This document shows, piece by piece, positions 1-43,604 of a DNA stretch of 43,604 bases. Below the pieces are notes generated by a model that was not told where the DNA came from, did not search any database, and saw only the letters and a program-made list of their open reading frames with translations. Numbering within the stretch: the first letter of the stretch is position 1; every line of letters begins with the position of its first letter. The DNA comes from a bacterium (GTDB lineage Bacteria; Arandabacterota; Arandabacteria; Arandabacterales; JALGWA01), in assembly GCA_050125095.1 (NCBI GenBank), contig JASFEA010000008.1, forward strand, positions 1-43,604. The letters run 5' to 3'. The translations under genes were made by a program, and so were the position numbers.

Positions 1-501
1 ATAAACGGGGACGGGTTCTTCCGCATCACGCTGGCCGACGGCTCGTACGCCTACACAAGGGACGGCGCGTTCAAGCTCTCGGGCGACGGGAGGATAGTGA
101 ATACCGACGGCGAGCCCATGGATCCGGAGATAAGCATACCGGAGGGATCGACCGGCATCGTCATCGCCAGAGACGGCACGGTTAGCGTGACCATCGGCAA
201 CGAGATCGACCCTCAGGAAGTCGGAACCCTGGAGATCGTCAGGTTCATCAATCCGGCCGGCCTCAAGGCCATCGGCCGCAATCTCCTGGTGGAGACTCCG
301 GCTTCCGGCAACCCCATACCGGGTACGGCGGGACTCGACGGCTACGGCGAGATCTACCAGGGCTATCTGGAGACATCCAATGTCGAGATCGTGGAGGAGA
401 TGGTCAACATGATCGTCGCCCAGCGGGCGTATGAGATCAACTCCAAGGCGATCAAGACATCGGACGAGATGCTCGCGCAAGTCAACAATCTGGGAAGGTA
501 G
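1..501 (+). CDS. flgG: flagellar basal-body rod protein FlgG (5' truncated by window)
   Basis: Frame 1 open from base 1 (INGDGFFRITLADGSYAYTRDGAFK); C-terminal GYLETSNVEIVEEMVNMIVAQRAYEINSKAIKTSDEML rod motif; precedes flgA. Confidence 0.95.
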   Translation: MNGDGFFRITLADGSYAYTRDGAFKLSGDGRIVNTDGEPMDPEISIPEGSTGIVIARDGTVSVTIGNEIDPQEVGTLEIVRFINPAGLKAIGRNLLVETPASGNPIPGTAGLDGYGEIYQGYLETSNVEIVEEMVNMIVAQRAYEINSKAIKTSDEMLAQVNNLGR

Positions 502-504
502 GAA

Positions 505-1242
505 ATGAGAGCTAAGACCAAAGGATTGGCAACCGGTTTCGCCCTGGCCATCGCCCTGTCTTCAGTGGCGCCGGCATTCACCGGCGCCGCGGCGGCGACG
601 GGCCTCGCCGACAGGATAGCAGAGGAGACTGCGGAGTTCGTGACCCGGCGCGTGACGCTGCCCTATGACTCGATCAGTGTCGACGTCAGCGTGCCGGCCA
701 TAGCCGCCCGCGCGGCGGATGTCGCCCACTTCAGCGTGGATCTCTACGGTACACCCAGGGCCGTCGTGGGGACCGTGCCGGTAAAGGTCACGGTCACGCT
801 GCATGACGGCCAGAGCATTCCGTATGCGGCGACCGCCCGGGTCAGGATCTGGAGCGACGCGGCGGTCTCGGCCAGGAGGCTCAAGCGTCATGAGACGCTG
901 GACGAGGACGACGTGCGCATGGAAAGAAGGGAAGTCACCAATGCGATTGACGGGTACTTCGCCCGGGCCGAAGAGGTTACGGGAATGCGCACGACGAGGG
1001 TCATTTCCCCCGGCGGGCTTCTGATGGTGTCCAGTATTGAGCCTGTTCCGCTCATATGCAGGGGCTCAGCCGTGAGCGTTACAGTCGTCATCGGGGCCGT
1101 CGCCATCACTTCGAGGGGCAAGGCCCTCGAGGACGGCGATCTCGGCAGTCTCATAGAGGTGAGAGATTGCGCCACGGGCAAGCGGATGACCGGGGAGGTG
1201 GCCGGCGAAAACGCCGTCGTTCTAAACGTATCCAGACTCTGA
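505..1242 (+). CDS. flgA: flagellar P-ring formation chaperone FlgA
   Basis: Signal peptide, SAF-like region, C-terminal GKALEDGDLGSLIEVRD; position between flgG and flgH. Confidence 0.9.
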   Translation: MRAKTKGLATGFALAIALSSVAPAFTGAAAATGLADRIAEETAEFVTRRVTLPYDSISVDVSVPAIAARAADVAHFSVDLYGTPRAVVGTVPVKVTVTLHDGQSIPYAATARVRIWSDAAVSARRLKRHETLDEDDVRMERREVTNAIDGYFARAEEVTGMRTTRVISPGGLLMVSSIEPVPLICRGSAVSVTVVIGAVAITSRGKALEDGDLGSLIEVRDCATGKRMTGEVAGENAVVLNVSRL

Positions 1243-1253
1243 GGGAGGCCAAA

Positions 1254-1835
1254 TTGGACAGGAAAACACTTGTGGCGACGTTCGCGGCGCTTCTCGGTTT
1301 CTGCGTGATTGCGGGTTCCTGGACCGAGTGCCTCGCGGTCAAGTCGTTCTACACGGACGTAAAGGCCCGCGAAATAGGGGATGTCGTAACCGTGATGATC
1401 GTCGAGAAGACGCTTGCGTCCAACTCGTCGTCCATAGTCACGGAAAAGGAAACATCGATCGGAACCGAGGGCGGGGGAACCGGGGCCCTGGACTTCATAC
1501 CGTCCTTCGGCTTTGAGGGAACCGTGACCAAGGACCACGAGGGGCTCGGAACGACATCCAGGCGGGGAAGCATAGTCGGCCAGATGGCTGCCGTCGTTGT
1601 AGACGTTACCGACAGCGGCAACCTCATAATCCAGGGCGAAAAGCAGATCGTCGTGAACGACGAGACCGAGATCCTCGTTCTCAAGGGAATCGTACGGCCT
1701 CAGGACGTCAGCGGCGACAATGTGGTCATATCTACCGATATTGCGAGCACTGAAATAACCTACAAGGGCAAGGGTATGGTCTCAAACTACTCCAAGCCAA
1801 GCATCATTACCAGACTCCTAACCTTATTCTTTTAA
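1254..1835 (+). CDS. flgH: flagellar L-ring protein FlgH
   Basis: FYTDVKAREIGDVVTVMIVE and GNLIIQGEKQIVVN...GIVRPQDV motifs; TTG start at 1254 chosen from GGAGG at 1244-1248. Confidence 0.9.
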   Translation: MDRKTLVATFAALLGFCVIAGSWTECLAVKSFYTDVKAREIGDVVTVMIVEKTLASNSSSIVTEKETSIGTEGGGTGALDFIPSFGFEGTVTKDHEGLGTTSRRGSIVGQMAAVVVDVTDSGNLIIQGEKQIVVNDETEILVLKGIVRPQDVSGDNVVISTDIASTEITYKGKGMVSNYSKPSIITRLLTLFF

Positions 1836-1847
1836 ACGGGTGAGCCA

Positions 1848-2969
1848 ATGCGAAAAAGAAAGCTCATAACAGGACTTCTGATTCTGTTCTTCATTGTCGT
1901 CGGGCCCGCGGCGCCCAACGCGGCTCCGCGGATCAAAGACATCTGCAGAATAGGCGGGGCCGAGAGCACCCAGCTGATCGGCTATGGCCTGGTTGTCGGG
2001 CTCGACGGATCGGGTGACAGCAAAGGGACCCAGTTCACCGTGCATTCAGTGGTGAACATGCTCACCCGTATGGGCATAACCGTTCCAGAGAATAAAGTGC
2101 GTACAAAGAACGTCGCCGCCGTGATGGTGTCGGCTTCTCTCCCTTCGACTGCCAGGGAGGGCATGAAGGTGGATGTAACCGTATCGTCCCTGGGTGACGC
2201 CAAGAGCATCCAGGGAGGGGTTTTGCTCATGTCGCCTCTCGCAGACCCCGACGGGAATTTCCGCGCGCTGGCGCAGGGGCCGGTGTCGGTAGGAGGTTTC
2301 AAAATAGGCGGAGAGGGCGGCGACGCAGTCGGCCAGAACTTCACGCTGGTCGGCCGCGTCCCGAACGGGGCGACGGTTGAGAACACCGAGAACCTTCCCG
2401 CCGCAGCCCTGGACTTCATAGACATTGCGCTTTACACGCCCGACTACACGACGGCTTCGCGCGTCTGCGAAGCCATCAGGGAGCGGCACGCCGACGCCGA
2501 CATCGAGTGCGTCGATGCCGGGCTGGTCAGGGTCGCGGTGCCGGCGGAAGTGAAGGAGACGGGCGATGTTGTGACTTTCATAGCCGGCATCGAGAACGCG
2601 ACGGTGAATCCCGACGCGCCGGCCATCGTCGTCATAAACGAGCGTACCGGAACGATCGTCGCCGGCGGCAACGTGACCATCGGCGAAGTGGCGATAGCCC
2701 ACGGCAACCTGAGCGTGGAGATAAGCGCGAGGCCGCTCATATCGCAGCCGTCGGCCTTTTCGCGCAGGGGCGACACTGTAGTGGTCCCGGACAGTGAGGT
2801 CAGCGTAAACGTCGACTACCACCAGCTATATGCGATGGATGAGGCGGCCAGTGTGGCGGATGTGGCACGGGGTCTCAATGCGCTTGGCGTGAGCCCGAGG
2901 GACACGATCGCCATTTTCCAGGCCCTCAAGGAAGCAGGCGCCCTCAGGGCCAAGATCAGGATTCTCTAG
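1848..2969 (+). CDS. flgI: flagellar P-ring protein FlgI
   Basis: RIKDI...LIGYGLVVGLDGSGD, KNVAAVMV, INERTGTIV, LKEAGALRA motifs. Confidence 0.97.
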   Translation: MRKRKLITGLLILFFIVVGPAAPNAAPRIKDICRIGGAESTQLIGYGLVVGLDGSGDSKGTQFTVHSVVNMLTRMGITVPENKVRTKNVAAVMVSASLPSTAREGMKVDVTVSSLGDAKSIQGGVLLMSPLADPDGNFRALAQGPVSVGGFKIGGEGGDAVGQNFTLVGRVPNGATVENTENLPAAALDFIDIALYTPDYTTASRVCEAIRERHADADIECVDAGLVRVAVPAEVKETGDVVTFIAGIENATVNPDAPAIVVINERTGTIVAGGNVTIGEVAIAHGNLSVEISARPLISQPSAFSRRGDTVVVPDSEVSVNVDYHQLYAMDEAASVADVARGLNALGVSPRDTIAIFQALKEAGALRAKIRIL

Positions 2970-2987
2970 GCAAGAGGCGGAACACAA

Positions 2988-3824
2988 ATGGCTTTAACTG
3001 GCATAGTCAACGGCGTCGAGAAGGCACTGACGGCCTCCCGCGCCGGGCTCGCGGACCGGGCGGCGAAAGGGTCGCCCTCGAAGGCCGTGAGGAAGATCAC
3101 GGATGAACATGAGATAGCCAAAGCCAGGAAGGCCTGCCAGGATTTCGAAGCCATATTCATACACAAGATGCTCGAGTCGATGCGGGCGGCTTTCGAATCG
3201 CAAAATGAAGAGGACGAGGACTTCGGCGGAGACCTTTTCAAGTCGATGATGGACGAGCAGCTGGGAGTGGCTCTTGCGAGGGCCGGGGGCATTGGCCTTG
3301 CGGATATTCTCGGAGAGAGCCTGGGCGTCGAGGATGACGAGGCGCGGTCAGCCGCCGGCTCGCCCCTCGCCTTCCCCACCGAGGTGGGATTGAGGGCCTA
3401 TGAGGAGAGCAGGACCCTGGAGGGCGTCGACTATTACGGGCCGGCCATCAGGGCGGCGGCGAGCGATTCGGGCGTCAGCGAGAACCTGATCAAGGCGGTC
3501 ATCCTCCAGGAGTCGGGCGGCGACCCGAGAGCCATCTCGAGCAGGGGGGCCAAGGGCCTGATGCAGCTCATGGACGCCACGGCTGAGGAACTCGGGGTCA
3601 GGAATTCCTTCAATCCCGTGGAGAACATAAGCGCGGGCGCCAGGTACCTGGGCGATCTGCTCAGGGAGTTCAAGGGCGACCTCGAGCTCGCGCTGGCCTC
3701 ATATAATGCCGGGATCGGGGCCGTAAGAAAGTTCGGGGGCGTTCCACCCTACAGAGAAACTCAAGACTACGTGAAGAGCGTGATGGCCAGGCTCGACAAG
3801 CTGAACAGGGCATCGGGAGGATAA
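2988..3824 (+). CDS. flgJ: FlgJ-like rod-binding domain fused to SLT lytic transglycosylase domain
   Basis: ACQDFEAIFIHKMLESMR (rod-binding) plus QESGG..GAKGLMQLM..ALASYNAG (SLT); follows flgI. Confidence 0.85.
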   Translation: MALTGIVNGVEKALTASRAGLADRAAKGSPSKAVRKITDEHEIAKARKACQDFEAIFIHKMLESMRAAFESQNEEDEDFGGDLFKSMMDEQLGVALARAGGIGLADILGESLGVEDDEARSAAGSPLAFPTEVGLRAYEESRTLEGVDYYGPAIRAAASDSGVSENLIKAVILQESGGDPRAISSRGAKGLMQLMDATAEELGVRNSFNPVENISAGARYLGDLLREFKGDLELALASYNAGIGAVRKFGGVPPYRETQDYVKSVMARLDKLNRASGG

Positions 3825-3825
3825 A

Positions 3826-4323
3826 TTGCATTCTCAAGATTTGTCTAATCTTGTCGATATTATAAGTGGCGAAGTTGACCTTTTACGCAAACTGCATTCT
3901 GCGCTCAAAGATGAACAAGACGCTCTGGTACGGGGAGACGCCGAGGGCATCAGGGAACGGGTGGAGGTGCAGATAGGGGCCATAAAGGACCTCATAGCGC
4001 TCGAGGAAGAGCGGAAGGCAGCGTTTCGGGCGCTGTGCCCCGAAGAGGCGTCTGATTCTGAAGTCAAACTGGATACCATAATCGGCCTGGCCGGAGGGGA
4101 GCAGGCCGAGCACCTGACGAGCATGAAGGCCTCGATGCGCGAGGTGCTCAAGTCGCTGGGCGAGGTCAACCGGCAGAACGACGTATTGATACGGCAGTCA
4201 ATGTCATATGTCGACCGCATGCTCCGTGCGCTGGCCGGCGAGAATGCCGGTTCGCAAGTCTATAACGCCAGCGGCGCGGTCAAAGGCGCCACCGGGCAGA
4301 TCGCAGTCGACAGGGAAGCGTGA
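3826..4323 (+). CDS. flgN: flagellar export chaperone FlgN
   Basis: Helical 165 aa protein, NRQNDVLIRQSMSY...YNASG C-terminal pattern; directly upstream of flgK. Confidence 0.8.
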   Translation: MHSQDLSNLVDIISGEVDLLRKLHSALKDEQDALVRGDAEGIRERVEVQIGAIKDLIALEEERKAAFRALCPEEASDSEVKLDTIIGLAGGEQAEHLTSMKASMREVLKSLGEVNRQNDVLIRQSMSYVDRMLRALAGENAGSQVYNASGAVKGATGQIAVDREA

Positions 4324-4348
4324 GCGGGACAAAGCAAGAGGCGGTAAT

Positions 4349-5725
4349 ATGATCGGACTTACAGCAGGGCTCGAAGTAGCGCGCAAGGCGCTGTCATCGT
4401 ACCAGCTTGCCCTTACGGTGTACGGAAACAATATCGCCAACGTCGATACGCCGGGATACTCGAGGCGAACTCTGCTCCTGAGCGAAGGCGAAGGCCACAG
4501 GGTCCCGGCGGGACGCATCGGCCTCGGGGTGGACGCCGTCACCATACGCAGGATGCGCGATTCCTTTTTGGATGACGCCTATCGCCGCGAAAGCACATCG
4601 CTTGGGATGTATGAGTCCCTCGAGCAGACCCTTGCCGAGATAGAGATGGTCTTCGGCGAACCCGGCGAATCCGGCCTCAGCACTACGCTCAACGAGTTCT
4701 GGGATTCATGGCAGGAACTCGCCAACCAGCCGGAGAGCCAGACCGTAAGGACCCTGGTCAGGGACAAGGCCCGGGCGCTGGCGCGCGTGCTCCATCAGAT
4801 GGACAGGAGTCTCGTAAACCAGGTGCAGGCGCTCGACACCCAGGTGGACGCCTACGTGAATGAAATCAACGGCATAGCCGAGGCGATAGCCGGCTATAAC
4901 GCCAGGATCGTATCGAGTGAGGCATCGGGCCATGAGGCCACCGACCTCAGGGACCAGCGCGACCTCCTGGTCGACCGGCTCTCTTCGCTGGTCGACGTTC
5001 AGGTGTACGGGCGGGACGACGGTTCCATTTCGGTGATGATGGGATCCGAGGCGCTTGTGGAGCGCGCGGACTTTGTGCGGCTCTCGACGGCGTCGGTATC
5101 CCGCGGCGGAATCGCGGTAAGGGAAGTCCGTCTGGGCGACATCGCGCGTACCATAGTCCCAGCCGGGGGCGAACTCGGCGGGGCTATCCGGAGCCGCGAC
5201 GAGATTCTGCCGGAGTACAGGGACGATCTCAACGAGATCGCCCGGGCGGTGGTCGAGTCGGTCAACGCCTCGCATAGAAGCGGGTACGCGCTGGACGGCA
5301 CCACCGGCCGCGACTTCTTCGACCCGGCGGGCGTCACTGCCGAGACAATAGACGTCTCGGCGATCATACTGGGTGATGTCAGCCTGATTGCCGCGTCATC
5401 CGACGGTTCGGTCGGCAACGGCGACAACGCTCTGGCCATCGCAGGCCTGAGGTACGCCCAAATCACGGCAGACGGTTCGACTCTGGACGATTACTACGCA
5501 TCGGTAGTGGGCTCGCTCGGTATAGCGTCGGAGAGCGCTTCGACCAGCTACGAGCGCGCTGAACTGCTGGTTCTGGAAATAGAAACACGGCGCGAAAGCG
5601 TAAAAGGCGTATCCATCGACGAGGAGATGACCAACCTGATCGCGGCACAGCATGCCTATGAGGCTTCGGCCAAGGTCATCAGCATCGTCGACGAGATGAT
5701 GGACACAGTTCTCTCAATGTTGTGA
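4349..5725 (+). CDS. flgK: flagellar hook-associated protein FlgK
   Basis: GNNIANVDTPGYSR, GVSIDEEMTNL..QHAYEASAKV; ATG 4349 chosen over the upstream ORF start. Confidence 0.95.
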   Translation: MIGLTAGLEVARKALSSYQLALTVYGNNIANVDTPGYSRRTLLLSEGEGHRVPAGRIGLGVDAVTIRRMRDSFLDDAYRRESTSLGMYESLEQTLAEIEMVFGEPGESGLSTTLNEFWDSWQELANQPESQTVRTLVRDKARALARVLHQMDRSLVNQVQALDTQVDAYVNEINGIAEAIAGYNARIVSSEASGHEATDLRDQRDLLVDRLSSLVDVQVYGRDDGSISVMMGSEALVERADFVRLSTASVSRGGIAVREVRLGDIARTIVPAGGELGGAIRSRDEILPEYRDDLNEIARAVVESVNASHRSGYALDGTTGRDFFDPAGVTAETIDVSAIILGDVSLIAASSDGSVGNGDNALAIAGLRYAQITADGSTLDDYYASVVGSLGIASESASTSYERAELLVLEIETRRESVKGVSIDEEMTNLIAAQHAYEASAKVISIVDEMMDTVLSML

Positions 5726-5744
5726 TCGCGTTAGGAGGGTGTGT

Positions 5745-6860
5745 ATGCGTGTTACGGCAGCAATGGTGAGGTCGCGGATTCTGCACAACATGAGTTCCAC
5801 CCTGGACGTGCTTCAGACCACGCAGACCCAGCTCGCCACGGGTAAAAGGGTGCTAAAGCCATCGGACGACCCGGTGGCCACCGCGAAGGCTCTGAATCTG
5901 CGCACCGTACTCAGGGACAACAATCAGTTCATGGAAAACATAGACGACGCATCGGGGTGGATGACAGCCACCGAGGCGGCGGTCAACGATATGGTTCTGC
6001 TTCTGACCGAACTCAAGGAGGCGGCGGTGTCGGGCGCCAACGACACCAAGGGCGAAGACGAACGCGCGGCTATCGCCGAACAGGTCGAGCATTTGCTCGA
6101 GAGCCTGATCGACATGGCCAATACCAGGTATGGAGACCGCTACGTCTTCGCTGGGACGCATACGCTGACGAAGCCTTACTCGGCCGACCACTCGGTTCCG
6201 GCCGAGGGCTTCACCTTCATCGACGACCAGTGGCTGGATCTCGGGAACACGAGGCTGGTATCGGGCAGCGTGGTCGTGTCGGACGGGGTCGGAGGCACTT
6301 TTACCGAAGGCGTCGACTATGAGATAGACTACGCCGACGGGAGAATAAGAAGGCTCCCGGCGGGTTCCATGTCAATCGGCACCGCCTATACGGTATCTTA
6401 CACGTCCGAGGACATCACGGGCGTGAACCTGGACGCCCCGGACACGACGGGCCTGGTGAACCGGGAAATCGCACCCGGAGTGCTCGAGGCCATAAATGTC
6501 GGAGGCGAGGAAGTCCTGGATTCCGGGATAGACATCTTCGGACTCCTCGTGGATGTCAGGAACGCCCTCTATCGCAACGACGGGGCGTCTGTAAATGCCA
6601 GCCTGGACACAATTGAGGGCGCCATGGATCAGGTCAACACGGCCCTGGGCAAGGTGGGAGCGCTCCAGAGGTCTTTCGAACTGACGCGCGGAAGGCTGGA
6701 AACCGAGAATACGAATCTCAAGGCCATGATTTCCGAACTCGAGGATGCTGACATGGCCGAGGTCGCCATGAAGCTTCAGAACAAGCAGCTGGCCTATGAA
6801 GCGGCGCTCGCCACGGCGGCGTCGATAATGAATACGACCCTGTTGAACTATCTTCAATAG
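5745..6860 (+). CDS. flgL: flagellar hook-associated protein FlgL
   Basis: MRVT..., QLATGKRVLKPSDDP, EDADMAE...TLLNYL; AGGAGG at 5733-5738. Confidence 0.95.
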   Translation: MRVTAAMVRSRILHNMSSTLDVLQTTQTQLATGKRVLKPSDDPVATAKALNLRTVLRDNNQFMENIDDASGWMTATEAAVNDMVLLLTELKEAAVSGANDTKGEDERAAIAEQVEHLLESLIDMANTRYGDRYVFAGTHTLTKPYSADHSVPAEGFTFIDDQWLDLGNTRLVSGSVVVSDGVGGTFTEGVDYEIDYADGRIRRLPAGSMSIGTAYTVSYTSEDITGVNLDAPDTTGLVNREIAPGVLEAINVGGEEVLDSGIDIFGLLVDVRNALYRNDGASVNASLDTIEGAMDQVNTALGKVGALQRSFELTRGRLETENTNLKAMISELEDADMAEVAMKLQNKQLAYEAALATAASIMNTTLLNYLQ

Positions 6861-6897
6861 ACGTTCATGAAAGCAGTGGTTGAAAGGGGAAGGCAAC

Positions 6898-7365
6898 ATG
6901 AACATCAAGACATCACGGTTCGGTGAAGTCGCCATAGACGACGACGCGGTGATCTCCATGCCCGAGGGCATGCTGGGCTTCAGCGAGATCACCAGGTACG
7001 TGCTGATCCAGCACCGCGACGGCTCCCCATTCCTCTGGTACCAGGCCGTTGACGAGCCGAACCTCGCGTTCGTGGTCGTGGACGCCTTTACGTTCTTCCC
7101 GGATTACGAAATCGTAATGTCCACAGATGACGTGGAGGTGCTCGACTGCAAGAAGCCGGGGGACCTGGCCGTTTTCCTGGTCGTGGTCATTCCGGACAAT
7201 CCGGAGGAGATGACGGCCAATCTCAGGGGACCTCTTGTAATTAACGTCTCCAACAAGGTCGCCAGGCAAGTGGTGCTAACGGATGACAAGTATTCGCCGC
7301 ATCACTCGATCATGGAGGAGATGAGGAAGCGCCTGCCGGCAGAGGAGCTCCCCAGCACAAAGTAA
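6898..7365 (+). CDS. fliW: flagellar assembly factor FliW (CsrA antagonist)
   Basis: TSRFGEV, PEGMLGF, TANLRGPLVIN, QVVL motifs; upstream of csrA. Confidence 0.95.
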   Translation: MNIKTSRFGEVAIDDDAVISMPEGMLGFSEITRYVLIQHRDGSPFLWYQAVDEPNLAFVVVDAFTFFPDYEIVMSTDDVEVLDCKKPGDLAVFLVVVIPDNPEEMTANLRGPLVINVSNKVARQVVLTDDKYSPHHSIMEEMRKRLPAEELPSTK

Positions 7366-7376
7366 AAGGGGCTGAC

Positions 7377-7634
7377 ATGCTCGTTCTCAAGAGAAAAGAA
7401 GGCCAGTCAATAGACGTTGGCGATAACGTCAGGATCGTCCTCAGAGAGATTCGCGGGGGACATGCCAAGATCGGCATCGTAGCGCCGAAGGGAATAAGGG
7501 TCAAGAGGACTGAGATTGAGGAAAGCGTGGCCCGGGAGAACATCAAGGCTGTTGAATCAAGCGGCGACGTCAATACCAGGCTCACCGAGATAGTCCAGCA
7601 GCTGGACTCGAAGAAGCTGCTTAAGGAGGAATAG
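7377..7634 (+). CDS. csrA: carbon storage regulator CsrA with C-terminal extension (FliW-type)
   Basis: MLVLKRKEGQSI..GD, IGIVAPKGIRVKRTEI, ENIKA extension. Confidence 0.9.
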   Translation: MLVLKRKEGQSIDVGDNVRIVLREIRGGHAKIGIVAPKGIRVKRTEIEESVARENIKAVESSGDVNTRLTEIVQQLDSKKLLKEE

Positions 7635-7636
7635 CG

Positions 7637-8800
7637 TTGGAGCTTCGTAGGGAGTGCAGGCATTTTCCGGGTGACCGGCCCTGCCGGTTTCATAAGGAAA
7701 CAGGTGTCATATGCCCGGAATGCTCCCATTTCTCTGAACGCGGCACGAGCGTACTCATAATAAAGCTCGAGGCGCTGGGGGACGTGCTTCGTACGACCTC
7801 GGTCCTGCGGGCGCTACACAGGCGGTATGAGCCCTGCTCCGTGACCTGGGTTACGTCGAGGGCCGCTACCGCCCTTTTCGCGGGGAATGATCTCGTCGAT
7901 GAAGTTCTCGCCGCGTCCGATGCCGCGATTCCAATGCTGCAGGCCAGGGAGTTTGATCTGGTCATCAATCCAGATGCATCTCCCATGTCATGCGCCCTGG
8001 CAAGTATGGCTAGGGGCAGGAGGAAGCAGGGTTTCACTTTGAGTCCCGAGGGCCATGTCGAGCCCCTGGGCGCTGCGGCGGAAGAGTGGTTGCGCCTGGG
8101 TTCCTTCGATCACCTCAAGAAAGAAAACCGGAAAACCTATCAGCGGATACTTCACGATATGTGCGAGCTCGACCCGGCCGGCCAGCATATCGTCCTCAAC
8201 CTTACCGAGAACGAAAGCAGCAATGCCGCCAGCATGAAGCGGCTGCTGGAGCCGGGGTGCCGGGGCCCCATAGTCGGCGTCAACACAGGAGCCGGAGCGC
8301 GCTGGACGCATAAGAAGTGGAGAGTGGACGGGTTCATTGAACTTATCGGCATGCTCCTCGATGAGACCGACGCCGGCGTCATGCTGCTGGGCGGCACGGC
8401 GGAGCGCGAACGGAATGCGAGGATCAAATCCCATTTCGGGTCGAGAGTGGCCGACGCTTGCCAGGAGAATCTGCGTGACTTCATAAGGGAAGTGGGGCTG
8501 TGCGACGTGGTTGTGACGGGCGACACGCTGGCTCTCCATGCGGCGCTGGGCCTCAAGAAGCGCGTGGTCGCGCTCTTCGGCCCCACCTCGCCGTGGGAAG
8601 TGGATGTCTATGACCTGGGCCAGAAGATAGTCGCGGGCCTTGACTGCGTCTGCTGCTACAAAGCCGATTGCGACAATAAGCCCAACTGCATGGACATGAT
8701 AGACGCACGGGAAGTGTTCCGGGCCCTGATCGAGGAGCTGGAGCATGTGCGAAGAGAGGTAATTACTGAGAAGATAATGGTTGGCGAGCCAGGTCGCTGA
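7637..8800 (+). CDS. glycosyltransferase family 9 (heptosyltransferase-like) with Cys-rich termini
   Basis: IIKLEALGDVLRT, VTGDTLALHAA..VALFGPT motifs; TTG start with AAGGAGG inside the csrA end. Confidence 0.85.
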   Translation: MELRRECRHFPGDRPCRFHKETGVICPECSHFSERGTSVLIIKLEALGDVLRTTSVLRALHRRYEPCSVTWVTSRAATALFAGNDLVDEVLAASDAAIPMLQAREFDLVINPDASPMSCALASMARGRRKQGFTLSPEGHVEPLGAAAEEWLRLGSFDHLKKENRKTYQRILHDMCELDPAGQHIVLNLTENESSNAASMKRLLEPGCRGPIVGVNTGAGARWTHKKWRVDGFIELIGMLLDETDAGVMLLGGTAERERNARIKSHFGSRVADACQENLRDFIREVGLCDVVVTGDTLALHAALGLKKRVVALFGPTSPWEVDVYDLGQKIVAGLDCVCCYKADCDNKPNCMDMIDAREVFRALIEELEHVRREVITEKIMVGEPGR

Positions 8801-8938
8801 CATGAGACGCGTGGTCGACGCACGCTGACTCCAACGTGAACCTAAGACTCGCCAACCTTCTGATTAAGCCGACTTGCCGAAGCCCCAGATTCCGAAGACG
8901 CCGGGGCTGCGGAGGAACCGCAGAAGGAGACCCCAGGG

Positions 8939-9943
8939 ATGGAGTTTACAGGAGAGAGGCTGGTACCCGGCGTCGATGGCCTCGAGGAGCTCTACACCGA
9001 GCACATGAGCCGCTATCTGCTGGCGTCCGCGCTTTCCGAGGGAAAGCGGGTTCTGGACGTCGGCTGCGGCTGCGGCTACGGCACGCATCTCCTGGCCAGG
9101 GCCGGGGCGGCCGAAGTCCTGGGCGTCGACATCTCCCCCGAAGCCGTCGACTTCGCCGGCGGCCGCTATTCCCGCGAGGGCCTGTCTTACCGTGTCATGG
9201 ATGCGAGGCGGCTCGATCTGGAATGCTGCTTCGACCTCGTCACCTGCTTCGAGCTCATCGAGCATGTCGCCGAGGACGAGGCCGTGGTTCGGTCGATATC
9301 AGGTCTGCTCGCCGAGGGCGGCATATGTCTCATCTCCACCCCGAATGCCGAGACCTACGTGGCCGGCGGTGAGGGAGGAAGCAATCCGTACCACTGCCGC
9401 GAGTACAGTTCAGACGAGTTCGAGGCCCTCCTGAAAACCGCGTTCGGCGGCGTCACAATGCTGGAACAGCGCTGGACCGACGGCATCTTGATGAGCCCCC
9501 GGTCCGCGGCGCAGGGCCCGCGGAAGGGGCCTGGAATAGCCGCGCTTCTTCCCGATGAAACGGGAGCCGAACCGGGGCAGGGGTCATTCGGGCCTCCCCC
9601 GTTTTTCATTGCCGTATGCGCAAAGAGTGAGGCCACGGTGGTTCCGGAGATCCTGACGCGGCCTTTCGGGGCAATAACGGCGGGCAGCCGCTACCGGAAA
9701 CTCAAGGAGGAGTTTGACAGGCGCGGCCGCTGGGCGACATCGCTTGATGAGGAGGTGCGCTCCAGAGATGCCCTGGTCAGCCGGTTACGCGACGAGAAAG
9801 CCAAGCTGGAGGCGGAATTCGACGAACGCGGCCGCTGGGCCCAGGGCCTCGACCGCAAGGTGCGGGAAAAGGATGAACTGATAAGCAAATTGATGGCCGA
9901 GAACGAACGCCTCAAAAGGGCGGCCGTGATGGCCGAGAGGTAG
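8939..9943 (+). CDS. class I SAM-dependent methyltransferase with C-terminal coiled coil
   Basis: FTGER..H..RY, VLDVGCGCGYG, FELIEHV, ISTPN; heptad-rich C-terminus. Confidence 0.85.
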   Translation: MEFTGERLVPGVDGLEELYTEHMSRYLLASALSEGKRVLDVGCGCGYGTHLLARAGAAEVLGVDISPEAVDFAGGRYSREGLSYRVMDARRLDLECCFDLVTCFELIEHVAEDEAVVRSISGLLAEGGICLISTPNAETYVAGGEGGSNPYHCREYSSDEFEALLKTAFGGVTMLEQRWTDGILMSPRSAAQGPRKGPGIAALLPDETGAEPGQGSFGPPPFFIAVCAKSEATVVPEILTRPFGAITAGSRYRKLKEEFDRRGRWATSLDEEVRSRDALVSRLRDEKAKLEAEFDERGRWAQGLDRKVREKDELISKLMAENERLKRAAVMAER

Positions 9944-9961
9944 AACATCACGAGGGGTGGC

Positions 9962-12900
9962 ATGGACAGGAAATCCGTAATATCGATTCTTGCGCTCAAC
10001 AACCTCGACCTGACCAGGCAGTGCATAGAGAGCATATTCGAGAACACAGAGGGTGACTACAGGATCTGCGTCTTCAACCAGGGGTCGGATGACGGGACGG
10101 AGGAGTACCTGGACGGGCTCGGGGACAGGATAGACTGCATACACAGCCCGGAGAACGTCGGCTTCATCACTGGAAACAACAAGATCATGGAGAAGTATCC
10201 CGACGACGATATCGTTCTCCTGAACAACGACACCCTGGTCAAGAAGGGCTGGCTCAAGTCCCTGAAGGAATGCGCCTACAGTGACCCCGCAATCGGCATT
10301 GTCGGCGCCAAGCTCGTGTATCCAAACGGCCTGCTTCAGGAAGCCGGAGGCGAGATCTTCCGTGACGGCTCGGGCCGCAATATAGGCAAATTCGATGACC
10401 CTGACCGGTATATATATAATATAAGAAGAGACGTTGATTACTGCTCCGGGGCCTGCCTTTATCTCAAGCGGGACGCCCTGAGCCAGATCGGGTATCTTGA
10501 CGAGGTCTTCAGCCCGGCCTACTGGGAGGATACAGATATCTGCTTCCGGGCGCGGGCCGCAGGGTTCCGCGTGGTCTACGAGCCTGCCGCCGCCGTTGTC
10601 CATCTGGAGGGCGCCACGGCGGGTTCGCCTGAGAAGCGGACGCTGTCCGGCCGGCTGCAGGCCAAGAACAAGCCCCTCTTCATGGAGAGGTGGGCGAAGG
10701 AGCTCGAGCGGCATCGCGAAAACGTCTTCGAGGTAAAGGGGAGTCCGGGCAGGGAGAAGATCCTCATTATTCAGCCCTTCCTGCCCATGTACGACAGGGC
10801 AGCCGGGGAGAAACGCTGGTTTCACACCCTCAAGATCCTGGCGAAGCACTACGATGTCGTCCTCCTTGCGAGAAACGGGACGGGTCAGCTCAAGTACATA
10901 AACGAAGTCGAGAAGATGGGCGTGACGGTTTTCCACACCGACCAGTCCAGGCTTCAGAACATGGGCTGCGATCTCAAGGGGCCCATCTGGATTGATTTCC
11001 CGCTGCTACTCAAGTCGAATGACTTCAAGGCCGTTATCGTAGGCTTCTATCATGTAGCGCACCAGTACTGGAGGGACATCAGGCAGCACTCGCCTCACAG
11101 CGTCTTCATCATAGACTCATTCGATGTCTGCTATGTGCGACAGAAGAGAAAGGCGCTACTGACCGGCGATCCTGCGAAGCTCTGGGAAGCCGAGGAGACC
11201 AAGCGGCTGGAACTGGCGATGTACCGCCGGGCGGATATGGTCCTGACCGTCACCGGGAGAGACCGTGCGACGCTCCTCGAAGAGGCACCTGATCTCAATG
11301 TCGGCATCTCGACCGACATTCATCCGGTTACAGAGGATGAGGGGGAAGCCGAACGGCGCGATATAGTCTTTGTCGGCAACTTCAACCACGATCCCAATGA
11401 AGACGCAGTCGTCTACTTCATGGATGAGATCTGGCCGCTGGTCAAGCAACGTGTCCCGGATCTCAAGTTTTACATAGTGGGGAACGCCCCTACCGATAGA
11501 GTCGAGGCCTATGCCTCGGATGACGTTGTCGTTACAGGCTTCGTCCCCGAAGTGATTCCCTACCTCCTCAGGGCCAAGGCTTTTGTGGTACCGCTTCGTT
11601 ATGGCGCCGGTCTTAAAGGCAAGATAGGAGAGGCTCTGTCCTGCGGCATTCCTGTTGTAACGACATCGATCGGCGCGGAGGGTATGGACCTGGTTCACCG
11701 GAGGAGCGCTTTGATCGCCGACGAGCCGGATGCTTTCGCGGACATGGTCGCGGAAGTGTGCTCGGACAATGACCTCTGGAATACCCTGTCAAGCGAGGGC
11801 AGGGCACTGGCCCGCAGGAACTACTCCTATGAAACGGTGGAGCGCTATTGGAAAGAGGTGTTCGATTTCATCGCCGCCGGCGTTCCCGAAAAGCGCCATA
11901 TAGGGGCCGGGAGCGTGGAAGGCGGCTACACCAGGCCGCGTCCGGTGCCCGAGATCTGTCCCGATGTCGGCATAGTCATTCCGGTGCACAACCACCTGGG
12001 GGCGACTCGCAACTGCTGGTTGAGCATCAAGAAGAATACCAGCCGGCCTTACCAGATTGTGATTGTGGACAATGGTTCCGCCGAACAGGTCGCCTATGAA
12101 GCCGATCAGAACAACATCGAAGTCATACGTAACGAGAGCAACACTGGTTTTGCGCATGCATGCAACCAGGGCATAAGGGCGACTCATGGCGAGTACGTAG
12201 TAATTCTGAACAACGACACGATCTTGCCGCCCGGCTGGCTCGACAGGCTTATGTGGCATATGGAGAATGATGAAAGTGTCGGAATAGTCGGTCCGTCTAC
12301 GAGCTTCGCCTCCACGGTTCAGCAGATTCCTGTTGCTTATAAGAACGAGCGCGGCCTGTACGAGTTCAACGAGGAAGTCTACGAGAAGAACCGGCATAAG
12401 AGCATGGAAGTGGACAAGGTCGTCGGGGTTTGTATGCTCGTCAGGAGAGAGATGCTCGACGAGATCGGCCTGTTCGACACCCGATTCGGCATCGGCAACT
12501 TCGAAGACGATGATATCTGTTTGAGGGCGAGACTAGCGGGCTACAAGGTCCTGTGGGCCAGAGACGCGTTCGTTCACCATGAGGGAAGCAAGACCTTCCG
12601 CACCATCGATGTCGACTACGGCAAGCTCATGGAGGAGAACAGAGAGAAGTTCTCGGCAAAGTGGGGGCAGGTTGCAGGCGCCGCCGGATTATGCCCGGGA
12701 GCCGCATCCTCTGCGGCCCCTGAGAGCCGGACCGGGGAGGTAACGCAGCCCGCGCCGCCGATTTCGGGGCCGCCGGTCGTACTGCTGGCCCGCGGTGACG
12801 GCAAGGCGCTTGATGAGACCATATATAGCCTGAAGCACGCTTCCCCGGGACCGATTCACATCGCAGGCAATCCGGCAGAGACGCGGGACGGCGTCAGCAT

Positions 12901-13975
12901 AATCGAGAATGTCGACGGCGGGTCGACGGCGGCGGCGGTCATTGAGTTCGCCCGCAAGTGCGAAGATGACCTGATCTTCTTCGTCTCGGAGGGGGCGGTC
13001 GTCACGCCGGACTGGGCGACTCCCCTCGAGAGCCTGATGAAGCTGGATGACGTCGGTTGCGCGGTGTCGGCCACAAACGCCGGCTGGGGCCTCCAGCAGA
13101 TGAGCCCGGCATACGGCAAGGTCGGCAAGCCGCTCGTGAAGTTCGCCAGGCGCAACTCGCTTGAGCACCGGGGACGGGTCGAGAATCTGGAGGCGGCTCA
13201 TCCCGCGGCATTTGCAATAGAGAAGAGGGTACTGCTCGAGGCCGGTCTGGCCGATGAGTTCGATTCGGATGCCCTGTTCGTGGACCTCCAGAGGAGAGTC
13301 AGGGATCTCGGTCTGCGCCTCGTCTGCGCCAGGGACTCCTATGTTCACTTCGAGAGGGCCGATGATGCCGCGGCGGAAGCCGAGCGAGGCGCCGCAGTCA
13401 AGCTCCTGAGCGCCGGGTCGCAGGCCGCGGGCGGCAACATCGACTCGGCTATGTCCGATGTCGACGGCGCCATCGCACTCAAGCCCGATTATGCGGAGGC
13501 GCATTACCAGAGAGGCCTGCTGCTCGTTCTCTCAGGAAGGGCTGACGAAGCCCGGGCCGAATTCGAGCAAGTCGCGAATATCAATCCACGGGACTCAAGG
13601 GCCCATAACAACCTCGGCTGCATTCTGTTCGAGGCGGGGATGGCAGAGGACGCCGAGAGAGCATTCTCGAGAGCCGTGGACGTTGATCCCGGCAACTGGG
13701 AGGCCAAGAAGAACCTGGCCGACCTCTACCTGTCGAGGGGCATGGCGGAGGATGGTATGAATCTCTACCACCAGCTCCTCAAGGAGCACAATGACCGTCC
13801 CGAGATCCATACATCGGTCGCGCAGGTGTTCGCGTCCCTGGGCGATACCAAAACGGCCGCCGCGCTGCTCAGGTCGGCACAGAGGCTCGCTCCGGGGGAC
13901 GAGACGATAAGGACGGCGCTGGAAGCGGTCGAAGCCGCGGCCGGAGCCGGGGAGGACAACCAGGTTGAATACTGA
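9962..13975 (+). CDS. multi-domain glycosyltransferase (GT2 - GT4 - GT2 - degenerate GT2 - TPR)
   Basis: Two LNNDT/EDxD GT2 modules, GT4 VPLRYGAGLKGKIGEALSCGIPVVTTSIGAEG, C-terminal TPRs (PDYAEAHYQRG, DSRAHNNLG). Confidence 0.9.
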   Translation: MDRKSVISILALNNLDLTRQCIESIFENTEGDYRICVFNQGSDDGTEEYLDGLGDRIDCIHSPENVGFITGNNKIMEKYPDDDIVLLNNDTLVKKGWLKSLKECAYSDPAIGIVGAKLVYPNGLLQEAGGEIFRDGSGRNIGKFDDPDRYIYNIRRDVDYCSGACLYLKRDALSQIGYLDEVFSPAYWEDTDICFRARAAGFRVVYEPAAAVVHLEGATAGSPEKRTLSGRLQAKNKPLFMERWAKELERHRENVFEVKGSPGREKILIIQPFLPMYDRAAGEKRWFHTLKILAKHYDVVLLARNGTGQLKYINEVEKMGVTVFHTDQSRLQNMGCDLKGPIWIDFPLLLKSNDFKAVIVGFYHVAHQYWRDIRQHSPHSVFIIDSFDVCYVRQKRKALLTGDPAKLWEAEETKRLELAMYRRADMVLTVTGRDRATLLEEAPDLNVGISTDIHPVTEDEGEAERRDIVFVGNFNHDPNEDAVVYFMDEIWPLVKQRVPDLKFYIVGNAPTDRVEAYASDDVVVTGFVPEVIPYLLRAKAFVVPLRYGAGLKGKIGEALSCGIPVVTTSIGAEGMDLVHRRSALIADEPDAFADMVAEVCSDNDLWNTLSSEGRALARRNYSYETVERYWKEVFDFIAAGVPEKRHIGAGSVEGGYTRPRPVPEICPDVGIVIPVHNHLGATRNCWLSIKKNTSRPYQIVIVDNGSAEQVAYEADQNNIEVIRNESNTGFAHACNQGIRATHGEYVVILNNDTILPPGWLDRLMWHMENDESVGIVGPSTSFASTVQQIPVAYKNERGLYEFNEEVYEKNRHKSMEVDKVVGVCMLVRREMLDEIGLFDTRFGIGNFEDDDICLRARLAGYKVLWARDAFVHHEGSKTFRTIDVDYGKLMEENREKFSAKWGQVAGAAGLCPGAASSAAPESRTGEVTQPAPPISGPPVVLLARGDGKALDETIYSLKHASPGPIHIAGNPAETRDGVSIIENVDGGSTAAAVIEFARKCEDDLIFFVSEGAVVTPDWATPLESLMKLDDVGCAVSATNAGWGLQQMSPAYGKVGKPLVKFARRNSLEHRGRVENLEAAHPAAFAIEKRVLLEAGLADEFDSDALFVDLQRRVRDLGLRLVCARDSYVHFERADDAAAEAERGAAVKLLSAGSQAAGGNIDSAMSDVDGAIALKPDYAEAHYQRGLLLVLSGRADEARAEFEQVANINPRDSRAHNNLGCILFEAGMAEDAERAFSRAVDVDPGNWEAKKNLADLYLSRGMAEDGMNLYHQLLKEHNDRPEIHTSVAQVFASLGDTKTAAALLRSAQRLAPGDETIRTALEAVEAAAGAGEDNQVEY

Positions 13976-15422
13976 TGCGAAGCGGCTCACCGTCTGCATG
14001 ATAGTGAAGAATGAGGAAGCGAACCTGCCCAGGGCGCTCGATAGCGTGAAGGGTGTGGCCGATGAGATCGTAGTCGTCGATACGGGGTCAAGCGACGGCA
14101 CGAAGGCCCTGGCGGAGTCAATGGGGGCCTCTGTGTTCGAGCACCCCTGGAAAAACGACTTCGCCGATGCCAAGAACGCCGCTCTGGAGAGGGCGACGGG
14201 CCGGTGGATTCTCTTTCTGGACGCCGACGAGTACGTCTGCCCCGAGTCCCGGGACAGAATCCTGTCGGCGATCTCCGGCGAGGCCGACGCCTACTTCGTC
14301 AGAATAGAGAGCGAAGTGAAGTCGGGCGCCGGCCGGACTTTCGTCAGTCTCCACCAGCGTCTCTTCAGGAACAACCTGGGAATACGATACGAGGGCGCGG
14401 TTCACGAACAGGTGGACTCGTCGCTGAAGCGGACAGGCGCGCATGTCAGGAACTCGGAGATCGTCCTCAAGCATACGGGCTACGGCCTCGACGCGGCGGG
14501 GATGAAGCCGAAGTTGGAGCGCAACCTCCATATCCTCAGACAGGTGCTGCTTGAGAATCCCGACGATGCGGTGTCGCTCTTTCATCTGGGGGAGACGCTT
14601 TCGCTTCTGGGGACATACGACGCGGCAGTCGACGCCTACGAAAGGGCGCTTGAGGTGGGGGGGCTTCCAGACGGGATAAAACCCGTGGCGATTCAGAATA
14701 TGGCGTCCTCGATGATAAAGATGCGGAGGTATGATGAGGCAATGCGGCACATCAGGAGGGCGCAGGAGCTCGATCCATCGATGCTCAGCGCGCACCTCCT
14801 CATGGGTTCAGCCCTATTCGGCCAGAGGAAGTTCGAAAGGGCCGAGAAGGAGATACTTACCTATATAACAAGAGCGAACGATTCGCGCAGACGCGCCACA
14901 CATATCCTGGGATTCGAAGCCGATATTCCGGCCGCCCTCGTGCTTGTCGCCAAGTGCCGGTTGGCGCGCGGGGATCTGGAGGGAGCCGGTCTGGCTCTGA
15001 AGGACGCGGTCAGAACGGATGGGGACTATCCCGACAGTCACATACTATTGGGCAGGATCGCCTTCGAGAAGATGGACTTCGCAAGAGCGGTGCCCCACTT
15101 CGAGAAGGCGCTCGAGATGCTGCCGCGCGAAGAACTCCTGTACTTCGAGCTCTCCAAGTCCTACATGGCAGCGGGGGCATATGACAGGGCGGAAGAGACA
15201 CTGGAGCGGGCCCTCGGCGAGGATCTCGAGAGCGCGGGGCTCTTGAGATGCCTCGGCATAGTCCGGGTCAAGCGGCAGAATCTCGAGGGGGCGATTAGGG
15301 CTTTCGAACGTGCCCACAGCCTCGACCCGGCCGACCGGGAGGCGCCGAGAATGCTGGCGGGTCTTCACCACAAGCTGGGGGATCCGGAGGCCGCCAAGAA
15401 ATATCTCATAATCTGCAAATAG
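13965..15422 (+). CDS. GT2 glycosyltransferase with TPR repeats (flagellin glycosyltransferase-like)
   Basis: CMIVKNEE, VDTGSSDGT, LDADE, GAVHEQ, HTGY followed by TPRs; directly upstream of flagellin. Confidence 0.85.
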   Translation: MNTDAKRLTVCMIVKNEEANLPRALDSVKGVADEIVVVDTGSSDGTKALAESMGASVFEHPWKNDFADAKNAALERATGRWILFLDADEYVCPESRDRILSAISGEADAYFVRIESEVKSGAGRTFVSLHQRLFRNNLGIRYEGAVHEQVDSSLKRTGAHVRNSEIVLKHTGYGLDAAGMKPKLERNLHILRQVLLENPDDAVSLFHLGETLSLLGTYDAAVDAYERALEVGGLPDGIKPVAIQNMASSMIKMRRYDEAMRHIRRAQELDPSMLSAHLLMGSALFGQRKFERAEKEILTYITRANDSRRRATHILGFEADIPAALVLVAKCRLARGDLEGAGLALKDAVRTDGDYPDSHILLGRIAFEKMDFARAVPHFEKALEMLPREELLYFELSKSYMAAGAYDRAEETLERALGEDLESAGLLRCLGIVRVKRQNLEGAIRAFERAHSLDPADREAPRMLAGLHHKLGDPEAAKKYLIICK

Positions 15423-15477
15423 AGTCTAATTTAGGCAATATCAACGAGTTGCGTCCCCAGAAAACCGATTTGACCCC

Positions 15478-15504
15478 TAAAGTTTTCAACTATCTGCTCG
15501 ATAG
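15478..15504 (+). promoter_or_regulatory. sigma28 (FliA/SigD) promoter of flagellin
   Basis: TAAAGTTT-N11-CTCGATAG against consensus TAAAGTTT-N11-GCCGATAA. Confidence 0.85.
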
Positions 15505-15674
15505 GTCTATAGGGAGTTAGAGCGTCGACCACCATGACGGTGGTATGCGTCATGAAAAGAAATGATGATGAAAGGGGGTGCATTTCGGTCACAGGGGTAC
15601 CTGTATGGTGCCTCTGCTCAGCTATCTGGAACTGCCACAGCATCAGGGTCGACCATGACGGTTTGGCCCGGGTT

Positions 15675-15686
15675 GGCAAGGAAGCC
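15675..15686 (+). promoter_or_regulatory. putative CsrA-binding hairpin in flagellin leader
   Basis: GGC-AAGGAA-GCC: ANGGA in a hexaloop ~38 nt before the flagellin ATG; csrA/fliW in the same cluster. Confidence 0.65.
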
Positions 15687-15723
15687 CCAGCGAGGTCAAG
15701 ATGATCGTAAGGGGGTTTATGAA

Positions 15724-16566
15724 ATGGCGAATGCTGACCTCTCAAGGATTAATGTAAACATCGCGGCGCTGAACGCCTTGAATGCGCTGCGCGATGTCAA
15801 CTCCAAGCTGGCTACACACCAGCTTCGTCTGGCCACCGGTCAGAAGATTAACTCTGCGGCCGATGATCCGGCCGGCATGACCTTTGCCAAGAAGCTGAAC
15901 GGCAGGGCAAGAGGTCTCGCCGTCGCCCGTGACAACATCGGTGACGCCACCAACCTGCTTTCAGTGGCCGAAGGTGGTATTGAGAACATCAGTGAGATTC
16001 TCATTACCATGAAGGAGAAGATTCTCCAGGCCGCTAACGATACCCTGGGCACGTCCGAGAGGGCGGCCGTGGAATCGCAGCTCGATGAACTGGCCGCCGA
16101 AATCGACCAGATCGTCGGCGCGACCACCTGGGGCGGCACCGTGCTGCTCGACGGCAACTACACCGGCAAGCAGTTCCAGGTTGGCGAGCAGGCTACGGAC
16201 ACGATGAGCTTCGGGATCTCGCAGAGCCACAATGCGGCCGATCTCAGCGTTGCCGACGGCGACCTCGACGTGACCACCACCAGCGCGGCTTCGTCCGCCC
16301 TGGCGAACGTCAACGCCGCCATCAGCACAATCAACACGAGCCTGCAGTCGATAGGTTCGACTTCTGCAAGAATGGGCATCAAGGAAGCCAACATCTCGGT
16401 TGCTATCACCAACGTGTGGGCTTCTTACAACAGGATTTACAATGCCGACATGGCGTCGGAGCAGATGGAGGCAACCAAGTACCTTGTGTTGCAGCAGACT
16501 GCTACCGCTATGCTTGCACAGGCGAACCTGGCTCCGCAGACTATTCTGAGTCTGATTAGAGGCTAA
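15724..16566 (+). CDS. fliC: flagellin (short, 280 aa)
   Basis: RINVNIAALNA, RLATGQKINSAADDPAG, VLQQTATAMLAQANLAPQTILSL; ATG 15724 after AAGGGGG. Confidence 0.97.
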   Translation: MANADLSRINVNIAALNALNALRDVNSKLATHQLRLATGQKINSAADDPAGMTFAKKLNGRARGLAVARDNIGDATNLLSVAEGGIENISEILITMKEKILQAANDTLGTSERAAVESQLDELAAEIDQIVGATTWGGTVLLDGNYTGKQFQVGEQATDTMSFGISQSHNAADLSVADGDLDVTTTSAASSALANVNAAISTINTSLQSIGSTSARMGIKEANISVAITNVWASYNRIYNADMASEQMEATKYLVLQQTATAMLAQANLAPQTILSLIRG

Positions 16567-16582
16567 CCAGCCTTTAGCTGTC

Positions 16583-16609
16583 GGGTGCTCCCCCGCTGGG
16601 GGAGCACCC
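16583..16609 (+). terminator. 12-bp GC hairpin after flagellin (terminator or mRNA stabiliser)
   Basis: GGGTGCTCCCCC-GCT-GGGGGAGCACCC; no strong U-tract. Confidence 0.7.
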
Positions 16610-16694
16610 ACTCTGACTAAGACTGGAAGGCGCGCGGGGAGGGCGATCTACGCGGGCCGAACGAGCCGTCTCGAGAGAGAAGGGAGCGGGCGAG

Positions 16695-17066
16695 ATGAAG
16701 TATGACGGAGTTGATGCCTATAAGCAGAGCCAGGTTACGGGGGCGTCCCCGGGCCAGCTCGTGCTTATGCTCTATGACCACGTTTTGAAATGCCTCAAAG
16801 AATCAGACCAGCGCGGTGCATGCAAAGGAATCGTGGAGTTGATGGGAGCCCTTGACGTCGACTACCAGGAGATTTCAGGGAGGCTGTTCAGCCTCTACGA
16901 GTTCTGTCTCGAACAGGTCAAGAAAGGAAACACCGAAGAGGCTTGTAAGATGCTCACCGAAATGCGGGATATGTGGGCGACAGCAATCAACAAGATGACC
17001 GCGGAGAGCATGTCGGACAAGCCGGAGGGCGATACCGCCAAGGAGACCACGGATGTCATCGTCTAG
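16695..17066 (+). CDS. fliS: flagellin chaperone FliS
   Basis: AYKQSQVTGASPGQLVLMLYD, LFSLYEF, MRDMW. Confidence 0.92.
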   Translation: MKYDGVDAYKQSQVTGASPGQLVLMLYDHVLKCLKESDQRGACKGIVELMGALDVDYQEISGRLFSLYEFCLEQVKKGNTEEACKMLTEMRDMWATAINKMTAESMSDKPEGDTAKETTDVIV

Positions 17067-18471
17067 CATACCGTCTATTTCGCTTAACGACTATCTGAGC
17101 GCTTACCTTACTTATCTGCAGGCGCCGATTACCACGCTCGAGACGAAGAAGTCCGACCTCGAGGTGAAACTGGCGATCTTCTCGGATCTCAAGGAGAAGC
17201 TCGAAGACCTTGAGGACCTGGCCGAGGACCTGGCGGGTACGGGGAGTTCGTCCAGTTTTCTCACCAAGAGCGTCACGTCAAGCAATGCGAGCGTGCTCAC
17301 CGCGACAGCGAGTACAACCGCCGCGTCGGGGGCCCACACCATTTTCGTAACGCAGCTGGCCCGATCTCATACGGTCGCCTCGTCCCGGTACGACCAGGAT
17401 GGGACCACGCTTGGGACCGCACATGCCGGGACAAGGGCTTTTTCCATCACCATAGGCGACGACACGTATGACGTCAGCGTTGAGATAGCGAGCGACGACA
17501 CCGACCAGGCGGTGCTCGGCGCCATAGCCGCGGCGATCAATGACTCGAGCAGCGGAGCAGTCTCCGCCTCGGTGGTGCTGGATACCCCGACCACCGCGAG
17601 GTTGACGATAGCCAGCGGCACGACGGGCACGGTCGGTACCATGTCCTTCACCGATACGGACGGCCTGCTTGCGGCCGTCGGGGTCACCAATGGGACGGCC
17701 GCGACGGACACGGTGGGGGGCTATATATACGCGGACCTGGGTGCGAATGAACTGGACGCGCTCTTGACTGTTGACGGTCTGAATGTCATAAGCAGCAGCA
17801 ACCAGGTCGAGAACATGATCACGGGGCTGTCGATCGACCTCTTGGCCGAGCAGGAGGTCGGGGATACGGCGATAACGCTTACAGTCGATCTCGATGTGGA
17901 AGCCATCAAGACGAAGATCGAAGAATTCCTTACGGGATACAACGATGCCTATGAGTATCTCTATGCCAAGACCGCGGTGGACGGCGATACCTACACGCGC
18001 GGCGTTCTCGCCGGCGAGTTCAGCTATATCTCGCTGAGGTCGAGCATGCGGGGCGCAATGGTCGGGTATATCTCGGGCACGGATTCTTCCTACCGGGCTT
18101 TGAGCCAGATAGGCATCACTTCAACGAGAACCGGCACTTTCAGCATCTCCGATTCGACCAAGCTCGAGGAGGCGCTGGAGAACGATCTCGAAGGCGTGGC
18201 GGCGCTGTTCAACTCCGAGAACGGGATAGCGTCGGCGCTGGAATCGCTGATTTCGCAGTATGTTTCGGTTGAGGGCACTATAGCCACCAGCCGGGAGGCA
18301 GTCAACGACAGAATAGACAGGATTGAGGACAGCATAGAGCGCCAGGAGAAGACGCTGAGCATCCGTGAAAAGGCGCTGAAGGACCAGTATTACGCTCTCC
18401 AGGAAATGCTCTATGCCCTGAATTCCTCAAACCAGATTGCTACGAGTCTTGCAGCACTATACGGACTATAG
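17053..18471 (+). CDS. fliD: flagellar filament cap protein FliD
   Basis: VTQLARSH, VDGLNVISSSNQV, LSQIGI, C-terminal LKDQYYAL coiled coil. Confidence 0.92.
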   Translation: MSSSSIPSISLNDYLSAYLTYLQAPITTLETKKSDLEVKLAIFSDLKEKLEDLEDLAEDLAGTGSSSSFLTKSVTSSNASVLTATASTTAASGAHTIFVTQLARSHTVASSRYDQDGTTLGTAHAGTRAFSITIGDDTYDVSVEIASDDTDQAVLGAIAAAINDSSSGAVSASVVLDTPTTARLTIASGTTGTVGTMSFTDTDGLLAAVGVTNGTAATDTVGGYIYADLGANELDALLTVDGLNVISSSNQVENMITGLSIDLLAEQEVGDTAITLTVDLDVEAIKTKIEEFLTGYNDAYEYLYAKTAVDGDTYTRGVLAGEFSYISLRSSMRGAMVGYISGTDSSYRALSQIGITSTRTGTFSISDSTKLEEALENDLEGVAALFNSENGIASALESLISQYVSVEGTIATSREAVNDRIDRIEDSIERQEKTLSIREKALKDQYYALQEMLYALNSSNQIATSLAALYGL

Positions 18472-18492
18472 ACAGATAATCGGTCAGGGGGC

Positions 18493-18804
18493 GTGACTGT
18501 TTTGAGAATACCGGGTGACGTCGGAATAGTGCCTCCCGTCGGTCCCGACGGAAAGCCGCGCGGGAGTGACCGCACCGGGAAGGACAATACGCGCGGAAGT
18601 CCCGACATCATCGAGTTTTCATCAAGCGGCAAGAGGCTCGGCGCCGACTTCGCATCCGAGAGTGCCGGGGTGGCCGGGAGAAGTGGCACATTCGATACGG
18701 ATGCGCGCGCGACGGTCGAGCAGCGCATGGCGAGCGGGTACTACGAGAGAAAAGAGGTTCTCGAAGCGATCGCCGACATCGTGCTCGAGCAGTTCGGAAT
18801 ATAG
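18493..18804 (+). CDS. FlgM-like anti-sigma28 factor
   Basis: DIIEFS and VEQRMASGYY...EAIADIVL resemble the FlgM C-terminus; size and context fit. Confidence 0.6.
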   Translation: MTVLRIPGDVGIVPPVGPDGKPRGSDRTGKDNTRGSPDIIEFSSSGKRLGADFASESAGVAGRSGTFDTDARATVEQRMASGYYERKEVLEAIADIVLEQFGI

Positions 18805-18851
18805 ACCGGCGGCACAGCCCCTCCGGTATTAAGTAAAAGGAGCTACTTGAA

Positions 18852-19064
18852 TTGATAGCCCTGACTCAACTTAACGGCGCTTGCGTCTACGTCAACTCCA
18901 GCCTGATAGAGACGTTTGAGCGCACTCCTGACACCGTCATAACCCTGACTACCGGCAGGAAGCTCATCGTCAGGGAGTCACCCGAAGAAGTCATCGACAA
19001 GGTGATGGAGTTTGCCGCCAAGGTATCTGAGTCCTCGGTCTGCGCACGAGAGGGAGTCGCCTGA
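18852..19064 (+). CDS. flbD: FlbD/SwrD family flagellar protein
   Basis: MIALTQLNG..VN..LIETFERTPDTVITLTTGRKLIVRES; upstream of motA. Confidence 0.92.
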   Translation: MIALTQLNGACVYVNSSLIETFERTPDTVITLTTGRKLIVRESPEEVIDKVMEFAAKVSESSVCAREGVA

Positions 19065-19846
19065 TGGATGTCACCACCATTGCCGGGATTGTGGCAGGCG
19101 CGGGCATTCTCTTTCTCGCGATCTTCCAGGGCGGGGGGATCGGCATCTTCATCAACATACCCTCACTCATGATTACCGCCGGTGGAACGCTGGCGGCGAC
19201 GCTCATCAACTACCCGCTCGGCGATATCTTCAGGGTCATGATGGTCACCAAGAGCGCTTTCCTTCACAAGATGGACTCTCCCGAGAACACCATCAAGACC
19301 ATCGTCACCTTTGCTGAAAAGGCGAGGCGCGAAGGCCTGCTGGCCCTCGAGAAGGACCTCCACGACGTGGACGACGACTTTCTCAAGGGAGGCCTGGAGC
19401 TTGCAATCGACGGGATCGATCCTGATCTCGTCGCCTCCATGCTGAGGATGGAGCTCGACTTTCTCATGGAAAGGCATAAACGCGGGCAGGGTATGTTCAA
19501 GGCGATGGGCAAGTTCGCCCCCGCTTTCGGTATGCTCGGGACCCTGATTGGACTTATTCAGATGCTCAGGTCGATTGAGGACCCTTCGAGCATCGGTCCG
19601 GGTATGGCCGTCGCGCTGATCACGACTTTCTATGGAACCCTCATCGCCAACCTCATTTGTATTCCTCTTGCGGGCAAGCTGGAGATGATCTCGGAGCACG
19701 AGGTCATGGTTAAGGAGATCGTCATAGAGGGCATACGATCCATTCAGTCGGGCGACAGCCCCAGGGTGGTCGAGCGCAAGCTCAAGTCCTTCCTGGCCCC
19801 CAAGATGAGAGAGGCCCTTACTGCGGGGAAGGCGGGAGGTGAGTAG
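19064..19846 (+). CDS. motA: flagellar stator MotA (PomA/MotP-like)
   Basis: ARREGLLALE, APAFGMLGTLIGLIQML, MAVALITTFYG. Confidence 0.95.
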   Translation: MDVTTIAGIVAGAGILFLAIFQGGGIGIFINIPSLMITAGGTLAATLINYPLGDIFRVMMVTKSAFLHKMDSPENTIKTIVTFAEKARREGLLALEKDLHDVDDDFLKGGLELAIDGIDPDLVASMLRMELDFLMERHKRGQGMFKAMGKFAPAFGMLGTLIGLIQMLRSIEDPSSIGPGMAVALITTFYGTLIANLICIPLAGKLEMISEHEVMVKEIVIEGIRSIQSGDSPRVVERKLKSFLAPKMREALTAGKAGGE

Positions 19847-20604
19847 TGCCTCCACGAAAGCAGCAACAGGAAGAGGGCGCGAGCTGGCTCACGACCTTCG
19901 GTGACATGGTAACGCTGCTGTTCACTTTCTTCGTTCTCGTCTACTCGTTCTCATCATTCGAGCCCGGAAACTGGGAAACCGCAATCGGCGCCGTAAGGGG
20001 CGCGCTGTCGGTGGTCCCCGGGAACATGGGAAACCGCGTGGTGCCCGGCGGCGGGACGGGGCCCTTCACGGGACACACGGGCGTCTTCCCGCTCTTCGTC
20101 ACCGACCTCTCGGGCAGAGAGGCGAGGCTTATGGCGGTCAGAGAGAAGCTCGCCGAGCTCGGTGTGGCGGACAGCGCCGGCGCGGTCGAGGGCGTGCAGG
20201 GCGTCGAGCTGGTCGAGACCAAGTCAGGCTTCAAGTTCCGGATATCGACGAGCCTCCTTTTCGAGAGAGGCAGCGCGGAGGTTAAGAAGTCGGCATACGG
20301 TCTTCTCGAGGCCATCGCAGAGGCCTCGACCAAAGGGCAGGCCACGGTCACGGTTGCGGGCCACACATGCGATATACCGATAGAGACGCCCGAATTCCCG
20401 TCCAACTGGGAGCTCTCCGCGAGGAGGTCCACCAACGTACTGAGAATAATAAGAGACAATGCAGGGCCCGGCACCCAATTCATAGCTCTGGCCAGGGCCG
20501 AATACAGCCCGATCTGCGACAACGATACCGAAGAGAACCGCGCCAGGAACCGGCGCGTCGAAGTGCTTTTCGATCTGGAGGGAGGGTCACCGCTTGGGTA
20601 CTGA
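19846..20604 (+). CDS. motB: flagellar stator MotB paralog 1 (Asp intact)
   Basis: WLTTFGDMVTLLFTFFVL TM helix; OmpA-like GHT..SNWELSARR..NRRVE. Confidence 0.92.
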   Translation: MPPRKQQQEEGASWLTTFGDMVTLLFTFFVLVYSFSSFEPGNWETAIGAVRGALSVVPGNMGNRVVPGGGTGPFTGHTGVFPLFVTDLSGREARLMAVREKLAELGVADSAGAVEGVQGVELVETKSGFKFRISTSLLFERGSAEVKKSAYGLLEAIAEASTKGQATVTVAGHTCDIPIETPEFPSNWELSARRSTNVLRIIRDNAGPGTQFIALARAEYSPICDNDTEENRARNRRVEVLFDLEGGSPLGY

Positions 20605-21367
20605 TGGGCCCGTGCGCAAGAAGAAGCAGGATGATGACGACGACGCTTTCATGATGTCCTATACCGCCCTTATGATCCTCCTTCTCACGTTCATGATCGT
20701 CATGGTCACCATGTCGACCTTCAAGGAGCCGAGGTTCAGGAGCGCGATAGGGTCTGTGCGGGGAGCGCTGTCGTTCCTGCCGTTTGCCGGCGCCGAAGAC
20801 ATGGCTATGACCGGCCATGCGGGCATTCTCCCCGAGGAGTCTCTGGCGAAAGCGCTGCGCGAGGAGAGCCTTGCGGAGAAGGAATACAGGGAGGCAGTCC
20901 AGGACGTCAAGGATAGAGCCGGCATGCCCGAGTTCGAGAGCCTCGAGGTGATCGAAACCCGCGACGGTCTGCATGTCAGGATATGGGACGCGCTCATATT
21001 CCCCAGCGGGAACGCCGTGATACATCCGGAGGTGCTTCCCGTACTGGACGTGATAGCGAAGATCGCGGAGCTCCGCCCCGGCAAGGTGTCAGTGGTCGGG
21101 CACACATGCGACCTTCCCATATCGACGGCGGAGTTCCCTTCGAACTGGGACCTGTCGATGGCCCGGGCCATAAGCGTGGTGAAGTATCTCGGCACGAAGG
21201 GCGTGCCGCCGGACTCGCTTTATGCATATGGTGTCGCCGATACCAGGCCCCTCATGCCGAACACTTCCCGGGAGTCTCGGCAGAAGAACAGGCGCGTCGA
21301 GATATACATAAGCAACGCTCTCAGAAGAAGAGAGAGAGAAGCCGCGGCGACGGAGGAGCAGTCGTGA
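20594..21367 (+). CDS. motB: MotB paralog 2 (conserved Asp replaced by Ala)
   Basis: TM FMMSYTALMILLLTFMIVM; OmpA-like GHT..SNWDLSMARA..NRRVE. Confidence 0.85.
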   Translation: MGTDGPVRKKKQDDDDDAFMMSYTALMILLLTFMIVMVTMSTFKEPRFRSAIGSVRGALSFLPFAGAEDMAMTGHAGILPEESLAKALREESLAEKEYREAVQDVKDRAGMPEFESLEVIETRDGLHVRIWDALIFPSGNAVIHPEVLPVLDVIAKIAELRPGKVSVVGHTCDLPISTAEFPSNWDLSMARAISVVKYLGTKGVPPDSLYAYGVADTRPLMPNTSRESRQKNRRVEIYISNALRRREREAAATEEQS

Positions 21368-21470
21368 GCGCAATCATAATATCGTCAATCACTGAAGCTG
21401 GAATGCGGGTGTGCGGGGAACGGGAGTCTACAAGCTTATACATAACGCTCAAAGGGCTGGGAGTTCCGAA

Positions 21471-23573
21471 ATGAAGACATTGCATACGGGAAACCGGATC
21501 AACATTCTGGAGACTCTGTTCGATCCGGTTTACAGGGCAAAGTTTGTCGATCTTATGAAAAGCCGGCTTCACAGGTACGGGGCCGAACTCAAGGGCGACT
21601 CGCACACAATAGAGACCGAGGACACCAAGAACCTAGTCAGGATTGTCCTGAACGACATAGCTGTGGCCATACAGGAGGGGCTGTCGGCCGAGCAGGTTCT
21701 CGTTGCCCTGTTCACGGAAGCAGATAGTGAGTCCTACGTGACGGGTACGGCCGGGATGTCGTCCGATCAGGATGAGCGGGTGCTACTCATGGCAATCGAC
21801 TCGGCCATGGAGGAGACCATCCCGGCGGATTTCAGCGTGGCCGCCGTCGAGTACAGGACTGAGGGCGACGGCTCCGGCGTCGCCACGCAGGCGCCGGTTG
21901 CCGTGGTCGTGCCGATTATCGTGGGCGACAGAGTGAGCGGAGTCATCGCGGCGGCCCACGGCGGCGATCCCGAATTCGCGACGCGCGAAGACGGGAGGAT
22001 CCAGGTGCTCGGGCACGTTGTAGGCGGGGTCATCCATGAAATCGGCAACCAGTTTGCAAACGAGGAACGGCTGCGATCGCTGGCCTATGGCCTGTCCGCA
22101 GCGCTTGACGCGAGGGACCCCAAGACACGCGGCCACTCCGACAGGGTCGCCATGATAGCGATGGCAATCATCAATGAGATGGAGAAGACCGACGACTCTC
22201 CCGTCTACCAGGAACTCAGGAGCTGCATGAGGCTTGCCGGCCTGCTTCACGACATCGGCAAGGTGGGCATTCCCGACAGCATACTCCTCAAGGCAGGCGA
22301 GCTCACAAAGGAAGAATACAATTTCATCAAGAGGCATCCGCTGATAGGAGCCGAAATCGTGAACGCCTGCACCGGCCTCAAGGAGCTGGTGCCGGGAGTG
22401 CTCTACCATCATGAGCACTATGACGGCTCGGGATACCCCTTCGGCCTCAAGGGCGAAGACATACCGCTTCTCGCGAGAGTGATTGCTCTTGCCGACTCCT
22501 TCGATGCCATTACATCGGACCGCCCGTTCCGGGCCGCTTCCTCGCATGAGGAAGCCATCTCCATATTGACCGGTTATCCGTCCAAGAACTTCGACCAGAA
22601 GGTCCTAAAGGCGCTTGTGAGCGCGCACGAGAATGGGACGTTGACATTTGTGAGAATCCCCGCCAGGTCGGGCTCGGTCGGCGAGCCGGACAGCGAAATC
22701 GATGATACGTACAGCGACGCCCTCAAGTCGCTGCCCACACTGCCGCCGGTGCTCACCGTCGTGAACAAGATGCTGGCCGACGAGGACGCGCCGCTCAGGG
22801 AAGTGGCCCAGGCGCTGTCGTCGGACGAGGGCCTTACGAGCCGAGTGCTCAGGCTGGTTAACTCGGCGTATTACGGTCTTCCCCGGCGCATATCGACGGT
22901 GCCTCTTGCGATAACGATACTCGGGGCGAAAGCCGTGAAGAACCAGGTCGTGAACATAGCTTTCGCCGACCTCATGAACTCGCTGGGCGGCGGGCGCAAG
23001 GAATACGCCCTGCTCTGGCGACATGCAATCAGGACGGGGGCCTGGGCCAAGGCCATAGCCGCCAAGTTCGGGAGCGCAGACGAGGAAGAGGCGTTTACCG
23101 CCGGCCTGGTTCATGACATAGGTAAGGCCCTGGCTCTCCGCCTCAAGCCCGCCGATTACGGCAAGCTGGTTCTCGAGAGCGCCCGCAGCGGCAAGGACCT
23201 TAGAGGAGTTGAAGAACAGGTGCTCGGATTCGACCATGCCAGGATCGGCGCCTGGGCTGCCGAGAAGTGGAAACTGCCCCAGACGCTCGTCGGGTCCATA
23301 AGATGGCATCACGAGCCCGAGGGCGTGCGCGACGAGGAAGAGATCATCAGGAAGCTCGTTGAAACGGTCCATCTGGCGGACATACTCGCCAAGGCCTCGG
23401 AGCAGGATCCCCCTGACCACTCCGGAACCCTGATCGAAGAGGCGAGCCCCTGGATTCTCGAGGAACTGGGCGAGGCCTTCATGGCCGAGATAGAGCTCAT
23501 GTCTTCGGACGTCGTAGAGCAGGAGAAGGTGCTCGAGGAGACATTCGAGGAAAGCGGGGTCGGAGTCGTCTAG
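21471..23573 (+). CDS. HD-GYP phosphodiesterase fused to HDOD domain, N-terminal GAF-like region
   Basis: TRGHSDRV, HDIGK, HHEHYDGSGYP; then LPTLP..VLRLVNSAYYG..GLVHDIGK..WKLP..IRWHH. Confidence 0.88.
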   Translation: MKTLHTGNRINILETLFDPVYRAKFVDLMKSRLHRYGAELKGDSHTIETEDTKNLVRIVLNDIAVAIQEGLSAEQVLVALFTEADSESYVTGTAGMSSDQDERVLLMAIDSAMEETIPADFSVAAVEYRTEGDGSGVATQAPVAVVVPIIVGDRVSGVIAAAHGGDPEFATREDGRIQVLGHVVGGVIHEIGNQFANEERLRSLAYGLSAALDARDPKTRGHSDRVAMIAMAIINEMEKTDDSPVYQELRSCMRLAGLLHDIGKVGIPDSILLKAGELTKEEYNFIKRHPLIGAEIVNACTGLKELVPGVLYHHEHYDGSGYPFGLKGEDIPLLARVIALADSFDAITSDRPFRAASSHEEAISILTGYPSKNFDQKVLKALVSAHENGTLTFVRIPARSGSVGEPDSEIDDTYSDALKSLPTLPPVLTVVNKMLADEDAPLREVAQALSSDEGLTSRVLRLVNSAYYGLPRRISTVPLAITILGAKAVKNQVVNIAFADLMNSLGGGRKEYALLWRHAIRTGAWAKAIAAKFGSADEEEAFTAGLVHDIGKALALRLKPADYGKLVLESARSGKDLRGVEEQVLGFDHARIGAWAAEKWKLPQTLVGSIRWHHEPEGVRDEEEIIRKLVETVHLADILAKASEQDPPDHSGTLIEEASPWILEELGEAFMAEIELMSSDVVEQEKVLEETFEESGVGVV

Positions 23574-23621
23574 CCTGCCGGCGGCATCGTGCCGGGGTTA
23601 CATAACAGGGAAGGACCGAAT

Positions 23622-26177
23622 ATGGGAAGCATGGTCAGTTTCGACGTAAGGCCCTCGGTGCCCGCAAGTCTTACCGCGCTTGAGAAGCTCGCTTTCAATC
23701 TTCTCTGGTGCTGGGACAGGGATGCCATCGATCTCTTCAGGCGACTGGACGAGGACCTGTGGGACGCCACTTTCCACAATCCCGTGCTCATGCTCGGCAG
23801 GATGTCGCAGCAGAGCTTCACCCGCCTTCTCCAAGATGAATCATTCATGGACCATCTCGCACAGGTCACCGAGAGCTTCGAGTCATATCTTGCCAATGAG
23901 CGCACATGGTTCAGGCAGTTCCACGACCAGGAACTGCCTTTATTCGCCTATTTCTCGCTGGAGTTCGGGCTCACCGAGTGCCTGAAGATATACTCCGGCG
24001 GCCTCGGTATTCTCGCGGGCGACTCACTCAAGTCGGCGAGCGACCTGGGCGTGCCGCTTGTGGGCGTCGGCCTTCTCTATCAGGAGGGCTATTTCCGGCA
24101 GTATCTCAACGCGGACGGATGGCAGCAGGAGAAATGCGACGTCAACGATTTCAGCAATCTCCCCGTCAGGCCGATTCTCGACGGGGCCGGTAACCCGGTC
24201 ACGGTCTCGGTGAGCTTCGATGGCCGCGAAGTCCATATGCGGTGCTGGAGCGTCGAGGTGGGGCGCGTCCCGCTGTTCCTTCTCGACACCAATATCCCGG
24301 AGAACGCCCCCCGGGACCAGAAAATCACGTCGAACCTGTACGGCGGCGACCTGGAGATGCGCATCAAGCAGGAGATAGTGCTCGGCGTCGGCGGCGTGCG
24401 GATGCTCAAGGCCGTGGGCCTGGACCCCATCGTGTATCACATGAACGAGGGGCACTCGGCCTTCCTGGCGCTGGAGCGCGCGCGCCAGCTCATGTGCGAG
24501 CGGGGCGTTGCCTTCGAAGAGGCCATGGAGATCGGAAGATGCAGCAATGTGTTCACCACCCATACGCCCGTCTGCGCCGGCATCGATGAGTTCCCCGTCC
24601 ACATGATTGAGAAGTACTTCGGCGATTACGTCCGCGAGCTGGGAATCGATACCCGGACGCTGATTTCGCTCGGCAGGGTGGACGGCGCCGGTGAAGACGA
24701 GCCTTTCAACATGGCCAGGCTGGCGATAAGGGAGGCCTCGCGCGTGAACGGCGTCAGCAGGCTGCACCGCCAGGTGACGAGGAAGATGTGGTCCGACATG
24801 TGGCAGGACGTCCCGTCTGACGAGATCCCGGTTGACTACGTGACCAACGGCATTCACATCCCGTCATGGGTTTCGCATGACATGGCCACGCTGCTGGACC
24901 GCTATCTCGGGCCCGGCTGGGTGGAGCGGCCCACTGATGAGACCGTATGGGACGGCGTGTGGAAGATACCCGACTCCGAGCTGTGGAGGACGCATGAGCG
25001 GCGCAGGGAGCGCCTGGTGTCTTTCGCGCGTGCCTGCCTGAAAAGGCAGCTCGAGAACAGGGAAGCTTCCAATGCGGAGATCAAGCGGGCCGAAGAGGTG
25101 CTGGACCCGAGCGCGCTGACCATAGGTTTCGCAAGACGTTTCGCGACGTATAAACGGGCCACGCTTCTCCTGAAGGACAAGGAGCGCATAAGAAGAATCC
25201 TGAAGAACACCGACCGGCCCGTTCAGTTCATTTTCGCCGGCAAAGCCCATCCGCAGGACAGCACGGGGAAGGAGTTCATCCGGCAGATTCTTCACTTCGC
25301 CCGCGAAGAGGACGTGCGCAATCACATTGTTTTCCTCGAGGACTACAACATGATAGTCTCTCGATATCTTGTCGAAGGGGTCGACATCTGGCTCAATACC
25401 CCGCTCAGGCCCATGGAAGCCAGCGGAACGAGCGGGATGAAGGTCGTCCCCAACGGCGGACTCAATCTGAGCATACTCGACGGCTGGTGGGACGAAGCCC
25501 ATTCGCCGCATGTCGGCTGGGCAATCGGCAAAGGCGAGTCCTACAGGGACATCGATTACCAGAACAAAGTCGAATCCAACGCGCTCTATGACATACTCGA
25601 GCGCGAGGTAATACCACTCTTCTATTCCAGGAGCAGGGACGGTCTGCCGCGGGGCTGGATCAGAACGATGAAGCAGTCCATGCGGTCGCTCTGCCATGTT
25701 TTCAACACCGACCGCATGGTCAAGCAGTATGTCAACGACTTCTACCTGCCCGCCGTGGAGGAGTTCAAGCGCCTCACGGACGACGACGCGGCGGAGGCCA
25801 GGCGGCTGGCGGACTGGAAGCGGAAAGTCCGCGGGAGCTGGGGCGAAGTCAGGATACTCGACCTCAAGGCGGACATCAACGGCAACGAGAGGGTGGGGGT
25901 AATGGTGCCGGTCGAAGCCGCGCTCAATCTCGGCGCGCTGGGCCCAGATGACGTGACAGTAGAGGCGTTCTACGGCCTCCTGGATGAGAAGAGGCGCATA
26001 AGGAAAGGGCTCCCCATCGAGCTCCGCCCGGCCCAAAAGAATGAAGACGGCACCCGCGTCTATACCGGCGAGATACGATGCGAGGACAGCGGCAAGTACG
26101 GCCTCACCGTTCGCGTGACTCCATCGCGCGCAGTCCTGCGCAATCCCTTCCAGCTCAATCTAATCACCTGGCTCTAG
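23622..26177 (+). CDS. glgP: alpha-glucan (glycogen) phosphorylase
   Basis: YSGGLGILAGD, HMNEGH, ARRFATYKRA, EASGTSGMK PLP motif. Confidence 0.95.
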   Translation: MGSMVSFDVRPSVPASLTALEKLAFNLLWCWDRDAIDLFRRLDEDLWDATFHNPVLMLGRMSQQSFTRLLQDESFMDHLAQVTESFESYLANERTWFRQFHDQELPLFAYFSLEFGLTECLKIYSGGLGILAGDSLKSASDLGVPLVGVGLLYQEGYFRQYLNADGWQQEKCDVNDFSNLPVRPILDGAGNPVTVSVSFDGREVHMRCWSVEVGRVPLFLLDTNIPENAPRDQKITSNLYGGDLEMRIKQEIVLGVGGVRMLKAVGLDPIVYHMNEGHSAFLALERARQLMCERGVAFEEAMEIGRCSNVFTTHTPVCAGIDEFPVHMIEKYFGDYVRELGIDTRTLISLGRVDGAGEDEPFNMARLAIREASRVNGVSRLHRQVTRKMWSDMWQDVPSDEIPVDYVTNGIHIPSWVSHDMATLLDRYLGPGWVERPTDETVWDGVWKIPDSELWRTHERRRERLVSFARACLKRQLENREASNAEIKRAEEVLDPSALTIGFARRFATYKRATLLLKDKERIRRILKNTDRPVQFIFAGKAHPQDSTGKEFIRQILHFAREEDVRNHIVFLEDYNMIVSRYLVEGVDIWLNTPLRPMEASGTSGMKVVPNGGLNLSILDGWWDEAHSPHVGWAIGKGESYRDIDYQNKVESNALYDILEREVIPLFYSRSRDGLPRGWIRTMKQSMRSLCHVFNTDRMVKQYVNDFYLPAVEEFKRLTDDDAAEARRLADWKRKVRGSWGEVRILDLKADINGNERVGVMVPVEAALNLGALGPDDVTVEAFYGLLDEKRRIRKGLPIELRPAQKNEDGTRVYTGEIRCEDSGKYGLTVRVTPSRAVLRNPFQLNLITWL

Positions 26178-26195
26178 CGCCCGGAAAATAGGGTG

Positions 26196-26223
26196 TTGCC
26201 ACGCACCGCTTTTCTGGTAGGAT
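26196..26223 (+). promoter_or_regulatory. possible sigma70 promoter
   Basis: TTGCCA-N16-TAGGAT with TG extended -10, upstream of the 26259 ORF. Confidence 0.35.
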
Positions 26224-26258
26224 ACTGTATTCGGTGTTCCCCTGAAGGCGGAGTATCA

Positions 26259-26861
26259 ATGCGCAAACCGGGCGTTCTGCACTTCATCCTGGTGGTCCTG
26301 GCCGGAGTGACGGCCGGGCCGCGCGGCGCGCCTGCCGCCGTACCTGATGCCGCGCAGCCGGCCAGGAGCATATTTGTAAGCCTCTATGTCGCACCGGGCC
26401 TGGGGCTGTCCCTGGACGCCAAGTACTGGGAGAGGCTCGGGATCGGCGCGTCATTCACGGCCGGCAAAACCCCCATATACCCGGGCTCCACCGGCAGCGA
26501 ACGCGAGGATGAGGACATCGTGCTCGAGGCCTATGCCGACATAATGCTGGCGTCGTCTCCGGGCAGTCTCGGACCGCGCAGTTACGGGCTGTCCCTGCTT
26601 GGGGGCGTCTGGTTCGACGAGAACGTCAAGCGCCCGCTCCTCGGCCTCTGCGGCACTTACTGGGTCGACGACAGGGTGATAATCCGGGGCAACGCAGTCT
26701 ACGGGCCCTCGGCCGGAATCGAGTTCGCCTATGTATTGACGCGGAACTTCGAGGCCACGCTCACTGTGCTGAGCGGCAGGGGCATGCTGGGACTCAGGTT
26801 CGGGCTGGTGGAACCGCATCAGTTCACCCATGACTTGGACGATTTCGCGGCGGCGCCGTAG
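26259..26861 (+). CDS. hypothetical exported protein, possibly small beta-barrel
   Basis: Signal-peptide-like N-terminus; alternating Gly/aromatic beta-strand pattern. Confidence 0.55.
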   Translation: MRKPGVLHFILVVLAGVTAGPRGAPAAVPDAAQPARSIFVSLYVAPGLGLSLDAKYWERLGIGASFTAGKTPIYPGSTGSEREDEDIVLEAYADIMLASSPGSLGPRSYGLSLLGGVWFDENVKRPLLGLCGTYWVDDRVIIRGNAVYGPSAGIEFAYVLTRNFEATLTVLSGRGMLGLRFGLVEPHQFTHDLDDFAAAP

Positions 26862-26912
26862 CCGCCGTTTGCGGGGTCGCGGGGCGATAGCCGCATCCTG
26901 CAGACCCCGGAG

Positions 26913-28265
26913 GTGATGTTGGAAGAGCCAACAGCAGGACGGGACCTTACAAAGGGAAGCATACTCGGTAATGTCCTCTACATGGGCATACCGTCCATGA
27001 TAGGTTTCGCCGCCATGACGGTGTACGCCCTTACGGACATGTTCTGGGTGGCGAGGCTGGGCACCGCCCAGGTGGCCGCGATCACGCTGTTCGGTTCTTT
27101 CCTCTGGGTGCTGACATCCATCAACTCCCTGGTTGGTTCGGGTTCGGTCGCCGTCATCTCCAGGAGATTCGGAGAGAGAGATTACGACGGCGCCGCCTGC
27201 GCCATCGAACAGACCATACTCATGAAGGTCGCCGTGGCTATTCCGATGAGCATAATCGGCTACTTCGCCGTCGGCAATGTCCTCGGCTTCATGACCGATG
27301 ACGCGGAAGTGGTCGCTTACGGCATGACGTACGGGAGGATCCTCTTCCTGGGACTGCCGTTCATGTTTTCCTCCTACTCGGTTTACACCGCGCTTCGGGG
27401 AATGGGCGAGGCGCCGCGGGCCATGTACATAATGCTCTTCTCGACGTCGCTCAATATCGCGCTCGACCCGCTTTTCATATTCCGTTTCAATCTTGGAATC
27501 GCCGGTGCGGCCACGGCCACGGTAATCTCGGCCGTGTGCGCGGTGGCCGTCGGGCTCTATACGCTCAGGAGCCCGAGGAGGGTGGCGCGCATAGGCGAGA
27601 AGGGCCTCAGGATCGACCTCCGCACCATGAGCCGCATACTCCAGATCGGCTTTCCACCCTTCATTGAGAGCGTGGCGAGGAGTCTGGCCCACTGGGTGTT
27701 CGCCATATTCGTCGCGGTGTTCGGGACCTTGATTGTCGCATCTTACGGCATTTGCATGAGAATAATCGAGTTCGGCATCGTATTCGCAGTCGGCCTGGAG
27801 CTGGGCGCTTCGGCCATAGTCGGCCAAAACCTGGGGGCCCATAAGCCGGACAGGGCCGAGGCGAGCGCCCGCAACGCGGCTTTCCTGGCGCTGGCCATAG
27901 CGGTTACGCTTTCGGTTATCGAGGTGCTCTTCGCCGAGGAGATCATGATGCTCTTCGGCAGGTCGGATGAAGTGAGAGTCATGGGCGCGCATGTCCTCAG
28001 GTATTTCGCGGTCGCCCAGCCCCTCATCGCAACCTCCATAGCCCTGTCGTCGGCTTTCTACGGCTCGGGCAAGACCTGGCCGCCGACCATAGGCGAGCTG
28101 GTCGCGACCTGGGCTTTTCAGATACCCGTGGCGGCCCTTCTCATATACACTCTCGGCCGGGGAGCGGACTCCATGTGGACGGCGGTCATACTCAGCAAGA
28201 CGCTGTTCTTCTCCATACTCGTCTTGTGGTACAGAAAGGGAACCTGGAAGGAGGAGAAGGTCTGA
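26913..28265 (+). CDS. MATE family efflux transporter
   Basis: DLTKGSI, DMFWVARLG, LNIALDPLFIF, IVGQNLGA; ~12 TM. Confidence 0.92.
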   Translation: MMLEEPTAGRDLTKGSILGNVLYMGIPSMIGFAAMTVYALTDMFWVARLGTAQVAAITLFGSFLWVLTSINSLVGSGSVAVISRRFGERDYDGAACAIEQTILMKVAVAIPMSIIGYFAVGNVLGFMTDDAEVVAYGMTYGRILFLGLPFMFSSYSVYTALRGMGEAPRAMYIMLFSTSLNIALDPLFIFRFNLGIAGAATATVISAVCAVAVGLYTLRSPRRVARIGEKGLRIDLRTMSRILQIGFPPFIESVARSLAHWVFAIFVAVFGTLIVASYGICMRIIEFGIVFAVGLELGASAIVGQNLGAHKPDRAEASARNAAFLALAIAVTLSVIEVLFAEEIMMLFGRSDEVRVMGAHVLRYFAVAQPLIATSIALSSAFYGSGKTWPPTIGELVATWAFQIPVAALLIYTLGRGADSMWTAVILSKTLFFSILVLWYRKGTWKEEKV

Positions 28266-29191
28266 TGGATGCGTCGGGCGGACGCGCCTTCGATGTCGTG
28301 GGCATGGGCCTTAACGCGGTGGATCATCTATGCGTGATCCCCCGCTTCCCCAAGTACGAGGAGAAGCTGCGCATGGAGGAGTTCCGCCGGGCCGGCGGCG
28401 GCCAGGTGGCGAGCGCGATGGTGGCATGCGCACGGTGGGGGCTCAGGACAAGGTACATAGGCAAGGTCGGCGGCGGAGACCTGGGCGCGTTTTCGCTCTC
28501 GACGTTGAAGGAGGCCGGCGTCGACGTTACGGACGTGGCGGTGGTCGAAGGCGCGCTCAACCAGTTCGCCTTCATCCTCATAGACAAGACCACGGGCGAG
28601 CGCACCATAATCTGGACCCGCGACGACCGCCTGAGTATGCTGCCCGAAGAAGTCCCCCTGGGCACCATAGCGATGGCGCGCTTTCTGCACCTGGACGGCC
28701 ACGACGCCCCGGCTGCGGCCTATGCGGCAGGGAAGGCCCGCGGACTCGGAGTCAAGGTCGTAGTCGATGCCGAAACCGTCAAGGACGGCACGCGCGGCCT
28801 CATCGCGTCTGCCGATTATGTCGTGGCATCGAGCGAGTTTCCCGAGCGCTTCACCGGCAGGACGGGCCGGCTGGAGGCGCTCCGCCGGATCATGGACGGC
28901 GGCGCCGTATGCGTGGTGTCCACGCTGGGCAAGACGGGATCGATCTGCCTCTTCCAGGACCGCGTCATTGAGACCCCCGGCTTCAGGGTGAATTGCGTCG
29001 ACTCGACCGGCGCCGGGGACGTATTTCACGCCGCTTTCCTCTACGGCCTCGCCGTTGGCTGGGGCATGGAGAAGATCCTGGAGTTCTCCAACGCCGCGGC
29101 CGCCCTCAACTGCACCGAGATCGGCGCGCGAGCGGGCATAAGGCCGCTCGATGAGATTTTCGGCTTGATGAAAGCCGGAGACAGATGGTAA
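28265..29191 (+). CDS. PfkB family carbohydrate kinase
   Basis: GGGQVASA, GKVGG, DSTGAGDVF; TGATG overlap with MATE stop. Confidence 0.92.
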   Translation: MDASGGRAFDVVGMGLNAVDHLCVIPRFPKYEEKLRMEEFRRAGGGQVASAMVACARWGLRTRYIGKVGGGDLGAFSLSTLKEAGVDVTDVAVVEGALNQFAFILIDKTTGERTIIWTRDDRLSMLPEEVPLGTIAMARFLHLDGHDAPAAAYAAGKARGLGVKVVVDAETVKDGTRGLIASADYVVASSEFPERFTGRTGRLEALRRIMDGGAVCVVSTLGKTGSICLFQDRVIETPGFRVNCVDSTGAGDVFHAAFLYGLAVGWGMEKILEFSNAAAALNCTEIGARAGIRPLDEIFGLMKAGDRW

Positions 29192-29203
29192 ACCCTTAGT
29201 GGC

Positions 29204-29231
29204 GGGGCCGCCGGCTGCGCCGGCCGGCCCC
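29204..29231 (+). terminator. GC-rich hairpin after pfkB
   Basis: GGGGCCG-CCGGC-TGC-GCCGG-C-CGGCCCC imperfect inverted repeat; no U-tract. Confidence 0.35.
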
Positions 29232-29277
29232 GATTCCGAGTTGACTAAAAAAGAGGCGGTGAACGGGAGGACGAATT

Positions 29278-30789
29278 ATGAAGAGAAGAGAATTCATCAA
29301 GGTCACGGCAAAAGGAAGCGCGCTTGCTCTGGCCTCGCCCCTGATCGCGGACCTCATCGGCGCGCGCGCGGCCGGCGCAGCCGAGCTCGCCTGGGACTCG
29401 CTGGCAACGGCCGAACGCGAAATCGGCGTCGTGCTGCGCGAAGCCCTCTCAAGGGGCGCCCAGTTCGGGGAGGTCTATCTCGAAGAGGTCATACGCACCG
29501 GGATACGGGTGAGCGACAGCAAGATCGAGTCGGTGCAACTCGGCTCGGACAGGGGGGGCGGCGTCAGGGTCATCAGCGACTATAAGACGGGCTACGCTTT
29601 CTGCGACTCCTGGGACGTGGACGACCTCAGGCGCGCGGCCGGCATAGCCTCCAGGATAGGCGAGGCCGGAAGTCCGGTGGCGGAAATAAAGGCGTCGGAC
29701 GTCATGGCGAGCTCTGAGCGGGGCGTGGTGTCATACGTGACCGACCCGGCCGAGGTGCTCGCGGACGCCAAGGTGAAGGTTGTCGAGCTCGCCGACCGGG
29801 TGGCGAGGGAATACGACCCCGCGATCGCCCAGGTCCGCATAGACTATCGCGATGAGATAAGACGCATGGTCGTCTTCAACAGCGAGGGAGTCGCGGTCCG
29901 CCAGGAGATCCCGCTCATCTGGCTCTCACTGGACACGCTGGCTGTGAGAGGCGACAGGCGGGCGCCCGGTTATGTGCGCAGGAGCAGTAAGTCGGGTTTC
30001 GAGTACGCAACCGAAGAGTTCGTGCGGGAGACGGCCACGGAAGGAGCCAGGCAGGCGTTGGTGATGCTCGACGCGGTGGACGCCCCGTCGGGGGAGATGC
30101 CGGTCGTTATCGGAACTGGCGGCGGCGTGGTATTCCATGAAGCGGTGGGCCACGGCCTTGAAGCAGACGGCATCGAGAGGGGCACGTCATTCTTTACGGG
30201 TAAGGTCGGTGAGCGTGTGGGAAGCGATGTCGTCACGATAGTGGAGGACGGCTCCATCCCTCACCTGAGGGGATCGTTCGACTACGACGATGAGGGAACC
30301 CCGTCGCAGCGGAACGTGCTCATAGAAAACGGCATGCTCCGGCGCTATATGTCCGACTGGCTGACCGCCCACAAGCTCGGCATTCCCCTGACGGCCAACG
30401 GGCGGCGCGAGTCATACATGCACTACCCGCTGGTCCGGATGACCAACACGCTGGTATTAGGCGGCGAGAGCGATCCCGAGGAGATTGTGAAAGCGACCGA
30501 CCGCGGCATATTCACATTGAGGTTGGGGGGCGGCGAGGTGGACACCACGACGGGCAATTTCACATTCGGGGTGCGTGAGGCATATCTCATAGAGGGCGGC
30601 AAGATCACGGCTCCTGTGAGGGGAGCCACCCTCATCGGGAACGGCCCGGAGATCCTGGGGCGCATAGACATGGTGGCCAACGATACGACTTTCTGGCCGG
30701 GAACATGCGGCAAGGGGCAGTGGGTACCGGTGACGTCCGGCGCGCCTACGCTGCGCATTTCCAGTATAACCGTGGGCGGCACGGCTTAG
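29278..30789 (+). CDS. tldD: TldD metalloprotease with Tat signal peptide
   Basis: FHEAVGHGLEAD, DDEG, NGRR..RMTNT, CGK; N-terminus MKRREFIK. Confidence 0.92.
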   Translation: MKRREFIKVTAKGSALALASPLIADLIGARAAGAAELAWDSLATAEREIGVVLREALSRGAQFGEVYLEEVIRTGIRVSDSKIESVQLGSDRGGGVRVISDYKTGYAFCDSWDVDDLRRAAGIASRIGEAGSPVAEIKASDVMASSERGVVSYVTDPAEVLADAKVKVVELADRVAREYDPAIAQVRIDYRDEIRRMVVFNSEGVAVRQEIPLIWLSLDTLAVRGDRRAPGYVRRSSKSGFEYATEEFVRETATEGARQALVMLDAVDAPSGEMPVVIGTGGGVVFHEAVGHGLEADGIERGTSFFTGKVGERVGSDVVTIVEDGSIPHLRGSFDYDDEGTPSQRNVLIENGMLRRYMSDWLTAHKLGIPLTANGRRESYMHYPLVRMTNTLVLGGESDPEEIVKATDRGIFTLRLGGGEVDTTTGNFTFGVREAYLIEGGKITAPVRGATLIGNGPEILGRIDMVANDTTFWPGTCGKGQWVPVTSGAPTLRISSITVGGTA

Positions 30790-30798
30790 GAGGCAAAG

Positions 30799-32142
30799 GT
30801 GGACTCGATAAGCATAGCCAAGAAACTGCTTGGACTGATAGAGAAAAGCGCCGCCGACGCGGGAGAGGTTTTCTTGAGGACGTCGGAGGGCGTGGATGTC
30901 GAGGTGAGGGATCAGGCGGTCGAGAGCGTCAGGAATACGCAGGCCGCGGGTTATGGTCTGAGGCTGGTCGTGGACAGGCGGATGGCATTCGTCTCCAGCT
31001 CGGACATGAGAGACCGGTCGCTCGAGACGGCGGTCGCCAAAGCGGCCGATCTTGCCCGCCACTCGACGGCCGACGATTCGAACGTGTTCATCGCTCCGTC
31101 CGGAGAGGGTGCGAGCGTGGAGACGTTCGATGAGAGCTTCGACAGCATAACAATCGACCAGAAGGTGAACCTGCTCAAAGACGTAGAGACCCTGTGTTTC
31201 GCCTTCGATCCCGTTATCTCCAAGATGGAGGGTATAAACTACAGCGACAGGAAGACGGAGACGGTGATCGCAAACACAGAGGGGCTGCTTTCCAAACGCA
31301 GGGCAACGTCCTTCGAGTTCGGCGCCGGCGTCATGGCGGAGAAGGACGGCGAAGTGGAAAATGGTTGGGAAGGCATGGAGGCCAGGTTCTTTGACCGCCT
31401 CGATACCCCCTCTGAAATAGCATCGAGCGCCTGCCGTAAGGCCATATCGCGCCTGGGGGCGAAACCCGTCGCCACGCAATCTGTCCCGGTCATTGTAGAC
31501 AGGGCGGTCGCCTACGCGGTGCTGTCGCATTTCTTCCAGATGGTTAGCGGGGAGAGGATAGCCAACGGCACATCAATGCTGAAGGGCAGGATCGGCGAGA
31601 AGATCGGGTCCGACCTCGTTACGATAGTCGATGACCCCACGCTCCCGGGCCTGCCGGGGAGCCGTTCATTCGATGATGAGGGAACGCCGTCGGGGCGCAA
31701 CGTGCTGCTTGACAGGGGAGTCCTCAAAGGCTTCCTCTACGACGTTTCGAGTGCGAGTAAGACGGGCGCGGAATCTACCGGCAACGCCAGCCGCCGGGGT
31801 TTCAGGGACCTCCCCGGAATCGCCACGACCAACTTCTTCATGGCGAGGGGCGGGCTCGATCCCGAGGACATCGTCAAGCGAACCGGGACCGGGCTTCACG
31901 TAACCTCACTGGCCGGCTGGTGGACGGGCATCAACCCGACGACGGGCGATTTCTCGAGCGGCGCAAAGGGTTTCTGGATCGAGGACGGCGTGGCGGTTCA
32001 TCCCGTTAAAAACGTGACCATAGCCTCCAACCTGCTCTCGATGCTGGCCGGGGTGGATGCGTTAGGGAATAACCTCTTCCACAGGTTCGGGACAGTGGGG
32101 CCGACATTCAGGATAAGCGAGATGAAGGTCGGGGGTGCCTAG
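30799..32142 (+). CDS. pmbA: TldE/PmbA partner subunit
   Basis: FDDEGTP, STGNA, TGDFS, no HExxxH; paired with tldD. Confidence 0.9.
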   Translation: MDSISIAKKLLGLIEKSAADAGEVFLRTSEGVDVEVRDQAVESVRNTQAAGYGLRLVVDRRMAFVSSSDMRDRSLETAVAKAADLARHSTADDSNVFIAPSGEGASVETFDESFDSITIDQKVNLLKDVETLCFAFDPVISKMEGINYSDRKTETVIANTEGLLSKRRATSFEFGAGVMAEKDGEVENGWEGMEARFFDRLDTPSEIASSACRKAISRLGAKPVATQSVPVIVDRAVAYAVLSHFFQMVSGERIANGTSMLKGRIGEKIGSDLVTIVDDPTLPGLPGSRSFDDEGTPSGRNVLLDRGVLKGFLYDVSSASKTGAESTGNASRRGFRDLPGIATTNFFMARGGLDPEDIVKRTGTGLHVTSLAGWWTGINPTTGDFSSGAKGFWIEDGVAVHPVKNVTIASNLLSMLAGVDALGNNLFHRFGTVGPTFRISEMKVGGA

Positions 32143-32143
32143 G

Positions 32144-32755
32144 CTACCTGTACATCGATTTTATCGAGCCCCAGGTCCCGGGTGTGTTCGCAGTGCTGCA
32201 TTCGAAAACGGTTCTGGTGACCCTGCCCATCATTATGGCGGACTTGTCCGTGGCATACCATCTCAAGACGGCCCGGTTGCTGCCGGATAGCAGTGTGAAT
32301 CCGGTGAGATCACTTCCCGGCATAATGGGGTTCGTGTCCGTGTAGAACAGAAGCCTCCCCGGCGCCTTCTCAAATGACTGAGGATAGGCCTCGGCCCTCC
32401 AGCCGTAAGGCCAGTCGATGGCTTCGATCGGATTGTCGTATAAGCCGGTTATTTCGATTGCATAGACAGGTCTCCAGACCGTCGCGAACGCCTCCACTTT
32501 GAATGTGAATACAGCTCCCTTATGGGTATGGCGGCATTCCACAAGCGAGATTGACGCCGCGGGCTCGGGATAGCGATCGAAATCGCCTTCATCGTAGGGG
32601 ACTACATGCGCGGTGTCGCCTTCAAAGAAGTTCTTGGCCGGGGCCTCTCCGGGTGCTACCATCAGTATGATGAGGCCCAGAGCGACCAGCACATATGTGT
32701 GAATCTTGGTACTCAAAGCAAAGCCTCCTCGGGGCCGCAAGCGGCCGATTGACAT
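32144..32755 (-). CDS. hypothetical secreted protein with C-terminal TWGSIKSMYR motif
   Basis: Hydrophobic signal segment ending APA; beta-rich body; C-terminus shared with 33824-36019. Confidence 0.65.
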   Translation of the reverse strand: MSIGRLRPRGGFALSTKIHTYVLVALGLIILMVAPGEAPAKNFFEGDTAHVVPYDEGDFDRYPEPAASISLVECRHTHKGAVFTFKVEAFATVWRPVYAIEITGLYDNPIEAIDWPYGWRAEAYPQSFEKAPGRLLFYTDTNPIMPGSDLTGFTLLSGSNRAVLRWYATDKSAIMMGRVTRTVFECSTANTPGTWGSIKSMYR

Positions 32756-32859
32756 GCAAACCTCCAGTGCCAGATGGGTCCAGTCTGAGCCGCCCTGCTC
32801 CGGGTCCTGGAGGATCTCCGAATATAACTATACTAAATGCTCAGGAGTTTCGCTACAGT

Positions 32860-33753
32860 ATGTCTCAATTTTTAGACGCCGCCGCCCGAAAAAAAGCTCA
32901 GGAAATCCGCTCAATCAGGGCGCCTGATTTCGATTTGAGGCTCTCCATGGGATGCGGGCAAGTGTTTGGCTGGGAATGGTATGGGGACTGGTGCATCGGC
33001 GTTATGGGCGGGAGCGCGGTGGCGCTCAAGCAGGCGGGCCGCGAGATTCAGTATATCTCAGAGGGCGGAGCCGGTCCGGCGGCCATCAGGGCCTATCTGG
33101 GGCTGGATAAGGACTACAGGCGTATAACGCGCTCCATTTCCAGGGACGATTTCATGAAAAGGGCCGTCAGGGCGGGCCGGGGCCTTAGAGTCCTCAGACA
33201 GGATCCGTGGCCCTGCCTGGGCTCGTATATTCTATCGTCGAATAACCGGGTCGAGCGGATCCAGTCGCTGGTCATGGAGATATCGTTGCGCATGGGTGAG
33301 GCTCATTCGGTGGGCGGCAGACAGGTCTACGCCTTCCCGGAGCCCGGGGTTCTGGCCGCCTGCCGTGAGGGAGACATAAGATCCTGCGGCGCCGGCTTCC
33401 GGTCGCCCTATCTCAATGAATCTGCTAGGATGATAGCCGCCGGGGAGGTGGACCTCGACGAACTGGCCGACCTTCCATATGACCAAGCCAAGGAGACCCT
33501 CAAGCGTCTGCCCGGAGTGGGGGAGAAGGTCGCCGACTGCGTATTGCTCTTCGCGTTCTCACAGGGCGAAGCTTTCCCCGTGGACGTATGGATAAAGCGG
33601 GCGGTCGAGCGGGTCTATTTCAACTCGCGTGATCTCAAGGTCCGGGAGATTCACGAGTTCGCGCGCTCGCACTTCGGGAAATACGCCGGATATGCCCAGG
33701 AATATATCTACCATTACGCGCGGGAGGGCGGCCTGGAGCAGACTGCGCGGTGA
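32860..33753 (+). CDS. 8-oxoguanine DNA glycosylase (OGG1-like, HhH-GPD)
   Basis: CGQVFGW, GLRVLRQDPW, LPGVGEKVADCVLLF..FPVDVW, FGKYAGYAQEY; start uncertain. Confidence 0.9.
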   Translation: MSQFLDAAARKKAQEIRSIRAPDFDLRLSMGCGQVFGWEWYGDWCIGVMGGSAVALKQAGREIQYISEGGAGPAAIRAYLGLDKDYRRITRSISRDDFMKRAVRAGRGLRVLRQDPWPCLGSYILSSNNRVERIQSLVMEISLRMGEAHSVGGRQVYAFPEPGVLAACREGDIRSCGAGFRSPYLNESARMIAAGEVDLDELADLPYDQAKETLKRLPGVGEKVADCVLLFAFSQGEAFPVDVWIKRAVERVYFNSRDLKVREIHEFARSHFGKYAGYAQEYIYHYAREGGLEQTAR

Positions 33754-33786
33754 GCTCCGCCGGTTGCGGCCTTGAGTTATCTACGC

Positions 33787-33802
33787 GCTGAGCCGGCTCA
33801 GC
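33787..33802. terminator. perfect 16-bp palindrome between convergent genes
   Basis: GCTGAGCCGGCTCAGC. Confidence 0.45.
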
Positions 33803-33823
33803 CGGACGAGCAGCGGCCTGTCT

Positions 33824-36019
33824 CTACCTGAACATGGCCTTGATGGCTCCCCAGGTCACGGGTTCGACGTTCTGCGGCCCCCCGGGACACGGTTCCTCAC
33901 CCTCGGCCCCGCAGGCTCCGCCGCTGAATGAGTACATCGTCGTATAGCTCCCGTAATGGCACGTGACCACCTTCGGCCCGCCGTTTTCCGGGTGCGCGAT
34001 AACTTCAATGAGTCCGGGACCCGTGGCGTCTATGCTCGCGTAGCCGGTGAAGATAATATTGTCGGTCCTGCATTCCGACCAGGTCTGCGATATGCCGTCG
34101 CCGGGATGCACGAGTGCGCCGATGGTCATGTCGCTGCAGCTCGTGAATGATATCGAGCCCCATTCCTCCGGCCAGGTGAGCCCGTATTCGAAACCCTGGA
34201 ACTCGTCCAGGCCGAAGAACACGGGGAAAACGTCCACCTCGCAGGCGGCTTCGGTCCAGCATATTTCCTCGCAGAAATCGATCCCGGGGAAGTTCTCGGT
34301 GCACGACCTGTTAGCGGCCCTGGGGAGCACATGTACCGCGGGCATGCCCTCACGGCCTGTTCCACAGAGGTAGGTTCGGAGCACGGCGGTTTCCGGTTCG
34401 GTCTCGGCGCTCACGATCCGGCATGTGTTCTCGATGCAGTACTGGTGTATATAGTCCTCCTTGACCCTGACGACCGCGCCCACGCTGTCCATGGAGCCGC
34501 CGGGCAGCGTGCCCACCTGCCAGGTGATCTTATGGCCGCCCGGGTCATACTCCCCGCTCCCGCCGGCTGATACGAATACCACGGCGGCGTGCAGGTCGTC
34601 CGTGAGCACGACATCGTGGAAGTCCTCGGCCTTCAGGTTGTTATACTTGATCGTGTAGGCGATGCTGTCGCCGGGATGGATGCATCCTGTTCCCACGTCG
34701 TCCTTTTTCAAGAGCCCTATGGGCCCGATATCGCACAACTGCGTGAGGACGGAAGCCCTTTCCGTATCGGTTTCATCGCTCGATATGTAGCATATGTTCC
34801 TTATTACGCCCCCCGGGTTGCAGTCCCATGTGGCGCGCGCGCCTATCTCCACCGACCCCTGCGTATCAGGCGCCAGGGTCCCGAGGTCCCACATGATCCG
34901 CCGTTCGTAGGGTTCATACATGTACCCCTCTGTCGCCCATGTGATCTCCAGGCAGGTGGGCAGCGTGTCTATGATTACCACGTTGTGAATATCGGCCAGC
35001 TGTCCCGGTGTCCCGTAGGTAATCTCGTATACAATGTCGCCTTCCGGGGCCAGGCAGCCGCCCTGGAATTCGGCGCTCATGCTCACCTCGAGTCGGACAT
35101 CATCGCATATTGGGGTCTTGCAGTGCTTCTCGTTATATCCCAGATATGGAGGGTCGTCGGATATGATATGACAGTAGTTGTCCAGGATCTCTCCCGGCCA
35201 TGCCCCGGCATTGACGCGCGCCGTGACGCCCACGGTATCTCTATCGCCTCCGGAGAGACTCCCTACGTCCCAGGTGACTTCATGGCTCACTTCCTCATAG
35301 ACGCCGCCGTCTGTTGCCGCCACGAATTCACATTGGTCCGGCAGCTCGTCCGTCAAGGTGACTTCATGCATGGGCGGATTACTCCATGGATTGCCGAAAA
35401 TCAGGACATAGTGGATATCCTGGCTCGGCGCCGCACAATCGATCCCGTCATCCACACTCAAATAGAGATCGGAAACCCTGCCACAGGGTGGGTCTCCCAG
35501 CTCTCCGCAGACACCTCCGGCATCAGAAAAAGAAGGTTCGTCCTCCTGGAAGTAGCAGTCCGCGGTCTTCACATCCCATTCCCAGTCGGGCGACAACGTT
35601 ATCCTGCCTGGCGTCGTCGCCGTCAGCGTGAGCCACCCGGGGATGCAGTAGGGGGATATCCGGCACTCATACCAGGCCAGCGCCATACCGTCGCCGGTTT
35701 GGCTTATGTCCCCGATGGCGAGGTCGGCGCAGTGGGTGTGGGCGCCGCTTCCCCATTCGACCGGCCATACGAGTCGATACTCGACGGCGGTGTAGCCATA
35801 GATATCCAAGAACACAGGAAATACGTCGATATCGCCACAGCCCTCGTAAAACCATGCGATGTCGATACAGGATTCTATGGCGGGGAGATTGTTACAGGCC
35901 CTCTTGGCATTATGCTCCTCTATATGTATGGCCACTTTGAGATTGGGATTCTGCCCGGGATGTGCCGCGGAGGCCAGCAGGCACAAGGTCATAATCACAA
36001 TTCCTGCAAGTCTCATCAT
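33824..36019 (-). CDS. secreted Cys-rich protein with three DUF11-like repeats and C-terminal TWGAIKAMFR
   Basis: Signal peptide; three copies of I.Y.I.Y....V..D.LP...G.Y....TW.VG.L; duplicated flanking domain. Confidence 0.8.
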   Translation of the reverse strand: MMRLAGIVIMTLCLLASAAHPGQNPNLKVAIHIEEHNAKRACNNLPAIESCIDIAWFYEGCGDIDVFPVFLDIYGYTAVEYRLVWPVEWGSGAHTHCADLAIGDISQTGDGMALAWYECRISPYCIPGWLTLTATTPGRITLSPDWEWDVKTADCYFQEDEPSFSDAGGVCGELGDPPCGRVSDLYLSVDDGIDCAAPSQDIHYVLIFGNPWSNPPMHEVTLTDELPDQCEFVAATDGGVYEEVSHEVTWDVGSLSGGDRDTVGVTARVNAGAWPGEILDNYCHIISDDPPYLGYNEKHCKTPICDDVRLEVSMSAEFQGGCLAPEGDIVYEITYGTPGQLADIHNVVIIDTLPTCLEITWATEGYMYEPYERRIMWDLGTLAPDTQGSVEIGARATWDCNPGGVIRNICYISSDETDTERASVLTQLCDIGPIGLLKKDDVGTGCIHPGDSIAYTIKYNNLKAEDFHDVVLTDDLHAAVVFVSAGGSGEYDPGGHKITWQVGTLPGGSMDSVGAVVRVKEDYIHQYCIENTCRIVSAETEPETAVLRTYLCGTGREGMPAVHVLPRAANRSCTENFPGIDFCEEICWTEAACEVDVFPVFFGLDEFQGFEYGLTWPEEWGSISFTSCSDMTIGALVHPGDGISQTWSECRTDNIIFTGYASIDATGPGLIEVIAHPENGGPKVVTCHYGSYTTMYSFSGGACGAEGEEPCPGGPQNVEPVTWGAIKAMFR

Positions 36020-36097
36020 CTCGCACCTCTTCCTGAAAACCGCATTGATTATACCACAATAGCAGGAAGCAGGGAAGGGGTCCGCGAGTCGATGCGA

Positions 36098-39000
36098 TTA
36101 TGGAATGTGATCTGCTCGTCGGATCTGACTCATAGATTCCGGTGACTCTTGACCGCCGTAGGTTGACTGGCGGGCCCGGTATTCGTCGGCCCTGTCGGGC
36201 CTCTCCCACTCCTCGTAAAGCGCAACGACCTGCGCCACGGCAGCCTGTTTTTCATCGGGCGACGTGGAGGGAGACGCTTCGATTACTCTAGAGCTCTCTA
36301 CCAGGAGGGACTCGGCTTCCTCGTACCTGCCCTGGGCGCGCAGTATGGAGCCCAGCGTGTTCTCGGCCAGCGCGATGCGGTAATGGCCGTCTTCGTACTC
36401 GTTCCTTCTCATGTCGAGACAGAGCAGCACCTCGGCTTCGGCCTCGGCGTTGCGGCCGCTGTCCCTGAGTATGCGCCCCAGGTCGAGTCTGGTGGTGGCC
36501 ACCTGGGAGTGATCGGTGCCGAACGCTGCCTCCAGAAGCGCGAGGGATTCGCGGCAGAGACGCTCGGCTTTCTCGTAATCCCCGAGCGTCCTGTAGAGGC
36601 GCGCGAGGCTCCTTATCGACGTCGCCGTGCTCGGGTGCTGCCTGCCGAGCACTTGCGTACTCATATCCAGGGCCTCGATGTAAAGGGACTCGGCCTCTTC
36701 GTATTTGCCCTGGGCCTCGAGTATCCGGCCCAGGTTATTGAGAGAGAGGGCGACGCGGGGGTGGCTCTCGCCGTAGAGCTTCTTGCCGGATTCCAGGCAC
36801 TCGCGGGCCAGGGGCTCGGCCTCCTGGTACTTGCCCTGCGCCCTGAGAAGCACCGCCAGGTTGTTCTGGGTGACGTTGACCTTGGGATGGTCCGGCCCGT
36901 GGAGGCGGAGGCGCATCTCGAGGGCTTCGCGGTAAAGGGGTTCGGCCTCGGCATATTTGCCTTGAGATTTGAGAAGCACGGCAAGGTTGTTGAGATTGAG
37001 GGCGACTATGCGGTGTTCGTCGCCATAGAGCTTCCTGCTGAGGGCCAGGCCCTCGCGGTAGAGAGGTTCGGCCTCGTCATACTTCCCCCGGGTCTTGAGG
37101 AGAAGGGCGAGGTTGTTGAGGGCGATTGCGACCCTCTCATGCTCGCCCAGGAGCTCCTTGTTCATGTCGAGGGCTTCACGGTAAAGCGCCTCTGCCTCGT
37201 CGTACTCGCCCTTCTCGTACAGAACCACAGCCAGCGAGTTGAGGCTGTTGGCAACATCAATGTGACTGTCGCCCAGCACCTCGCGCCTAGCGGCCAGCGC
37301 GGCCCTCAGGTGGATCTCGGCTTCGTCGAAGAGACCCAGCGCCTTGTAGGTGTCGCCGATTGTGGTCTGTACGGCCGCCTTGACCTCGAGCTGGTCGGCA
37401 AGGCCGGTCTCGACGTTCTCGGCCGCCTCATCGAGGACCATGCGTACCGTGACTTCCTGGCCCTGGGCGTGCTCGGGGTCTACCGAAGCCAGCATGTCCC
37501 TTATGAACTCGGTCGTATGCTCGGCCTTTTCTCTTTCGGCGTCGGCGCGCAATTTCTGCTGCCTCTGAAGTCCGAACATTATCGACATGGTGATGGCGAA
37601 GAGGGTTATGACGCAGAACAGGATTGCCGCGAATATGAATGGTCCTTTGTGACGCGCGACCAGCTTGCGGAACTGGTAGGCAGCGCTCGGCGGGCGGGCC
37701 AGTATGGCTTCGTCACGGAGGTAGCGTTCGAGGTCCTCTCCCAGGGCGGAGGCGCTCTGGTACCTGCGGGCCGGTTCCTTCTCAAGCGCCTTGAGGGCGA
37801 TGGTCTCCAGGTCGCCGCGCAACGCGCGCAGGATGGAGCTCGGCCGGGGCGGCTCATCTTCGCAGATTGCCCGCACGGCCTCGTGGATGGCGGCGTCTCG
37901 CACGTCGCACGGGGTGCGGCCGGTCAGCATTTCGTAGAGGAGAATGCCGAGCGAGTAGACGTCGCTCCTCAAGTCGATCTCGTCGGGATTGCCCCGGGCC
38001 TGCTCCGGGCTCATGTAGGGAAGCGTGCCCTGCACGCTGCCGGCATGCGTGACCACCGTGGTCAGGTTGACGTCGCTGTCGGTCATCCGGGCCAGCCCGA
38101 AGTCGAGGATCTTGACGCGCGTACCCGGCCAGATGGAGGAGCCGGAGTCGTCGCCCGGTGCCAGCGGCTTTGCCCCCGCTGTCGTCACAAGTATGTTCGA
38201 CGGCTTGATGTCCCGGTGTATAACACCCCTCTGATGGGCGTAGTTGATGGCGTCGCATATCTGCAGGAAGAGGCCCAGCCTTGCGCGTATGCCGGGTCTG
38301 GGGTCATGTTTGTCTATGGGGTGGGCCATGAGGAAGTCGTGCAGCGGAACGCCGCGCACGAGCTCCATTGCGAAGAAGTGCTGCCCGTTTTCGGTGCACC
38401 CGGCATCATAGATTGCGGCGATCCCGGGATGCCTGAGCCGGCCGAGCGTCTCGATCTCGCGCTGGAACAGTCTTACGCGGTGCTCGTCCACGAAGGCGCC
38501 GCCCCGGATTACTTTTAGCGCTACGGGTCGATGGGGCCTCTCCTGCTCGGCCTCGTAGACGACTCCCATTCCGCCCTCGCCCAGCTTGCGCACTATGCGA
38601 TAGCCGGCTATCACCTCAGGGGCGCCCTTCGAGCCCCGCTCGGTGGGAGCATGAGGGTCGGCATGCGCCGCCTCCGCAGGGAGCACCTTCACGCCCGAAG
38701 CCGCCATCTCGCGCTTAAGGCGCCCGAGCTCCCGCGCCAGGTCGGCTGCGCTTCTGAACCTGTCGCGGGGGTTCTTCTCAAGGCAGCCGCTCACTATTCT
38801 CACGAGGTCGGACGGTAGACCGCCGCGCAGCACGGCCAGAGGGGGCGGTTGGGTTTGCTCGAAGGCGCGCGCCATATCGCCGCGGCTTTTTCCTTCATAT
38901 GGCCTGCGTCCGGCAAGCATCTCATAGAGCACGGCCCCGAGCGACCATATGTCGGTCCGGGAATCGATGCCCTCGCCGGCTACCTGTTCGGGGGACATAT

Positions 39001-39256
39001 ACGGGGCGGCTTCCGGGGAATCACCGGCCGCAGGGCCCTCCGGCCCGGTTATACCGGCGCGGCCCGCGGGATACAGGGTGATGCTCGAAGGAGTGAGATT
39101 GCCGTGAACCCTGCCCCTATTGTGCAGGTCTTCCAGCGCCGAGGTTACAGACAGGGCTATGTCGACGGCCTCATCCACCCCGATAGGTCCTGTGCGGATC
39201 CTATCCCGGGCGGTCTGACCCCGGCCTTGCTCGCTCCGGAACTCCTCTCGGGACAT
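36098..39256 (-). CDS. Ser/Thr protein kinase with degenerate N-terminal kinase module, TM helix and TPR array
   Basis: LGEGGMGVVY, VALK, HRDIKPSN, DFG, YMSPEQ; ~10 LNNLA..GKY.EAEPLY repeats; start 39256 or 39280. Confidence 0.92.
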   Translation of the reverse strand: MSREEFRSEQGRGQTARDRIRTGPIGVDEAVDIALSVTSALEDLHNRGRVHGNLTPSSITLYPAGRAGITGPEGPAAGDSPEAAPYMSPEQVAGEGIDSRTDIWSLGAVLYEMLAGRRPYEGKSRGDMARAFEQTQPPPLAVLRGGLPSDLVRIVSGCLEKNPRDRFRSAADLARELGRLKREMAASGVKVLPAEAAHADPHAPTERGSKGAPEVIAGYRIVRKLGEGGMGVVYEAEQERPHRPVALKVIRGGAFVDEHRVRLFQREIETLGRLRHPGIAAIYDAGCTENGQHFFAMELVRGVPLHDFLMAHPIDKHDPRPGIRARLGLFLQICDAINYAHQRGVIHRDIKPSNILVTTAGAKPLAPGDDSGSSIWPGTRVKILDFGLARMTDSDVNLTTVVTHAGSVQGTLPYMSPEQARGNPDEIDLRSDVYSLGILLYEMLTGRTPCDVRDAAIHEAVRAICEDEPPRPSSILRALRGDLETIALKALEKEPARRYQSASALGEDLERYLRDEAILARPPSAAYQFRKLVARHKGPFIFAAILFCVITLFAITMSIMFGLQRQQKLRADAEREKAEHTTEFIRDMLASVDPEHAQGQEVTVRMVLDEAAENVETGLADQLEVKAAVQTTIGDTYKALGLFDEAEIHLRAALAARREVLGDSHIDVANSLNSLAVVLYEKGEYDEAEALYREALDMNKELLGEHERVAIALNNLALLLKTRGKYDEAEPLYREGLALSRKLYGDEHRIVALNLNNLAVLLKSQGKYAEAEPLYREALEMRLRLHGPDHPKVNVTQNNLAVLLRAQGKYQEAEPLARECLESGKKLYGESHPRVALSLNNLGRILEAQGKYEEAESLYIEALDMSTQVLGRQHPSTATSIRSLARLYRTLGDYEKAERLCRESLALLEAAFGTDHSQVATTRLDLGRILRDSGRNAEAEAEVLLCLDMRRNEYEDGHYRIALAENTLGSILRAQGRYEEAESLLVESSRVIEASPSTSPDEKQAAVAQVVALYEEWERPDRADEYRARQSTYGGQESPESMSQIRRADHIP

Positions 39257-39404
39257 TTGGCAGCCCACCTTCACCAACATCTTACTTGCCGGGCGGCATT
39301 ATTCAAGGGAATATGTACGCGTGACCTGCACGTCCTGCGCATGTCATGCGGGCGCATTACGGGAGCGTGCCGCATGGGCGGTGGGGCGAAGCAAAGGGGG
39401 GAAT

Positions 39405-39647
39405 ATGAATCTGGAGGTGCTGCGGGCCATGCTCGCCTGGTGCACGCTTATAAACCTGGTGATACTCCTCATATGGGGAGTGCTCCTCAGGTGGACCCAT
39501 GACTGGGTGTACGGAATCCACAGCCGGTGGTTCCGCATGCCGGTCGAAAGGTTCGACTCAATCCACTACGGGGCAATCGCGGCGTTCAAGCTCGGTATTC
39601 TGCTCTTCAACCTGGTGCCGTATATCGCCCTCCGCATGGTGAGCTGA
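39405..39647 (+). CDS. small membrane protein (DUF6868-like)
   Basis: WCTLIN...H.RWF....FD.IHY...FKL..LLFNLVPYIAL pattern recalled for this family. Confidence 0.7.
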   Translation: MNLEVLRAMLAWCTLINLVILLIWGVLLRWTHDWVYGIHSRWFRMPVERFDSIHYGAIAAFKLGILLFNLVPYIALRMVS

Positions 39648-39787
39648 GAGCGCGGTTGATAGAAGACAGACGCCGGGGAGATGCGGAATCGGCGGCCCGG
39701 ACCGAAGTAGCGCGGAAGCAGAAGCCCCGGAACGGGGCGGCGCGGACCCGGGTGGAAGCGACCCGTGGCGGAGGCGGGGCCGGCCTG

Positions 39788-39821
39788 AAAAAGAAGAGAG
39801 GGGACGAATCCCCCCATCTTC
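39788..39821 (-). terminator. rho-independent terminator downstream of ferredoxin
   Basis: Minus strand GAAGATGGGGGGA-TTCG-TCCCCTCTCTTC followed by T5. Confidence 0.8.
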
Positions 39822-39838
39822 ATGTCTAGCGCTTCGTA

Positions 39839-40024
39839 CTAGTCTATTTTGATGGCCTCGACAGGGCAGTCGTCGGCGGCCTCTTGAGCGCTGTCTTCGA
39901 GCTCCGGCGGAATGGGATCTACCTTGACCACGGCCACATCGCCCTCCATCTCATAGACTTCGGGGCAGGTCTGGGTGCAGAGTTCGCATCCGCTGCAGAG
40001 ATCTGCATCTACAGTTGCCTTCAT
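39839..40024 (-). CDS. single-cluster ferredoxin
   Basis: CSGCELC...CPEVY...AADDCPVEAI; TGATG coupling to the DHH gene. Confidence 0.92.
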   Translation of the reverse strand: MKATVDADLCSGCELCTQTCPEVYEMEGDVAVVKVDPIPPELEDSAQEAADDCPVEAIKID

Positions 40025-41160
40025 CACTTCACCTCCTCCCTCTTTGTCTTGGATTTTTCTCCATTGCCGGAGTCCCTGACGGGCCCGGCTTCCTGCTTTT
40101 CGCCGGTTACCTGCGGCAGGAGCCTGCTGAGCTCCCCGCTCCCGGGCTTTCCGATAAACTTGAAGAAGTTGGCTATGAGCCTCTTCTCCATCTCGTCGCG
40201 TTCGTCCTCGGTCTTGCCCGTGCAGTCCACCTGGCCTCCCGCAATCATGTCATGGCCCCCGGCCGTCCCGATGGGGCGGACTATCTTGCGGGCGAGAACG
40301 CCTGCACGGCCCTTCTCCCTCGTTGTGCGCAGAGACAGGAGAATCGTATTCTTGTAACGCCCCGTGCACATGCACCAGCTCATGCGATTCAGCGCAATCA
40401 GCATCTCCGCCACGAGGGCGACTATGTCGGGATTATCCACCGCGCCGAGGCTTGTGGCAATAGCATTTTTATAGGTAAGGGCGTTATTTATGGCCCTCGC
40501 CAGGTATGCGAAATGGTCCTTGTCGAGAGCCGGGTGCCTTATCCTGGACAGGGCCTTCTTGTTGGTCTTTGGAAAGAGCGCGATATACGCATTGGTGTCG
40601 GCCTCCGAAGCCTCGCGGCCCAGGTCCTGCGTCTCCGAGCCTATGCCGTAGAAGAGCGCGGTCGCGAGGTTGGACGGGATATCCAGGCCGCTGGCGACGA
40701 GGTACTCGGTCATTATGGTGGCGTTGGCCCCATAATCGGGCCGCACGTCAAGGAATGGCGCCTTCGTTGTCTTTCTCAAGGGATGGTGGTCGATAACCCC
40801 CTTGGCCTTTACACTCCTGGGAAGCGAGTTATTGCCCGTCATGGGCTGAGTGTCTATGAGCACAACCGACTGGTAGCGCTTTATAGTCGATTCGGTGAGC
40901 TTGGCGGTCTGCAGGTGGAGCTGCCGGAGCATGGCCCGATTTTCGGCCCGGCCTATCATGCCGCCATAGCCTATTTTGACTCGTATGCCCGTCAGCTTCG
41001 AAACGATGTACTTGAGGCATGAAGCCGACGCCAGGGCGTCCGGGTCGGGATTGTCATGCGTGAGGATGAGAAGAGACCGGCTGCCCTTGAGCACCCCCAG
41101 GAGCTCTTCGAGCTTCGCCTCGGACGTATCTACTTTGGACACTGGAGTCTGGTTGGCCAA
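40024..41160 (-). CDS. DHH family phosphoesterase (NrnA-like)
   Basis: HDNPDPDALAS, IDHH, GGHDMIAGG; TTG start at 41160 inferred. Confidence 0.88.
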   Translation of the reverse strand: MANQTPVSKVDTSEAKLEELLGVLKGSRSLLILTHDNPDPDALASASCLKYIVSKLTGIRVKIGYGGMIGRAENRAMLRQLHLQTAKLTESTIKRYQSVVLIDTQPMTGNNSLPRSVKAKGVIDHHPLRKTTKAPFLDVRPDYGANATIMTEYLVASGLDIPSNLATALFYGIGSETQDLGREASEADTNAYIALFPKTNKKALSRIRHPALDKDHFAYLARAINNALTYKNAIATSLGAVDNPDIVALVAEMLIALNRMSWCMCTGRYKNTILLSLRTTREKGRAGVLARKIVRPIGTAGGHDMIAGGQVDCTGKTEDERDEMEKRLIANFFKFIGKPGSGELSRLLPQVTGEKQEAGPVRDSGNGEKSKTKREEVK

Positions 41161-41183
41161 ATGCCTTACCCCTTGCGCTGGGA

Positions 41184-41513
41184 CTAGCCTGTCCGGAGTT
41201 TGCGGAACTCGATTTCCTCCCAGGTGCCGGTCGCCTCGTCCCACCTATAGAGCTGGACGCGGTAACTCTTCTCGGTATCTGAATAAACGTATTTTTCCTG
41301 GGTCTCCCCGCCTATCCGCTTCGAGTACTTCATGTGCTTTTCGAGTACGACCGCTTTGGAGGTCCTCTCGAGCTTCATCTTACCGCCGGCGCCCGTGAAT
41401 ATCACAGTCTCGATCTTGGTCCTGCGCTCGGGGATCTCCTCCGTCTTCTTGTCCTCGACCCCGAACTTCTCTTCGATCTCCTCGACGAGGTAATACCACT
41501 TCTCATCTATCAA
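41184..41513 (-). CDS. hypothetical protein
   Basis: GGAGG RBS before TTG 41513; charged globular composition; in line with the DHH gene. Confidence 0.65.
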   Translation of the reverse strand: MIDEKWYYLVEEIEEKFGVEDKKTEEIPERRTKIETVIFTGAGGKMKLERTSKAVVLEKHMKYSKRIGGETQEKYVYSDTEKSYRVQLYRWDEATGTWEEIEFRKLRTG

Positions 41514-41735
41514 GGGCGTATCCTCCTTCCCCGGAAAACTAGCACAGGGCACCGGCCATTTCAAACAGTTTGCTGTAAATTATTGTATTATTGGAAGTTA
41601 TGAATAATAATGACCTTGACGCTGCCTGACAAGTCTTTTCTGGCGGTTCCCCCTGTGTCTGCGGTTAGGCCTTGACTCCGCCCCGGTTTGATGGCAGATT
41701 AAGGCTGGCGGCATCGAAAGCGGGGTGACATAGCG

Positions 41736-42107
41736 ATGTATACTGACAAGGTTATGGATCACTTCATGAACCCGCGCAACGTGGGGGAGATTGAGGGGGC
41801 GGACGGGAGCGGGACCGTCGGCAATCCCGTATGCGGCGACATGATGACCTTTTATATCAAGGTCAAGGATGACCGTATAGAAGATATCAAGTTCAAGACA
41901 TTCGGATGCGGCGCGGCAATCGCGGTGTCGAGCATGGTAAGTGAGATGGCCAAGGGTAAGACTCTGGACGAGGCAATGAAGATCACCAACAAGGACGTGG
42001 CCAAGCAGCTGGACGGGCTGCCCAAGAACAAGATGCATTGCTCGAATCTGGGCGCCGATGCCCTTCATGAGGCCATCAAGGACTACCGTGAGAAAGCGAA
42101 ATCCTGA
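41736..42107 (+). CDS. iscU: Fe-S cluster scaffold IscU/NifU
   Basis: MYTDKVMDHFMNPRNVG, GNPVCGD, FGCGAAIA, KMHCS. Confidence 0.95.
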   Translation: MYTDKVMDHFMNPRNVGEIEGADGSGTVGNPVCGDMMTFYIKVKDDRIEDIKFKTFGCGAAIAVSSMVSEMAKGKTLDEAMKITNKDVAKQLDGLPKNKMHCSNLGADALHEAIKDYREKAKS

Positions 42108-42124
42108 TAGGGGGTCCTGGAGAG

Positions 42125-42310
42125 ATGACTGAAAAGAAATCCTCATCGGATAAGAAGGGTGAAGCCCCCTGCGTGTGTCCTTTCTGCGACGCCCCGGCTG
42201 ACAAGGTCTACCCCTTCTGCAAGTCCTGCGGCAAGGAGCTCAATCGCTGCCCCGGATGCGGCAAGGTGATTCCGCAGGATCAAGATACATGCCCCGATTG
42301 TAAGGGCTAG
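42125..42310 (+). CDS. small double zinc-ribbon protein
   Basis: CPFC, CKSC, CPGC, CPDC in 61 aa; GGAG RBS. Confidence 0.7.
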   Translation: MTEKKSSSDKKGEAPCVCPFCDAPADKVYPFCKSCGKELNRCPGCGKVIPQDQDTCPDCKG

Positions 42311-42360
42311 CGGGTCTCGCCCTCGGGCCCTGAGGTCTGTGAAAATCTAAGGATAGCCAT

Positions 42361-42606
42361 ATGACGGATAAGTGCGACCTCGTGGTCGACCTTTCGGGTG
42401 AGCACTGCCCTTACAGCCTCCTTAAGATCAATGCCGTTTTCAAGGACATGAGAGCCGGCGCGACGGCAGAGATAAGATGCGACAGGAAGTCCATAGTGGA
42501 GGAGATCGAGCGCTGGTGCGCGGGGACCGGCAACGAGGTCGTAAGCGCCGGGACCGGCAAGTCGGGGGGAGTCGAGAGGGTCACCTTGATAGTGAGGAAG
42601 GCATAG
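42361..42606 (+). CDS. TusA-like sulfur carrier
   Basis: VDLSGEHCPYSLLK, IERWC..TGNEV. Confidence 0.8.
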   Translation: MTDKCDLVVDLSGEHCPYSLLKINAVFKDMRAGATAEIRCDRKSIVEEIERWCAGTGNEVVSAGTGKSGGVERVTLIVRKA

Positions 42607-43604
42607 TGGCGGGCGGCGGGCCGGCAAGCGTGCTTAATGCCGGAGTCTGCCTGGGCGGCGGCCGGACAATTGAGCGCGGCTTCGTCTCCTGGTCCGGGGA
42701 TACCCTGACCGCGGTCGGGCCGATGGATGAATACCGCCCCGTGGCCGGCGCCGTGGAGCACGACCTTGGAGGCTGCCTGGTGCTCCCGGGACTCGTGGAC
42801 TGCCATCTTCATCTTGTGGGCTATGCGCGCGCGCTCATAAGGATCGATCTTTCCGGCACCGCCTCACTGGAAGACGGCCTGGGGCTTATAGCCGACTTCA
42901 TATCCCGCCTGCCAAAGGGGGCCTGGCTCAAGGGAAGGGGCTGGGACAAGCAGCGCTGGGGCATGGACGCTTTCCCCGTGCGCGAGATGCTGGACAGGGT
43001 CTCGCCTGAGAACCCCGTGGGGCTCTGGAGCCGCGACGGCCATCTCATGTGGGCCAACTCGCTGGCCATTGAGGCCTCGGGCGCAGAGGACCCCTCGGTC
43101 AGGGTCGACGGCGGCGAAATCGACCGCGACGAGAAGGGGCGCCCTACAGGCATATTCCGGGAGCACGCCGTGCGTCTCATCACCTCCCTCTCGTCGGATG
43201 AGGAAGACGATACGGTATGCCGGGCGATTGAGGAGGCCTGCGGCAGGCTGAGAAGATACGGTCTCACGGGCCTTCATGTGAGCGAGAGCGAGGAGTCATA
43301 CGAGAGGCTGAGAATTGCCCGCGAGCGGGGCATCGTGAACCTCAACCTTTACAATATGCTCGAGACCGAAGACCCCGGCAGGGTCGAAGCGGTAGCCGCG
43401 ACGCCCGGGGTGGACTGCGTCAAGGTGCTTGTAGACGGCGCTCTCGGCTCCCAGACGGCAAGCATGCTGGAGCCTTATTGCGGCAGCGACAGCGTGGGCG
43501 TCACGGCGGTTCCCCGGGACCGGCTGCTGGCTATAGTCAGCGCGGCTATCGCGCACGGCAAGTCACTGGCCGTTCACGCCATAGGCGACAGGGCCAACCG
43601 GGAC
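42606..43604 (+). CDS. amidohydrolase 3 family (YtcJ-like), 3' truncated; absent from the ORF track
   Basis: From GTG 42606: DLGGCLVLPGLVDCHLH, GRGWD, RDGHLMWANS, DGALGSQTA, HAIGDRAN. Confidence 0.88.
   Translation, partial: MAGGGPASVLNAGVCLGGGRTIERGFVSWSGDTLTAVGPMDEYRPVAGAVEHDLGGCLVLPGLVDCHLHLVGYARALIRIDLSGTASLEDGLGLIADFISRLPKGAWLKGRGWDKQRWGMDAFPVREMLDRVSPENPVGLWSRDGHLMWANSLAIEASGAEDPSVRVDGGEIDRDEKGRPTGIFREHAVRLITSLSSDEEDDTVCRAIEEACGRLRRYGLTGLHVSESEESYERLRIARERGIVNLNLYNMLETEDPGRVEAVAATPGVDCVKVLVDGALGSQTASMLEPYCGSDSVGVTAVPRDRLLAIVSAAIAHGKSLAVHAIGDRANRD

Follow-up and report, generated by a model that had tools for sequence, protein, structure and literature searches.

In the window, the 43,604-nucleotide stretch of bacterial DNA analysed here, a single motA gene is followed by two tandem motB genes, and the protein encoded by the second (MotB2) carries an alanine where the ion-binding aspartate of stator B subunits is found. 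The best explanation for MotB2 is that it is a functional paralogue of the stator B subunit, one in which the membrane helix, the plug, and the peptidoglycan-binding domain have been kept and the Asp has been exchanged for a small neutral residue. The features on which this analysis relies are as follows.

18852..19064, plus strand: flbD, first gene of the coupled string (PF06289 FlbD, 91.1 bits), with a 1-nt overlap with the motA start
19064..19846, plus strand: motA (260 aa; PF01618, 104.7 bits), the sole MotA-type gene found in the genome
19846..20604, plus strand: motB1 (252 aa, GTG start), a canonical stator B subunit with MotB_plug and OmpA domains
19903-19905, plus strand: GAC codon of MotB1 Asp20, as read from the sequence
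20577..20586, plus strand: GGAGGGAGGG, a putative Shine-Dalgarno-like run inside the 3′ end of motB1, before the TTG start of motB2
20594..21367, plus strand: motB2 (257 aa, TTG start), the Asp-less MotB paralogue, with MotB_plug and OmpA domains
20618..20644, plus strand: KKKQDDDDD patch, basic then acidic (MotB2 residues 9-17), at the cytoplasmic end of the helix
20666..20668, plus strand: GCC codon of MotB2 Ala25, at the position of the ion-binding Asp
20999..21292, plus strand: OmpA-like peptidoglycan-binding domain, MotB2 residues 136-233 (PF00691), with a conserved SNW.LS..RA motif
21411..23573, plus strand: gene for a protein with HD-GYP and HDOD domains, a conserved downstream neighbour (PF13487, 129.9 bits; PF08668, 202.3 bits)

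The genes flbD, motA, motB1, and motB2 were found to form one plus-strand string with successive overlaps of 1, 1, and 11 nt, and at the corresponding position the motB2 orthologues have an ATG or a TTG start codon. A flagellar cluster lies upstream, where Pfam matches were obtained for flgA, flgH, flgI, flgK, flagellin genes, and a rod-binding lytic transglycosylase; fliS and fliD, also upstream, were named from their ORF translations and from homologues in related loci. Scanning for promoters and terminators returned counts at the level of shuffled sequences, and no plus-strand terminator was detected within the operon. The NCBIfam models nearest to the motA product were PomA/MotP, with scores under their cut-offs. 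The genome of the window (91% complete) was found to hold two MotB_plug matches, one strong MotA match, and one weak MotA-like match (E-value 1.7e-5).

Domain content and sequence alignment were examined for the two MotB proteins. Both matched (i) the MotB_plug family PF13677, at 51.2 bits for MotB1 and 36.4 bits for MotB2 (residues 9-58; cut-off 24), and (ii) the OmpA family PF00691, at 50.9 and 51.7 bits, respectively (cut-off 27.2). By BLASTP the two proteins are 33% identical, with SWLTTFGDMVTLL aligned to AFMMSYTALMILL such that Ala25 falls opposite Asp20, the latter being invariant in all 15 aligned MotB1 orthologues. HMMER alignments to solved stator B subunits, which ran the full length of MotB2, likewise placed Ala25 opposite the transmembrane Asp of 8bri_F (PomB), 6ysl_A, and 6ysf_A. 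The first-pass annotation had assigned the GCC codon at 20666-20668 to the Asp position, and the pairwise and solved-structure alignments agree on this assignment; its further observations of an intact OmpA-like domain (PF00691 match over residues 136-233), of an overlap between motB2 and motB1 (11 nt), and of a KKKQDDDDD patch just before the helix (residues 9-17) were each confirmed. The hallmarks of a stator B subunit present in MotB2 thus comprise the N-terminal helix and plug, the OmpA-like domain, and the motA-adjacent flagellar setting, with the ion-binding Asp absent.

A protein search with MotB2, in which 120 proteins were listed and the Asp column was counted by HMM alignment, was used to determine how widely the Asp-less state is shared. 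In the close group (P0001-P0069, 47-100% identity) the column was occupied by Ala in 41 and by Ser in 27 proteins, so that all 68 were Asp-less, the one further member being a fragment without the helix; the sister group (about 40% identity) had eight Ala, one Gly, and one Ser, again Asp-less in 10 of 10. Ala, Ser, or Gly therefore stands at this position in each of the 78 homologues, close or middle-distance, whose helix could be read. Among the remaining listed proteins, 39 had Asp and one was without a match. For comparison, of 135 other MotB-type cluster representatives in which the helix could be read, 122 had Asp and 13 lacked it; the absence of Asp from the MotB2 group (68/68 and 10/10) is far beyond what chance would give at that frequency. 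Across 24 aligned MotB2 members the helix residues F19, L26, M27, L29, L30, L31, F33, M34, and V38 were invariant, as were much of the plug and the SNW.LS..RA motif. A search of 1.84 billion cluster representatives yielded two full-length members of the MotB2 subfamily (391 and 334 bits) along with the fragments P0096 and P0101; the subfamily is narrow, since the next full-length protein, P0121 (228 bits), already keeps the Asp and is followed by ordinary MotBs at about 200 bits and under.

Among three genomes of the genus, the dN/dS ratios were 0.176, 0.078, and 0.112 for MotB2, 0.124, 0.128, and 0.095 for MotB1, and 0.030, 0.036, and 0.063 for MotA, all of which are to be read as rough because dS is near or above 1, close to saturation. 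Within the helix and plug of MotB2 (residues 18-62), dN was 0.020-0.030 at a dS of 0.82-1.31. MotB2 is thus kept by purifying selection, at a level like that of MotB1.

Since GCC is only one base from GAC, Ala25 might be read as a sequencing error, or MotB2 as a pseudogene in decay. At least half of the sampled words of this DNA were found in each of four public runs, and no RNA data set was listed among the runs. One of the four (X1) was not counted as independent, as it may be the source sample; the other three (X2, X3, and X4) come from different studies. Contigs from X2 and X3 spanned the whole stretch with 7 differences each, and a contig from X4 covered 20477-20682 with 0 differences. 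The differences listed among the three runs fall at 20109, 20184, 20888, 20929, 21043, 21052, 21244, and 21278 only, and no differing letter was observed at 20666-20668, the codon for which the first-pass annotation had called for a check of sequence support. A sequencing error was rejected on the agreement of these independent contigs and on the Asp-less state of 78/78 homologues, and a decaying pseudogene on the intact reading frame and the purifying selection acting on it; taken together, we regard the probability of these two explanations as negligible. The proposal that the divergence of MotB2 represents a real specialisation rather than a one-base slip is upheld, as purifying selection has preserved the loss of Asp, the pairing of the two motB genes, and the lone motA across a deep lineage; the related loci and the dN/dS values likewise bear out the expectation that the second copy would consistently lack Asp while under such selection.

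In genome loci, the Asp-less motB2 was found directly after motB1 and accompanied by a single motA in 15 of 15 cases (the window and 14 others); the Asp of MotB1 was visible in 14, the ORF call of the other (L046) lacking its N-terminus. The same trio was present in all 19 metagenome loci; the MotB1 Asp could be read in 16 of them, the other three being truncated where the contig ends. Some of these loci are duplicates: L069 matches the window at 100% identity across MotB2, L079 shares its MotB1 and MotB2 N-terminal sequences with L037, and L080 and L081 share theirs with L041. A phylum sample of 18 genomes included nine with the pair, each with exactly two MotB-type matches, and neither member was found alone; two genomes (G006 and G009) carry a single MotB of another type, and 7 of the 18, with completeness of 57-98%, gave no MotB-type match at an E-value of 1e-20 or better. 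Among the genome loci that extend far enough to show it, an HDOD gene comes after motB2 in 13 of 13, and most of the metagenome loci of sufficient length have one there too. The related records are labelled Candidatus Eisenbacteria, Candidatus Krumholzibacteriia, and once Gemmatimonadetes; the trio belongs to the Eisenbacteria/Krumholzibacteria lineage, where MotB2 is the second motB. In a maximum-likelihood tree of 79 MotB-type proteins, MotB2 and MotB1 formed clades with support of 97 and 99, respectively, which showed largely the same genome grouping and were joined in a clade with support of 95. The tree thus indicates that the duplication is older than the divergence of the two groups and that MotB1 and MotB2 have since been inherited as a pair.

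The Asp-less MotB variant also recurs in other lineages. Among the neighbours of P0133, an Asp-less representative, 108 of 115 were found to be Asp-less (34 Ser, 7 Ala, and 67 Gly), and some of these are labelled as Deltaproteobacteria, Thermodesulfobacteriota, Desulfobacterales, or Nitrospirota MAG proteins. Three loci from genomes unrelated to that of the window have, like it, a motA with adjacent Asp-bearing and Asp-less motB genes: L089 and L012 read motA-B(Ser)-B(Asp), and L110 reads motA-B(Asp)-B(Asn). In a fourth locus (L020), B(Asp) is adjacent to B(Ala) and no match to motA was found. The order of the window is shared by L110 and L020, whereas in L089 and L012 the Asp-less copy comes first. 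The Asp-less copies from other phyla differ in their replacement residues (Ser, Asn, and Gly) and fall in other clades on the best tree. L014 has a motA with an Aquifex-like motB pair in which both members bear Asp. On the best tree the Asp-less proteins occupy three places and require three state changes; several independent origins are thereby suggested, and convergence is a suggestion rather than a demonstration because the AU test does not reject a single clade of all Asp-less proteins (p 0.176; p 0.194 for the two main groups). A search of 401 genomes returned no close orthologue of the Gly-type protein P0302 (best 42% identity), the loci found in this way holding two further tandems; the relatives of G023 were all distant, with no examples besides G023 itself.

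How MotB1 and MotB2 might work together was then considered. In the reading that we favour, at slightly less than even weight, the stator is assembled as MotA5:MotB1:MotB2 and has a single ion-binding carboxylate where the canonical form has two. MotA, MotB1, and MotB2 would be made from the same coupled message, and MotB2 would take its place beside MotB1 as the second axle helix within the MotA pentamer. The neutral Ala might act as a permanently protonated site, such that gating would fall to the MotB1 site alone and an ion would gate just one in two of the 36-degree steps made by MotA; such a one-site unit would be expected to use about half the ions per turn and to have a lower stall torque. 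Co-assembly is suggested because (i) constraint in MotB2 is strongest in the helix and plug, as expected for a helix packed in MotA, and (ii) neither MotB is found alone in this lineage; the genes would moreover be suited to a 1:1 product because their overlaps and the Shine-Dalgarno-like run may couple translation. Somewhat more tentatively, we suggest that these cells swim by means of a natural one-site MotA5:MotB1:MotB2 unit, in which a single Asp would suffice to generate torque and the other axle subunit would have become a neutral partner, and that the recurrence of the variant may point to a widespread one-site class.

A MotB1:MotB2 complex was predicted with an alignment for each protein and MotA absent. 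The fold scored 0.82 against 0.02 for the best control, a mark that was reached by 58 of 80 solved complexes and by 2 of 110 mismatched pairs; because solved MotB/PomB homodimers exist, this result indicates likeness to a known dimer rather than mutual preference. The runs agreed in at least 92% of contacts, with a partner pLDDT of at least 72, and the predicted interface runs along the helices (MotB1 15-37 and MotB2 17-42) and the OmpA-like domains. Inspection by eye of the charge and size complementarity at this predicted interface revealed none favouring the heterodimer. The MotB1/MotB2 heterodimer put forward in the first-pass annotation fits the translational coupling, the unsplit pair, the constrained helices, and the fold result, although each of these would fit two kinds of homodimer as well. 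Substitutions of Asp32 in E. coli MotB abolish function and are dominant-negative, which raises the concern that a one-Asp unit may not turn. In an in-situ structure report, the two MotB copies of one stator are described as not equivalent (bioRxiv 10.64898/2026.10.14.759253), so a fixed division of labour between them is conceivable.

MotB2 may instead form separate, non-conducting MotA5:MotB2(2) units that act as a brake, a placeholder, or a passive anchor and whose share tunes motor output, possibly under the control of the downstream HDOD/HD-GYP protein. We consider this the main rival, though an unlikely one: the presence of one MotA for two MotBs, the intact plug and peptidoglycan-binding domain, and the HDOD gene after motB2 in 13/13 genome loci with room all agree with it, the dominant-negative Asp32 mutants are what competing dead units would be expected to resemble, and the fold result is also compatible with homodimers. 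However, the coupling of motB2 to motB1 leaves no obvious means by which the share of MotB2 could be varied, and the constant production of a dead competitor would burden the cell, yet no split pair was found in 34 loci.

A role away from MotA, in which MotB2 would be a membrane-anchored, wall-binding scaffold around the motor like the OmpA-like accessory ring proteins, is in our judgement improbable. Such a scaffold would account for the conserved OmpA-like domain and for the position of the gene within a flagellar cluster, but not for the retained MotB_plug match or the full-length alignment to stator B subunits; furthermore, the helix and plug, with a dN of 0.02-0.03 and nine invariant residues, are the most constrained part of the protein, in excess of the needs of a membrane anchor. 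Less probable again, and by our estimate only slightly above the negligible, is that MotB2 conducts ions in units of its own via a relocated carboxylate, supplied by acidic side chains that lie 8 positions before Ala25, where the helix meets the cytoplasm. An acidic residue is indeed found 8 upstream in 60 of 68 close homologues and in 9 of 10 proteins of the sister group, in which it is Glu and which in addition has Glu 5 upstream in 10 of 10. In the group of the window, however, all 68 proteins have Met 5 upstream, which leaves the helix core without a carboxylate, and a residue two helical turns away from Ala25 would, as the alignments place it, lie at the membrane edge, unlike the site in solved stators; a relocated carboxylate is thus unlikely in this group.

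In current 5:2 stator models, the two MotB aspartates alternate in ion binding from one 36-degree step to the next. A natural one-Asp unit, or a dead twin that shares the sole MotA, would therefore test the need for two ion sites, and the effect of a neutral second site on torque, speed, and ion use becomes testable. The small size of the proteins and the compact operon suit such an assay, for which the Aquifex stator chimeras in E. coli offer a ready approach (PMC4525482). Database labels for the Asp-less MotBs are currently MotB or OmpA family, and because they are labelled simply in this way, genome-based predictions of motility and ion use treat them as ordinary stators. If the one-site MotA5:MotB1:MotB2 reading is true, these proteins would belong to an undescribed stator class whose ion cost per turn differs from that of other flagellar stators.

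The trio was compared with known systems. With the canonical MotA5MotB2 and PomA5PomB2 stators it shares one A gene, B subunits composed of helix, plug, and OmpA-like domain, and a flagellar cluster, and MotB1 is a normal member of this type; the canonical stators differ in that here two unlike B genes accompany one A gene, one of them with Ala, Ser, or Gly in place of the Asp that is present in every aligned solved B subunit. A relationship to the Zorya ZorAB system, in which ZorB is paired with a long-tailed ZorA-type A subunit, was rejected, as MotA had no PADLOC family match, the MotBs gave weak ZorB matches that lay mostly in the OmpA-like domain, and the context is flagellar. Accessory proteins of the MotY type are secreted OmpA-like proteins without a stator helix or plug, and MotB2 was set apart from them by its MotB_plug match and its full-length alignment to stator B subunits. 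A literature search found no paper on Asp-less MotB paralogues, and the main text of a 2025 survey of MotAB evolution (PMC12505986) contains no mention of aspartate, D32, Asp32, or a heterodimer, its supplements being a place where such sequences may be listed.

Two systems in which one A protein is accompanied by two B proteins come closer. Aquifex aeolicus has a motA-motB1-motB2 operon (Takekawa et al. 2015, PMC4525482) and its MotBs are 97% identical in their N-terminal and helix regions and differ in their periplasmic parts (PMC4525482). One motA followed by two motB genes is thus common to both, whereas the pair described here is 33% identical overall, differs in the helix itself, and has lost the Asp in one member; an Aquifex-type pair was excluded on this overall identity and on the Asp to Ala exchange in the helix. 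The AglR5-AglQ-AglS gliding motor of Myxococcus, for which a heteromeric axle, a heterodimer within a pentamer, is predicted (PMC11761067), likewise combines a single A protein that forms the pentamer with two unlike axle proteins of the B type, and there, too, the heterodimer is a prediction. Unlike MotB1 and MotB2, AglQ and AglS are TolR-like proteins of a non-flagellar motor and have neither a MotB plug nor an OmpA domain. The arrangement that characterises the AglR5QS type, two unlike B paralogues with one A gene, is nonetheless present here.

The neighborhood of the motA-motB1-motB2 trio was examined in the window and in the loci compared with it. An HDOD domain was found to be encoded by the gene next after motB2 throughout, with the exception of locus L075, where the nearest HDOD gene lies about 1.9 kb downstream of motB2. 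In the window's group of close MotB2 homologues, the HDOD domain is fused with an N-terminal HD-GYP domain in a protein of 720 aa, and the gene overlaps the end of motB2 in several loci; in the sister group the gene encodes an HDOD-only protein of 290-355 aa. The genes located after motB2 include:

Window, 21411-23573: HD-GYP and HDOD gene
L040, 4638-5537: HDOD gene
L041, 4747-5811: HDOD gene
L043, 4768-5742: HDOD gene
L044, 4717-5586: HDOD gene

Two further ORFs lie in the window's flagellar cluster:

Window, 18493-18804: 103-aa ORF between fliD and flbD
Window, 9962-13975: 1337-aa ORF inside the 7637-15422 interval

The 103-aa ORF had no match in a Pfam search; by phmmer comparison it was found to be kept at the same position in the closer related loci (26-215 bits) and was undetected in most sister-group loci. 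The interval at 7637-15422, which is located between the hook-associated genes and the second flagellin gene, also encodes a methyltransferase and glycosyltransferases of family 9 and family 2, the latter with TPR repeats, and may represent a flagellin modification island.

A motA gene followed by two motB genes, one lacking the ion-binding Asp, was also detected in genomes unrelated to the window, with the following residues at the Asp column of the Asp-less MotB:

L089 (genome G264): Ser
L110 (genome G055): Asn
L012 (genome G023): Ser

The Asp-less motB is ahead of the other motB in L089 and L012. In genome G023 (loci L012 and L115), a separate contig carries another motA together with an Asp-less MotB, and L020 (genome G031) has an adjoining motB pair, one with Asp and one with Ala, with a motA match absent within the locus. 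In a large group of MotB_plug proteins (P0293-P0391), some of which bear Desulfobacterales or Deltaproteobacteria MAG labels, the Asp column is occupied by Gly, and a Glu located five residues before it is conserved (W-E-I-V-Y-S-G-F); the carboxylate of this group may be shifted within the helix.

GHTDN was retained in one MotB1 orthologue (locus L045). In the window, MotB1 (19846-20604) and MotB2 (20594-21367) have the motif GHTCD(I/L)PI versus GHTDN.P in solved PomB/MotB chains; therefore, a Cys is aligned where the OmpA-like motif usually has Asp, and the Asp is displaced by one residue.
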